40,220 nucleotides of DNA. Origin: a bacterium. Lineage in GTDB: Bacteria > Blakebacterota > Blakebacteria > Blakebacterales > Blakebacteraceae. A program made the position numbers and the translations under genes. The stretch covers positions 1 through 40,220 of the forward strand of contig JALGWK010000002.1 of assembly GCA_025774205.1 (NCBI GenBank), read 5' to 3'. The notes below the pieces were generated by a model that had not been told where the DNA came from, made no database searches, and was given only the letters and a program-made list of their open reading frames with translations. Positions 1-40,220 of the stretch are shown in pieces (positions within the stretch are counted from its first letter, which is position 1; every line of letters starts with the position of its first letter).

Positions 1-1705
1 GCGCGATGGCTTCCCTTCTCGGATCGGCACCCGCCATGTAGAGGACGCCAGCCGCCCCCGATCGAAGGATCACGATGCCCTGGGCCCCACCGAAAGCGGA
101 CTGTTGACCGGTCCAGAACAGCCTGAGACGGTGACCGCGTGATTCGAGCGCGCTGATGGTCTCGAGACCCACCCCATCCTCGAGACTCACATCCAGGCCG
201 TCGTAGGAGCGGAATCTGGGAGCCTCGATGGCCTGCTGGATGTTCATGTCGAAGATATGCCAGTTGTTGATGACCTGCATCAGCGTCTGCACCTGGCCAT
301 CGCCTCCGGGTGTGGCCAGGCCCAGCACCGGAGCGCCATCACGCATGATCAGAGTGGGGCAGAGGGTGTGGTAGGGACGGCGTCCGGCCTGAAGTTCATT
401 CGGATGGCCCGGCTCAAGAGAGAAGAGCGCTCCCCGATTCTGAAGGATGATCCCGGTGGAACCGGCCATCTCACCTGATCCGAAGGCGTTGAAAAGACTC
501 TGGATGAGAACCACCACGTTCCCCTGGATATCTGTCGCCGTGCAGACGACCGTGTCGTCATCGAACCTTCGTGCCTGGCCGGTTCTGACCTCAACGGCAG
601 CTCTCTGCGGGTCTATCCGTTCAGCCTGCGCGCCCGCGTAGATCTTGCTGATGAGTGAGTCGATCGGCGCCTCGTAGCCGGCGGGATCGGCCACGTGTTC
701 ATCACGGTCTGCAAAGGCGAGCTTCTTGGCCTCGATGAGGAGGTGGAGGTATTCAGGGCTGGTTGAGGTGAACCGATCGAAATCGAACTGCTCGAGCATG
801 TTCAGGCCCATCAGCAGGGCGATCCCCTGGGTGTTGGGGGGGAGAACGTGGACGTTGAGGCCGCGGTATGAGGTGACCAGCGGTTCCACCCAGTCAGCGG
901 TGTGGTTCGCCAGGTCTTCACGGGTGATCTGCCCGCCATTAGCCGCGAAATAATCTGCCAGGGTTCCGGCCAGTTCACCCTGATAGAACGCTGTGCCGTT
1001 CGACTCGGCGGTCAGTCGCAGACTCTCACCGAGGTTCGACTGGATGAGCATATCGCCGATCTCGGGAAGGGCACCATTCGGCATGAATACCCGGCTCAGT
1101 TCGCTCGACCGCGAGATAACCGAACTTGCAGACCGCAGATCATCCGCCAGTCTCGGGGTGACGGGGAAGCCGCCGAAGGCGATCAGGATCGCCGGCTGCA
1201 GGAGCGCGGAGAGTCGGCGGGAACCGAAGCGGGACGCGGCGGCTGCCCAGGCGCTCACCGTTCCGGGCACGGTGACGGCGTTCAGACCTCTTTCGGGCAT
1301 CTGCTGGAGACCGCGATTACGGAGGTCGTCGGCATCCACAAGGCTTCCGGCGCGCCCGGAACCATTGAGACCATGGACCTGCCCGTCAGCGGCACTGTAG
1401 ATGAGCATGAAGGTATCTCCGCCGATCCCGTTCATGTGGGGTCTGACGACTGCAAGCACACCTGCCATGGCCACGACCGCGTCGACCGCGTTACCGCCGT
1501 TCTTGAGGATGTCAAAACCTGCCTGGGCAGCGAGCGGATGTCCGGCCGTGACTGCTCCATGGTTGCCGAGGGCGGGCTGCCGCCATGATTCCTGCAGGGG
1601 CGCGGCCTGTGGATGTGAGGCAAACAAGCTGAATGTGATCGTCACCACAATCGCCAGGGAGAGGATGATCGTTCTCTTGATGCGGTCATTCATGCATATA
1701 TTCAT
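1..1705 (-). CDS. ggt: gamma-glutamyltransferase (near-complete; last few C-terminal residues lie beyond the window edge)
   Basis: Own translation of the minus strand in the frame with codon ends = 1 mod 3; it is open from 1705 to position 1 and absent from the ORF track because no stop lies in the window. Starts MNICMNDRIKRTIILSLAIVV (signal-like), then GNHGAVTAGHPLAAQAGFDILKNGGNAVDAVVAMAGVLAVVRPHMNGIGGDTFML. A putative nucleophile Thr context follows (DDDTVVCTATDIQGNVV), then FGSGEMAGSTGIILQNRG and a GADPRREAIA tail typical of GGT. Confidence 0.85.
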   Translation of the reverse strand, partial: MNICMNDRIKRTIILSLAIVVTITFSLFASHPQAAPLQESWRQPALGNHGAVTAGHPLAAQAGFDILKNGGNAVDAVVAMAGVLAVVRPHMNGIGGDTFMLIYSAADGQVHGLNGSGRAGSLVDADDLRNRGLQQMPERGLNAVTVPGTVSAWAAAASRFGSRRLSALLQPAILIAFGGFPVTPRLADDLRSASSVISRSSELSRVFMPNGALPEIGDMLIQSNLGESLRLTAESNGTAFYQGELAGTLADYFAANGGQITREDLANHTADWVEPLVTSYRGLNVHVLPPNTQGIALLMGLNMLEQFDFDRFTSTSPEYLHLLIEAKKLAFADRDEHVADPAGYEAPIDSLISKIYAGAQAERIDPQRAAVEVRTGQARRFDDDTVVCTATDIQGNVVVLIQSLFNAFGSGEMAGSTGIILQNRGALFSLEPGHPNELQAGRRPYHTLCPTLIMRDGAPVLGLATPGGDGQVQTLMQVINNWHIFDMNIQQAIEAPRFRSYDGLDVSLEDGVGLETISALESRGHRLRLFWTGQQSAFGGAQGIVILRSGAAGVLYMAGADPRREAIA

Positions 1706-1798
1706 GCGGTCATGGCTCCGAATGCTTGATCCCGGTCTTCAGGCACCAGGCGCAGTATATCATATCCTCAGGGTTGTCTCCTCACGAACATCAGGTAT

Positions 1799-2797
1799 TT
1801 ACGGAACGAGAACGGCGTCTCCCGAGATCGCGCTCGATTTCATCTTCCGCAGCGCCTCGTTCGCCTCTTCGAGGGGGAAGGGTGAGGTCTCGGTCCTGAT
1901 CGGGATCATCGCGGCGTACTCCAGCAGTTCCCGACCATCTTTCCTGGTGGCGTTTGCCACGCTCCTGATGACCTTTTCATCCCAGAGATGGGGCAGGTAC
2001 TCCATCTCGGGGATCGGTGTCATGAAGATGCCGCCCAGGACGAGGATGCCGCCGCGATCGAGCATCCTCAGGGCCGGCGGCACGAGCTGACCGGCCGGGG
2101 CGAACATGATCGCCGCATCGAGAGGGAAGGGGGGTTCTTCCGGCACCCTGCCCACCCAGACCGCTCCCAGTTCCTCCGCGTGACGCTGGTGATCGGGATC
2201 GCGGGTAAAGACAGCAACCTCGCAGCCCAGGTGTCGGGCGATCTGGATGGTCACGTGGGCCGAGTTGCCGAAACCGTACAAACCGATCCGCTTCCCCGCC
2301 CCGGGCTCCGTATGCCTGAGAGCGCGGTATCCCACGATCCCGCCGCAGAGGAGCGGGGTCGCCTCCACAGACCCGATTCCCTCAGGAATCGGATAGGTCC
2401 ACGCTTCCCCGACCACGATCGATTCGGCGTATCCTCCATCCACATCCCAACCGGTGAAACGACCCTCCCGGCAGAGGTTCTCACGCCCGCTTCGGCAGAA
2501 CCGGCAGGTTCCGCACGTCCCGTACAGCCAGGCGATACCGGCCCGGTCGCCGATCGTGAACCGGGTGACACCCGCGCCGAGCGCTTCGACCCTCCCGACC
2601 ACCTGGTGTCCGGGGATGATCGGTCGCTTCCGCAGTTCGAAATCACCCTCGATGGTATGCAGGTCGGTATGGCAGAGGCCGCACGCCTCGATCGTGATCC
2701 TGATCTCACCCTCGCCCGGGTCGGGGAGCTCGACCTCTTCCAGCCTGAGCGGTGCTGTCTCTACCGGAGCCTGCTCGTGCAGAACCATCGCGCGCAT
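1799..2797 (-). CDS. Zn-dependent alcohol dehydrogenase (MDR superfamily)
   Basis: ORF 1799..2851 contains GLCHTDLH, GHQVVGRVE and the structural-Zn Cys cluster CGTCRFCRSGRENLC. Start re-called to MRAMVLHE (ATG 2797), which is preceded by GAGGTG at about 6 nt. The upstream 18 codons of the track ORF look like read-through. Confidence 0.85.
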   Translation of the reverse strand: MRAMVLHEQAPVETAPLRLEEVELPDPGEGEIRITIEACGLCHTDLHTIEGDFELRKRPIIPGHQVVGRVEALGAGVTRFTIGDRAGIAWLYGTCGTCRFCRSGRENLCREGRFTGWDVDGGYAESIVVGEAWTYPIPEGIGSVEATPLLCGGIVGYRALRHTEPGAGKRIGLYGFGNSAHVTIQIARHLGCEVAVFTRDPDHQRHAEELGAVWVGRVPEEPPFPLDAAIMFAPAGQLVPPALRMLDRGGILVLGGIFMTPIPEMEYLPHLWDEKVIRSVANATRKDGRELLEYAAMIPIRTETSPFPLEEANEALRKMKSSAISGDAVLVP

Positions 2798-2877
2798 CAC
2801 GATCACCTCATAACCCCTCTTTGACTCCTCTTCCCTGCCTCTGTGACTCATCTTCAGTCTAATAAATATAGAGAGGT

Positions 2878-2906
2878 TTGAATACCGATCCGGATGTTTC
2901 TATAAT
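2878..2906 (+). promoter_or_regulatory. near-consensus sigma70-type promoter (TTGAAT-N17-TATAAT) for the 2970 lipoprotein gene
   Basis: TTGAAT at 2878-2883, an exact 17-nt spacer, TATAAT at 2901-2906, inside an AT-rich divergent intergenic region. A GAGGA RBS lies at 2960-2964, before ATG 2970. Confidence 0.5.
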
Positions 2907-2969
2907 CGATTCACCCCCCCCCTGGTGTATTCATCATCCCCCCGATGAGAAATACAACCGAGGATCATC

Positions 2970-4235
2970 ATGTCCCTTGCCCGTTCATCGCTGTCAGCTT
3001 CATGTGCCGCCCTCCTCCTGCTCCCCGCCTGCTCGACAGAGAATGTCTCAGGCGGACACCGGTTCTCGATCATCGAAGAGGCGGGGATCCCGACCGCGGT
3101 GACTGAAGGAGGACCGCGGTTCGAGGGAGAGCTGTTCCGATATGAGCACATCCTGACCCTTCAGGAAGATCCCGCAAATGTAGAGTCCCTCCTCTCCCGG
3201 CCAGTGGTCTTCAACCGGGATGAAGCGGGGCGGTACCATGTCCTCGATCCAACCCAGGGACGGATCGCAGTGTTCGATCCCGAGGGTCGGTACCTCCACA
3301 CCTATGGCCGGAAGGGTGATGGACCGGGAGAGTTCAGAAGTCCGGCCCTGCAGTATGTCAGGAAGGGTGTCGTCTCCATCTGGGATTACACCAACGCCCG
3401 CACGACCCGCTTCACCAGCGGCGGAGAGCTGATCGATACCGTCCGGAAACCGCTCGACTTCGAGTACAATCTGAGAGGTCTTTTCCATACCGGAACGGGT
3501 GGATTGGTGGGCATTCAGCCATTCGCGTTCGTTCCGGATTCAACCTGGGTGAAGTGCCGGATGTGGAATGGAGCTGGGGATATCCTGGCGACGATTGAGA
3601 CTCCCCTTCGTATTGAGAACGTGAGACGCTCGATTCCCGGGTCCGACCGAACCCGGCCGGTATACATTCCCTACGGCTGTGTCCCGTCTGCTGCCTATCA
3701 CTCTGACCTGGGTACACTGGTGAGCTCCGGACACGAACCGGTTCTCACCTGGTACGATGACCGGGGCGATCCAACGCGCCGGATACGGATACCGTGTCTC
3801 AATAACACTCTGACCGATGCGGACCGGGAGAGGTACGACCGTCTCTGGTCGGAGAGGCGTGAGCGGTTCCCTGAACGAGCCGGCGAAATCAGGGTTTACG
3901 GGGATCCGGCTCTCCTGCCCGACAGGAAAGCCTGCTGGACTTACATCCATATCGATGACGCCGGTTACCTGTGGCTGCGCACCTCCGATCCTATCTACTT
4001 CGATCTCCTGCTTCCCGAGGGGCAGACGTACCACCTGCTCGACCGTGAGGGGGGGTACCTTGGAATCACCCGTACTCCGCAGGTCATCAGCGAGATCTCC
4101 CAGCAGGTCTATCTCACGCCGGTCTCGGTCGCGGATGGATACTTCATGGGTATCTCACAGGATCCCGAGACCGGAGCGAATCTCATGAAGGTCTATCGTA
4201 TGGTGCCGGTGGCGGAAGGTTTCAGGTATCCCTGA
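2970..4235 (+). CDS. 6-bladed beta-propeller (NHL-like) lipoprotein, paralog 1
   Basis: Signal peptide with lipobox LLLLPAC|S. Motif GRKGDGPGEFRSP is shared with the ORFs at 13428 and 16232. The C-terminal VYRM..P tail resembles the VYRY tails of the paralogs. Confidence 0.7.
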   Translation: MSLARSSLSASCAALLLLPACSTENVSGGHRFSIIEEAGIPTAVTEGGPRFEGELFRYEHILTLQEDPANVESLLSRPVVFNRDEAGRYHVLDPTQGRIAVFDPEGRYLHTYGRKGDGPGEFRSPALQYVRKGVVSIWDYTNARTTRFTSGGELIDTVRKPLDFEYNLRGLFHTGTGGLVGIQPFAFVPDSTWVKCRMWNGAGDILATIETPLRIENVRRSIPGSDRTRPVYIPYGCVPSAAYHSDLGTLVSSGHEPVLTWYDDRGDPTRRIRIPCLNNTLTDADRERYDRLWSERRERFPERAGEIRVYGDPALLPDRKACWTYIHIDDAGYLWLRTSDPIYFDLLLPEGQTYHLLDREGGYLGITRTPQVISEISQQVYLTPVSVADGYFMGISQDPETGANLMKVYRMVPVAEGFRYP

Positions 4236-4331
4236 TCATCCAGGTGGCTGACCGACGAACCTACTGCTTGAGGCGCAGGCAGCGAGCAGGAGCAGCCCTG
4301 ATGTGATCAAGAGCAGGTTGACGTTCTTCAT
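4236..4331 (-). CDS. candidate 31-aa mini-lipoprotein (below the ORF-track size cutoff)
   Basis: Own translation: MKNVNLLLITSGLLLLAAC|ASSSRFVGQPPG*. It has a lipoprotein-type signal (K in the n-region, a hydrophobic core, lipobox LAAC). It starts 19 nt downstream of the kinase stop on the same strand. The RBS is weak (GAGA). Confidence 0.3.
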   Translation of the reverse strand: MKNVNLLLITSGLLLLAACASSSRFVGQPPG

Positions 4332-4349
4332 GATCTATCTCGTGGAATG

Positions 4350-6806
4350 CTATCGATAGTAGTCTGCAAGTTCTTCAGCGATCTTCCTGGTGGCGATCTG
4401 TAAAACAGCCTCAATCCCCTCAGCATCGGCAATGGCGGTATGCTCGATCCTTGATGAGGCGGGTTCCATTATCCGTATCTGAATTGAGTAGATCGTCCCC
4501 ACCCTGGTTATGCTTCCAGCTACCATTCTGGAGACTCCAAGTATCTGCCCGACCTGCACGACGCTTTCATCGGAATTAGCTGCCCCGGATGACTGAAACC
4601 CGATTTCGTTCAGAATCGACTCCATCTGATTCCGCTCGATTATTTCAAACGCGTCGTCCTGCCCCAGGTAATATCGTAACCGTTGAGTGATGGCCCTTGA
4701 TTCTGAGTCAGACACTCCAACGGGATCAAGATCTAGCACTCCAATGGATAGTGGCTGTGAGCTAAGAGATGTTGTTTCGATTCTCTGCCATGTTTCAGAT
4801 TTCAGAGTAGCATCGGTGAGATCTGAGGCTGTTTCCCGGGTTGCATCCGTTAATACTACTGATATCCCATCGACGTCTCTGAAAGCTTCTGAGACAACTC
4901 GAGCGGTGGCGATTTCAACTAGACGCACCTGAAGACTGTAAAGGCTCCCGATCTTAGAAATGCTCCCGCCTGCCATGTATTGAGCACCGAGGATTTGACC
5001 AGCTTGAACGAGTACCTCGTCGGTGTTGCATGCTCCCTCTATCTGGAATCCCAGTTCATGGAGTATCTCCTCCATTCGCGTGCGTTCGAGCACTTCGAAC
5101 AACTCCTGTCGATCAATCCATATGCGGAACCGTTCGGTAATTGCCTTTGCTTCACCCTCGTCCAGGTTGTTCGCTTCGAAATCAACAACGCCGATAAGTG
5201 TCCTTGCTGATGCTGGATTATGGTAAACAGCATAGCTGTTTTGACTTCGATCTCCGAATTCGTTGACCAGTGTTATGCGGATGTGATGACGGCCAGCGCC
5301 ACCAAGGGTAATCTGCTCCTCAATGACCTGATTCTGGTCAGAACCGGTCGGTCCGAAGACCTGGATAGAATCATCGACAGCAATGGTCAGTCTGGCGACG
5401 CGTCCCCGGGGCTCAATCTGGATCATGATCGGTACCGATGACGACGTGACATACGATTCCGGGATAGGTGAGACCACCTGGATAGTACCGGCTTCGTTTA
5501 CCGGGACAGGTTCCGCTGGAATGATTCCTGTACTGCTCCCCGAGATCAGCAGGGCCATGAGACTATCGTATTGGGCCTGCATCTGGATGAGTTCGGGTGA
5601 GAACTCATCACCTCCCGCCAGCTGTTGATCTCCTGTACTCCTTTCACTGGCCAGCAAGGTCTGGAGACTGTCGACCCTGTGGCTCAGACCGGACAATTCC
5701 CCGAGGTACGCCGCAATGGTCTGTAACGCCCTTTCATCCTTGGTTGCCAGCCGGTCTCCCTCCTGGCGAATTGAATCGAGTGCCGCGGCAACAGCGGGAT
5801 CGAGGTCGGGCAGGCTTCCATCCTGACTCCGGCCGGGACCGAATCCGAAATACCAGCTGGTGAACACCGCGAAGACCAGGGTGGCGCCAATCAGACCTCC
5901 CCGCCAATTACGACCCGCCGGCTTCCTCTCCCTGGGCGCTAAGGAGGCCCTGCGGGATGTGGATCCACGTGATCCGGGAGTGACAGAATCCATCTTCAGC
6001 CGTCCGATATCAGCGGCAATTTCATCGGCGTGCTGGCAGCGGAGGGAAGGATCCTTGGCCATGAGCTTGGAGATGATCTGGTCCAGGGCCGGGGAAATGT
6101 CCCGGCGATATCGATACACCGGATCAGGCTCATCGTTCAGGATGGAGAAGTAGATCGCGCCGGCATCGGGGCCCTGGAATGGCTGGTGACCTGTCAGTAG
6201 TTCATAGAAGGTGGCTCCAAGCGAGAAGAGATCTGAGCGGCGGTCAATCTCACGCCCTGTTATCTGCTCCGGGCTCATGTAATTGACGGTACCGAGCGTC
6301 GCCCCTGAGGCGGTCAGACGGGTCTCGCTCTCAAGATGCGCCAGGCCGAAGTCGGTGATCTTGAGATGTCCGGAACGGGTGATCATCAGGTTGTCAGGTT
6401 TGATATCCCGGTGGATGACGCCGTTCCGGTGGGCTTCCGCCAGACCGTCAGCAGCCTGGTTGATCCAGCCAAGGATATCTTCGAGCGGAAGGCATCGACC
6501 CTGGACATCATCCAGACGATCCCGCAGAGATCCGCCATCAATAAACTCCATTGCGATATAGAGGCGTCCGGCGTCCTCACCGATCTCATACACCTGGGCA
6601 ATGTTAGGATGTATCAGACGAGCCGCCGCCTTTGCTTCCTGGATGAACCGGGCCTTGTCCGCCTCGTTCTGGGTAGCATGGTAGGGAAGCAGTTTGAGGG
6701 CTGCGGGGCGATCGAGATTGATATCCTCGGCGAGCCAGACTTCTCCCATCCCGCCACCACCGAGTTTTTCCCGGATCGTGTAATGTCCCAGTGTCTGGCC
6801 TTCCAT
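4350..6806 (-). CDS. Hanks-type Ser/Thr protein kinase with one TM segment, an Ig-like region and two tandem CsgG/LpoB/TolB-N-like modules
   Basis: Kinase motifs are GGGGMGEVWLAED, AALK, HRDIKPDNLM, DFG and SPE. The TM segment is GLIGATLVFAVFTSWYFGF. Two ~115-aa internal repeats follow (VVDFEANNLDEGEAKAITERFR...GSLYSLQVRLVE and VLDLDPVGVSDSESRAITQRLR...GTIYSIQIRIME). Start re-called to MEGQTLGHY (ATG 6806), because the track start at 6878 sits inside the upstream terminator hairpin. Confidence 0.85.
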   Translation of the reverse strand: MEGQTLGHYTIREKLGGGGMGEVWLAEDINLDRPAALKLLPYHATQNEADKARFIQEAKAAARLIHPNIAQVYEIGEDAGRLYIAMEFIDGGSLRDRLDDVQGRCLPLEDILGWINQAADGLAEAHRNGVIHRDIKPDNLMITRSGHLKITDFGLAHLESETRLTASGATLGTVNYMSPEQITGREIDRRSDLFSLGATFYELLTGHQPFQGPDAGAIYFSILNDEPDPVYRYRRDISPALDQIISKLMAKDPSLRCQHADEIAADIGRLKMDSVTPGSRGSTSRRASLAPRERKPAGRNWRGGLIGATLVFAVFTSWYFGFGPGRSQDGSLPDLDPAVAAALDSIRQEGDRLATKDERALQTIAAYLGELSGLSHRVDSLQTLLASERSTGDQQLAGGDEFSPELIQMQAQYDSLMALLISGSSTGIIPAEPVPVNEAGTIQVVSPIPESYVTSSSVPIMIQIEPRGRVARLTIAVDDSIQVFGPTGSDQNQVIEEQITLGGAGRHHIRITLVNEFGDRSQNSYAVYHNPASARTLIGVVDFEANNLDEGEAKAITERFRIWIDRQELFEVLERTRMEEILHELGFQIEGACNTDEVLVQAGQILGAQYMAGGSISKIGSLYSLQVRLVEIATARVVSEAFRDVDGISVVLTDATRETASDLTDATLKSETWQRIETTSLSSQPLSIGVLDLDPVGVSDSESRAITQRLRYYLGQDDAFEIIERNQMESILNEIGFQSSGAANSDESVVQVGQILGVSRMVAGSITRVGTIYSIQIRIMEPASSRIEHTAIADAEGIEAVLQIATRKIAEELADYYR

Positions 6807-6854
6807 AATCTGGAGAGTGTAGCGGAGCAGGTTGCATAGAGGCAAAAGATTCCC

Positions 6855-6895
6855 CGAAAGAAAAAGGCCCCGACTCATATCAGAATCGGGGCCTT
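6855..6895 (-). terminator. rho-independent terminator after the DHOD-like gene
   Basis: A 10-bp perfect stem, AAGGCCCCGA (6864-6873) / TCGGGGCCTT (6886-6895), with a 12-nt loop. It is followed on the minus strand by TTTTTCTTTC. Confidence 0.65.
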
Positions 6896-6904
6896 CTACT
6901 GCTC

Positions 6905-7909
6905 TCAGGCAGGGCCTGAGAAGAGCCTTGCTACCAGGAGTGGAGGACCTTCATGTAGTTGGCCCGTTCCGGGATCGGCCACCGACTTCTGGCTCAGGCT
7001 CCCTTTCATCTGTTCGATCGACTCGTACTCCTTCTCCTCCATCCACTTCGTCAGGTCGGCCAGCATCGTCCCCAGCCAGGGGATGCCGTTCTTCAGCAGG
7101 CAGGCGGTGACCTGGGTGATATCGGCCCCGGCCATCACCATCTTGAGGACGTCTTCGTGGGTGTGGATACCCTGCGAAGCGGCGAGGCTGGCGTCGATGT
7201 GGCCGAAGAGGACGGCGATCCAGCGCAGGCTCGTGCGGTTCGCGAAGGGGGTGCTCATCACCAGATTGGGGACGACCTCGAGGTTCTCCAGGTCGATGTC
7301 GGGCTGGTAGAACCGGTTGAAGAGGACCACTCCGTCAGCGCCATCGTCGTCGAGCTGTTTGACCATGTTGGCCAGGGCGCTGAAGTAGGGGCTGATCTTC
7401 ACCGCGATCGGCGCCTTGATGGCCAGTTTCGTCTCGAGCAGGATGCTCGAGTAGAGCTTTTCGACCGCGCCGCTGGTCATATTCGTGTCGGTGGGGAGGA
7501 AGTAGATATTCAGCTCGAGGGCGTCGGCCCCGGCTTCGATCATCAGGCATGAGTAATCGACCCACCCGCCGGTGGTGATCCCGTTCAGACTCGCGATCAC
7601 CGGGATGTCGACTGCTTCCTTCACCTTCCGGATGTGCTCCAGGTACGATTCCGGTCCGATGAAACCCTCGTCGAAATTTGGGAAGTAGGTCAGGGCCTCC
7701 GAGAACGATTCGGTCCCTTCGGTCATGCGCCGGGAGTACTCCTCGCTCTCGTGCATGATCTGTTCCTGGAAGAGAGAAGGCAGAACGAGCGCAGCCGCGC
7801 CGACGTCCTCCAGCTGCTTGCAGCTGTCAACATCACCCGTGAGGGGCGACGCGCCGGGAACGAGTGGGCTGCTCAGGTCCAGTCCCATGTAGGAGGTCTT
7901 CAGATCCAT
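6905..7909 (-). CDS. dihydroorotate dehydrogenase-like (class-1 DHOD fold) protein; the C-terminus appears frameshifted
   Basis: MDLKTSYMGLDLSSPLVPGASPLTGD... has a TIM-barrel DHOD-like sequence and sits directly downstream of PFOR. After ...SQKSVADP the listed frame gives GTGQLHEGPPLLVARLFSGPA. The neighbouring frame gives ERANYMKVLHSW* (stop at 6931-6933), which is the ending I recall for this family. Confidence 0.8.
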   Translation of the reverse strand: MDLKTSYMGLDLSSPLVPGASPLTGDVDSCKQLEDVGAAALVLPSLFQEQIMHESEEYSRRMTEGTESFSEALTYFPNFDEGFIGPESYLEHIRKVKEAVDIPVIASLNGITTGGWVDYSCLMIEAGADALELNIYFLPTDTNMTSGAVEKLYSSILLETKLAIKAPIAVKISPYFSALANMVKQLDDDGADGVVLFNRFYQPDIDLENLEVVPNLVMSTPFANRTSLRWIAVLFGHIDASLAASQGIHTHEDVLKMVMAGADITQVTACLLKNGIPWLGTMLADLTKWMEEKEYESIEQMKGSLSQKSVADPGTGQLHEGPPLLVARLFSGPA

Positions 7910-7959
7910 CTTGGTTCTCCCTTACATTTGCAGTCGGGAATCAGCGGCTCTCGGCTGAT

Positions 7960-11538
<3,579 letters not shown>

Positions 11539-11613
11539 TGCGGGTCCTCCGAGGAAGTATTAAGGAGTGGGCCCTCTGAAAATGGTGAATCAGCGGGGCT
11601 CAGACAAGATACT

Positions 11614-13383
11614 TCATGCGCCGGGAACCGATAGGAAAGGACCGGAATCAGTCGGGAAATCGGTCGGGTACCGGTCACCGTACCTCTGCCGCAGATCGAG
11701 GAGAGCGGCCCTGAGATGATCGGAGCCGAAACGGCGCGCCGCGCCGATGATCCCGCCCCGGAAAGCAGGCCCCCCCAGGACGAAAACATCGAGGATCTGC
11801 CAGCCCTCTGCCACCGGTTCATCGACCACCCGCCACATCCTGCTCATCTCCAGGATGAGCGCGGCCACCACTTCGTCGATGAGTCGTTCCGACGTTTGCG
11901 GGCCGGTGGTGCCGGTCTCGACTGGAGCCCGATCCGATAAGGGCAGGGATCGGGCCGGGTCCCATGCCTCTCCCAGTTGCCGGGAGAGCGCGATCGGGCC
12001 CCGCGCCATGCCCCATTCTTCGAGGATCTCGTCGATCTCTTCCCGATCCCACCCTGCTGCCGCCAGCCGTTCGCCTTCCGCCAGATAGACCCTCAGGAGA
12101 CTCAGACCGGGAGAGGGAGCCGAGGCGCGGCAGTAGACCGGATTGCCCCCGGCCTCTGAGACCAGGCGTCGGGAAATATCCTGGAATAGATCAGGAGCCG
12201 GTTCGTCAGTCATCTCCGACTCTATCCAGACCACCTCGAACGTGGCCGGCGGCACGATGGTTGGAAGCCGCCGCAGGAGACCGTATCCGCCGGGAAGTGT
12301 GAGCGGGGGAACATCCAGGGTCAGTGTGGACGGTTCCACCGGAGTGGGGGCTTTGAGCAGGTTCCTGAGGGAGGATTTCAGCTCATCGGGAAGAGTGAGG
12401 TCCGCGGTCAGGTCGACCGGTGTGCCCTCTCCGGAGCGAGTCCCGCGCGGGCGCCGCATCGCCTGTCGACAGCGCAGCAGACGGACCAGGTGCGGATGAA
12501 CCTCGCCGGCCATCAATCCGGCAACCATATCCGCTTCACGTTCCAGTCCCTCCAGGAGCGGCAGCCCGTCGGCGGCCAGTCCCACCGCCTCGATCGCCAG
12601 TTCGGGAGCGGGGAGATTGCCGCCGGTCCGGCGCCTCACGACCCTGAGATAGCGCTCCCGGACCATCTTCCGTCCCCGCCGGGTTCGCTCCAGCATCCAG
12701 TCGGTCAGGTTCCGTCGCGGCAGTCGGGAGAGACGGGCGGATCGGCCCTCCCTCAGATCGAGGATCATCCGGAGAGCTTCCTCCCGGAGAAGGTCAGGTT
12801 CGACCAGGCGATCGACCAGGCCCTGTTCGAAGGCCTGGCGGGCCGGCACCGGTCGGCTGGTGAGGATCATGTTCAGGGCCTGCTGTTGTCCCACGAGACG
12901 GGGCAGGCGCTGGCTGCCGCCCAGGCCGGGGATGATGCCCAGCAGGATCTCAGGCAAAGTGAGGCTGGTGGAGGGCGTGTCGGCGGCGATCCGGGCGTTG
13001 CAGGCCAGGGCCAGTTCAGTGCCACCGCCGATGCACCTGCCTTCGATGGCCGCGATAACCGGGCAGGGCAGGTCGGCAATCCGCTGGAAGAGCAGCTGGA
13101 TCTCCCGGGTCATCTCGAAGGCCTCACCCTTCGATCCGACCTCTGCCATGTCATCGAGATCGACCCCGGCCGAGAAATCACCACCTTCCGGTCCGGAGAT
13201 GATGATCCCTTCCGGAGGATCAGCCATTGCCTCGTCGGTGAGGCTTCTCAGTGCCTCGAAGACAGCGGATCCCAGCAGAGACGGTCGACGACCGTCGGAG
13301 ATGAATTCGACCCGGATCACACCCGAGTCGTCACGGGTGACTGAAGGTTCCATAACCGGCATCAAAGCCGGTCGGGGACACAC
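11614..13383 (-). CDS. FadJ/FadB-like fusion: enoyl-CoA hydratase (crotonase) domain plus 3-hydroxyacyl-CoA dehydrogenase C-terminal domains; the NAD-binding Rossmann part looks degenerate
   Basis: Crotonase core is FSAGVDL...CPVIAAIEGRCIGGGTELALACNARIA...LPEILLGIIPGLGGSQRLPRLVG. The C-terminal part is 3HCDH_C-like (EIDEILEEWGMARGPIAL and VLGGPAFRGGIIGAARRFGSDHL). No GxGxxG is visible in between. The start is ambiguous (GTG 13383, ATG 13362 or ATG 13353). Confidence 0.7.
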   Translation of the reverse strand: MCPRPALMPVMEPSVTRDDSGVIRVEFISDGRRPSLLGSAVFEALRSLTDEAMADPPEGIIISGPEGGDFSAGVDLDDMAEVGSKGEAFEMTREIQLLFQRIADLPCPVIAAIEGRCIGGGTELALACNARIAADTPSTSLTLPEILLGIIPGLGGSQRLPRLVGQQQALNMILTSRPVPARQAFEQGLVDRLVEPDLLREEALRMILDLREGRSARLSRLPRRNLTDWMLERTRRGRKMVRERYLRVVRRRTGGNLPAPELAIEAVGLAADGLPLLEGLEREADMVAGLMAGEVHPHLVRLLRCRQAMRRPRGTRSGEGTPVDLTADLTLPDELKSSLRNLLKAPTPVEPSTLTLDVPPLTLPGGYGLLRRLPTIVPPATFEVVWIESEMTDEPAPDLFQDISRRLVSEAGGNPVYCRASAPSPGLSLLRVYLAEGERLAAAGWDREEIDEILEEWGMARGPIALSRQLGEAWDPARSLPLSDRAPVETGTTGPQTSERLIDEVVAALILEMSRMWRVVDEPVAEGWQILDVFVLGGPAFRGGIIGAARRFGSDHLRAALLDLRQRYGDRYPTDFPTDSGPFLSVPGA

Positions 13384-13427
13384 CGGTCAATCAGGTTATG
13401 GCATCCGGGATCGAGTTCACTCTCAAC

Positions 13428-14606
13428 TTACCACTCCACCGAATACCGGTAGGCGGCCATGGTTGCCATGGTGTCGACCAGCCAGAGGTCTCCCGAGGGA
13501 TCGAACCGGATCATGCCGGCGGGGATATCGAGCGGAACGGTCACCAGGAGTTCGCCCTCCAGGGAGAATATCTCGATCCTGACCAGTCCCTCGTACTCCC
13601 CCTCGGTCTCCCTGTCGTCGGCCTCGTCCTGGGTAGTGAGTCTGGTCAGGGTCCAGATCCTCCCCTCGGGATCGACGGCGACACCGTTGGTGATCGGATC
13701 GACGTCCGGTCGTATCTGCATGGTGAGCTGTTGCTCACCGGTATTCGGATCAGTAAAACTCTCACGCTGCATCGACATGTCCGGCTCCTTTGGGGAGAAG
13801 GCCAGACGCCGCTTTATGATCCGCTCCAGGGCACCGGTAGCGGTGTTATAGACATGGATCTCATTGAGAAGGTTGAAGGCCACGATCATGTGATGGCCGG
13901 CTGCGTACGCGATCGAGGTGCCGTTGATGAGGAATCCGAGAACCTGATTCTCATGGGTCTTCTGCTCGCCCACCTCCAGCCGGACCTCACCGTCAGCGCC
14001 GTAGATCTTCAGCAGGGAGGGCGGTTTTTCCACCTCCATACCTCCGCCCCCCGGGCCCGACCGCATGATGACTGCCCCCGTGGCAGGCCTGGCGTATTCC
14101 CCGTCCTCCATCATGGTCGGATTTCCGCCTGAGAAGTTCGGCCCCATCGGTTCGCTGCGCAGGAATTCGCCCTCAAGGGTGAAAAAGGAGCGGCGACCGT
14201 TGGCGGGATCCTCAACCTCGAGTTCACCCTCCCGGTTGATGACGCTCGTGGCCGGCATCTTGAGTTCTCCCGGGCCCTCTCCCTCCTGACCGATCTTCCG
14301 GAGGAATCCACCGTTCCGGTCAAAGACCAGGATGGCGTGCTGACCTGCGTCAGCGATATAGAGATTCCCCTCGGAATCGAAGAAGGCGTTCATCGGCCGG
14401 AAGAACATCGCCTCCTCGGGGCCGTCGACTCCGACGACCGTCTCTTCGGTCAGTTCAGGACCGTTTCTCATGGAACCACGGGACCCGTTCTCGATCACCG
14501 GCACCTCCTGCGCCGTGGCCAGGCCGGTTCCGATAAGGGTGAAGAGGAAGAAGACCAGCGCGATTATTGACAGACCATGGACAGGGGAATCGGTTCTTCG
14601 GGGCAT
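13428..14606 (-). CDS. 6-bladed beta-propeller (NHL-like) secreted protein, paralog 2
   Basis: Start re-called to MPRRTDSPVHGLSIIALVFFLFTLIGTGLATAQE (ATG 14606, GAGGAT RBS about 9 nt upstream). The extra 108 codons of the track ORF overlap the divergent rlmD region. Motif GQEGEGPGELKMP; C-terminal AAYRYSVEW. Confidence 0.75.
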   Translation of the reverse strand: MPRRTDSPVHGLSIIALVFFLFTLIGTGLATAQEVPVIENGSRGSMRNGPELTEETVVGVDGPEEAMFFRPMNAFFDSEGNLYIADAGQHAILVFDRNGGFLRKIGQEGEGPGELKMPATSVINREGELEVEDPANGRRSFFTLEGEFLRSEPMGPNFSGGNPTMMEDGEYARPATGAVIMRSGPGGGGMEVEKPPSLLKIYGADGEVRLEVGEQKTHENQVLGFLINGTSIAYAAGHHMIVAFNLLNEIHVYNTATGALERIIKRRLAFSPKEPDMSMQRESFTDPNTGEQQLTMQIRPDVDPITNGVAVDPEGRIWTLTRLTTQDEADDRETEGEYEGLVRIEIFSLEGELLVTVPLDIPAGMIRFDPSGDLWLVDTMATMAAYRYSVEW

Positions 14607-14781
14607 TGTGCGGATATCCTCACAGCTGGGGATGGTTCTCTGCCCGATCGATCCGGGCAGATTCGTCGACGTCGTCAAGATACTCCAACGAGCCTCCGGC
14701 CGGTTGGTTCGAATACGGCCACTGTTTTTTTCATTCCTTTCTGTATTGCCGGACGAGGGCGAGCGTGCTTCCCTTCCCGGT

Positions 14782-16197
14782 ATGAGTGCTCTGAAGAAAA
14801 AAGAGGTCATCGAACTCGAGATCGGGAGCCTGGCGTTTGGCGGTCGGGGCGTCGGCCGGACCGATGAAGGCATGACGGTCTTCGTGGATGATGCACTGCC
14901 GGGACAGCAGGTCTCGGCCCTGATCCACAAGGTGAAGAAACGATACGCCGAGGCGCGTCTGGTGGAGGTCCTCAGGAACAGCCCCGATGAGGATGAACCG
15001 CGCTGTGTCCATTTCGGGATCTGCGGTGGATGTCGGCTGCAGCATCTGAATTACGAGGCCCAGCTCCGTGAGAAGGGTGACCAGGTCAGGGAGGCGTTGA
15101 GGAGACTCGGAGGATTCCGGGATCTCGAGACGGAACCGGTCCGGCCCAGTCCCCGGATCTACGGTTATCGGAACAAGATGGAGTACTCCTTCGGTCACGC
15201 CCGCTGGCTCACTCCCGCGGAGATGCAGGATCCCGAATCGGTCCCCGACCGGGATTTCGGGCTCGGGCTGCACCCCCGGGGGCAGTGGTACCGTACCCTC
15301 CATCTGGCCGAGTGCCATCTTCCCGCGCCCCTCTCGATGGAGATCATGCGGGAGGTGCAGGAGATCGTCTCACGCAACCGGATGAAACCGTACAACACCA
15401 GAGGACATACCGGATTCTGGCGGTTCCTTACCGTCCGTGAAGGGGTGCGGACCGGCCAGTGGCTGGTGGATATCATCACCAGCGCGGAACCGGATGGATC
15501 GGGTGAGGTCGAAACGCTCGCCGGTCAGCTCAAGGCCGCCTTTCCCGATATCACGACCATCACCCATACCATCTCGCGGGCGAAAGCCAATATCGCCACC
15601 GGTGAGAAGGAACGGGTCCTCGTCGGACCGGGGTATATCGAGGAACAGGTGGGAGGGCTCACCTTTCGGATCTCCCCCCGGGCGTTCTTCCAGACCAACA
15701 CCGGCGGGTGTGAACTGCTCTATGAGACCGCGGTGGGATTCGCCGGGCTCACCGGGAGCGAACGCGTCTACGACGTCTTCTGCGGCACCGGTACCATCGC
15801 CCTGCTGATGGCGTCGCGGGCCGGTGAGGTGGTCGGGATCGAGCGGGTAGCCCCGGCGGTCATCGACGCCACCGTCAACGCGAAACTGAACGGGATCGGG
15901 AACGCCCGTTTCGTCGAAGGGGACGCGACCGCCCTGCTCCGGGAAGGTCCGGTGTACGGTGATCCTGATGTCATCGTACTCGATCCGCCGCGGGCGGGGC
16001 TCCATCCCGATCTCCGAACGGTCATCCCGACCCTCGGGGCCGACCGGATCGTTTACGTTTCCTGCAATCCGACCACCCTCGCCGCCGATCTGAAGGAAAT
16101 TTGCGAGAACAATTACCGGATAGAGCTCGTTCAACCTATCGATATGTTCCCGCACACTCCGCATATCGAATGCGTCACGCTCCTCGTGCGGGATTGA
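14782..16197 (+). CDS. rlmD: 23S rRNA (uracil-C5)-methyltransferase, RumA/RlmD family (TRAM domain, Fe-S Cys cluster, SAM MTase)
   Basis: MSALKKKEVIELEIGSLAFGGRGVGRTDEGMTVFVDDALPGQ (TRAM), CVHFGICGGCRLQH, SAM motif DVFCGTGTIAL, and a catalytic region VYVSCNPTTLAAD. Start re-called from 14470 to ATG 14782. Confidence 0.85.
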   Translation: MSALKKKEVIELEIGSLAFGGRGVGRTDEGMTVFVDDALPGQQVSALIHKVKKRYAEARLVEVLRNSPDEDEPRCVHFGICGGCRLQHLNYEAQLREKGDQVREALRRLGGFRDLETEPVRPSPRIYGYRNKMEYSFGHARWLTPAEMQDPESVPDRDFGLGLHPRGQWYRTLHLAECHLPAPLSMEIMREVQEIVSRNRMKPYNTRGHTGFWRFLTVREGVRTGQWLVDIITSAEPDGSGEVETLAGQLKAAFPDITTITHTISRAKANIATGEKERVLVGPGYIEEQVGGLTFRISPRAFFQTNTGGCELLYETAVGFAGLTGSERVYDVFCGTGTIALLMASRAGEVVGIERVAPAVIDATVNAKLNGIGNARFVEGDATALLREGPVYGDPDVIVLDPPRAGLHPDLRTVIPTLGADRIVYVSCNPTTLAADLKEICENNYRIELVQPIDMFPHTPHIECVTLLVRD

Positions 16198-16231
16198 CAC
16201 TGCCATTGATACTGCAGAGGAGCCCGACTCG

Positions 16232-17473
16232 ATGTCCGTGAACCGCCTCATCCCGCGATCCTCCCCGGGGAATACCTCTCCAATCCTTCTCCGTTTCCGT
16301 CTCCATCTCTTCCTCCTCCCGCTGCTCATCTCCCCCTTCCTGACCGCCTGTGGCGGCGGATCGGACGGGGATTGGGCGGGATCGATCGCTCTTGAGGATG
16401 GAGTAACCCACCTCTACAACCCGGAGATACCACTCTGGGGGGCGGATCACCAACCGCTGGTGGAGAAGGAAGTACTGGGAGCGGATGGCAGTGATATCGA
16501 GGCGCTCTTCTCACAGCCGATCGGGCTGATCACCGGTCGTGACGGCACCCGTTACGTGCTCGATGCGAAGGACATGCGGGTACTCCGGTTCGACCGGGAG
16601 GGATCGTATCTCGGTTCGTTCGGTCGCGAGGGGGAGGGGCCGGGTGAATTCTCCGCGCCGGTGGCTCTCGCCCTGCTGCCCGGTGAGGTCATCCTCATCG
16701 CCGACAGCGGCAATCGCCGGCTCTCGCGGTTCACCACCGACGGCCGTTTCCTCGATTCGGAGACGCTTCAGCGCGGCCTCGGCCAGATCCGGGTCGACCG
16801 TTCGGGTCGGGTTCACATCCATGACCAGTCGCGGGGGATGACCATCTCGATCATGATGGGTGTGGAGGACTCGAAGGAGGAATCCACGCTTATCGACATC
16901 CTCGACGATGCCGGCGAACGGGTCGGCGGTTTCGGGCTGGTCGAGGAGTACGAAGGCTTCATGCTCAGTTCCTGGATGAACAAGGTCTACCCCGCCTTCA
17001 CTCCGGGCGACTCTATGGTTATGAACTACATGGGCAAGGACCGGATCGAGGTCTACACGCCTGATGGTATTCTGGCGCGGGTGGTGCACCGGAATCTGCC
17101 CTACGTGCCGGTCGAACCAGTGGAAGAGACCCGGCAGACCGCGCACGATGACGGCACGATGAGTTTCAGCATGTTCTTCGAGTTCGATATCCAGAGTACC
17201 GGTTTCGCCGTCTCACCCGACGGCAGGTACTGGGCGGCGCTCATCGCCGTCACCCAGACCGACCGGCGGGAGGGTGTCGAAGAGGAGGATGAGATACCGC
17301 AGGAATGGGCGGTCGATCTCTTCGATTCCACGGGCCGCTGGCTTGCCCGCCATCCTCTCGGGATCGATTTCCCTCAGGCCGGACTCGACTGGGGCCCGGC
17401 CGGACTCTACATCCTCAACCCCGAGGGTGACGCCGCCGTCTATCGGTACGAGGTGGTCCCGCCGGGAGTGTGA
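16232..17473 (+). CDS. 6-bladed beta-propeller (NHL-like) lipoprotein, paralog 3
   Basis: Lipobox FLTAC|GGGSDG. Motif GREGEGPGEFSAP. C-terminal AAVYRYEVVPPGV. A GAGGAG RBS lies 9 nt upstream of ATG 16232. Confidence 0.75.
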   Translation: MSVNRLIPRSSPGNTSPILLRFRLHLFLLPLLISPFLTACGGGSDGDWAGSIALEDGVTHLYNPEIPLWGADHQPLVEKEVLGADGSDIEALFSQPIGLITGRDGTRYVLDAKDMRVLRFDREGSYLGSFGREGEGPGEFSAPVALALLPGEVILIADSGNRRLSRFTTDGRFLDSETLQRGLGQIRVDRSGRVHIHDQSRGMTISIMMGVEDSKEESTLIDILDDAGERVGGFGLVEEYEGFMLSSWMNKVYPAFTPGDSMVMNYMGKDRIEVYTPDGILARVVHRNLPYVPVEPVEETRQTAHDDGTMSFSMFFEFDIQSTGFAVSPDGRYWAALIAVTQTDRREGVEEEDEIPQEWAVDLFDSTGRWLARHPLGIDFPQAGLDWGPAGLYILNPEGDAAVYRYEVVPPGV

Positions 17474-17571
17474 AACAATCCCCGTTCCTGCTCCACTCAC
17501 CATCCGACCGGACACTATGCTGATCCCGTGATCTCATGATCCCTGCTGACAGTTCCACGGAAGAGACGCCC

Positions 17572-19755
17572 ATGAAGGATGTTTTTGCCCTGACTCCCGA
17601 CGAGATCGCGGACCTGCCTCCTGATGGAGGGGCCGGATTCAACCGCCTGATCTTCGAGGAGAGCCCCTACCTCCTGCAGCATGCCCGGAATCCCGTCGAC
17701 TGGTACCCCTGGAGTGAGGAAGCGTTCGAACGGGCGGCCATGGAAGAGAAACCGGTTTTCCTCTCCATCGGATACGCCACCTGTCACTGGTGCCACGTGA
17801 TGGAGCATGAGTCGTTCGAGGACGAGGAGATCGCCGCGCTCATCAATGACAACTTTGTGGCGATCAAGGTGGACCGGGAGGAACGCCCCGATCTCGATCA
17901 TGTCTACATGGCCGTGACCCAGGGACTGACCGGCAGCGGCGGCTGGCCGATGACGGTCGTGATGACGCCCGACCGGAAACCCTTTTTCGCGGGTACCTAT
18001 TTCCCGAAGGAGAGTGGCTATGGCCGACCGGGCATGAGGGACCTGCTGCCCCGGTTGATGGAGGCCTGGCACGATCAACGGGAGGAGGTCGTCAGTTCGG
18101 CCGAAGAGATCACCCGCTGGTTGAGCGGGAACGCGGGTTCGTGGCCCGCGCGGGAACTGGACGTCGAGATCCTTCACGAAGCGTACCGGGCCCTGGCCCG
18201 CAGTTTCGATCCCGCTGCCGGAGGCTTCGGGCAGGAGCCGAAGTTCCCCTCACCGCACAACCTGCGCTTCCTCCTGCGCTACTGGAAGCGCTTCGAGGAG
18301 CCTCATGCCCTGGAGATGGTGGAACTCACGCTGGAGAAGATGTATCGCGGCGGTATCCACGATCATATCGGCGGCGGTTTCCACCGCTACTCCACCGATC
18401 CGATCTGGCTCGTGCCCCATTTCGAGAAGATGCTCTACGATCAGGCCCTGATCGCCGAAGCGGTCACCCGGCGCCCGGTGTTCGCCGACATCGCGCGGGA
18501 CATTTTCACCTACGTCATGCGGGACCTTACCGACGAACAGGGCGGTTTCTATTCGGCTGAGGACGCCGACAGTGAGGGGGAAGAGGGGAGATTCTATCTC
18601 TGGACCGGTGAGGAGGTGACCTCGATCCTCGGTCCGGACGCCGACCTCTTCGGACTGGCGTACACCCTGGAGGAGGAGGGCAATTACCGGGATGAAGCCA
18701 GTGGCGGCCTCACCGGCCAAAACATCCCCTATCGCCGGCTTCCCGATGAGACCGTGGCGGCTGAATCGGATCTCACCCCGGAAGACCTGGATGAGAGGCT
18801 GAAGACCTGCCGCCGTCAGCTCTTCGATGTCCGGGAGGAACGGATCCGTCCCCTGAGGGATGACAAGGTCCTGACCGACTGGAACGGACTGATGATCTCC
18901 GCCCTGGCCCGTGGCGGGAGGATCCTCGGGGATCCCGGTTATACGCGGGCCGCGGAACGGGCTGCCCGCTTCGTCTGGGAGGGGCTGAGGGACGACGAGG
19001 GAAGGCTGCTGAAGCGCTGGCGGCGGGGCAACGCGGGTCTGACCGCGCACCTCGACGATCACGCTTTCTACCTGCAGGGTCTCATCGATCTCCACGATTC
19101 GACCCGGGAGGTGATCTGGCTGGAGCGGGCGGTCACGATCGCCGGCCAGATGGTGGAACGGTTCCTTGACCCTGATGAGGGTGGATTCTTCTTCACCGCC
19201 TCCGATGCCGAGGAACTGATCGTCCGGAAGAAGGAGATCCATGACGGGGCGACTCCGTCGGGCAATTCCGCCGCCGCGTTCGCGCTCCTGAAACTGGGCC
19301 GGATCACGGCCCGCACCGGATGGGAAGAGATCGCTGCGGGGATCATGGAGTCGTTCGGGGGACAGGTCGGTCGGGCACCGGCCGGATTCACCGGCCTGCT
19401 CTGCGCGCTCGATTTCCTCATCGGACCGTCCACCGAGGTCGTGATCGCCGGGCGGAATGACAGCGAAGACACGCGACTGATGCTGGAGAGGCTCTCCACG
19501 GAGTACCTGCCCAACACGGTCACGCTCTTCCGACCGACCGGGGATGAAGATCCCGCGATCATTGATTTCGCGCCTTACACGCGCGCTCAGACGGGTGATG
19601 ATGAAAGGGCTGTTGCTTACGTCTGCAGAGACTACTCTTGTAACAGGCCCGCATCGGATGTCGATGAGATGATGTCTCTCATCGCTGACCAGACCGGAGA
19701 CGCAACACAGCCGGTCGAGATACGGCGCTGCTCGAATGCGACGGTTGTTGCGTGA
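17572..19755 (+). CDS. thioredoxin-domain protein of the YyaL/SSP411 (DUF255 + six-hairpin glycosidase-like) family
   Basis: [32 protein letters not shown]...[22 protein letters not shown] and [21 protein letters not shown]. Start re-called to MKDVF (ATG 17572, GGAAGAG RBS upstream). The last ~20 codons overlap a repeat element (see findings). Confidence 0.85.
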
Positions 19756-19763
19756 CAGGGCAC
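19723..19763 (+). repeat. copy 1 of a dispersed ~41-nt repeat (27-nt perfect core at 19730-19756)
   Basis: The core GCTCGAATGCGACGGTTGTTGCGTGAC is identical to 38189-38215. Flanks match at CGGYGCY before the core and WGKGCAC after it. Confidence 0.9.
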
Positions 19764-19789
19764 GAAGAAACGGAAGGATGAACATCGTA

Positions 19790-21359
19790 ATGAAAAACGG
19801 ATTCATGCTCAGATCAGCCGCGATCACGGTGATGACCCTGCTTGTGATCGGGACCGTGATGCCTGTGGAAGCCCGGCAGCAAGGGAGCCGACAGCAGGAA
19901 CGTGGCGATGAGCAGGCTCAGCGACAGGCCCTGCCCGAGCGACTGGCGGGGATGTTCGACATGAGGGCGATGGATGCCGACATCAGGTTCCTCTCCCACG
20001 ACCTGCTGGAAGGACGTGCTCCGTCGGGCCGGGGTGAGGCGATCGCCGTCGAATACATCGAAGCCAGGCTGCGTATGATCGGCGCTGAAGGCCCCTTTCC
20101 GGGCGGGAGTTACCGCCAGCCGGTGCCGCTGGTGAAGCAGAAGGCCTCATCCGATATGGAACTCGGCATCGCCTCCCGCGCGGGGGAGCGGAGCTATGCC
20201 TTTGGACCGCAGTTCGTGGTCGATTCCGGGGTCTTCGCGCCGGTGGTGGATGTGGACGGTGAGATCGTTTTCGTCGGCTTCGGCTCGGTAGCGCCCGAAT
20301 TCGACTGGGATGATTACAAGGGGATGGACCTCGACGGCAAGATCCTCATGATGCTCGTGAACGATCCGCCGGCGACCACTGCCGAACCCGATCTCTTCGC
20401 CGGCCGGGCGATGACCTATTACGGACGATGGACCTACAAGTACGAAATCGCCGAGGAAATGGGCGCCCAGGGTGTCCTGCTGGTGCATGTCACCGATATG
20501 GCCGGATACGGGTGGAATGTCGTGCAGACCTCGTGGTCAGGCGACCAGTTGCACGACCATCCGGAACACGACTGATCGGATGACCGGCTACAACGTCGTG
20601 GGAGTGCTGAAAGGGAGCGATCCCGCTCGGGCGGAAGAATACGTCTGTTATTCAGCCCATCTCGACCACCTCGGCATGGGTGAGGGAGAAGGGGATGTGA
20701 TCTACAACGGCGCGGTGGACAACGCTTCCGGGGTGGCGGCGGTCCTGAACGTTGCCGGTGTCCTCGCCCGTCTGCCGGAGCGGATGCGGCCCCGGTCGTT
20801 CATGTTCGCGCTCGTGACGGCCGAGGAGTCGGGCTTGCTCGGCAGCGGAATGCTGGCGCTTGACCCTCCCGTGCCGGACACACAGATCGTCTCGGTGCTC
20901 AACCTCGACTCGATGAACATGTGGGGTGAAACAGATGACATCGTTCTGGTCGGTGGAGAGCGGTCAGATCTGTGGGAGGTGGTGAGTAACGCGGCCGCGC
21001 TGCTCGATATGGAAGTTAAACCGGATCCCCGGCCCGAGGTGGGCGGATTTTTCAGGAGCGACCATTTCTCCTTCGCCAAGGTCGGCATTCCCGCCACCAG
21101 CCTCGGGGCAGGCGATTCCTATCGGGGTCGACCGGCCGGGTGGGGTGCCGAACATTCCCGGGAATGGACGGCTGGTACCTATCATCAGCCCACCGATGAG
21201 TATGACGACACCTGGGTCTATGACGGCGTTCTCCAGGAAATGATGGTCTCTCTCCTGTCGGGACTGGAGATCGCCCGCTCGGAAGGGTGGATCGAATGGA
21301 AACCGGGCGACCCCTTCGGTCGTATACGCGATGAGAGGCGCGGCGGCGGGGGCTTCTGA
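19790..21359 (+). pseudogene. M28-family (PA-domain) aminopeptidase interrupted by an internal out-of-frame deletion
   Basis: Two track ORFs (19736..20575 and 20472..21359) are the N- and C-halves of one M28 peptidase. The N-half has a signal peptide MKNGFMLRSAAITVMTLLVIG, the PA domain and ...YGWNVVQTSWSGDQ. After a frame change the C-half continues TTIRNTTDRMTGYNVVGVLKGSDP...YSAHLDHLG...DNASGVAAVL...TAEESGLLGS. About 60-70 aa that normally separate these blocks are missing. The junction is near 20546-20552. Confidence 0.75.
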
Positions 21360-21490
21360 GGCCCCGCCCGGGTTGATTGACGCCCGGTTGACAGTCCGGG
21401 CGGGATGCGGTTTGTTATCATCATACAGATCTGCCGCTTCATCCAGGTACCCGCTCGTTCGCGTGTTGTGACTAGCCTCGAGGTGCTGAA

Positions 21491-22682
21491 ATGAAATTCG
21501 CGCAACGGATGTCCCGTCTCGGTACAGAAACCGCGTTTGAGGTCCTGGCCGTCGTCAACAGGCTGAAGGCAGAGGGAACCTGACTTCGAGACGCCCGAGA
21601 ATATCCGGGAAGCGGCCAAGAAAGCGATCGACGACGAGTTTACGCACTACACTCCGTCGGCCGGCATGGTGGATTTCAGGAAAGCGATTGCGTCGTACAT
21701 CAACGGCACCCGCGGGACCGTTTACAGCCCGGAAAACGTGGTGGTGACCCCCGGTGCCAAGCCGATCATGTTCTACGTCATCCTGGCCCTGGCCGAGAGC
21801 GGGGACGAGGTCGTCTACCCCAACCCCGGTTTCCCGATCTACGAATCGATGATCGATTTCGCGGGCGCCACGGCCGTCCCGCTGCCCCTGGAAGAGAAGC
21901 ACGCCTTCAGTTTCGATGTTGAGAAGCTGGAGACCCTCGTGTCCGACGCCACCCGGCTGCTCATCATCAACAGCCCGCAGAACCCGACCGGAGGGGTGGT
22001 GCCGAAGGAGAGCCTGGCACGGGTTGCTGAACTGGCCGTGAAGCACGATTTCGTGGTCCTCTCCGATGAGATCTACAGCCGTCTCGTCTGGGACGGTGAG
22101 TTCCAGAGTATCACTCAGTTCCCCGGAATGGCGGAGAGAACGGTCATCCTCGACGGCCATTCCAAGACCTATGCCATGACCGGCTGGCGCCTCGGGTACG
22201 GCTGCATGCCTGAAGAACTGGCTGCCGCGATCGCCAAGCTGATGACCAACAGCAATTCGTGCACCGCTGCCTTCACCCAGATCGCCGGGACAGAGGCCCT
22301 GGAGGGTGACCAGAGCGGCGCCGACATGATGCGGGACACCTTCGCGGAGCGGCGCGACATCATCGTCGACGGGCTGAACGCCATCGACGGGATATCCTGC
22401 CTCTCGCCCGCGGGCGCTTTCTACGTCTGGCCCAACGTGACGGAGGTCTGCGCGAAATTGGACTTGCCGGACTCGAAGGCGCTGCAGAATTATCTCCTCT
22501 TCGAGGCGGGTGTCGCGGTCCTCGGCCGGCAGTGTTTCGGACGGCGGGCTGATGACGAGGACCAGGAATATATCCGTTTCTCCTACGCGGCTTCGTCCGA
22601 GGTCATCCGGGAGGGACTGAAACGGATCGAAGAAGCCACCGCCGACGTCGAGCGTGCCCGCGCCTGGTGGGCGTCACAATAG
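21491..22682 (+). pseudogene. class-I PLP aminotransferase (aspartate/aromatic type) with a short out-of-frame deletion near the N-terminus
   Basis: ATG 21491 encodes MKFAQRMSRLGTETAFEVLAVVNRLKAEGT* (TGA 21581). The frame of ORF 21666..22682 is open from 21567 and reads (RQR)EPDFETPENIREAAKKAIDDEFTHYTPSAGMVDFRKAI... onward to SKTYAMTGWRLGY. The usual ~9-10 residues between AEG and EPDF (type K-D-I-I-x-L-x-x-G) are absent, and the two frames abut at 21575-21578. Confidence 0.75.
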
Positions 22683-22734
22683 CGGTCGGTTTCCGATACC
22701 GGACGCGGAGTCCGGAGTGAGAAGAGTGATCAAG

Positions 22735-23487
22735 ATGACCCGTTCATGGAGAGTTGTCACATCGGTCGGCATCGCGGCGATGCTGGTGGTCATGGGGGCC
22801 GGATGCGGTGGCAACGGCACCACCGATCCCAACGGAGATGATGTCGACCTGCTGTTCGAAGAGACCTTCGCCAGCGTTCCCGACGGCAGCATCCCGGTCG
22901 GCTGGACCACCATCGATCAGCAGGCTGCCACCAGAGAGGGGCCGGGTGACTGGACGGTCAGGTCGGGACGGCTCCGCCAGACCTCGAATATCCAGGCTCC
23001 CATCACGACGGGACTCTCCTACGCCATCAACTATGAGGGGACGATGGCGGTCATCGGCGACACCTCCTGGACCAACATCAGTTACCGGGCCGATATCACC
23101 CCACGGGATGATGACGGAGTCGGCCTGATCTTCCGTTGGAAACCGTCCTCAGTCGATCCTGACGGCAACTTCTATCGGCTCCTGATGGTCGATGATTCCT
23201 CCTCGGGAGGCCCGAAACTCCGGCTCGACCGGAGGACCGACGGGGTATGGGCGATCATCGACGAAAAGACCACCTCCTACAACGGTTACAATGAGGACAA
23301 GACGTACGTGGTGGAGATCGACATGGTGGTGGACGATTTCACCATCAAGATCAATGGATCCATCATCTTCGAGTTCGAGGACGCAGTCGCCGATGGCGGC
23401 CTGACCAGCGGCAAGGTAGGGTTCTTCTGCTACGCTGAGCAGGGCGCGGACTTCGACAACGTGAAGGTCTACCGCCGCGGTCCCTGA
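22735..23487 (+). CDS. lipoprotein with a concanavalin/LamG-like (DUF1080-like) jelly-roll domain
   Basis: Start re-called to MTRSWRVVTSVGIAAMLVVMGAGC|GG (lipobox). The pattern W..R.G.L....., DDGVGLIFRW, YRLLM, GKVGFFCY..GADFDNVKVYR resembles DUF1080/LamG-like proteins. This assignment is by pattern memory only. Confidence 0.5.
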   Translation: MTRSWRVVTSVGIAAMLVVMGAGCGGNGTTDPNGDDVDLLFEETFASVPDGSIPVGWTTIDQQAATREGPGDWTVRSGRLRQTSNIQAPITTGLSYAINYEGTMAVIGDTSWTNISYRADITPRDDDGVGLIFRWKPSSVDPDGNFYRLLMVDDSSSGGPKLRLDRRTDGVWAIIDEKTTSYNGYNEDKTYVVEIDMVVDDFTIKINGSIIFEFEDAVADGGLTSGKVGFFCYAEQGADFDNVKVYRRGP

Positions 23488-23496
23488 CCGATTCCC

Positions 23497-24453
23497 ATGG
23501 AAGAGTTCGACTCCCACTCCGCTCGTGAGGCGATCTCCGGCATCGCCGTCACAACTCCGCTCCATCGCTCATCAGGCCTGAGCGCCTCGGCCGGTGTCGA
23601 TGTCCGGCTGAAACTTGAGAATCTCCAGGTGACCGGCTCCTTCAAGGTCAGGGGAGCAGCCACGCGCATGCTGGCTCTCACTGAAGCGGAACGGGAGAAG
23701 GGCGTCATCACCTGTTCGAGCGGCAACCATGGCCGCGCGGTCGCCTTCGTGGCCGAGAAGCTCGGCATCCCCGCCACTATCTGCCTCCCCGAATGGGTCG
23801 ATCCCGTCAAGCTCGACGCGATGCGCCGGCACGGCGCCGAGACAGTCCTGCACGGGAAGACCTACGATGAGGCGGAGGTCCGCTCCTTCGAGATCGAGGA
23901 AGAGCGGGGCCTCACCTATGTCCACCCTTTTGATGACCCCCATGTCATCTCCGGCCAGGGCACGATTGCCCTCGAGATCCTCGAGCAGTGCCCCTCTCTC
24001 GGAACCGTGGTAGTGCCGCTTTCAGGCGGCGGCCTGATCGCCGGGATCACGATCGCTCTCAAGCAGCACGACCCGTCGATAAGGGTCGTCGGCGTCTCCG
24101 CCGCCCGCGCCCGGGTCATGCATGAGAGCCTTCTGGCCGGACGACCGATCGAGTTCCCTGAGGAGGAGACGATCGCCAGCGCGCTCTCGGGCGGGATCGG
24201 TCTCGATAACCGCTATTCTTTCCGGATCGTCCGGGACATGGTCGATGAACGGCTGCTGGTGGAGGAAGAGGAACTGCGCGAAGCGATGACCTGGGCCGCG
24301 AGGGAAGAAAAACTCGTCGTCGAGGGGGGAGGCGCGGTCGGGATCGCCGCGCTCCTCACCGGCAGGGTGAAGAGCGCGAAGGGTGATGTTGTGGTGGTGG
24401 TCAGCGGGGGGAACGTCGCTCCCGACCTCTTCGCGAAAGTGCTGTCGGACTAG
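23497..24453 (+). CDS. PLP-dependent threonine/serine dehydratase family (fold type II)
   Basis: LENLQVTGSFKVRGA (PLP-lysine motif), SSGNHGRAVAF and a glycine-rich loop VVPLSGGGLIAG. Confidence 0.85.
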   Translation: MEEFDSHSAREAISGIAVTTPLHRSSGLSASAGVDVRLKLENLQVTGSFKVRGAATRMLALTEAEREKGVITCSSGNHGRAVAFVAEKLGIPATICLPEWVDPVKLDAMRRHGAETVLHGKTYDEAEVRSFEIEEERGLTYVHPFDDPHVISGQGTIALEILEQCPSLGTVVVPLSGGGLIAGITIALKQHDPSIRVVGVSAARARVMHESLLAGRPIEFPEEETIASALSGGIGLDNRYSFRIVRDMVDERLLVEEEELREAMTWAAREEKLVVEGGGAVGIAALLTGRVKSAKGDVVVVVSGGNVAPDLFAKVLSD

Positions 24454-24472
24454 CTCCCGTCACCTCTGAACC

Positions 24473-25615
24473 TCAGATATTCTTGATCACTTCCAGAGCG
24501 ATCACATTCCGCTGGATCTGGTTCGTTCCTTCGTAGATCTGTGTGATCTTGGCGTCCCGCATGAATTTTTCAACCGGGTAGTCCTTCATGTAACCGTAAC
24601 CACCCATGATCTGGACCGCGTCGGTGGTAACCTTCATGGCGACGTCCGAGGCGAAGCATTTCGCCATGGCCGAGTGGCCCGATGATTTGTCACCACCATC
24701 GATCGTCCGCGCCGAAGCGTAGACGAGTGTTCTGGCGGCCTCGATCTGCATGGCCATGTCGGCGATCATGAACTGGATGCCCTGGAAGGAGGTGATCGGT
24801 TTGCCGAACTGGATTCTCTCCTTGGCGTAGGCCACTGATTCATCGAACGCGCCCTGGGCGATACCGACCGCCTGGGCGCCCACCCCGGGGCGGGTGTTGT
24901 CGAAGGTGCGCATCGCGACGATAAAGCCCTGACCCGGTTTCCCCAGCAGATTCTCCTTCGGAACCCGACAGTCGTTGAAGATGAGTTCAGTGGTTTTCGA
25001 GGCACGGATACCCATCTTGTTCTCTTCCTTGCCGAACTCGAAGCCGGGTGTTCCCTTTTCAATGATGATCGCTGACATCCCGCGAGGACCACGATTCGGA
25101 TCGGTGTTCACGATAATCGAATAGATCTCGGCCACCTCACCATTCGAGATGAACTGCTTTGTGCCGTTGATCACGTAGTGGTCGCCATCTTCAACAGCCG
25201 TCGTCCTGATCCCGCCCGCGTCAGAGCCCGCGTTCTGCTCGGTAAGACCGAAGGCCGCGTACTTCGTGCCATCGGCGATCGGCCGCAGGTATTTTTCTTT
25301 CTGTTCATCAGTTCCAAACAGCTTGATGGGGGTCGCGGCGAGCAGGTTCGCCGAATGGGTGGTCGCAACGCCGGCGCAAACACGGGAGAGTTCCTCGGAG
25401 ACGAGCGACATCTCCAGGACGCCGCCGCCGATCCCACCGTATTCCTCGGGGATGAAAACACGCAGCAGGTCGGCCGCGGCCAGTTCCTTCATGACTTCGT
25501 GGGGGAATTCACCCTTTTCATCGAGTTCCGCTCTGACCGGCTTGATTACTTCTTCCGCGATCTTCCTGGTAAGGTCACGGATCATCTCCTGCTCTTCGGT
25601 GAGAAAATGGTTCAT
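24473..25615 (-). CDS. acyl-CoA dehydrogenase (short/butyryl-CoA type)
   Basis: 380 aa with AAFGLTEQNAGSDAGG, ISNG, and a C-terminal YEGTNQIQRNVIA with the catalytic Glu context. Confidence 0.9.
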   Translation of the reverse strand: MNHFLTEEQEMIRDLTRKIAEEVIKPVRAELDEKGEFPHEVMKELAAADLLRVFIPEEYGGIGGGVLEMSLVSEELSRVCAGVATTHSANLLAATPIKLFGTDEQKEKYLRPIADGTKYAAFGLTEQNAGSDAGGIRTTAVEDGDHYVINGTKQFISNGEVAEIYSIIVNTDPNRGPRGMSAIIIEKGTPGFEFGKEENKMGIRASKTTELIFNDCRVPKENLLGKPGQGFIVAMRTFDNTRPGVGAQAVGIAQGAFDESVAYAKERIQFGKPITSFQGIQFMIADMAMQIEAARTLVYASARTIDGGDKSSGHSAMAKCFASDVAMKVTTDAVQIMGGYGYMKDYPVEKFMRDAKITQIYEGTNQIQRNVIALEVIKNI

Positions 25616-25775
25616 CTATCATATCTCCGGCTTGCTGGCTGTTGCATACCACGGTGGTAAGCACGGGTCATCGTTATCGAATTTATCAAACGCTACAACC
25701 TAATCAGTCAGGTCCACTCCTGTAAACAACAGTTGGTCTTGTCCAGAATGAACTGCGGCGATTGATTGCAGCATC

Positions 25776-26738
25776 ATGAACTACGTTTTCGGACCGGTAC
25801 TGTCGCGACGGCTCGGACAATCGCTCGGAGTCGATCCCATCCCGCAGAAGACCTGCAACTGGAACTGCGTCTACTGCCAATTGGGGAGAACCACCCCGAT
25901 AACCGACCGGGTCGAGGAATACTACCCGCGGGAGGCAATCGTTGTCGAGGTCGAGGAGGCGGTCCGGACGCACGGCAGATCGAAGATCGACTGGGTGACC
26001 TTCGTCGGGTCGGGTGAGCCGACGCTGCACTCCGGGATCGGCTGGATGATCCGGGAAGTGAAGGAACGGACCGGTCTTCCGGTGGCGGTTATCACGAACG
26101 GTTCACTTCTGTATATCCCTGAAGTCCGCCGGGCGCTCCTGCCGGCCGGGGTGGTCCTGCCCAGTCTCGATGCCGGCAGCGAAGCTCTCTTCCGGAAGAT
26201 CAACCGGCCCCACCCGGAGTTCACATTCGAACGACTGGTCGACGGGCTGGTCTCTTTCAGCGGGGAATATGACGGTCGACTCTGGATCGAGGTCGTTCTG
26301 ATATCGGGATTGAACGATTCAGAGGAGGCACTGCGCGATCTGGCAGAGGTCATCAGTCGGATCGGTCCCGACCAGGTCCACCTGAACCTGCCCACCCGGC
26401 CGCCGGCGGAATCGTGGGTGGAACCGGCCCCGGAGGAAGGGATCGTCAGGGCCCGGTCGATCCTGGGTGATGTCGCTCACGTCTTCCATGGGGTGGAGGG
26501 AACCCACGAGCTCAGCGGGTTCGATGATGTTGTGGAAGCGATCCTCGACATCATCGGCCGCCATCCGATGAGCGAGAAGGAACTGACGGCCGTCCTCGAG
26601 GCATGGTTCCCGGGGGAGGTCGAAGACGCGCTCACCGACCTGGCCGCCAGCGGCCGGGCCCACGTCGTGGAGCGCTACGGTGACCGCTTCTGGAGCGGCT
26701 CTGATCAGACCTACTCCGATACTCCTGCAGACAACTGA
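25776..26738 (+). CDS. radical SAM protein (COG0731-like family, function unknown)
   Basis: N-terminal MNYVFGPVLSRRLGQSLGVDPIPQKTCNWNCVYCQLG contains the CxxxCxxC cluster motif. No SPASM-type extra Cys clusters are seen. Confidence 0.8.
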   Translation: MNYVFGPVLSRRLGQSLGVDPIPQKTCNWNCVYCQLGRTTPITDRVEEYYPREAIVVEVEEAVRTHGRSKIDWVTFVGSGEPTLHSGIGWMIREVKERTGLPVAVITNGSLLYIPEVRRALLPAGVVLPSLDAGSEALFRKINRPHPEFTFERLVDGLVSFSGEYDGRLWIEVVLISGLNDSEEALRDLAEVISRIGPDQVHLNLPTRPPAESWVEPAPEEGIVRARSILGDVAHVFHGVEGTHELSGFDDVVEAILDIIGRHPMSEKELTAVLEAWFPGEVEDALTDLAASGRAHVVERYGDRFWSGSDQTYSDTPADN

Positions 26739-26756
26739 CACACCAACGGTCTCTCA

Positions 26757-26799
26757 ACGAAAGAAAACGCCGGATGGAGCGAACCCCCCATCCGGCGTT
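26757..26799 (-). terminator. orphan rho-independent terminator (no intact minus-strand gene feeds it)
   Basis: A 12-bp perfect stem, AACGCCGGATGG (26766-26777) / CCATCCGGCGTT (26788-26799), with a 10-nt loop. A T-rich tail (TTTTCTTTCG) lies on the minus strand only. Confidence 0.6.
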
Positions 26800-26865
26800 G
26801 TCGAACGAGAACACTCTTTCCTGGACCGATGCTACTCGGCCGGTGAGACCGCTCCTTCGATCGTG
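26764..26865. repeat. left direct repeat: degenerate copy of the sdhB 3' end plus terminator
   Basis: Collinear with 29165-29267. It shares the perfect 13-mer ACGCCGGATGGAG (26767-26779) and 14-mer TCGGCCGGTGAGAC (26836-26849) with similar spacing (56 vs 54 nt). On the minus strand it encodes TIEGAVSPAE*, versus TIDGAVSPAEQP* at the true sdhB end. Confidence 0.8.
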
Positions 26866-26929
26866 TCAGGCTATCAAGTCGATGAATTGATATAATAAAC
26901 ATAGTGTAATTAATATCACATATTGATAC

Positions 26930-26958
26930 TTGACGCATATGCGACAGCGTAATATTAT
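26930..26958 (+). promoter_or_regulatory. sigma70-type promoter TTGACG-N17-TATTAT for the AbiE operon
   Basis: TTGACG at 26930-26935, a 17-nt spacer, TATTAT at 26953-26958, then an AAGGA RBS before ATG 26995. Flanked by GTAATTAATATC (26906-26917) and GCAATTAATAGC (26968-26979). Confidence 0.5.
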
Positions 26959-26994
26959 AAAACAAGTGCAATTAATAGCAGTAAAGGATATTAA

Positions 26995-27822
26995 ATGCAT
27001 AACATAAGTAATCGCGCATCACTCAAAGGGCTCGGTGAATCTGAACGTGAGATCCTGTCGGCATTGGCCGCGTTGGAACAACCGACACTTTCGGTGGATG
27101 AAGTCCTGGACCTCTTCGACCTGAGCCGTCAGGCGGCAAATCTGATGCTCTCCCGCCTGGCCCGCAAGGGTTGGCTCCGACGATTGCGTCGAGGTGTTTA
27201 TACGATTGTGCCACTCTCCTCATCGTCCAGTCAGCCGGTGGTTGAAAACCCGTTGACCGTAGCAATGAGATTGTTCAAGCCGTGTTACATCTCAGGCTGG
27301 ACCGCGGCCGAACACTGGGACCTGACAGAACAGATCCATAATGTCGTGGTTGTTTACAGTTCCACGCCTCAGCGAAAGTCAATACAGGAGATAGGCGGGG
27401 TGAAGTACCGGATTCGCCGTGTTCCCGAGGAGACCATTTTCGGGACCATCAGACTCTGGTACGGCAGAGTACCTGTTCAGATGGCAAGTCCGGAGCGGAT
27501 GATCATCGATATTCTCAATGCGCCCGAAATGGGAGGGGGCAGCCGTCAGACACTTGATATCGTGCGCGCCTACTGGAGAGGAGCACGGAAGGATCCGGAA
27601 AATCTGATGTCCTGCGCCGAGAAACTGGGGCGGGGGAGTGTATTCAAACGACTCGGCTTTACCGCCGAGTTGTTCGGTGACCCTGATCCCGGGTGGACGG
27701 ATCGATGCCTGCATGGTCTGACGAAAGGGATAGCACTGCTTGATCCTTCCGGCCCCAGAGGAGGGCCGACAGCCTCACGCTGGCGTCTTCGAATCAATGT
27801 CCCCCTGGAGGATGGTTCGTGA
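26995..27822 (+). CDS. abiEi: AbiEi-family antitoxin / transcriptional regulator (COG5340-like)
   Basis: N-terminal wHTH-like region SEREILSALAALEQPTLSVDEVLDLFDLSRQAANLMLSRLARKGWLRRLRRGVYTIVP, followed by the typical PCYISGWTAAEHWDLTEQ. Its stop overlaps the start of the downstream gene (GTGA at 27819-27822). Confidence 0.8.
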   Translation: MHNISNRASLKGLGESEREILSALAALEQPTLSVDEVLDLFDLSRQAANLMLSRLARKGWLRRLRRGVYTIVPLSSSSSQPVVENPLTVAMRLFKPCYISGWTAAEHWDLTEQIHNVVVVYSSTPQRKSIQEIGGVKYRIRRVPEETIFGTIRLWYGRVPVQMASPERMIIDILNAPEMGGGSRQTLDIVRAYWRGARKDPENLMSCAEKLGRGSVFKRLGFTAELFGDPDPGWTDRCLHGLTKGIALLDPSGPRGGPTASRWRLRINVPLEDGS

Positions 27823-29060
27823 TCCCGAAGGCTGAAGTCATGGCTATCGCTGAGGAACTCGAACTGCTCCCCACCACGATCGAGAAGGACTATGTCCTGG
27901 GATGGGTACTGTTCGCTGTCGCGGCACACCCCGATCTAAGTCTCTGGATCTTCAAAGGTGGGACCTGTTTGAAGAAATGCTATTTCGATACCTACCGATT
28001 CTCTGAAGATATCGATTTCACGGTTCCATCTGAGGCTCCATATGATATCGAGGCAATTCACACATCTCTGCAGGAAGTGAGTGGTTGGGTTTACGATCAG
28101 GCCGGTATCGAGTGCCCGGATGATGGGCTCCAGATCTCCGAATCAGTCAACAGGCGGGGAGAGTCGACTTTTCAGGCGAAATTGACGTATCTGGGTCCAC
28201 TCGGGATGCCTCGTGCATCCCGCCAGCGGATCAAGTTCGACCTGACCATGGATGAGATCGTCGTAGACTCCTCAGTACCTCGGGAAGTCTTCCACGGTTA
28301 TTCGGACGGATTACCGTTGGCAGAAATGGTGAGCTGTTACAGTGTCACCGAGATTCTGGCTGAGAAAATACGTGCTCTGTATGAACGAGAGGGGAGAGCA
28401 CGGGATGTATATGACATTGTCAATATCGGTCGAAATCTGCGTGAAGAGATTCCGGACGAGGATTTCCATGCTGCTGTAAATGAAAAGTTCAGGTTCAAGG
28501 ATCTGGAAAAACCCACGGTCGAGGGGATCCTGAGCCGGGTGGATGCGGAGGTTCTGGCACGTGACTGGTCCGAGTCGCTGAAACATCAACTCCCGATGCT
28601 GCCCCCTGTGGAGGAGTATCTCAAAGCTCTGGAAGATATCCTCCGGTGGTACCTCACGGAGGTAGCCCAACCGGAACTTGAATCAGTGCCTGGTGGTGTT
28701 AACGAGACATTAATTCCGCGGATTCCATTCATACAACCCCTGGCAGCCGGCCGTCTGGGGCGTGGACATCCCATGAGTGTCGGCGATTACCCGGCATTGG
28801 TTTTCGGGGGAAGTATGGAGAGAGTCCGGTTCGCGGCCCGAAATCGACTACTTGTGCAGGTAATGTACAAGGGTGTTCCAAGGCTCGTTGAACCGTATTC
28901 ACTCAGAATGCCGTCCACCGGCAAGCTGTTGCTTTATGTCCATGAGGTTCAGCGTGGATATCAGTCAACTGGTCAGATCAAGGCGTTCAAGGTGGCAGAA
29001 CTCGGTCAAGTCAATGTCACCGATCAGGCGTTCTTCGCCAGGTATCGGGTTGAATTGTAG
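27819..29060 (+). CDS. abiEii: AbiEii/AbiGii-family (DUF1814) nucleotidyltransferase toxin with a C-terminal WYL-like extension
   Basis: The NTase motifs are all present: IFKGGTCLKKCY (hGG), RFSEDIDF (acidic dyad), EILAEKIRALYER and ARDVYDI. Residues ~285-413 are extra. Within them, ERVRFAARNRLLVQVMYKGVPRLVEPYSLRMPSTGKLLLYVHEVQRGYQSTGQIKAFKVAELGQVNVTDQAF matches the WYL/SH3-barrel pattern (R.V.PY.L ... hhhY ... h+.F+h..h..h..T...F). Confidence 0.8.
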   Translation: MIPKAEVMAIAEELELLPTTIEKDYVLGWVLFAVAAHPDLSLWIFKGGTCLKKCYFDTYRFSEDIDFTVPSEAPYDIEAIHTSLQEVSGWVYDQAGIECPDDGLQISESVNRRGESTFQAKLTYLGPLGMPRASRQRIKFDLTMDEIVVDSSVPREVFHGYSDGLPLAEMVSCYSVTEILAEKIRALYEREGRARDVYDIVNIGRNLREEIPDEDFHAAVNEKFRFKDLEKPTVEGILSRVDAEVLARDWSESLKHQLPMLPPVEEYLKALEDILRWYLTEVAQPELESVPGGVNETLIPRIPFIQPLAAGRLGRGHPMSVGDYPALVFGGSMERVRFAARNRLLVQVMYKGVPRLVEPYSLRMPSTGKLLLYVHEVQRGYQSTGQIKAFKVAELGQVNVTDQAFFARYRVEL

Positions 29061-29162
29061 GTTGGGCACTTCAACTGTCGGTTGCCACCGGCGGTATCCG
29101 ACAGTCTATCAGGCAATGGCCACAGAATAATATGAGGTTCTCTCAGGGGCTGGAATACAATG

Positions 29163-29201
29163 ACAAAAATACGCCGGATGGAGAGGAACCTCCACCCGGC
29201 G
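29163..29201 (-). terminator. rho-independent terminator of sdhB
   Basis: Stem CGCCGGATGGAG (29172-29183) / CTCCACCCGGCG (29190-29201) with one mismatch. On the minus strand it is followed by TATTTTTGT. It lies 27 nt after the sdhB stop. Confidence 0.6.
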
Positions 29202-29267
29202 ATCGGTCGTGAGTTGATGTCTTCGGACTATGGCTGTTCGGCCGGTGAGACTGCCCCGTCGATCGTG
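29165..29267. repeat. right direct repeat: authentic sdhB 3' end plus terminator
   Basis: See the left repeat. The 13-mer is at 29171-29183 and the 14-mer at 29238-29251. Confidence 0.8.
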
Positions 29268-30100
29268 AACTCGGGCGCTTCGGCGATCCCTTCCCGGCGT
29301 TCGGTGGCCCGTCTCTCCTTCGGCAGGAGACCGACCGGCTTCTGGTGCCGCCGCTTGCCGAGTCGGATGTAATCCCAGACCAGTTCGCGCTTCATCAACT
29401 GGATGGCGCGGGCGGGATCGACTCCCTTCGGACAGACCGCCGAGCATTCTCCGGCGTAGTGACAGCGCCAGGGACCGATCTCGCTCGAGAGGATCTTCTT
29501 CCGTTCCTTGAAGGCGCCGTCCCGGGTGTCGATCAGGTAGCGGTAGCCCTGGGTCAGCGGCATCGGGCCGCTGTAGATATCATCGGTCGCGAGCGTCGGA
29601 CAGGCCGCCATGCAACAGCCGCACTTGATGCAGTAGGCGAACTGCAGGTAGGCGGTCAGGTCGTCGGGATCCTGCCAGTACTGGTCGGTCGGTTCGAGAA
29701 CTTCCTCGACGTCCTCGCGGATGATGCGGGTGTTCAGCTTCAGATGTTTCTCCAGCATCGGGGCGAGGTCGGGCACCAGATCGCGGACGATATCGAAGTT
29801 GGGCAGGGGGGCCACCATCAGGATTTCTTTCGTCAACTCCCGGACCTGGGTGTGACAGGCCAGGTGGGGCTTGCCGTTCAGTAGCATGCCGCACGAGCCA
29901 CAGACACCCATCCGGCATGAGGAACGCCAGGCCAGGGTCGGATCAAGGTGTTCCTTGATGTACCACAGCCCGTCGAGTACCACCATGCCCGGTCCGCAGG
30001 GGACCGTGAAATCCTCGAAATACGGTTCATCATCCCTGGCAGGATCGTAGCGCCTGACACGGAAGATGTAATTCTGAAGCTGTTCAGTCTCGTTGCTCAT
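29228..30100 (-). CDS. sdhB: succinate dehydrogenase/fumarate reductase iron-sulfur subunit
   Basis: Start re-called to MSNETEQLQNYIFRVRRYDP (ATG 30100, GGAGGA RBS). Cluster motifs are CRMGVCGSCG..C, CIKCGCCMAACP and CHYAGECSAVCP. The track ORF (to 30478) overlaps the upstream membrane subunit in another frame. There is a ~45-aa basic/acidic C-terminal extension. Confidence 0.9.
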   Translation of the reverse strand: MSNETEQLQNYIFRVRRYDPARDDEPYFEDFTVPCGPGMVVLDGLWYIKEHLDPTLAWRSSCRMGVCGSCGMLLNGKPHLACHTQVRELTKEILMVAPLPNFDIVRDLVPDLAPMLEKHLKLNTRIIREDVEEVLEPTDQYWQDPDDLTAYLQFAYCIKCGCCMAACPTLATDDIYSGPMPLTQGYRYLIDTRDGAFKERKKILSSEIGPWRCHYAGECSAVCPKGVDPARAIQLMKRELVWDYIRLGKRRHQKPVGLLPKERRATERREGIAEAPEFTIDGAVSPAEQP

Positions 30101-30111
30101 CTTCCGTCCTC

Positions 30112-30501
30112 CTACAGGGCCGCCAGGGCGGTGCTGCGGGCCGCGATCGCCGCCCAGGTTCCGAAGGCGAAGAGGATGACACCGGCGATCACGATCGTCC
30201 GGTTGATAAAGGTCGTCATCCCCGGTGAAGGATTCAGTTCGAGCAGGATGTTCCTGAGTCCGTAGAGGCCGTGGTAGAGGGCGAATCCCAGGAAGAGGAT
30301 ATAGAAGACCACCTGCCCGATGGCCTGCGCCCGGGATGCCACGTTGGCCCAGTCGATCGGACTGCCGCCCTCGGGATTGAACGACTCGAAGTGGAGCAGG
30401 TCGTTCAGGTGCATCCCGAACATGTGCAGCCCGAGGAGGATGATGAGGATGAGCCCGGCCGCCACGTGCCAGGTCCACAATCTGGTGTTATTGCTGATCA
30501 T
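30112..30501 (-). CDS. succinate dehydrogenase/fumarate reductase small membrane subunit (SdhD-like, 3 TM)
   Basis: MISNNTRLWTWHVAAGLILIILLGLHMFGMHLN... has three hydrophobic helices with conserved-looking His residues and sits between sdhC-like and sdhB. The ATG at 30501 lies 15 nt after the upstream stop; the TTG start at 30519 given in the track is the alternative. Confidence 0.6.
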   Translation of the reverse strand: MISNNTRLWTWHVAAGLILIILLGLHMFGMHLNDLLHFESFNPEGGSPIDWANVASRAQAIGQVVFYILFLGFALYHGLYGLRNILLELNPSPGMTTFINRTIVIAGVILFAFGTWAAIAARSTALAAL

Positions 30502-30515
30502 GATTGCCACCCTCC

Positions 30516-30959
30516 TCAATGCCCGGCGGCGATGAAGAAATCCCAGCCGCCGGCCAGAACAACGACCAGAACGAGGATCATCATCACCACCATGAAGGGA
30601 CGCTGGACGTTCAGGGAACTCTTATAGGGATAGATCGGCTGTTCAGCGGGACCGGTCAGCACCCCCAGTTCGATCAGCGCCAGCCGGATTCCGTTCAGCG
30701 CGTGGAAGGCGAAGGCGACGAAGACCAGGTACTCGCCCACCAGGAAGATCGTGCCGGTCACACCTGCCATGGCCCGCTCCCACATCTCCTGGCTGATCGC
30801 CCTGCTGGCGGTCACGAAGATGTGCATCACGAAGTAGAGCAGGATGCCGAGGCCGGTCACTCGATGCAGGGTGTAGAGGTACCGTTCCGGCCCCCACTTC
30901 CCGCCCACAACCCAGCCCTTCAGGCCCAGCTTGTTCGGGTATTGTTTGATCTCAGGCAT
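30516..30959 (-). CDS. succinate dehydrogenase/fumarate reductase membrane anchor subunit (SdhC-like, 3 TM)
   Basis: 147 aa, three TM helices, His in LHRVTGLG, MHIFV and FHALNG. It lies 44 nt downstream of sdhA. Confidence 0.6.
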   Translation of the reverse strand: MPEIKQYPNKLGLKGWVVGGKWGPERYLYTLHRVTGLGILLYFVMHIFVTASRAISQEMWERAMAGVTGTIFLVGEYLVFVAFAFHALNGIRLALIELGVLTGPAEQPIYPYKSSLNVQRPFMVVMMILVLVVVLAGGWDFFIAAGH

Positions 30960-31003
30960 CGTTGTCTCCTGATGTCATGCCTCGATTGCTGCGTGATAGG
31001 GCA

Positions 31004-32725
31004 TCAGTACTTCCGCTCGACCGGTTTCCAATGCGTGATGGTCACCGGTTTGTAGTCGAGTTCCACTCCTGCTGGCCGTTTCCACGCCAGGGTGTGCTTC
31101 AGCCAGTTCTCGTCATCACGTACGGTGAAGTCCCTCCGGGCGTGGGCGCCGCGTGATTCTTCCCTCGCCAGGCCGCCCTTCAGCATCACTTCGCCCAGTT
31201 CGAGGAGGTTCTCAAGCTCGAGCACGTGGAAGAGGTTGGTGTTGTAGAAGCGGCCGGGATCCTTCAGATGGATGTTCTCGAAGCGGGCCCTGAGTTCCTC
31301 CACCTTATCGATTCCCTGCTGCATGAGTTCACCGGTGCGGAACACACCCAGGCAGTCGGTCATGACCGTGCGCAGTTCGCGGCGGATATCGTACGGGTTT
31401 TCCGGCCCCTTCTGCTGCATGACACCCTCGAAGATCCGGGCCTCTTCGGCTTTCACCTGGTCGGCCGATACCGGCGACAGGTCACCTCCGCCCTGGACGT
31501 AATCGAGCGCCTCTTTGCCGGTGAAGCCCCCCCAGACGAGGCATTCAGCAGTGGAGTTCGTCCCCAGCCGGTTGGCCCCGTGCAGGGAGTGGCAGGCGAC
31601 TTCCCCGGCCGCCCAGATGTTCTCCACCCGGGTCCGGCCGTTGATGTCGGCCTCGATGCCGCCCATGGAGTAGTGGGCCACCGCCCGGACCGGAATCATG
31701 TCGTGGATCGGATCGATGCCGAGGAAACCCATGCAGACCTCACGGATCAACGGCAGCCGGCTGTTGATCCGGTCGGCGCCGAGGTGGGTGAGATCGAGCC
31801 AGACATGGTCGAGCCCGTTCGGTTCATCGATCCCGCGGCCCTCGAGGATCTCGGTCATCTCCGACCGGGAGATGATGTCGCGCGGGGCGAGTTCCATCAT
31901 CCCGGCGGCGTACTTGTCCATGAACCGTTCGCCCTCGGAATTCCGCAGGTACCCTCCCTCACCGCGGCACCCCTCGGTCATGAGGATCCCGGAGGGGACC
32001 AGTCCGGTGGGATGGAACTGGATGAACTCCATGTCCTCGAGCGGGATTACGCCGGTGCGGTAGGCGTGGATAAGACCGTCCCCGGTGACGGTGTGCGAAT
32101 AGGTCGTGAAGGCGTAGATGGCGCCGGCACCGCCGCTGGCGATGATGAGCGCCTTGCCCCGGATCACCTCCATTTCGCCGGAGAAGGCATTGATGGCCGT
32201 GAGGCCGGCGAACCGGCCCTCCTCCATGAGGATACCGGTGACGAAGACCTCGTCGTAGCGGGTGTAATTCGGCCACTTGTTGAGGGTGTCATAGAGACAC
32301 TGCATCTCCATGAAGCCGGTCTTGTCGGCCGCCATGGTCGCTCGCGGGTAGGAGTGACCACCGAAGGGTCGCTGGAGGATCTTCCCCTGTTCATCCCTCG
32401 ACCAGGGGATGCCCCAGTGATCGAGCAGCATGATCTCCTCGGGGCTCTGCTGGACGAACTTGTAGATCACGTCCTGATCAGCCAGGAAGTCCGATCCCTT
32501 TACCGTGTCCCAGGCATGCAGGTCGAAGGAATCGCCTTCCTCCGGGTAGAGGACCCCGGCGGTACCGCCCTCCGCGCACACCGAGTGGGCGCGCATGAGC
32601 TGCACCTTGGAGACCAGGCCCATGTTCACCGAGCCTTCGCTCTTCCGGGCGATCTCCACCGCGGCGCGCAGTCCCGCGAGACCGGTTCCGTACACGATGA
32701 CGTCGTGGATGCGTTCAACTGCCAT
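31004..32725 (-). CDS. sdhA: succinate dehydrogenase/fumarate reductase flavoprotein subunit
   Basis: [15 protein letters not shown] (FAD dinucleotide fold), [10 protein letters not shown] (covalent-FAD His context), HYSMGG, HGANRLG. AAGGAGA RBS before ATG 32725. Confidence 0.95.
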
Positions 32726-32943
32726 CGATTCTGTCTCCTTTGTATCAACCCTCTGTCGGCCGGGTGGGGTAGGCCGCGTCGACCTGACCCTGGCGGGATC
32801 AGGCGGTGAATCAACCCTACGGCTCTGGGGCGGCAGGGCTTCTTCTATATATCACAGGACAAACGTATCCGAAACTCTCAAACCGCGTTATAGACAGGCT
32901 GGCGTGAAGAAATGTTCGATATGTCAGAATCCGGGACAGCTGC

Positions 32944-33007
32944 CTGTTATCGCACGCGACTGTTATCGCACGCGACTGTTATTGCTCGAAGCTGTTATCA
33001 CTCGAGG
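32944..33007. repeat. tandem array, 4 x 16 bp
   Basis: CTGTTATCGCACGCGA (32944-32959), CTGTTATCGCACGCGA (32960-32975), CTGTTATTGCTCGAAG (32976-32991), CTGTTATCACTCGAGG (32992-33007). The last unit contains the permease stop codon (32998-33000). Confidence 0.9.
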
Positions 33008-34503
33008 ATGAGAAAGAGAGCCACGGCCATCAGGTTGAGGATCCCGACCACCCACGCGGGGCCTGATGGTCCGACCAGCAGGGAGAATAGGATGGCCACG
33101 AATCCGGCGGCGTAAAGCACCTGCAGGCGACGATGTGACTGGCGGCTGAGCGAGGAGATCTTCTCGAGTCCGACCAGTCCGAGGAGCATCACCGTGACCG
33201 CTTTGAAGATGGTTCCTTCCCATTCGATCGAACTGACAGGCAGGGGAATATCTGTGACGGAATCCAGCCATCCGAAGAGAAGAGCCGCGACAGAAACGAT
33301 CGGTACGATGGTTACAACTGCCAGAAGAAAGCCGGGTAGGACTCTGCCGATGGTCCGCTGGAGCGGCCGGATGGGAATATGCGCGGGTCGCAGTTCGGGG
33401 CCGAGCAGTTCGGCGAAGAGCAGACCGAGCATCCCGGCGCTCATAAGGATGGAGATGACATCGTTACTCAGAGAAGAGGCGTACATCACCCCGGCCAACA
33501 GCAGGAACACCGTCTTCACCTGGGCCCAGAATGGTCGGCGGACCAGCTGATTGGCGCTGCGCCAGGCCACCAGCCCGACCGTACCCCATGAGAGGGGAAA
33601 CGGCTGAAGCCCGAACAGCGGTCTGGTCCGGATCGCCTTGCCGCGGATCTGCCTGATCAGCCGCCAGAAGACGGTCGGGTCGAAGAGTTCTCCGGTCAGG
33701 AACCGGGAGAAGGTGAGGTGACGCAGCTGATTGCGGAGCTGACAGTGGTATCGGAATGAGGGAGGATATCGGTCTGCTATCGATCGGTAGACATCGCCGG
33801 CGGCTCCAACCGCCAGCAGGGGATACCAGATGATGCCGGGAGAGAGGGTCTGGCAGAGGGGTGCGATCGGCCCCCAGGCGGTCCCGGTCATGCCTATCAG
33901 ACACCCTGCCAGTCCTGCGATCTGCCAGCGCCGGCTCCTCGTCCAGCTGTTCAGCTGGTCACGGCGAAGCCAGGCGAGCCATTTCAGAGAGGGAATCGCG
34001 GTACATAGCAGGGCTATTGCCGGAGCTGCTGTCCAGGGCGTCACTCCATACAATCTCTGAGCGAGGAAAAGCCATAATCCTCCGGCGGCCAGTCCGAACA
34101 GGGCATGCAGTGACCAGGTCCTGGTGAAGGATCTCTTCAGTACCTGCCATTCAGGTACAGGGGAGAGGGCCAGGTGGTGCAGTTCCTGACGGTTCAGGGT
34201 GACTGGAGCCGAACGGTTCGGCAGCAGCAGCAGAAGCAGGAAGAGGATGAGGCTGGTGGTCAATACGATCGTGAGAGGTCCCGGATCCAGAGGCGGATCC
34301 TGGAGAGGGATCTTATCGAGTCCGTCGATGAGAAAGGCGACCAGGAAGAGCAGAAAGTAGGCTACGGCACCCCATCCAATAGCATCGCGGATCCACTCCG
34401 CATAGCTCCTGAGCGATCTGCTGAACGCCTCCTGACGAAATTTTCTGATGGTGTTGAGGTCATCTGAACCGGGAAGAGGGGGCTGTGCAGCTTCGGCACG
34501 CAT
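32998..34503 (-). CDS. polytopic membrane protein, putative ABC exporter permease
   Basis: About 500 aa with many hydrophobic helices, immediately downstream of the ABC ATPase. Start re-called to MRAEAAQPP (ATG 34503), 4 nt after the ATPase stop at 34508; the track start overlaps the ATPase by 56 nt. I recognise no family. Confidence 0.55.
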   Translation of the reverse strand: MRAEAAQPPLPGSDDLNTIRKFRQEAFSRSLRSYAEWIRDAIGWGAVAYFLLFLVAFLIDGLDKIPLQDPPLDPGPLTIVLTTSLILFLLLLLLPNRSAPVTLNRQELHHLALSPVPEWQVLKRSFTRTWSLHALFGLAAGGLWLFLAQRLYGVTPWTAAPAIALLCTAIPSLKWLAWLRRDQLNSWTRSRRWQIAGLAGCLIGMTGTAWGPIAPLCQTLSPGIIWYPLLAVGAAGDVYRSIADRYPPSFRYHCQLRNQLRHLTFSRFLTGELFDPTVFWRLIRQIRGKAIRTRPLFGLQPFPLSWGTVGLVAWRSANQLVRRPFWAQVKTVFLLLAGVMYASSLSNDVISILMSAGMLGLLFAELLGPELRPAHIPIRPLQRTIGRVLPGFLLAVVTIVPIVSVAALLFGWLDSVTDIPLPVSSIEWEGTIFKAVTVMLLGLVGLEKISSLSRQSHRRLQVLYAAGFVAILFSLLVGPSGPAWVVGILNLMAVALFLILE

Positions 34504-34507
34504 CGAA

Positions 34508-35194
34508 TCAATCGCTCGCGATCGGTGCCTCTGGTGAAGCAGAATCGTCGGCCAGTTGACCATCGATCAATTCGAGATGATGAATTTTCCGTACCTGCGT
34601 GAAGGGAGTGATCTGGTTCTCCTGGTGGGTGGTGATCAGCACTGTTCCGCCATGCCCGGTGAAGTCGAGGAGCAGGTCGGTGAGGATCGGCTGGGCCAGC
34701 CGGTCAAGACCATCGTACGGTTCATCCAGCATCACCAGGGAGGGCTGGATACCGATCGCGAGAGCCAGCGACAGCTTCTGCTGCATCCCCCGGGAATGAG
34801 TGACCGGGAATTCAACAAGCCGGTCGGCCAGCTGGAAGGCGTCCAGGATGGCAAGGATTCTCTCCTCTGCCTCCGGCCTGCCCCAGGCCCGACTGGCGAA
34901 GATGGCATGCTCGCTGAGGGTGAGGTCTTCGTACAGGACCGGGGCGTCGGGGGAGTAAGTGAAACACGATCGCGCTTCCCGCCGCCAGGCATCGAATCCA
35001 CAGATCGCAACATCCCCGTCATAGGGGAGCAGAGCTGCTACTGCCCGGAGCAGGGTGCTTTTTCCGACTCCGTTCGACCCGACCAACCAGGCGATATCTC
35101 CCTGACCGACAGAGAAACTGATATCTCGAAGAATCGGGATCCCGCCCAGCGTGACCGAAAGTGAGTCGAGCGTCAGTATGCGATCCGCGTCCAC
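34508..35194 (-). CDS. ABC transporter ATP-binding protein
   Basis: Walker A GSNGVGKST, a degenerate signature HSRGMQQKLSLA, Walker B LVMLDEPYDGLD and an H-loop ITTHQ. It has a GTG start 4 nt after the esterase stop. Confidence 0.85.
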   Translation of the reverse strand: MDADRILTLDSLSVTLGGIPILRDISFSVGQGDIAWLVGSNGVGKSTLLRAVAALLPYDGDVAICGFDAWRREARSCFTYSPDAPVLYEDLTLSEHAIFASRAWGRPEAEERILAILDAFQLADRLVEFPVTHSRGMQQKLSLALAIGIQPSLVMLDEPYDGLDRLAQPILTDLLLDFTGHGGTVLITTHQENQITPFTQVRKIHHLELIDGQLADDSASPEAPIASD

Positions 35195-35198
35195 CGTT

Positions 35199-36938
35199 TT
35201 ACCGATACCGCCACGAAGTGATATCGGCCCCCGACGGGGCGTACTCCTCGATGTGGCGGGCCATCTTCCTCAGCAGTTCCACCCCGCGGGGGCCCCAGCA
35301 ATGGGGCGCCAGCGGCTGGAAGACGACTTCTCCCTGGTAGTAGGGAGCCGTCGTCGACTCGAGGAACTCGTGCAGCAGGTGGGTGGCGTTGTTGAGGTAG
35401 TAGGAGTCCATGTCGCCGGTATAGACGTTGATCTTGCCGACCAGCTTCGGACCGAGTTCCGCCCAGTCCCGCTCGAGGATGTACCGGAGATCATAGTTCT
35501 CCCGCCAGAACTCAGCGACCTCGTGATTGATCTCGCCGGTGCGCTTGTCCCAGATCCGCATCGGGTAGCCATCTGGTCCGGCGGGGCCGTAGGTGGCTTC
35601 CCAGATGTCCCACTGCCCGCCCGACCGGGAATTGTCACCCACCACCAGTTCGTACAGGTTCTCGTCCTTCATCATCGAGCTGATGTTGCCGTCGGGGGAG
35701 CGCCGGTTGGGCCTCTCGATCTTCATCCAGCCGCGGTCGAACCAGTAGGCGTTCTCATCCTCGTAAACGTTCACGATCTGGTAACCACGGAAATCGACTC
35801 CGTCGGGACAACTGGCCCAGCAGCCGCCGTAGAAATCAGGATAAAAGACCTGGTGGGCCAGCGCGATCCAGCCGCCGGTGGAGCCGCCCGAGAGTTTGCG
35901 GGCCCACGGCTCCTTGATGATGCGGAACCGTTCCTCCACGGCGGGGATCAGTTCCTGCATGATGGCATCCCCGAAGGGGCCGTTGTTCTCCGAGTTCACG
36001 CCGTAGGAGTCATCGTAGTAGGGAGAGGGGTGCTGCAGGGTGACGGCGATGAAGCGGGGGATGTCCCCGTCGGGCCACTCCGCTGCCAGGTCTTCCTCTG
36101 AAGGCATCCGGGGCGGGCGGGTCGAGAAGTGGCCCTGGATATAGTTGACCGGATAGTGCACACCGGGGTGATCGTGGTACCCCGCAGGCAGGGTAACCGT
36201 CGCGCCGATATAGATCGGATAGCCCCACCACTCGGAGAGGATCCGGCTCTCGATCCTGACGACCTTTGTGAACTCGGTCTCCTCGGGGAGCGGGATCGGC
36301 GGGATCACCTGGTCGCAGAGAAGGTGGATCGTTTCGGTCGCGCCGGGATCGATGGTGACCCTGCGGGGGGCACTGAAGAGGTTCCCCGGGGAACTGCGCC
36401 AGCTCTGCCCCTCCCACTGGTCCATATGGAGCCAGACGGTGTGGCCGTCGGCCCGTTCGAATTCCGTGTAGACGTTAAAGAAGGCCTGAATCCAGTACTC
36501 ACCCGGCGGAATCTCTCCGAAGTCGGCCAGCGGATAGCCGTATACCCCCTCGTCGAAGGTGATCGGCCGATCGGGCCGGAGCCCGCGCACGTTCCGCCCG
36601 AACAGGGGCACGCCGGTCTCGCCCGCCTGCCAGATCGGTCCCTGGCCTCCCCTCCGGCCGCGTCCCTGCTCATCATGACTGATGGCGATGTAGACCCGGC
36701 CGGTCAGCGGCTGAGCCCGAGCGGTTCTTGCGAACGAGACGGTGAAAACCGGCCCCTCCAGCCTGTCGTCGGGCGCGGTGTCGGAGGATTTCTCGCCGGT
36801 GGGTGCCGGCACCGGGGTGGTCCAGTCCGGCGCGGGGGTGGTCCAGTCTGTCGCTGGCACAGTCTCGGTGGCAACCCGTGGAGCGCCGCTCATGAGCGCG
36901 AGGAGAACGACGGTGACGATCATGAAGGTGTTTCTCAT
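35199..36938 (-). CDS. secreted alpha/beta-hydrolase, esterase D / enterochelin-esterase-like, with a ~300-aa N-terminal domain of unknown function
   Basis: Signal peptide MRNTFMIVTVVLLALMSGAP. Esterase-family region YYDDSYGVNSENNGPFGDAIMQELIPAVEERF...LSGGSTGGWIALAH (GxSxG). GGAGGA RBS; the ATGA overlaps the upstream gene. A 21-nt tandem duplication encodes DWTTPAP/DWTTPVP. Confidence 0.65.
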   Translation of the reverse strand: MRNTFMIVTVVLLALMSGAPRVATETVPATDWTTPAPDWTTPVPAPTGEKSSDTAPDDRLEGPVFTVSFARTARAQPLTGRVYIAISHDEQGRGRRGGQGPIWQAGETGVPLFGRNVRGLRPDRPITFDEGVYGYPLADFGEIPPGEYWIQAFFNVYTEFERADGHTVWLHMDQWEGQSWRSSPGNLFSAPRRVTIDPGATETIHLLCDQVIPPIPLPEETEFTKVVRIESRILSEWWGYPIYIGATVTLPAGYHDHPGVHYPVNYIQGHFSTRPPRMPSEEDLAAEWPDGDIPRFIAVTLQHPSPYYDDSYGVNSENNGPFGDAIMQELIPAVEERFRIIKEPWARKLSGGSTGGWIALAHQVFYPDFYGGCWASCPDGVDFRGYQIVNVYEDENAYWFDRGWMKIERPNRRSPDGNISSMMKDENLYELVVGDNSRSGGQWDIWEATYGPAGPDGYPMRIWDKRTGEINHEVAEFWRENYDLRYILERDWAELGPKLVGKINVYTGDMDSYYLNNATHLLHEFLESTTAPYYQGEVVFQPLAPHCWGPRGVELLRKMARHIEEYAPSGADITSWRYR

Positions 36939-37546
36939 GATTCCTCCACAGGTTCATTCGGAGAGTCGGAAGAGTCGGAAGAGTCGGGAGAGTCATCCGG
37001 AGTCGCTGCCGGCTCATCCTGGAATACCGGCTCGTTCACATCCGGTGCCGGTCTTTCCGGATCCTCGGCCAGGGGGGTGATGACGGGCTGTCGTGGCGGG
37101 CGCAGCAGGATGAGCACGCCGACAACGATCAGCACTGCCGGCCACCAGCGCCAGACCCATTCATTGGCGCTGAGGAACACGATACCGACGGTGAGCAGGA
37201 TGCCTCCCGGGATCAGCAGCCCCGCTTCCTGATCACCCAGAAGGTACATGAAGATGAAACCGGCGCCCGGAGCCATGATGAAGATCGGCCACAGATCCTT
37301 CATATGGTACCAGCCGTACAACTCGCAGTAGAGGAAGAGCAGGCCGGTGATGATCATGATCGTGGCGGGCAGCAGCAGGCCATAATTTTCCCGGTCACTG
37401 ATCCACTGGATGAAGAAAAGGACACCGGCCAGGACGATCAGGAGCGGCCAGAATTCGAACAGGGAAAAATACCCCAGGTTCCCCACGAGGAGAAGGATAC
37501 CCAGGATGATGAGTATGATCCCCGGTCCACGGTGGCGGGCTTTCAT
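36935..37546 (-). CDS. small polytopic membrane protein (LiaF/LiaI-like TM region, DUF5668-like) with an acidic Ser/Asp/Pro tail
   Basis: GIILIILGILLLVGNLGYFSLFEFWPLLIVLAGVLFF plus three more helices. The tail is PDDSPDSSDSSDSPNEPVEES. GGAGGA RBS before ATG 37546. Confidence 0.55.
   Translation of the reverse strand: MKARHRGPGIILIILGILLLVGNLGYFSLFEFWPLLIVLAGVLFFIQWISDRENYGLLLPATIMIITGLLFLYCELYGWYHMKDLWPIFIMAPGAGFIFMYLLGDQEAGLLIPGGILLTVGIVFLSANEWVWRWWPAVLIVVGVLILLRPPRQPVITPLAEDPERPAPDVNEPVFQDEPAATPDDSPDSSDSSDSPNEPVEES
36963..36998. repeat. 9-bp tandem repeat (GAGTCGGAA x ~4) inside the tail-coding region
   Basis: GAGTCGGAA, GAGTCGGAA, GAGTCGGGA, GAGTCATCC. In frame, it encodes the DSS repeats. 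Confidence 0.8.
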
Positions 37547-37648
37547 GATGTGATTCCTCCAGGAAGAAGGCGGTTGAATCCCGAGTATAGCGCCCTGGAA
37601 AGGAACACTCCAGAAGGGACCGGGGGAGAGCGTCTGCCGGGGCGGGAA

Positions 37649-37978
37649 CTACTTCCGGTCGGTGACCTTGACGGCGGTTCCCGATGCGACGACCATCAGC
37701 ATGCTGCCTTTATCACCGATCACCTCGTAGTCGAGATCGACCCCCACCACGGCGTTCGCGCCGACCTGCTCGGCGCGGTGTGTTACCTCTTCGAGCGCGA
37801 TCTTCTGGGCCCGGATCAGTTCCTTCTCGTAGGTGGCGCTGCGGCCGCCCACCACGTCCCGGATACCGGCAAAGAGGTCCTTGAAGATGTTGGCCCCCAT
37901 TATCGCTTCGCCGGTCACGATGCCCTTGTACTCAACGATTGAACGACCTTCGATCTGGGGAGTCGTAGTCAATATCAT
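37649..37978 (-). CDS. ybjQ: YbjQ/UPF0145 family protein
   Basis: [54 protein letters not shown]...[12 protein letters not shown] is typical of UPF0145. Start re-called to ATG 37978. Confidence 0.85.
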
Positions 37979-38181
37979 ATGGGTACTCCTGTTACTGAAC
38001 GGCATGACGGTTGTCGATCGATGGACAGTTCATCGATGGATCGGGCTGATATCCGTTACTCATACGTGAATGGTCTCGTCGGCTATCACCGGAAACATCG
38101 TAGATCCCTTGACTGTCTAACAGGCAGATGCCTAGGTTTCAAGGTTCTTCTAGTGTACTGTCAGGTGACAAACGTCGGTCC

Positions 38182-38222
38182 CGGTGCCGCTCGAATGCGA
38201 CGGTTGTTGCGTGACTGTGCAC
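38182..38222 (+). repeat. copy 2 of the dispersed ~41-nt repeat (27-nt perfect core at 38189-38215)
   Basis: Identical core to 19730-19756. It lies in the ybjQ/TPR divergent intergenic region, 62 nt upstream of the TPR gene start. Confidence 0.9.
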
Positions 38223-38276
38223 TTGTTGTCCGGAGTCGGAAGAGTCCGACCGGATCGCCTGAGAGGTGATGATTCC

Positions 38277-40220
38277 GTGAATACGCGCAGTGCGATGACG
38301 TTCCTGGTGGCGGGTGCCATCCTGATCCCCGCGATCGGGGTGCAGGCCGGATCCGCGGTTCGGCCGGAGCCCGGGATGTCCAGGCAGCAGCAGGATCCGC
38401 TCCTGTTCGCGAGACGGCTCTACAACGACGGGCTCTACGATATTGCCGCCAACCAGTTGAGACAGCTGCTGGAAACCAACCTTCCCCTGCAGTATGCCGA
38501 GGAAGCCCGGTGGCTGCTTGCCGAGACCCTGGAGGCTGATGGCCGCACTGCCGAGGCCGCCGGGGCCTATCGCGAATTCACATCCCGCCACGGTTCCGCG
38601 GCCAGGGCGCCGGAGGGCTGGCTCAGAACCGGACGCCTTTTCCTGTCGGCTGCCGAATACGAAGCCTCGGCCGATGCTTACTCCAACTTCCTCGATCTCT
38701 TCCCGGTCAACGATCAGCGACCGCAGGCTTCCGCGGGCCTGATAGAAGCACTGCTGACAAATCTTCGATACCAGGACGCCCTTACCCGCGTCATGGAAGC
38801 CTACGCCGAATACCCCTTCCATCCTCTGAAAGCGCGCTTCCTGCTGCAGGAAGCGGAGGCCCGGAACGGGCTCGGGGAACCCTGGATGGCGATCCCGCTC
38901 GCCGAGGAAGCGCTCGCGAGCGCCCTGACGCCCGAAGTGAGAGCCGACGCGGCCGCGTTGAAAGCCCGCCTCCTGATCGAGGATGGCCGGATCGATGAAG
39001 CGGTGGACGCGGCCCGTACCGCGATTGAGGCGCCCGCTCCTGCCGAGCGCATTCCCTATCTCAAGAGTGTCCTCGGCCAGGCCCTGGTGGCCTCAGGCCG
39101 GCAACAGGAGGCCCTGCCCGAACTGAGAGAGGCCATCTCCGGTTCCGGGGGACGAGTCCGGGCTTCGGCCGCCCTCTGGCTCGCGCGGGCCCATGTCGCG
39201 ACGGGTGAGATAGACAGCGCCCTGGCGGCGTTCGACCTGAACCTGGCCGGCACTTCGGAAGATCAGGCGGCCACCGTCGCGCTCGAAGCAGCCCGGATAG
39301 CCGTCGAGCATGGCCAGCGGGGCCGCGCCCTCACGCTGGCTGATCTGGCCCGGCGGGAAGCGGTCACGGCCGACCTGATCGGTGACGCGGTGGCCCTGTC
39401 GGCGGAAGTACTCGTCGGTCTCGACCGGTCACCGGAGGCCATCGAACGATACCGCGCATTCTTCGAACAGGATGATCTTTCCGAGGGAACCCGGGCCGCA
39501 GCCGCGCTCGAACTCGGCCGGCTCTACGAACATCAGCTCTCCGATCCGGATACCGCCGCCGGCTGGTATCGGATGGCGGCAGTATCTGCCGGTACCGGTG
39601 ACATCTGGGCTGAGGGTGTCTGGTCCTCGGCCAACGCCATCGCCGCCTCGGGAGATTACTCCTCGGCGATCATAGAACTGATCCCGCTTGCCGGCGCGGG
39701 CGGCGACCGGGCGACACAGGCAACCGACCGCATCGACTACTGGCGGACCTACCGGCTGGTCGATCTGGCGGCAGGTCTCCGGTCGATCCAGGGAGCCATG
39801 CTGGCGCTGGCCTCCGAGGGCTCGAGCGGCGCGACCGGGGCCCTGCTGGAGATCGCGCGCGCCAACGTTCATGCGCTGAAAGATTTCGAAACAGCCATCG
39901 ATGCCTACGACCGTTACCTGCAGCGGATCCCAAGCGGCCCGACCGCGGCCACGGCCTGGCTGGAGAAGGGGCAGGCGTTTGAGGCACTGGCGATCATCGC
40001 CGCTACCGAAACAGGCGAGGAGGCAGCCACCGCTCCCCGGGAGCGTGCCGGGGAGGCATACCGTGAGGCGGTCAGGACAGGCGGGGAGAGTGAGGCTTCG
40101 GAACGGGCCCAGCTGGCCCTGATAGAACTCGACCTGGCGGAACTGCGGGATGATCCCGTTCTCTACTTCCAGGCGATGCGCGACCGGTATCGCGCCTTCC
40201 TCGATCTCTTCACGGCCTCC
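38277..40220 (+). CDS. large exported TPR-repeat protein (partial; continues past the right edge)
   Basis: Own translation in frame 0; it is absent from the track because no stop lies in the window. GTG 38277 is preceded by GAGAGG, and ATG 38295 is the alternative start. It reads VNTRSAMTFLVAGAILIPAIGVQAG (signal), then Ala/Leu-rich TPR-like repeats (ARRLYNDGLYDIAANQLRQLL..., AEAAGAYREFTSRH..., ASADAYSNFLDLFP...). The listed minus and other-frame ORFs here are Arg/Pro-rich shadows. Confidence 0.7.
   Translation, partial: MNTRSAMTFLVAGAILIPAIGVQAGSAVRPEPGMSRQQQDPLLFARRLYNDGLYDIAANQLRQLLETNLPLQYAEEARWLLAETLEADGRTAEAAGAYREFTSRHGSAARAPEGWLRTGRLFLSAAEYEASADAYSNFLDLFPVNDQRPQASAGLIEALLTNLRYQDALTRVMEAYAEYPFHPLKARFLLQEAEARNGLGEPWMAIPLAEEALASALTPEVRADAAALKARLLIEDGRIDEAVDAARTAIEAPAPAERIPYLKSVLGQALVASGRQQEALPELREAISGSGGRVRASAALWLARAHVATGEIDSALAAFDLNLAGTSEDQAATVALEAARIAVEHGQRGRALTLADLARREAVTADLIGDAVALSAEVLVGLDRSPEAIERYRAFFEQDDLSEGTRAAAALELGRLYEHQLSDPDTAAGWYRMAAVSAGTGDIWAEGVWSSANAIAASGDYSSAIIELIPLAGAGGDRATQATDRIDYWRTYRLVDLAAGLRSIQGAMLALASEGSSGATGALLEIARANVHALKDFETAIDAYDRYLQRIPSGPTAATAWLEKGQAFEALAIIAATETGEEAATAPRERAGEAYREAVRTGGESEASERAQLALIELDLAELRDDPVLYFQAMRDRYRAFLDLFTAS

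Follow-up and report, generated by a model that had tools for sequence, protein, structure and literature searches.

A probable IS630-type MITE family accounts for two dispersed repeats in the genome of an uncultured bacterium

The locus and its repeats

The window, i.e., the whole 40,220-nt stretch of DNA that was analysed, carries a YyaL-like gene followed by a signal-peptide gene (the N-terminal part of an M28 peptidase gene) and, some 18 kb further on, a divergent pair of ybjQ-like and TPR genes. Each of these neighbourhoods contains one copy of the 27-mer GCTCGAATGCGACGGTTGTTGCGTGAC, exact and on the same strand (Table 1). None of 100 dinucleotide shuffles produced a 27-mer match and none is expected by chance, which upholds the sequence-only reading of this DNA in calling the repeat non-random. 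The similar flanks that it described were also recovered: over 41 nt (19723-19763 against 38182-38222) the copies share 90% identity, with four mismatches. The 27-mer is not a private two-copy motif, but the right terminal inverted repeat of an element of ∼160 nt that forms an imperfect palindrome.

Table 1. Positions of the repeats, probable element copies and adjoining genes in the window.
Feature	Position	Strand	Remarks
YyaL-like gene (DUF255 / Thioredox_DsbH)	17536..19758	+	last ∼20 codons and TGA stop (19756-19758) from the element fragment
Probable MITE copy 1	19696..19763	+	right-hand 68 nt only, approximately consensus positions 95-160, ending in right terminal repeat ...GACGGTTGTTGCGTGACAGGGCAC
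27-mer, copy 1	19730..19756	+	internal-loop motif GCTCGAATG plus inner portion of right terminal repeat
Signal-peptide gene (N-terminal part of M28 peptidase gene)	19778..20575	+	probable start ATG 19778 after GGAAGG
Probable third, degenerate mini-copy (GATGTCATGCCTCGATTGCTGCGTGATAGGGCAT)	30971..31004	+	left tip joined to right terminal repeat; weak call
Probable MITE copy 2	38153..38222	+	70-nt internally deleted form, both terminal repeats kept (GTGTACTGTCAGGTGACAAACGTCGG ... CGACGGTTGTTGCGTGACTGTGCAC)
27-mer, copy 2	38189..38215	+	exact match to 27-mer of copy 1

Copy 1 lacks the left end of the element, and its left junction has no TA. An nhmmer model built from 11 full copies matched it at model positions 104-173, while BLAST against a full copy gave 94% identity across positions 95-162. 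A covariance model alignment that took copy 1 back to 19601 was rejected as a forced global alignment, the added stretch being conserved YyaL coding sequence. In G001, a genome of the same genus, this site is empty and the flanks and the gene order (YyaL then M28) are kept; copy 1 is also absent from G007 and G008. The YyaL-like reading frame, which has a Pfam match to Thioredox_DsbH, had been thought to run beyond the usual end of its family by the ∼20 codons that the repeat supplies; the G001 ortholog, which terminates in ...IDQTRYEVTEE* and lacks the repeat at that point, bears this out. Copy 1 would be the remnant of the right half of an element, lodged in the final codons of the gene, where it exchanged ∼8 native codons for ∼20 element-encoded ones and a stop codon in the terminal repeat. 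We infer that a full insertion came first and the deletion afterwards.

Comparison with the G001 ortholog also places the start of the M28 gene probably at 19778 rather than at 19790. The element does lie upstream of the signal-peptide gene, as the earlier description had it, but the distance of 34 nt probably does not hold: the probable ATG is 21 nt past the 27-mer and 14 nt past the last base of the element (19763). As the ATG of the M28 gene overlaps the YyaL stop in G001 (ATGA), the insertion would have uncoupled the two genes, moving the overlapping start 20 nt away.

Copy 2 is flanked by TA (38151-38152) and TT (38223-38224), lies 54 nt before the start codon of the TPR gene (GTG, 38277) and matches the covariance model with 45.7 bits (E = 2e-8). 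Its site is likewise empty in G001, with both flanks and the ybjQ/TPR gene order kept, and it would represent an internally deleted copy inserted into this intergenic region. In G004 a separate full copy, inserted independently and facing the other way, lies close to this TPR gene. The candidate mini-copy is the third member of repeat family D4 (63% identity), and its right end is overlapped by the stop codon of a minus-strand gene (31004-32725). Similar mini forms of 34-40 nt occur elsewhere in the genome.

Anatomy and distribution of the element family

The full element (GTGTCATGTCAC...GTGACAGGGCAC) contains no gene and folds end to end as one long imperfect hairpin. Its terminal inverted repeats measure ∼26 nt (GTGTCATGTCACGTGACAAACGTC / GACGGTTGTTGCGTGACAGGGCAC). 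Like MITEs, which are 50-800 bp long, it is short, non-coding and bounded by inverted ends, and like them it is dispersed in discrete copies: when 35 full copies from nine genomes are aligned, their boundaries are sharp. The 27-mer has ∼50 matches with up to six mismatches in the 3.09-Mb MAG. An nhmmer search returned 61 matches at 59 loci, comprising 13 full-length and ∼46 shortened or partial copies, and 132 terminal tips were counted. The covariance model found matches in all 10 genomes of the phylum that were examined (from 1 to at least 68 each), while 31 genomes of other phyla gave no match. The exact core was present on 22 metagenome contigs; a search of viral contigs for the core gave no copy.

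Copies range in length from 26 to 167 nt, and these forms would result from decay through internal or one-sided deletion. A breakpoint hot spot for half copies was considered and dismissed, since the breakpoints are spread continuously from position 100 to 144. Many contigs of G005 end within near-identical copies, which suggests recent activity.

Target site and transposase

Of the 35 full copies, 23 have TA on their left and 18 on their right; C stands at −3 in 22 copies, and G at +3 likewise in 22. The flanking dinucleotides are identical in 16 (13 TA/TA and 3 CA/CA) and degraded in the others, about half, and the three CA/CA pairs argue for a true 2-bp duplication. Insertion at TA, preferably in CTAG, with duplication of the TA is what would be expected of a MITE derived from IS630 / Tc1-mariner elements, and TA within CTAG is the preference attributed to IS630 where PMC2170065 cites Tenzen & Ohtsubo (1991). 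A copy in G005 corresponds to a single CTAG in G006, a filled/empty pair consistent with such a target. The empty orthologous sites in G001 give the same pattern of presence and absence for both repeats of the window.

A potential source of the transposase was found in G003. On contig C103 of this genome, the reading frame of an IS630-family transposase (Pfam DDE_3) ends inside CTA followed directly by GTGTCATGTCAATCAACAAGTGTCGG, which agrees with the MITE terminal repeat in 22 of 28 positions and is identical to it over the first 11 nt. The terminal repeats are therefore shared with an element encoding a DDE_3 transposase, as seen at the one IS end that is visible; the gene itself runs off the contig and seems to carry a frameshift. 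Related tips, with CTA...TAG flanks, also occur at a second copy in G003 and at a complete IS of 1.13 kb in G008. Searches for an IS630-family transposase in this MAG (including tblastn with the G003 fragment) and in seven other carriers, all MAGs of 63-96% completeness, found none. Insertion sequences assemble poorly. Looking in the MAG for a parent IS as tips paired 0.6-8 kb apart turned up nothing but a false positive on contig C124, where the tips bracket an ordinary gene. The IS630 loci escaped a search with a 17-nt terminal-repeat pattern that allowed up to three mismatches, and inverted-repeat scans were uninformative; it was direct reading of the ends that found the match.

We consider it about 85% probable that the family is an IS630-type MITE, analogous to ERIC, and that both repeats in the window are copies of it. 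The element is then ordinary selfish DNA, although the hairpin has kept its shape unusually well. An IS630-family DDE transposase acting in trans would bind both terminal repeats, excise the element and paste it into a TA, preferably within CTAG, duplicating the TA. Judging from the shared ends, mobilisation would be carried out by a transposase of the G003 type.

Comparison with known elements

A close parallel is ERIC / IRU (MITEEc1, assigned to the IS630 family in ISfinder; PMC11602168, PMC2229807), likewise a gene-free imperfect palindrome measuring ∼130-160 nt, present in tens to hundreds of intergenic copies at TA-type targets, attributed to IS630-family transposases, able to form a long hairpin when single-stranded, and known in internal deletion and insertion variants. 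A sequence relationship was neither seen nor expected. In contrast to ERIC, the host here is not an enterobacterium but an uncultured lineage labelled Gemmatimonadota, a matching transposase end has been found, and subfamilies with swapped arms have kept a common core.

The Correia elements of Neisseria (NEMIS/CREE; PMC2229807, PMC3184786) share the ∼26-nt terminal inverted repeats, size classes of 100-160 nt produced by internal deletion, a frequent position beside genes, with effects on transcripts, and a TA duplication, which in the present element is apparent in part of the copies. However, their ends carry promoter elements and their core an IHF site, whereas no promoter-like sites were found here, and no cognate transposase is known for them. 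Rickettsia palindromic elements (RPE) and other MITEs that fuse to reading frames (PMC10969869) can join host genes as copy 1 does at the YyaL-like tail. RPEs insert within genes without breaking the frame, so that translation continues across them, whereas insertion here usually brings an immediate stop (the TAG of a tip or the TGA of the terminal repeat), so that only gene ends are affected. As for IS630-family insertion sequences proper (IS630, ISY100; PMC2170065), the G003 member has a matching terminal repeat at its visible end and an apparent TA duplication within CTAG parallels theirs, but the present element has no transposase gene and measures 160 nt against ∼1.1 kb.

The hairpin body

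Hairpins had been drawn for both copies in the window. The pairings exist, and copy 2 folds well (−32.4 kcal/mol, z = −2.98), but copy 1 (−21.6 kcal/mol, z = −0.50) does no better than its shuffles. The differing left arms do not amount to compensatory evidence as proposed: the arm of copy 2 is the true left terminal repeat, while that of copy 1 is an internal segment, which in full-length copies pairs elsewhere. At the level of the family, the idea of a structured element is well founded. The stems comprise 46 pairs, with 95.9% of cells paired and 33 pairs changed on both sides; none of 500 shuffles equalled them, and slid controls were 27-48% paired.

This raises the possibility that the element is also, or instead, a functional single-stranded structure selected on one strand, either an RNA hairpin module (an mRNA 3′-end stabiliser, RNase target or small RNA) or a DNA hairpin or cruciform that its own mobilisation would require. 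Besides the covariation, such a role would fit the G006 and G007 subfamilies, in which the arms are almost wholly different and still pair around a near-invariant core of ∼70 nt that is conserved better than the terminal repeats. It would also fit the strand asymmetry: the plus strand has 276 G-T wobble cells against 14 A-C cells, a lower consensus fold energy (−74.5 against −25.2 kcal/mol) and a lower mean single-sequence energy (−96 against −74 kcal/mol), folding better in 35 of 35 copies. However, the copies show no orientation bias towards flanking genes (17 co-oriented, 15 antisense), so in half of them transcription would yield the weaker strand. Scans for promoter-like and terminator-like sites found none in or beside the elements, and Rfam gave no match at gathering thresholds in the window and none at E ≤ 1 for four full copies. 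Six majority pairs, which may have come down from a single founder, account for much of the wobble asymmetry, and it is common for bacterial MITEs, ERIC and Correia among them, to have hairpin bodies (PMC2229807, PMC3184786). We therefore regard a functional structure as unlikely, though it is the most serious of the alternatives.

Under the MITE reading, the covarying whole-body hairpin, the phylum-conserved core and the one-strand folding are unexplained; a plain cut-and-paste MITE needs none of a hairpin that covaries along its whole length, a core kept better than its terminal repeats, or a single-strand asymmetry. It is conceivable, though unlikely, that the hairpin body is under strand-specific selection throughout the phylum, with a ∼70-nt core, fixed internal-loop motifs (GAG..., ...GAAT) and arms that change yet pair. 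Two roles would fit a hairpin so selected: a mobile RNA module spread by transposition, e.g., one that stabilises transcript ends or signals processing, or a DNA hairpin or cruciform that short IS630-type elements need in order to move.

Position relative to genes

In this genome, 58 of the 59 loci lie between genes or at gene ends, and 22 of 49 TA-flanked tips provide the very TAG at which an inward-reading gene stops. A flanking TA and the first G of the element would read TAG from both sides, so insertions in or beside stop codons would leave genes intact and persist. The TAG made by the tips would account for the many copies that lie exactly at gene ends. From one case in G004 it seems that a tip can provide a start codon as well.

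The sequence-only reading had instead envisaged a cis-regulatory structured leader upstream of exported-protein genes. Each copy in the window does precede a signal-peptide gene that reads in the same direction, and copy 2, if transcribed, would place a hairpin of −32 kcal/mol in a 5′ leader. Across the genome, however, a co-oriented downstream gene was found at only 26 of the 59 loci, which fill all four gene contexts (17 co-oriented tandem, 15 antisense tandem, 9 divergent and 6 convergent), and many copies adjoin stop codons rather than start codons. The same gene pairs lack the element in the sister species, and the hairpin of copy 1 is no better than shuffled sequence. The genomic context thus largely refutes a leader, which we now hold to be very improbable. 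Effects on neighbouring exported-protein genes would be side effects of the landing place, not a function.

Similarly improbable is a palindrome of the REP/REPIN type, mobilised on single-stranded hairpins by a RAYT (an IS200-like Y1 transposase). The repeats are palindromic, intergenic and of high copy number, and one strand folds better, as substrates of a single-strand transposase should. Unlike REPs, they have symmetric inverted termini with an apparent 2-bp duplication, and these termini match the gene ends of a DDE (IS630-family) transposase. Y1_Tnp (PF01797) was absent from all 10 carrier genomes while control genomes scored, and on this ground REP/REPIN was rejected. Chimeric joins at a shared k-mer can be dismissed almost entirely: although the MAG is highly fragmented (527 contigs) and contigs of its relatives end inside copies, gene order across both copies is identical in the independent sister-species assembly of G001, with synteny intact and both sites empty, as the view that the repeat is no assembly artefact would predict.

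Implications

As IS630-type MITE copies, the repeats change how this DNA is to be annotated. The C-terminal ‘extension’ of the YyaL-like protein would be transposon-derived and no feature of its family, and the two upstream ‘motifs’ in the window should not be read as the signal of a regulon. Much of the fragmentation of these MAGs is probably due to this repeat. Insertions at gene ends would be tolerated by way of tips that regenerate stop codons. For a poorly known uncultured lineage, this would be the first described MITE family, and one with a likely IS630-family partner. With its conserved core, swapped complementary arms and strand asymmetry, the family may also provide a useful test set for single-strand selection on the hairpin bodies of bacterial MITEs.

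Identity and extent of the element

The feature is a family of MITEs (gene-less mobile elements of ~160 nt forming imperfect palindromes) of the IS630 type, nearest in behaviour to ERIC, which is filed as MITEEc1 under IS630 (PMC11602168). The 27-mer GCTCGAATGCGACGGTTGTTGCGTGAC, part of its right end, is identical at 19730-19756 and 38189-38215, both on the + strand, and a match was obtained in 0/100 dinucleotide-preserving shuffles; the likeness of the two window copies reaches 41 nt with 4 mismatches. The sequence-only reading had reported both the exact pair, beyond chance, and the similar flanks, and these observations were reproduced. In the MAG that carries the window (3.09 Mb, 527 contigs, 61% G+C), the 27-mer occurs about 50 times with up to six mismatches. 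Alignment of the flanks revealed a far larger unit, the full element of ~160 nt running GTGTCATGTCACGTGACAAACGTC ... GACGGTTGTTGCGTGACAGGGCAC with terminal inverted repeats of ~26 nt. The genome-wide search proposed in the sequence-only reading was carried out with a profile of 11 full copies and gave 61 matches, of which 13 are full length, spread over 59 loci. The others keep the termini and lack internal parts, down to 26-nt forms consisting of two tips (the outermost ends of the repeats) only; some family members are one-sided remnants, and 132 terminal tips are present in the MAG.

One-end-only copies, like window copy 1, are numerous in this genome. The points at which they break off internally are spread continuously, over model positions ~46-109 in left halves and ~100-144 in right halves, and their junctions with flanking DNA lack TA.

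Features located in the window and in a relative (G004) of the same phylum
Feature	Location	Strand	Length	Remarks
MITE copy 1	19696-19763	+	68 nt	right-hand part only
MITE copy 2	38153-38222	+	70 nt	internally deleted, both terminal repeats kept
Probable degenerate mini-copy, third in window	30971-31004			
ORF	19778-20575		265 aa	signal peptide; no Pfam match
ORF	20472-21359			Peptidase_M28 domain
G004 full MITE copy	G004:C44:7149-7812			element at 253-413 of that stretch

The hairpin body

The entire body forms one rod-like hairpin with 95.9% of cells paired, a level reached in 0/500 shuffles (slid controls were 27-48% paired), and 33 of its 46 pairs have changed on both sides. A structured element with compensatory change, as first claimed, thus holds at the level of the family. 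The argument from the two window copies alone fails: the supposed left arm of copy 2, ACAAACGTCG, is the left terminal repeat, and that of copy 1 is an internal segment whose partner lies elsewhere in full copies. The local fold of copy 1 does not stand out from its shuffles (z = -0.50), as against z = -2.98 for copy 2. Subfamilies from two relatives (G006 and G007), as well as a few copies in the window genome, have almost wholly different arms that still pair, and the core between the swapped arms, ...GGCG.GGCGACGA-hairpin-CGAGGAGGCGCAACGC..., is near-invariant. The fold is strand-specific, with 276 G-T wobble cells against 14 A-C cells; the consensus fold energy is -74.5 kcal/mol on the + strand and -25.2 kcal/mol on the other, and the mean single-sequence values are -96 and -74 kcal/mol, the + strand being better in 35/35 copies.

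Plain cut-and-paste transposition needs the terminal ~26 nt only, and the hairpin body is not required by that model. A simple RNA role for the body is opposed by the absence of orientation bias across the 59 loci, by scans that found no promoter-like or terminator-like sites in or adjoining the elements, and by an Rfam search of the window and four full copies that returned no match. This unusual feature is in kind found also in ERIC, in Correia elements and in comparable MITEs of bacteria (PMC2229807, PMC3184786, PMC10969869).

Position relative to genes

Against gene positions from a crude codon-usage caller (2750 genes, 90% coding), 58/59 loci fall between genes or at the end of one. The idea of a leader or regulon is not borne out, as all four gene contexts are occupied (co-oriented tandem 17, antisense tandem 15, divergent 9, convergent 6) and no bias toward 5' leaders or one orientation was seen among the 59 loci. 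The flanking TA and the first G of the element read TAG from either side, and 22 of the 49 TA-flanked tips reading TAG are the actual stop codon of the inward-reading gene; in 14 further cases the end of a gene falls between -30 and +12 nt relative to a tip. Copies likely lie at gene ends because harmless TA/CTAG targets would be concentrated at stop codons in a 61% G+C genome and the tips would regenerate the stop.

A second, unrelated dispersed repeat of ~38 nt, GTCCCATCCGGAATCTGTTCTTTAGATCGCGAGTCCGG, adjoins a MITE copy upstream of gcvT (on G005:C227; positions 1666-1703 of the stretch examined). Genomes of genus g3 have it at more than 15 sites, and it is found many times in G003 and G006.

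Empty sites and mobility

The copy 1 site lacks the element in G001, a member of the same genus, where the YyaL-like protein ends ...MAFIDQTRYEVTEE* and the TGA of its gene overlaps the ATG of the next; the window flanks of the 68-nt fragment, GACCAGAC(C) and ACGGAAGGATGAAC, are conserved relative to G001. The site is also empty in G007 and G008. At copy 2, G001 aligns collinearly with the window on either side of the site between ybjQ and TPR, and what it is missing there is exactly the repeat-bounded 70 nt. Since gene order in G001 is the same across both copies, a chimeric assembly, named in the sequence-only reading as a possible refutation, is excluded. The G004 copy, an independent insertion, lies in opposite orientation among the codons for the signal peptide of the TPR ortholog. 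Its left tip, CATGACAC, reads outward and contributes an ATG in frame, by which M-T-L-I-P-A-A-L-L-V-L... is restored; this suggests that a tip can provide a start codon as well as a stop codon.

Immediately 3' of copy 2 (38225-38250), TGTCCGGAGTCGGAAGAGTCCG forms a small palindrome of its own and is similar to the second subfamily's left arm, GTGTCCTGAGTCGGAAGTCCG (19/22 with a 2-nt gap); a degenerate form of it is present at the corresponding place in G001. The stretch may perhaps be an older remnant whose end was the target for copy 2.

Target site and transposase

Among 35 full copies, 23 have TA in the left flank and 18 have it in the right; position -3 is C in 22/35 and position +3 is G in 22/35. 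Both flanking dinucleotides are the same in 16/35 copies, three of them CA/CA, a pattern that favours a genuine 2-bp duplication over fixed element bases. One G005 copy is flanked by CTA...TAG at a site where G006 has a single CTAG; TA within CTAG is the target preference given for IS630 (Tenzen & Ohtsubo 1991, via PMC2170065).

No Y1/RAYT transposase was found in any of the 10 phylum genomes. Pfam DDE_3 (IS630 family) matches were found in G003 and G008, the latter having a complete 1.13-kb element flanked by CTA...TAG. On G003:C103, the transposase reading frame, truncated at the contig end and apparently frameshifted, extends into a terminus reading CTA then GTGTCATGTCAATCAACAAGTGTCGG, which is identical to the MITE tip over its first 11 nt and matches at 22/28 overall; a second G003 copy ends CTA then GTACCATGTAAC. 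A search of the window MAG for an IS630-family transposase gene found none. Mobilisation of the MITE in trans by such a transposase is well founded but inferred from these sequence likenesses.

On G003:C93, an IS630-family copy adjoins a very AT-rich stretch of ~400 nt (positions 1000-1390 of the stretch examined) and a HigA/HigB-like small gene pair, in an otherwise G+C-rich genome; these surroundings look like foreign DNA.

Distribution

By BLAST and covariance model, the family is present in 10/10 genomes examined of this GTDB phylum, two members of which bear the public labels 'bacterium Meg19_1012_Bin_119' and 'uncultured Gemmatimonadota bacterium', and absent from 31/31 genomes searched of other phyla. 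Matches range from at least 1 to at least 68 per phylum genome, these being lower bounds as 150 first-look candidates were scored per genome with the model (R1; 160 positions, 46 pairs). Exact matches to the core were obtained on 22 metagenome contigs and on none of the viral contigs searched. Recent activity is suggested by the many G005 contigs that terminate within near-identical copies.

Consequences for the window genes

The M28 peptidase gene is seemingly split into two overlapping frames (window 19778-21359); a frameshift, decay to a pseudogene or an error in assembly may account for this.

The copy 1 fragment took the place of about eight native codons for the C-terminus of the YyaL-like protein (Thioredox_DsbH), which now ends in 18 element-encoded residues followed by a TGA from the terminal repeat. 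This agrees with the early observation that the element supplies the 3' end of the ORF; in the G003 parent IS, the transposase frame likewise stops at a TGA inside the corresponding terminal repeat, a few nt short of the tip. The fragment also split the formerly overlapping YyaL stop and M28 gene start. The TPR start is 54 nt downstream of copy 2, which, if transcribed, would put a predicted hairpin of -32 kcal/mol into the TPR leader. Effects at the YyaL/M28 and TPR genes are incidental to the position at which the element inserted.

Follow-up and report, generated by a model that had tools for sequence, protein, structure and literature searches.

The locus is a self-contained ~2.2-kb AbiE-family toxin-antitoxin/abortive-infection cassette that lies between housekeeping genes in the window, by which we mean the whole 40,220-nt stretch of DNA analyzed. 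It comprises two genes on the plus strand, abiEi (26995-27822, 275 aa, ATG start) and abiEii (27819-29060, 413 aa, GTG start). They overlap by 4 nt (GTGA), the GTG start of abiEii sharing bases with the TGA stop of abiEi, and this start is backed by residues 2-7 of the toxin, which are kept in the homologue alignment. The features of the cassette and its flanks, from left to right, are:

26757..26870, no strand assigned: left one of two imperfect direct repeats of ~110 nt that flank the cassette; it holds a minus-strand terminator-like hairpin (26799-26766)
26903..26919, plus strand: operator-like box 1, AGTGTAATTAATATCAC, a candidate AbiEi binding site 5' of the -35 hexamer, read from the sequence
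26930..26958, plus strand: sigma-70-like promoter of the abiE operon, TTGACG-17 nt-TATTAT, which ranked first among the promoter-like sites of the scan (10 of 12 matches)
26965..26981, plus strand: operator-like box 2, AGTGCAATTAATAGCAG, just 3' of the -10 hexamer, a direct repeat of box 1 at a distance of 62 nt
26995..27822, plus strand: abiEi, antitoxin and transcriptional regulator with an N-terminal winged helix and a C-terminal antitoxicity domain (Pfam, PADLOC)
27819..28670, plus strand: nucleotidyltransferase (NTase) core of abiEii, residues 1-284, a DUF1814/pol-beta-type toxin domain (Pfam, Foldseek, motifs)
28671..28814, plus strand: variable linker of abiEii, residues 285-332, predicted to be disordered (pLDDT, low conservation)
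28815..29060, plus strand: divergent WYL-type (Sm/SH3-like) module of abiEii, residues 333-413, with the stop codon (model, Foldseek, hhalign, PADLOC)
29160..29270, no strand assigned: right copy of the flanking repeat, with a minus-strand terminator-like hairpin (29201-29172) 3' of the gene for an Sdh/Frd iron-sulfur subunit

The promoter sits in an AT-rich gap 5' of abiEi (GC about 0.43), where it is bracketed by the two 17-nt boxes. Its -35 and -10 hexamers and their spacing are kept in the related locus L004, as are the AGTG...TTAATA core of box 1 and box 2. Since abiE promoters are known to be autoregulated by AbiEi (Hampton et al. 2018, as cited in PMC9122601), we read the boxes as candidate AbiEi operators. 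The similarity to L004 starts at ~26872, just to the right of the left flanking repeat, and stops at ~29090. Scans of the whole window against Rfam and for tRNA genes were negative, so that the flanking repeats represent no known RNA and no att site derived from a tRNA. On a related contig, an HsdM-like methyltransferase adjoins the same cassette, a context that bears on a defence role.

The antitoxin was recognized by Pfam AbiEi_4 at residues 20-71 (38 bits, cut-off 25) and by the PADLOC AbiEi model PDLC02271 at residues 11-267 (E 6.7e-71), and its C-terminal match to Pfam AbiEi_1 was below the threshold (15.2 bits, cut-off 22.2). An AbiEi gene lies 5' of the toxin in 59 of the 72 genome loci that bear the C-terminal module of the toxin described below. 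For the toxin itself, Pfam AbiEii (PF08843) matches residues 30-269 with 125.2 bits (cut-off 22.5), and the last helix of the core spans residues 264-279 in the structural model. The catalytic motifs G47-G48, R60-F-S62-E-D64-I-D66, D141, K183 and R195-D196-x-x-D199 are invariant or nearly so in 52 family sequences, with Ser62 present in 52 of 52. The sequence-only reading had described a translationally coupled AbiEi/AbiEii pair with intact catalytic motifs and an NTase core ending near residue 285, and all of this was borne out.

The full-length AbiEii model (pLDDT 85.7, pTM 0.85) has as its best Foldseek match the mycobacterial toxin MenT3/TglT, Rv1045 (6j7p, 8xhr, 6y5u; E 1e-7 to 2e-6), with a target-normalized TM of about 0.65 and about 300 columns at the best match. 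Ser62 occupies the position of S78 in MenT3, and the R-x-S-x-D-x-D spacing is identical in the two proteins. From this correspondence we infer that Ser62 is equivalent to the phospho-acceptors S78 of MenT3 and T65 of AbiEii. The likeness to MenAT3/TglT-TakA (Rv1045-Rv1044) and other MenT systems of M. tuberculosis thus covers the core fold, the active-site spacing including the Ser, and an AbiEi-like antitoxin, whereas MenT toxins are single-domain proteins of about 290 aa with no C-terminal barrel, and the identity is only about 15%. The AbiE systems of Lactococcus lactis and Streptococcus agalactiae (type IV toxin-antitoxin systems, recently reclassified as type VII) share with our cassette the antitoxin-first operon of two overlapping genes, the N-terminal winged helix of AbiEi, a promoter with repeated boxes, the catalytic motifs of DUF1814 and a phospho-acceptor position occupied by Ser/Thr. 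In contrast to them, the window toxin is ~130 aa longer (linker and WYL-type barrel), and its AbiEi is a long variant of ~275 aa. A defence role of any given AbiE is not assured, as E. coli was not protected against phage by the AbiE of S. agalactiae.

The extra tail of ~130 residues that had been noted in the toxin is indeed present, but it is not one unit: it could be refined to a disordered linker (about 285-332) followed by an 81-residue module (333-413). The linker has a predicted pLDDT below 50 at residues 306-323 and 325-327, is poorly kept across the family and varies from 30 to 50 aa in length. The module, by contrast, is sharply conserved; without the stop codon it makes up the last 81 residues (nt 28815-29057), and it is modelled with a pLDDT of about 85-97. 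DSSP on the models assigns a helix to residues 331-341 and strands to 344-350, 353-364, 371-379, 382-391 and 395-404, that is, the N-terminal helix and five-stranded barrel of the WYL fold, in which strand 4 is joined to strand 5 by a 3-10 turn. An internal translation start at Met333 was considered and rejected, as this position varies between M, L and I among homologues.

The tail had been proposed to be WYL-like, from strings that we found at residues 355-362, 368-377 and 387-405, and this proposal gained support from several sides. When the module model was compared with the PDB by Foldseek, the best 21 matches were all WYL proteins (DriD, PafBC, BrxR, CapW), followed by Sm/Hfq proteins; most WYL matches, including DriD (7tzv), BrxR (7qfz) and CapW (9c5g, 7tb5), superimposed with an rmsd of 1.9-2.5 A over about 80 columns. 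Pfam WYL (PF13280) gave sub-threshold matches in 7 of 35 homologues (best E 0.0088), and among the other Pfam families on these 35 proteins only one recurred, in 2 members. Furthermore, the module profile retrieved longer sister AbiEii proteins (E 1e-14 to 1e-18) in which the matching segment itself exceeds the PF13280 cut-off of 21.8 with 23.7-40.1 bits, and hhalign aligned the module alignment with these Pfam-positive WYL segments at 99.8% probability (E 3e-29).

The assignment has its opposing evidence. Pfam WYL gave no match at E ≤ 1 with the window AbiEii, neither with the full protein nor with the tail alone; profile searches against PDB sequences with the tail, the mixed module alignment or the Pfam-positive long-form segments returned no WYL chain; and the Foldseek E-values were modest (4e-3 at best). 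Bulb-type lectins, the sole matches in the PDB profile searches, were discarded as a chance resemblance over 'EPY.L...GNLvlY'. The hhalign comparison of the mixed module alignment with one canonical WYL-WCX regulator (L003:2362-3426) had a probability of 0.2%, a single-sequence target being too weak for this purpose. A BFVD fold search with the tail gave just weak matches to uncharacterized phage proteins, and tblastn against phage genomes gave no match. Taken together, sequence profiles and models support the view that the C-terminal module is a divergent WYL-type Sm/SH3-like barrel, which Pfam WYL under-detects.

The module was found in 74 species genomes from many phyla and in 741 cluster representatives. 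The best 120 homologue clusters have the same ~410-aa architecture (lengths of roughly 400-427 aa), and the 413 aa of the query are covered to 100% in 115 and to at least 98% in 117 of them. Among module ORFs in species genomes, 55 of 72 are fused to the NTase. In split operons, the module is encoded by a stand-alone 81-aa ORF in a different frame, directly 3' of a shorter AbiEii, which argues for the autonomy of the module. Another AbiEii family of PADLOC, a sister model of about 260 positions, has no tail and gives a strong match to the core.

These data bear on an explanation as artefact, namely that an assembly or frameshift error has joined a separate ORF to the toxin as its tail, or that the WYL likeness of the tail is due to chance. 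Such split versions with the 81-aa ORF in another frame do exist elsewhere, and the limited Foldseek scores and the Pfam miss would fit a chance resemblance. Against it stand the single ORF with full coverage in nearly all of the best 120 clusters, which come from independent assemblies, the predominance of fused forms in species genomes, the PADLOC model PDLC02317, which spans AbiEii residues 1-413, tail included (E 4e-105), and the hhalign result. The tail is thus real, and an artefact, to which we give next to no credence, is effectively refuted.

We conclude that our toxin is a member of an AbiEii subfamily that is widespread and ends in a divergent small barrel of the WYL family. The architecture is neither unusual nor, as the sequence-only reading had supposed, undescribed for AbiE. 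In part of the AbiEii proteins the tail is a regular component, which fills the best 120 clusters and is covered by the PADLOC model; this is one of the outcomes that the sequence-only reading had itself named as refuting it. Moreover, a passage of Makarova, Anantharaman, Grishin, Koonin and Aravind 2014 (PMC4012209) lists WYL fused to an 'AbiGII-like nucleotidyltransferase (DUF1814)' and proposes ligand-sensing WYL regulation of Abi systems. As far as that passage goes, our toxin has the same domain combination and invites the same functional proposal. The Pfam-positive long forms (P0212, P0222, P0246, P0293 and others) presumably represent the architecture described there; they carry, C-terminal to the WYL domain, a zinc-ribbon-like segment with Cys/His residues in which conserved K, R and H abound. 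A cultured source of a long form is Rhizobium sullae (WP_051336852.1). Compared with them, the window AbiEii is a derived short form, which is Pfam WYL-negative, reads FKVAEL for YRVDRI and lacks the zinc-ribbon-like segment.

The closest structural matches of the module, DriD, PafBC, CapW and BrxR, have the same helix and five-strand Sm-like barrel, belong to a defence or damage-response context, and bind ssDNA through a WYL domain with allosteric action (PMC11662680, PMC9122601). These proteins are transcription factors with an HTH and a WCX domain, through which they dimerize, whereas the partner of the window module is an enzyme, WCX is absent and a key Arg is replaced. The window AbiEii is accordingly not a wHTH-WYL-WCX protein: its N-terminal part is an NTase and the WYL fold alone is shared. 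Other precedents are the PIF1-WYL helicase of Thermotoga elfii and WYL1 of Cas13d, in which a WYL domain works with a nucleic-acid enzyme, binds single-stranded DNA or RNA and stimulates the enzyme: the WYL domain of the PIF1 helicase binds ssDNA, and WYL1 binds ssRNA and boosts Cas13d (PMC9122601). Both belong to other enzyme classes, have no homology to our toxin shown beyond the WYL fold and are absent from the top Foldseek matches listed.

The residues that would form the ligand pocket have diverged. As the sequence-only reading had stated, the W-Y-L triad is absent, and so is its WHV form, the strand reading (N/K)-L-L-L-Y, and the canonical YRVDRI motif is FKVAEL, as noted above. The ssDNA- and ligand-contacting Arg residues of canonical WYL domains (PMC11662680, PMC9122601) were located by motif correspondence through the long-form AbiEii proteins, not by residue-level alignment to DriD, CapW or BrxR. 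On this mapping, the Arg of the 3-10 turn (R184 of CapW and BrxR) corresponds to position 394, where 46 of 52 members have an acidic residue (E or D; Glu in the window protein), and the Arg pair flanking the WYL strand appears, from the strand register, to be replaced by Asn at position 369, where the window protein has Lys, and by Tyr373. Moreover, AbiEii ends at the barrel (...VEL), without the WCX domain that in CapW forms part of the ssDNA crevice (PMC11662680). The ligand pocket of the module therefore probably differs from that of the ssDNA-sensing WYL regulators. Since the canonical ssDNA-contact residues are not kept, the mechanism of the known WYL sensors is not simply transferable.

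What the module has instead is a strong basic character. Its net charge is +7 (pI 10.3) in the window protein and +5.2 (pI 9.9) as the family mean, while the core is acidic (net -22, pI 4.6 in the window protein; family mean -8.8, pI 5.4). Within the module R337, R341, N342, Y360, S361 and Y373 are invariant, R363, K388, K391 and R408 are nearly so, and the C-terminal E412-L413 is invariant. The basic charge together with the conserved Arg, Lys, Asn, Tyr and Ser residues would be typical of a domain that binds nucleic acids or other anions.

Part of the likely mechanism can be taken over from the family, for which the antitoxin mechanism and the tRNA target have been described (PMC11375011, bioRxiv 10.64898/2026.01.19.700257). 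By analogy, AbiEi would repress the abiE operon from the two boxes around the promoter, and would bind the toxin and induce auto-phosphorylation of the active-site Ser62, by which the toxin is neutralized; the freed NTase would add nucleotides to tRNA 3' ends, so that translation stops. The least certain steps concern the module. On its flexible linker, or associated non-covalently in split operons, the basic 81-residue module may bind single-stranded nucleic acid or another anionic ligand and tune the NTase in cis. Infection- or damage-derived nucleic acid would then be an added input on top of antitoxin control, along the lines suggested in the passage of Makarova et al. 2014 (PMC4012209) and, as a sensor-effector fusion, in the sequence-only reading. 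The precedents of allosteric binding of ssDNA or ssRNA by characterized WYL domains (PMC11662680, PMC9122601) speak for this reading, and the lost ssDNA-contact Arg, the absent triad and the lack of WCX speak against it. Regulation of the toxin in cis by a nucleic-acid ligand on the module is the reading we tentatively favour, at somewhat less than even probability and by a small margin, over the one that follows.

The same basic module could be no danger sensor but the RNA-binding arm of the toxin, gripping the single-stranded part of a tRNA or of another RNA and giving the enzyme affinity or specificity for its substrate. A basic module beside an acidic core is what such an arm would require, the zinc-ribbon-like segment of the long forms would extend it, and the loss of the canonical sensor-pocket residues and of WCX fits a handle as well. 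Substrate-binding WYL domains coupled to enzymes have precedents (PMC9122601), a handle of this kind being comparable to the WYL domain of PIF1 and to WYL1 of Cas13d, and AbiEii and MenT toxins act on tRNA with target specificities that differ among them. Yet the characterized toxins of the AbiEii and MenT types lack such a domain and nonetheless bind and modify tRNA, the sister PADLOC family does without the tail, and characterized WYL domains in defence contexts are sensors (PMC11662680). We regard a substrate handle as nearly as likely as regulation in cis.

The charge complementarity between module and core could also mean that no ligand is involved and that the barrel serves toxin oligomerization, docking of AbiEi, or auto-inhibition through its basic face on the acidic core. 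The pTM of the full-length model, high despite the disordered linker, hints that the module may dock on the core in a fixed position, and the split operons imply a stable non-covalent association. Peptide binding is frequent for SH3-like barrels (PMC9122601), and the invariant E412-L413 and the loss of the canonical ligand Arg residues would agree with a structural or protein-protein role. On the other hand, Arg, Lys, Asn, Tyr and Ser predominate among the conserved residues of surface type, as in nucleic-acid- or anion-binding domains, and all characterized WYL domains bind nucleic acids or nucleotides. A structural or protein-protein role of this kind seems improbable.

Returning to regulation in cis, its strictest form is that the module is a true sensor which holds the NTase inactive, or inaccessible to tRNA, until an infection-derived ligand binds. 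Though we consider this form unlikely as it stands, it would supply the long-missing trigger of AbiE abortive infection, one independent of antitoxin turnover. As the phosphate-contacting Arg is changed to Glu and the flanking Arg residues apparently to Asn and Tyr, the ligand of such a sensor would be unlike the ssDNA of CapW, DriD and PafBC, a specific RNA end or a nucleotide being possible candidates. In the split operons, sensor and effector would then be present as a natural two-piece version.

The combination of WYL and DUF1814 goes back to a prediction of 2014, and tools for defence annotation already subsume this architecture under plain 'AbiEii'. The value of the present analysis lies in the delimitation of the module, the demonstration that Pfam under-detects it and the recognition of its probably altered ligand pocket, the system itself being of a kind already known. 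Current work on toxins of the AbiE/MenT type explains their switch-off, by antitoxin-induced auto-phosphorylation, and not the step that activates them upon infection or stress. A large and phylogenetically broad subfamily with a built-in, separable, basic module of the WYL type is a natural system in which to ask if a ligand acts directly on the toxin, and its fused, split and zinc-ribbon-extended variants offer ready-made constructs.

The cassette consists of two genes on the same strand:
26995-27822, + strand, AbiEi ORF, 275 aa, ATG start
27819-29060, + strand, AbiEii ORF, 413 aa, GTG start

The AbiEii start codon and the AbiEi stop overlap as GTGA. The first protein matched AbiEi_4 of Pfam (38 bits, cut-off 25) and the PADLOC AbiEi model PDLC02271 (residues 11-267, E 7e-71), and the second matched the AbiEii/DUF1814 nucleotidyltransferase family PF08843 with 125 bits over residues 30-269. 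The catalytic residues G47-G48, R60-F-S62-E-D64-I-D66, D141, K183 and R195-D196-x-x-D199 were invariant across 52 aligned full-length relatives. The AlphaFold model of the full-length toxin (pLDDT 85.7, pTM 0.85) has a core similar to the MenT3/TglT (Rv1045) structures (E about 1e-7). Since ORFs, family matches, motifs and model core all agree, the sequence-only reading of a coupled AbiEi/AbiEii pair with all nucleotidyltransferase motifs intact is confirmed in every particular.

The extra ~130 residues of the toxin comprise two parts, a linker (about 285-332) and a module of 81 residues (333-413, nt 28815-29057). The linker is poorly conserved, varies between 30 and 50 aa within the family and is predicted to be disordered (pLDDT <50 at residues 306-327). 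The module is sharply conserved with the pattern M(D/E)RxR(F/Y)AARNRL…Y.G..RLVEPYSLR.P.TGNLLLYV.E…(I/V)KA(F/Y)KV.E(L/I)…V.(V/I)T…F.PRY.(V/I)EL, in which R337, R341, N342, E358, Y360, S361, Y373, E376, F405 and E412 are invariant. In both models (module pLDDT 85-97) a helix (331-341) precedes five strands, the fourth and fifth of which are separated by a 3-10 turn.

When the tail model was compared with the PDB using Foldseek, the best 21 matches were all WYL-domain proteins, although with modest E-values (best 4e-3). They included the C-domain of DriD bound to ssDNA (7tzv), PafBC (6sj9, 9fnd), BrxR (7qfz) and CapW (9c5g, 7tb5); most had an rmsd of 1.9-2.5 Å over about 80 columns, the matches to PafBC and DriD 9cu3 being looser (7.9-10.9 Å). 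Sm and Hfq proteins appeared from rank 22 on. Among 35 tail homologues scanned against Pfam at E<=10, PF13280 (WYL) was found in seven (best E 0.0088), and the only other family in two. A module profile searched against 1.84 billion cluster representatives retrieved 741 proteins at E<=1e-3. Some of these are AbiEii proteins of greater length (435-479 aa, E 1e-14 to 1e-18), and their matching segment passes the Pfam WYL threshold (23.7 to 40.1 bits versus 21.8); hhalign aligned the window-type module with these Pfam-positive segments at 99.8% probability (E 3e-29). The proposal of a WYL/SH3-barrel-like tail lacking the literal W-Y-L triad, the corresponding strand being (N/K)LLLY, is thus borne out by fold and homology, and we regard the module as a true, though divergent, WYL superfamily member.

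The Pfam WYL model gave no match to the window toxin at E<=1, hhalign of the module against one canonical WYL regulator found nothing, and profile searches against PDB sequences returned no WYL chain, only chance matches to lectins. Pfam WYL under-detects the window-type subfamily. The segment Y.G…EPYSLR…GNLLLY (residues 350-376, nt 28866-28946) repeatedly gave weak PDB matches to bulb-type (GNA-like) lectins (E about 0.006). We rejected this kinship as chance because no lectin appeared in the Foldseek list, which contained proteins of the WYL, Sm and Hfq types; such matches are a trap for sequence-only annotation of the module.

Of the 120 best homologue clusters of the full toxin, 115 covered 100% of its length and 117 at least 98%. 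They were roughly 400-427 aa long, and the taxa in their names were Gemmatimonadales, Chitinophagaceae, Alpha-, Gamma- and Deltaproteobacteria and Dehalococcoidia. That the fused tail or its WYL resemblance is an artefact can practically be ruled out. When one genome of each species was scanned, 74 loci were found, in Gemmatimonadota, Pseudomonadota, Spirochaetota, Bacteroidota, Acidobacteriota, Chloroflexota, Actinomycetota, Planctomycetota, Patescibacteria and Chlorobium, among others; the nearest relatives of the window module were in Gemmatimonadota MAGs (85-86% module identity). A script identified 72 module-bearing ORFs in these loci. In 55 the module is fused to the nucleotidyltransferase, and 38 of these end exactly at the module like the window toxin, 5 carry a short and 12 a long extension. 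A full nucleotidyltransferase was missing from the same ORF in 14, with a separate nucleotidyltransferase ORF abutting in six (L022, L025, L028, L030, L048, L071), and three ORFs were cut by contig ends. AbiEi was found in 59 of the 72 loci. The PADLOC AbiEii model PDLC02317 (396 positions) spans the whole window toxin and matched the tail alone with E 2e-16. For homologues on plasmids, the RefSeq annotation is just 'nucleotidyl transferase AbiEii/AbiGii toxin family protein'.

The sequence-only reading knew of no description of this architecture for AbiE. Its novelty does not hold, because the tail is a common part of some AbiEii proteins and Makarova et al. (2014) named 'AbiGII-like nucleotidyltransferase (DUF1814)' as one of the partners of WYL domains (PMC4012209). 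The finding is real and its domain-level reading correct, and the architecture is not new: the window toxin is a new metagenomic member, probably from Gemmatimonadota, of a widespread AbiEii-WYL subfamily, which we infer to be the fusion mentioned computationally in 2014. We found no published functional test of a WYL-AbiEii fusion, and recent mechanistic MenT and AbiEii papers do not mention WYL.

The subfamily also includes split and long variants, at these loci (L) and in these homologous proteins (P):
L001 3025-4229, split toxin
L002 3021-4246, split toxin
L025, L028, L030, L048, further split toxins
P0212, P0246, P0293, P0218, long forms
L024, L026, L040, L045, L058, L063, L075-L078, long forms
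L079 2562-3992, long form of Rhizobium sullae (WP_051336852.1)

L001 and L002 come from independent assemblies, and in both AbiEi (271 aa) is followed by AbiEii (322-329 aa) and then by an 81-aa ORF that begins 10 nt ahead of the nucleotidyltransferase stop in another frame (ATGGGCCTGA in L001). Split toxins recur in independent assemblies and lineages. Clustering at 90% identity gave many clusters of exactly 81 aa. These stand-alone ORFs indicate that the module is an autonomous folding unit, which may work as a separate subunit. On a further contig (L003 38-4283), a stand-alone 81-aa module ORF at the contig end adjoins genes for a DUF7986 protein, a minimal NTP_transf_2/Polbeta nucleotidyltransferase and two canonical WYL+WCX (PafBC-like) regulators, a neighbourhood rich in WYL and nucleotidyltransferase genes. 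Beyond the barrel, the long forms continue for another 70-90 residues, whose conserved Cys/His pattern, Y..(E/K)C..C.K.F.R…L..HK…G..C.GR.G, is suggestive of a zinc ribbon (one sub-threshold match to Pfam Zn_ribbon_8); the window toxin lacks this segment.

The cassette lies between housekeeping genes. Its left neighbours encode an acyl-CoA dehydrogenase and a radical-SAM protein, and to its right is an Sdh/Frd-type operon. These features lie around it:
26757-26870 and 29160-29270, imperfect direct repeats (~110 nt, about 80% identical) bracketing the cassette
26903-26919, 17-nt box 1, AGTGTAATTAATATCAC
26930-26958, predicted sigma-70-like promoter, TTGACG-17-TATTAT, 10/12 positions matched
26965-26981, 17-nt box 2, AGTGCAATTAATAGCAG

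The boxes (consensus AGTGyAATTAATAkCA) are 62 nt apart with the promoter between them, and are plausible candidate AbiEi operators. A related contig, L004, which has the same left flank and a toxin 83% identical, conserves both the boxes and the promoter. GC content was 0.50-0.57 in the cassette versus 0.60-0.65, with an AT-rich leader, and was lower in the 2.4 kb enclosed by the repeats than in the flanks. On the minus strand, each repeat has a terminator-like hairpin and, after it, a T-run; the 30-nt core of the repeats had no further copy within the window and was not found in L004 (26-nt pattern, up to 3 mismatches). The repeats appear to have arisen either when insertion of the cassette duplicated the intergenic region that lies downstream of the Sdh/Frd operon, or through recombination-mediated exchange of the cassette. 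The corresponding site of L004, again following the genes for acyl-CoA dehydrogenase and the radical-SAM protein, is occupied by a larger insert (4279-10813) that holds the AbiE pair together with two small ORFs, an HsdM-like methyltransferase (693 aa, HsdM_N/N6_Mtase) and an HTH protein. The window and L004 share DNA similarity only over about 26872-29090, the promoter and two genes; the ~2.2-kb cassette thus behaves as a mobile unit, at a site that these inserts suggest is a variable defence hotspot. No tRNA genes or Rfam matches were found in the window.

Toxins of the AbiEii and MenT types extend tRNA 3' ends with nucleotides and block translation. AbiEi-type antitoxins bind the toxin, leading to auto-phosphorylation of an active-site Ser/Thr, S78 in MenT3 and T65 in S. 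agalactiae AbiEii (PMC11375011; bioRxiv 10.64898/2026.01.19.700257). By analogy, the window toxin would act on tRNA and translation in the same way, and AbiEi would bind it and induce auto-phosphorylation of Ser62, which is invariant and has the same R-x-S-x-D-x-D spacing as the phospho-acceptor site of the relatives.

CapW and BrxR hold ssDNA or sulphate through four elements: the Arg residues on either side of the WYL strand (RWHVR), a Ser in a loop, a 3-10-turn Arg and a crevice completed by WCX (PMC11662680; PMC9122601). In the window subfamily, 46 of 52 members have Glu or Asp in place of the 3-10-turn Arg, the strand-flanking Arg residues are replaced by Asn369 and Tyr373 (a correspondence taken from strand register, not from a printed canonical-WYL alignment), and the WCX domain is absent. 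The hhalign alignment places F390-K391-V392-A393-E394-L395 opposite the canonical Y-R-V-D-R-I. Conservation falls instead on other basic residues, namely R337, R341, R355, R363, K388, K391 and R408. Judged from these alignments, the ligand-pocket residues are altered. The nucleotidyltransferase core is acidic (27819-28670, net -22, pI 4.6; family mean -8.8, pI 5.4) and the separable module basic (28815-29057, net +7, pI 10.3; family mean +5.2, pI 9.9), a striking charge split inside one protein with the same trend across 52 WYL-bearing family members.

What the barrel does is our least certain inference. Tentatively, and with rather less than even confidence, we favour regulation in cis by a nucleic-acid or anionic ligand; cis ligand regulation by WYL was predicted by Makarova et al. 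in 2014 (PMC4012209) and was also proposed in the sequence-only reading. A serious possibility, only slightly less probable, is that the barrel is a handle for the RNA substrate, to which the acidic core with its basic module, the zinc-ribbon extension of the long forms, the loss of sensor-pocket residues and the missing WCX all point. That it would serve purely for protein-protein contacts or auto-inhibitory docking seems improbable. New here are the exact limits of the module, its under-detection by Pfam, the fused, split and zinc-ribbon variants and the altered ligand-pocket residues. If regulation in cis held and the barrel were the missing infection sensor of AbiE toxins, the interest of the finding would rise.
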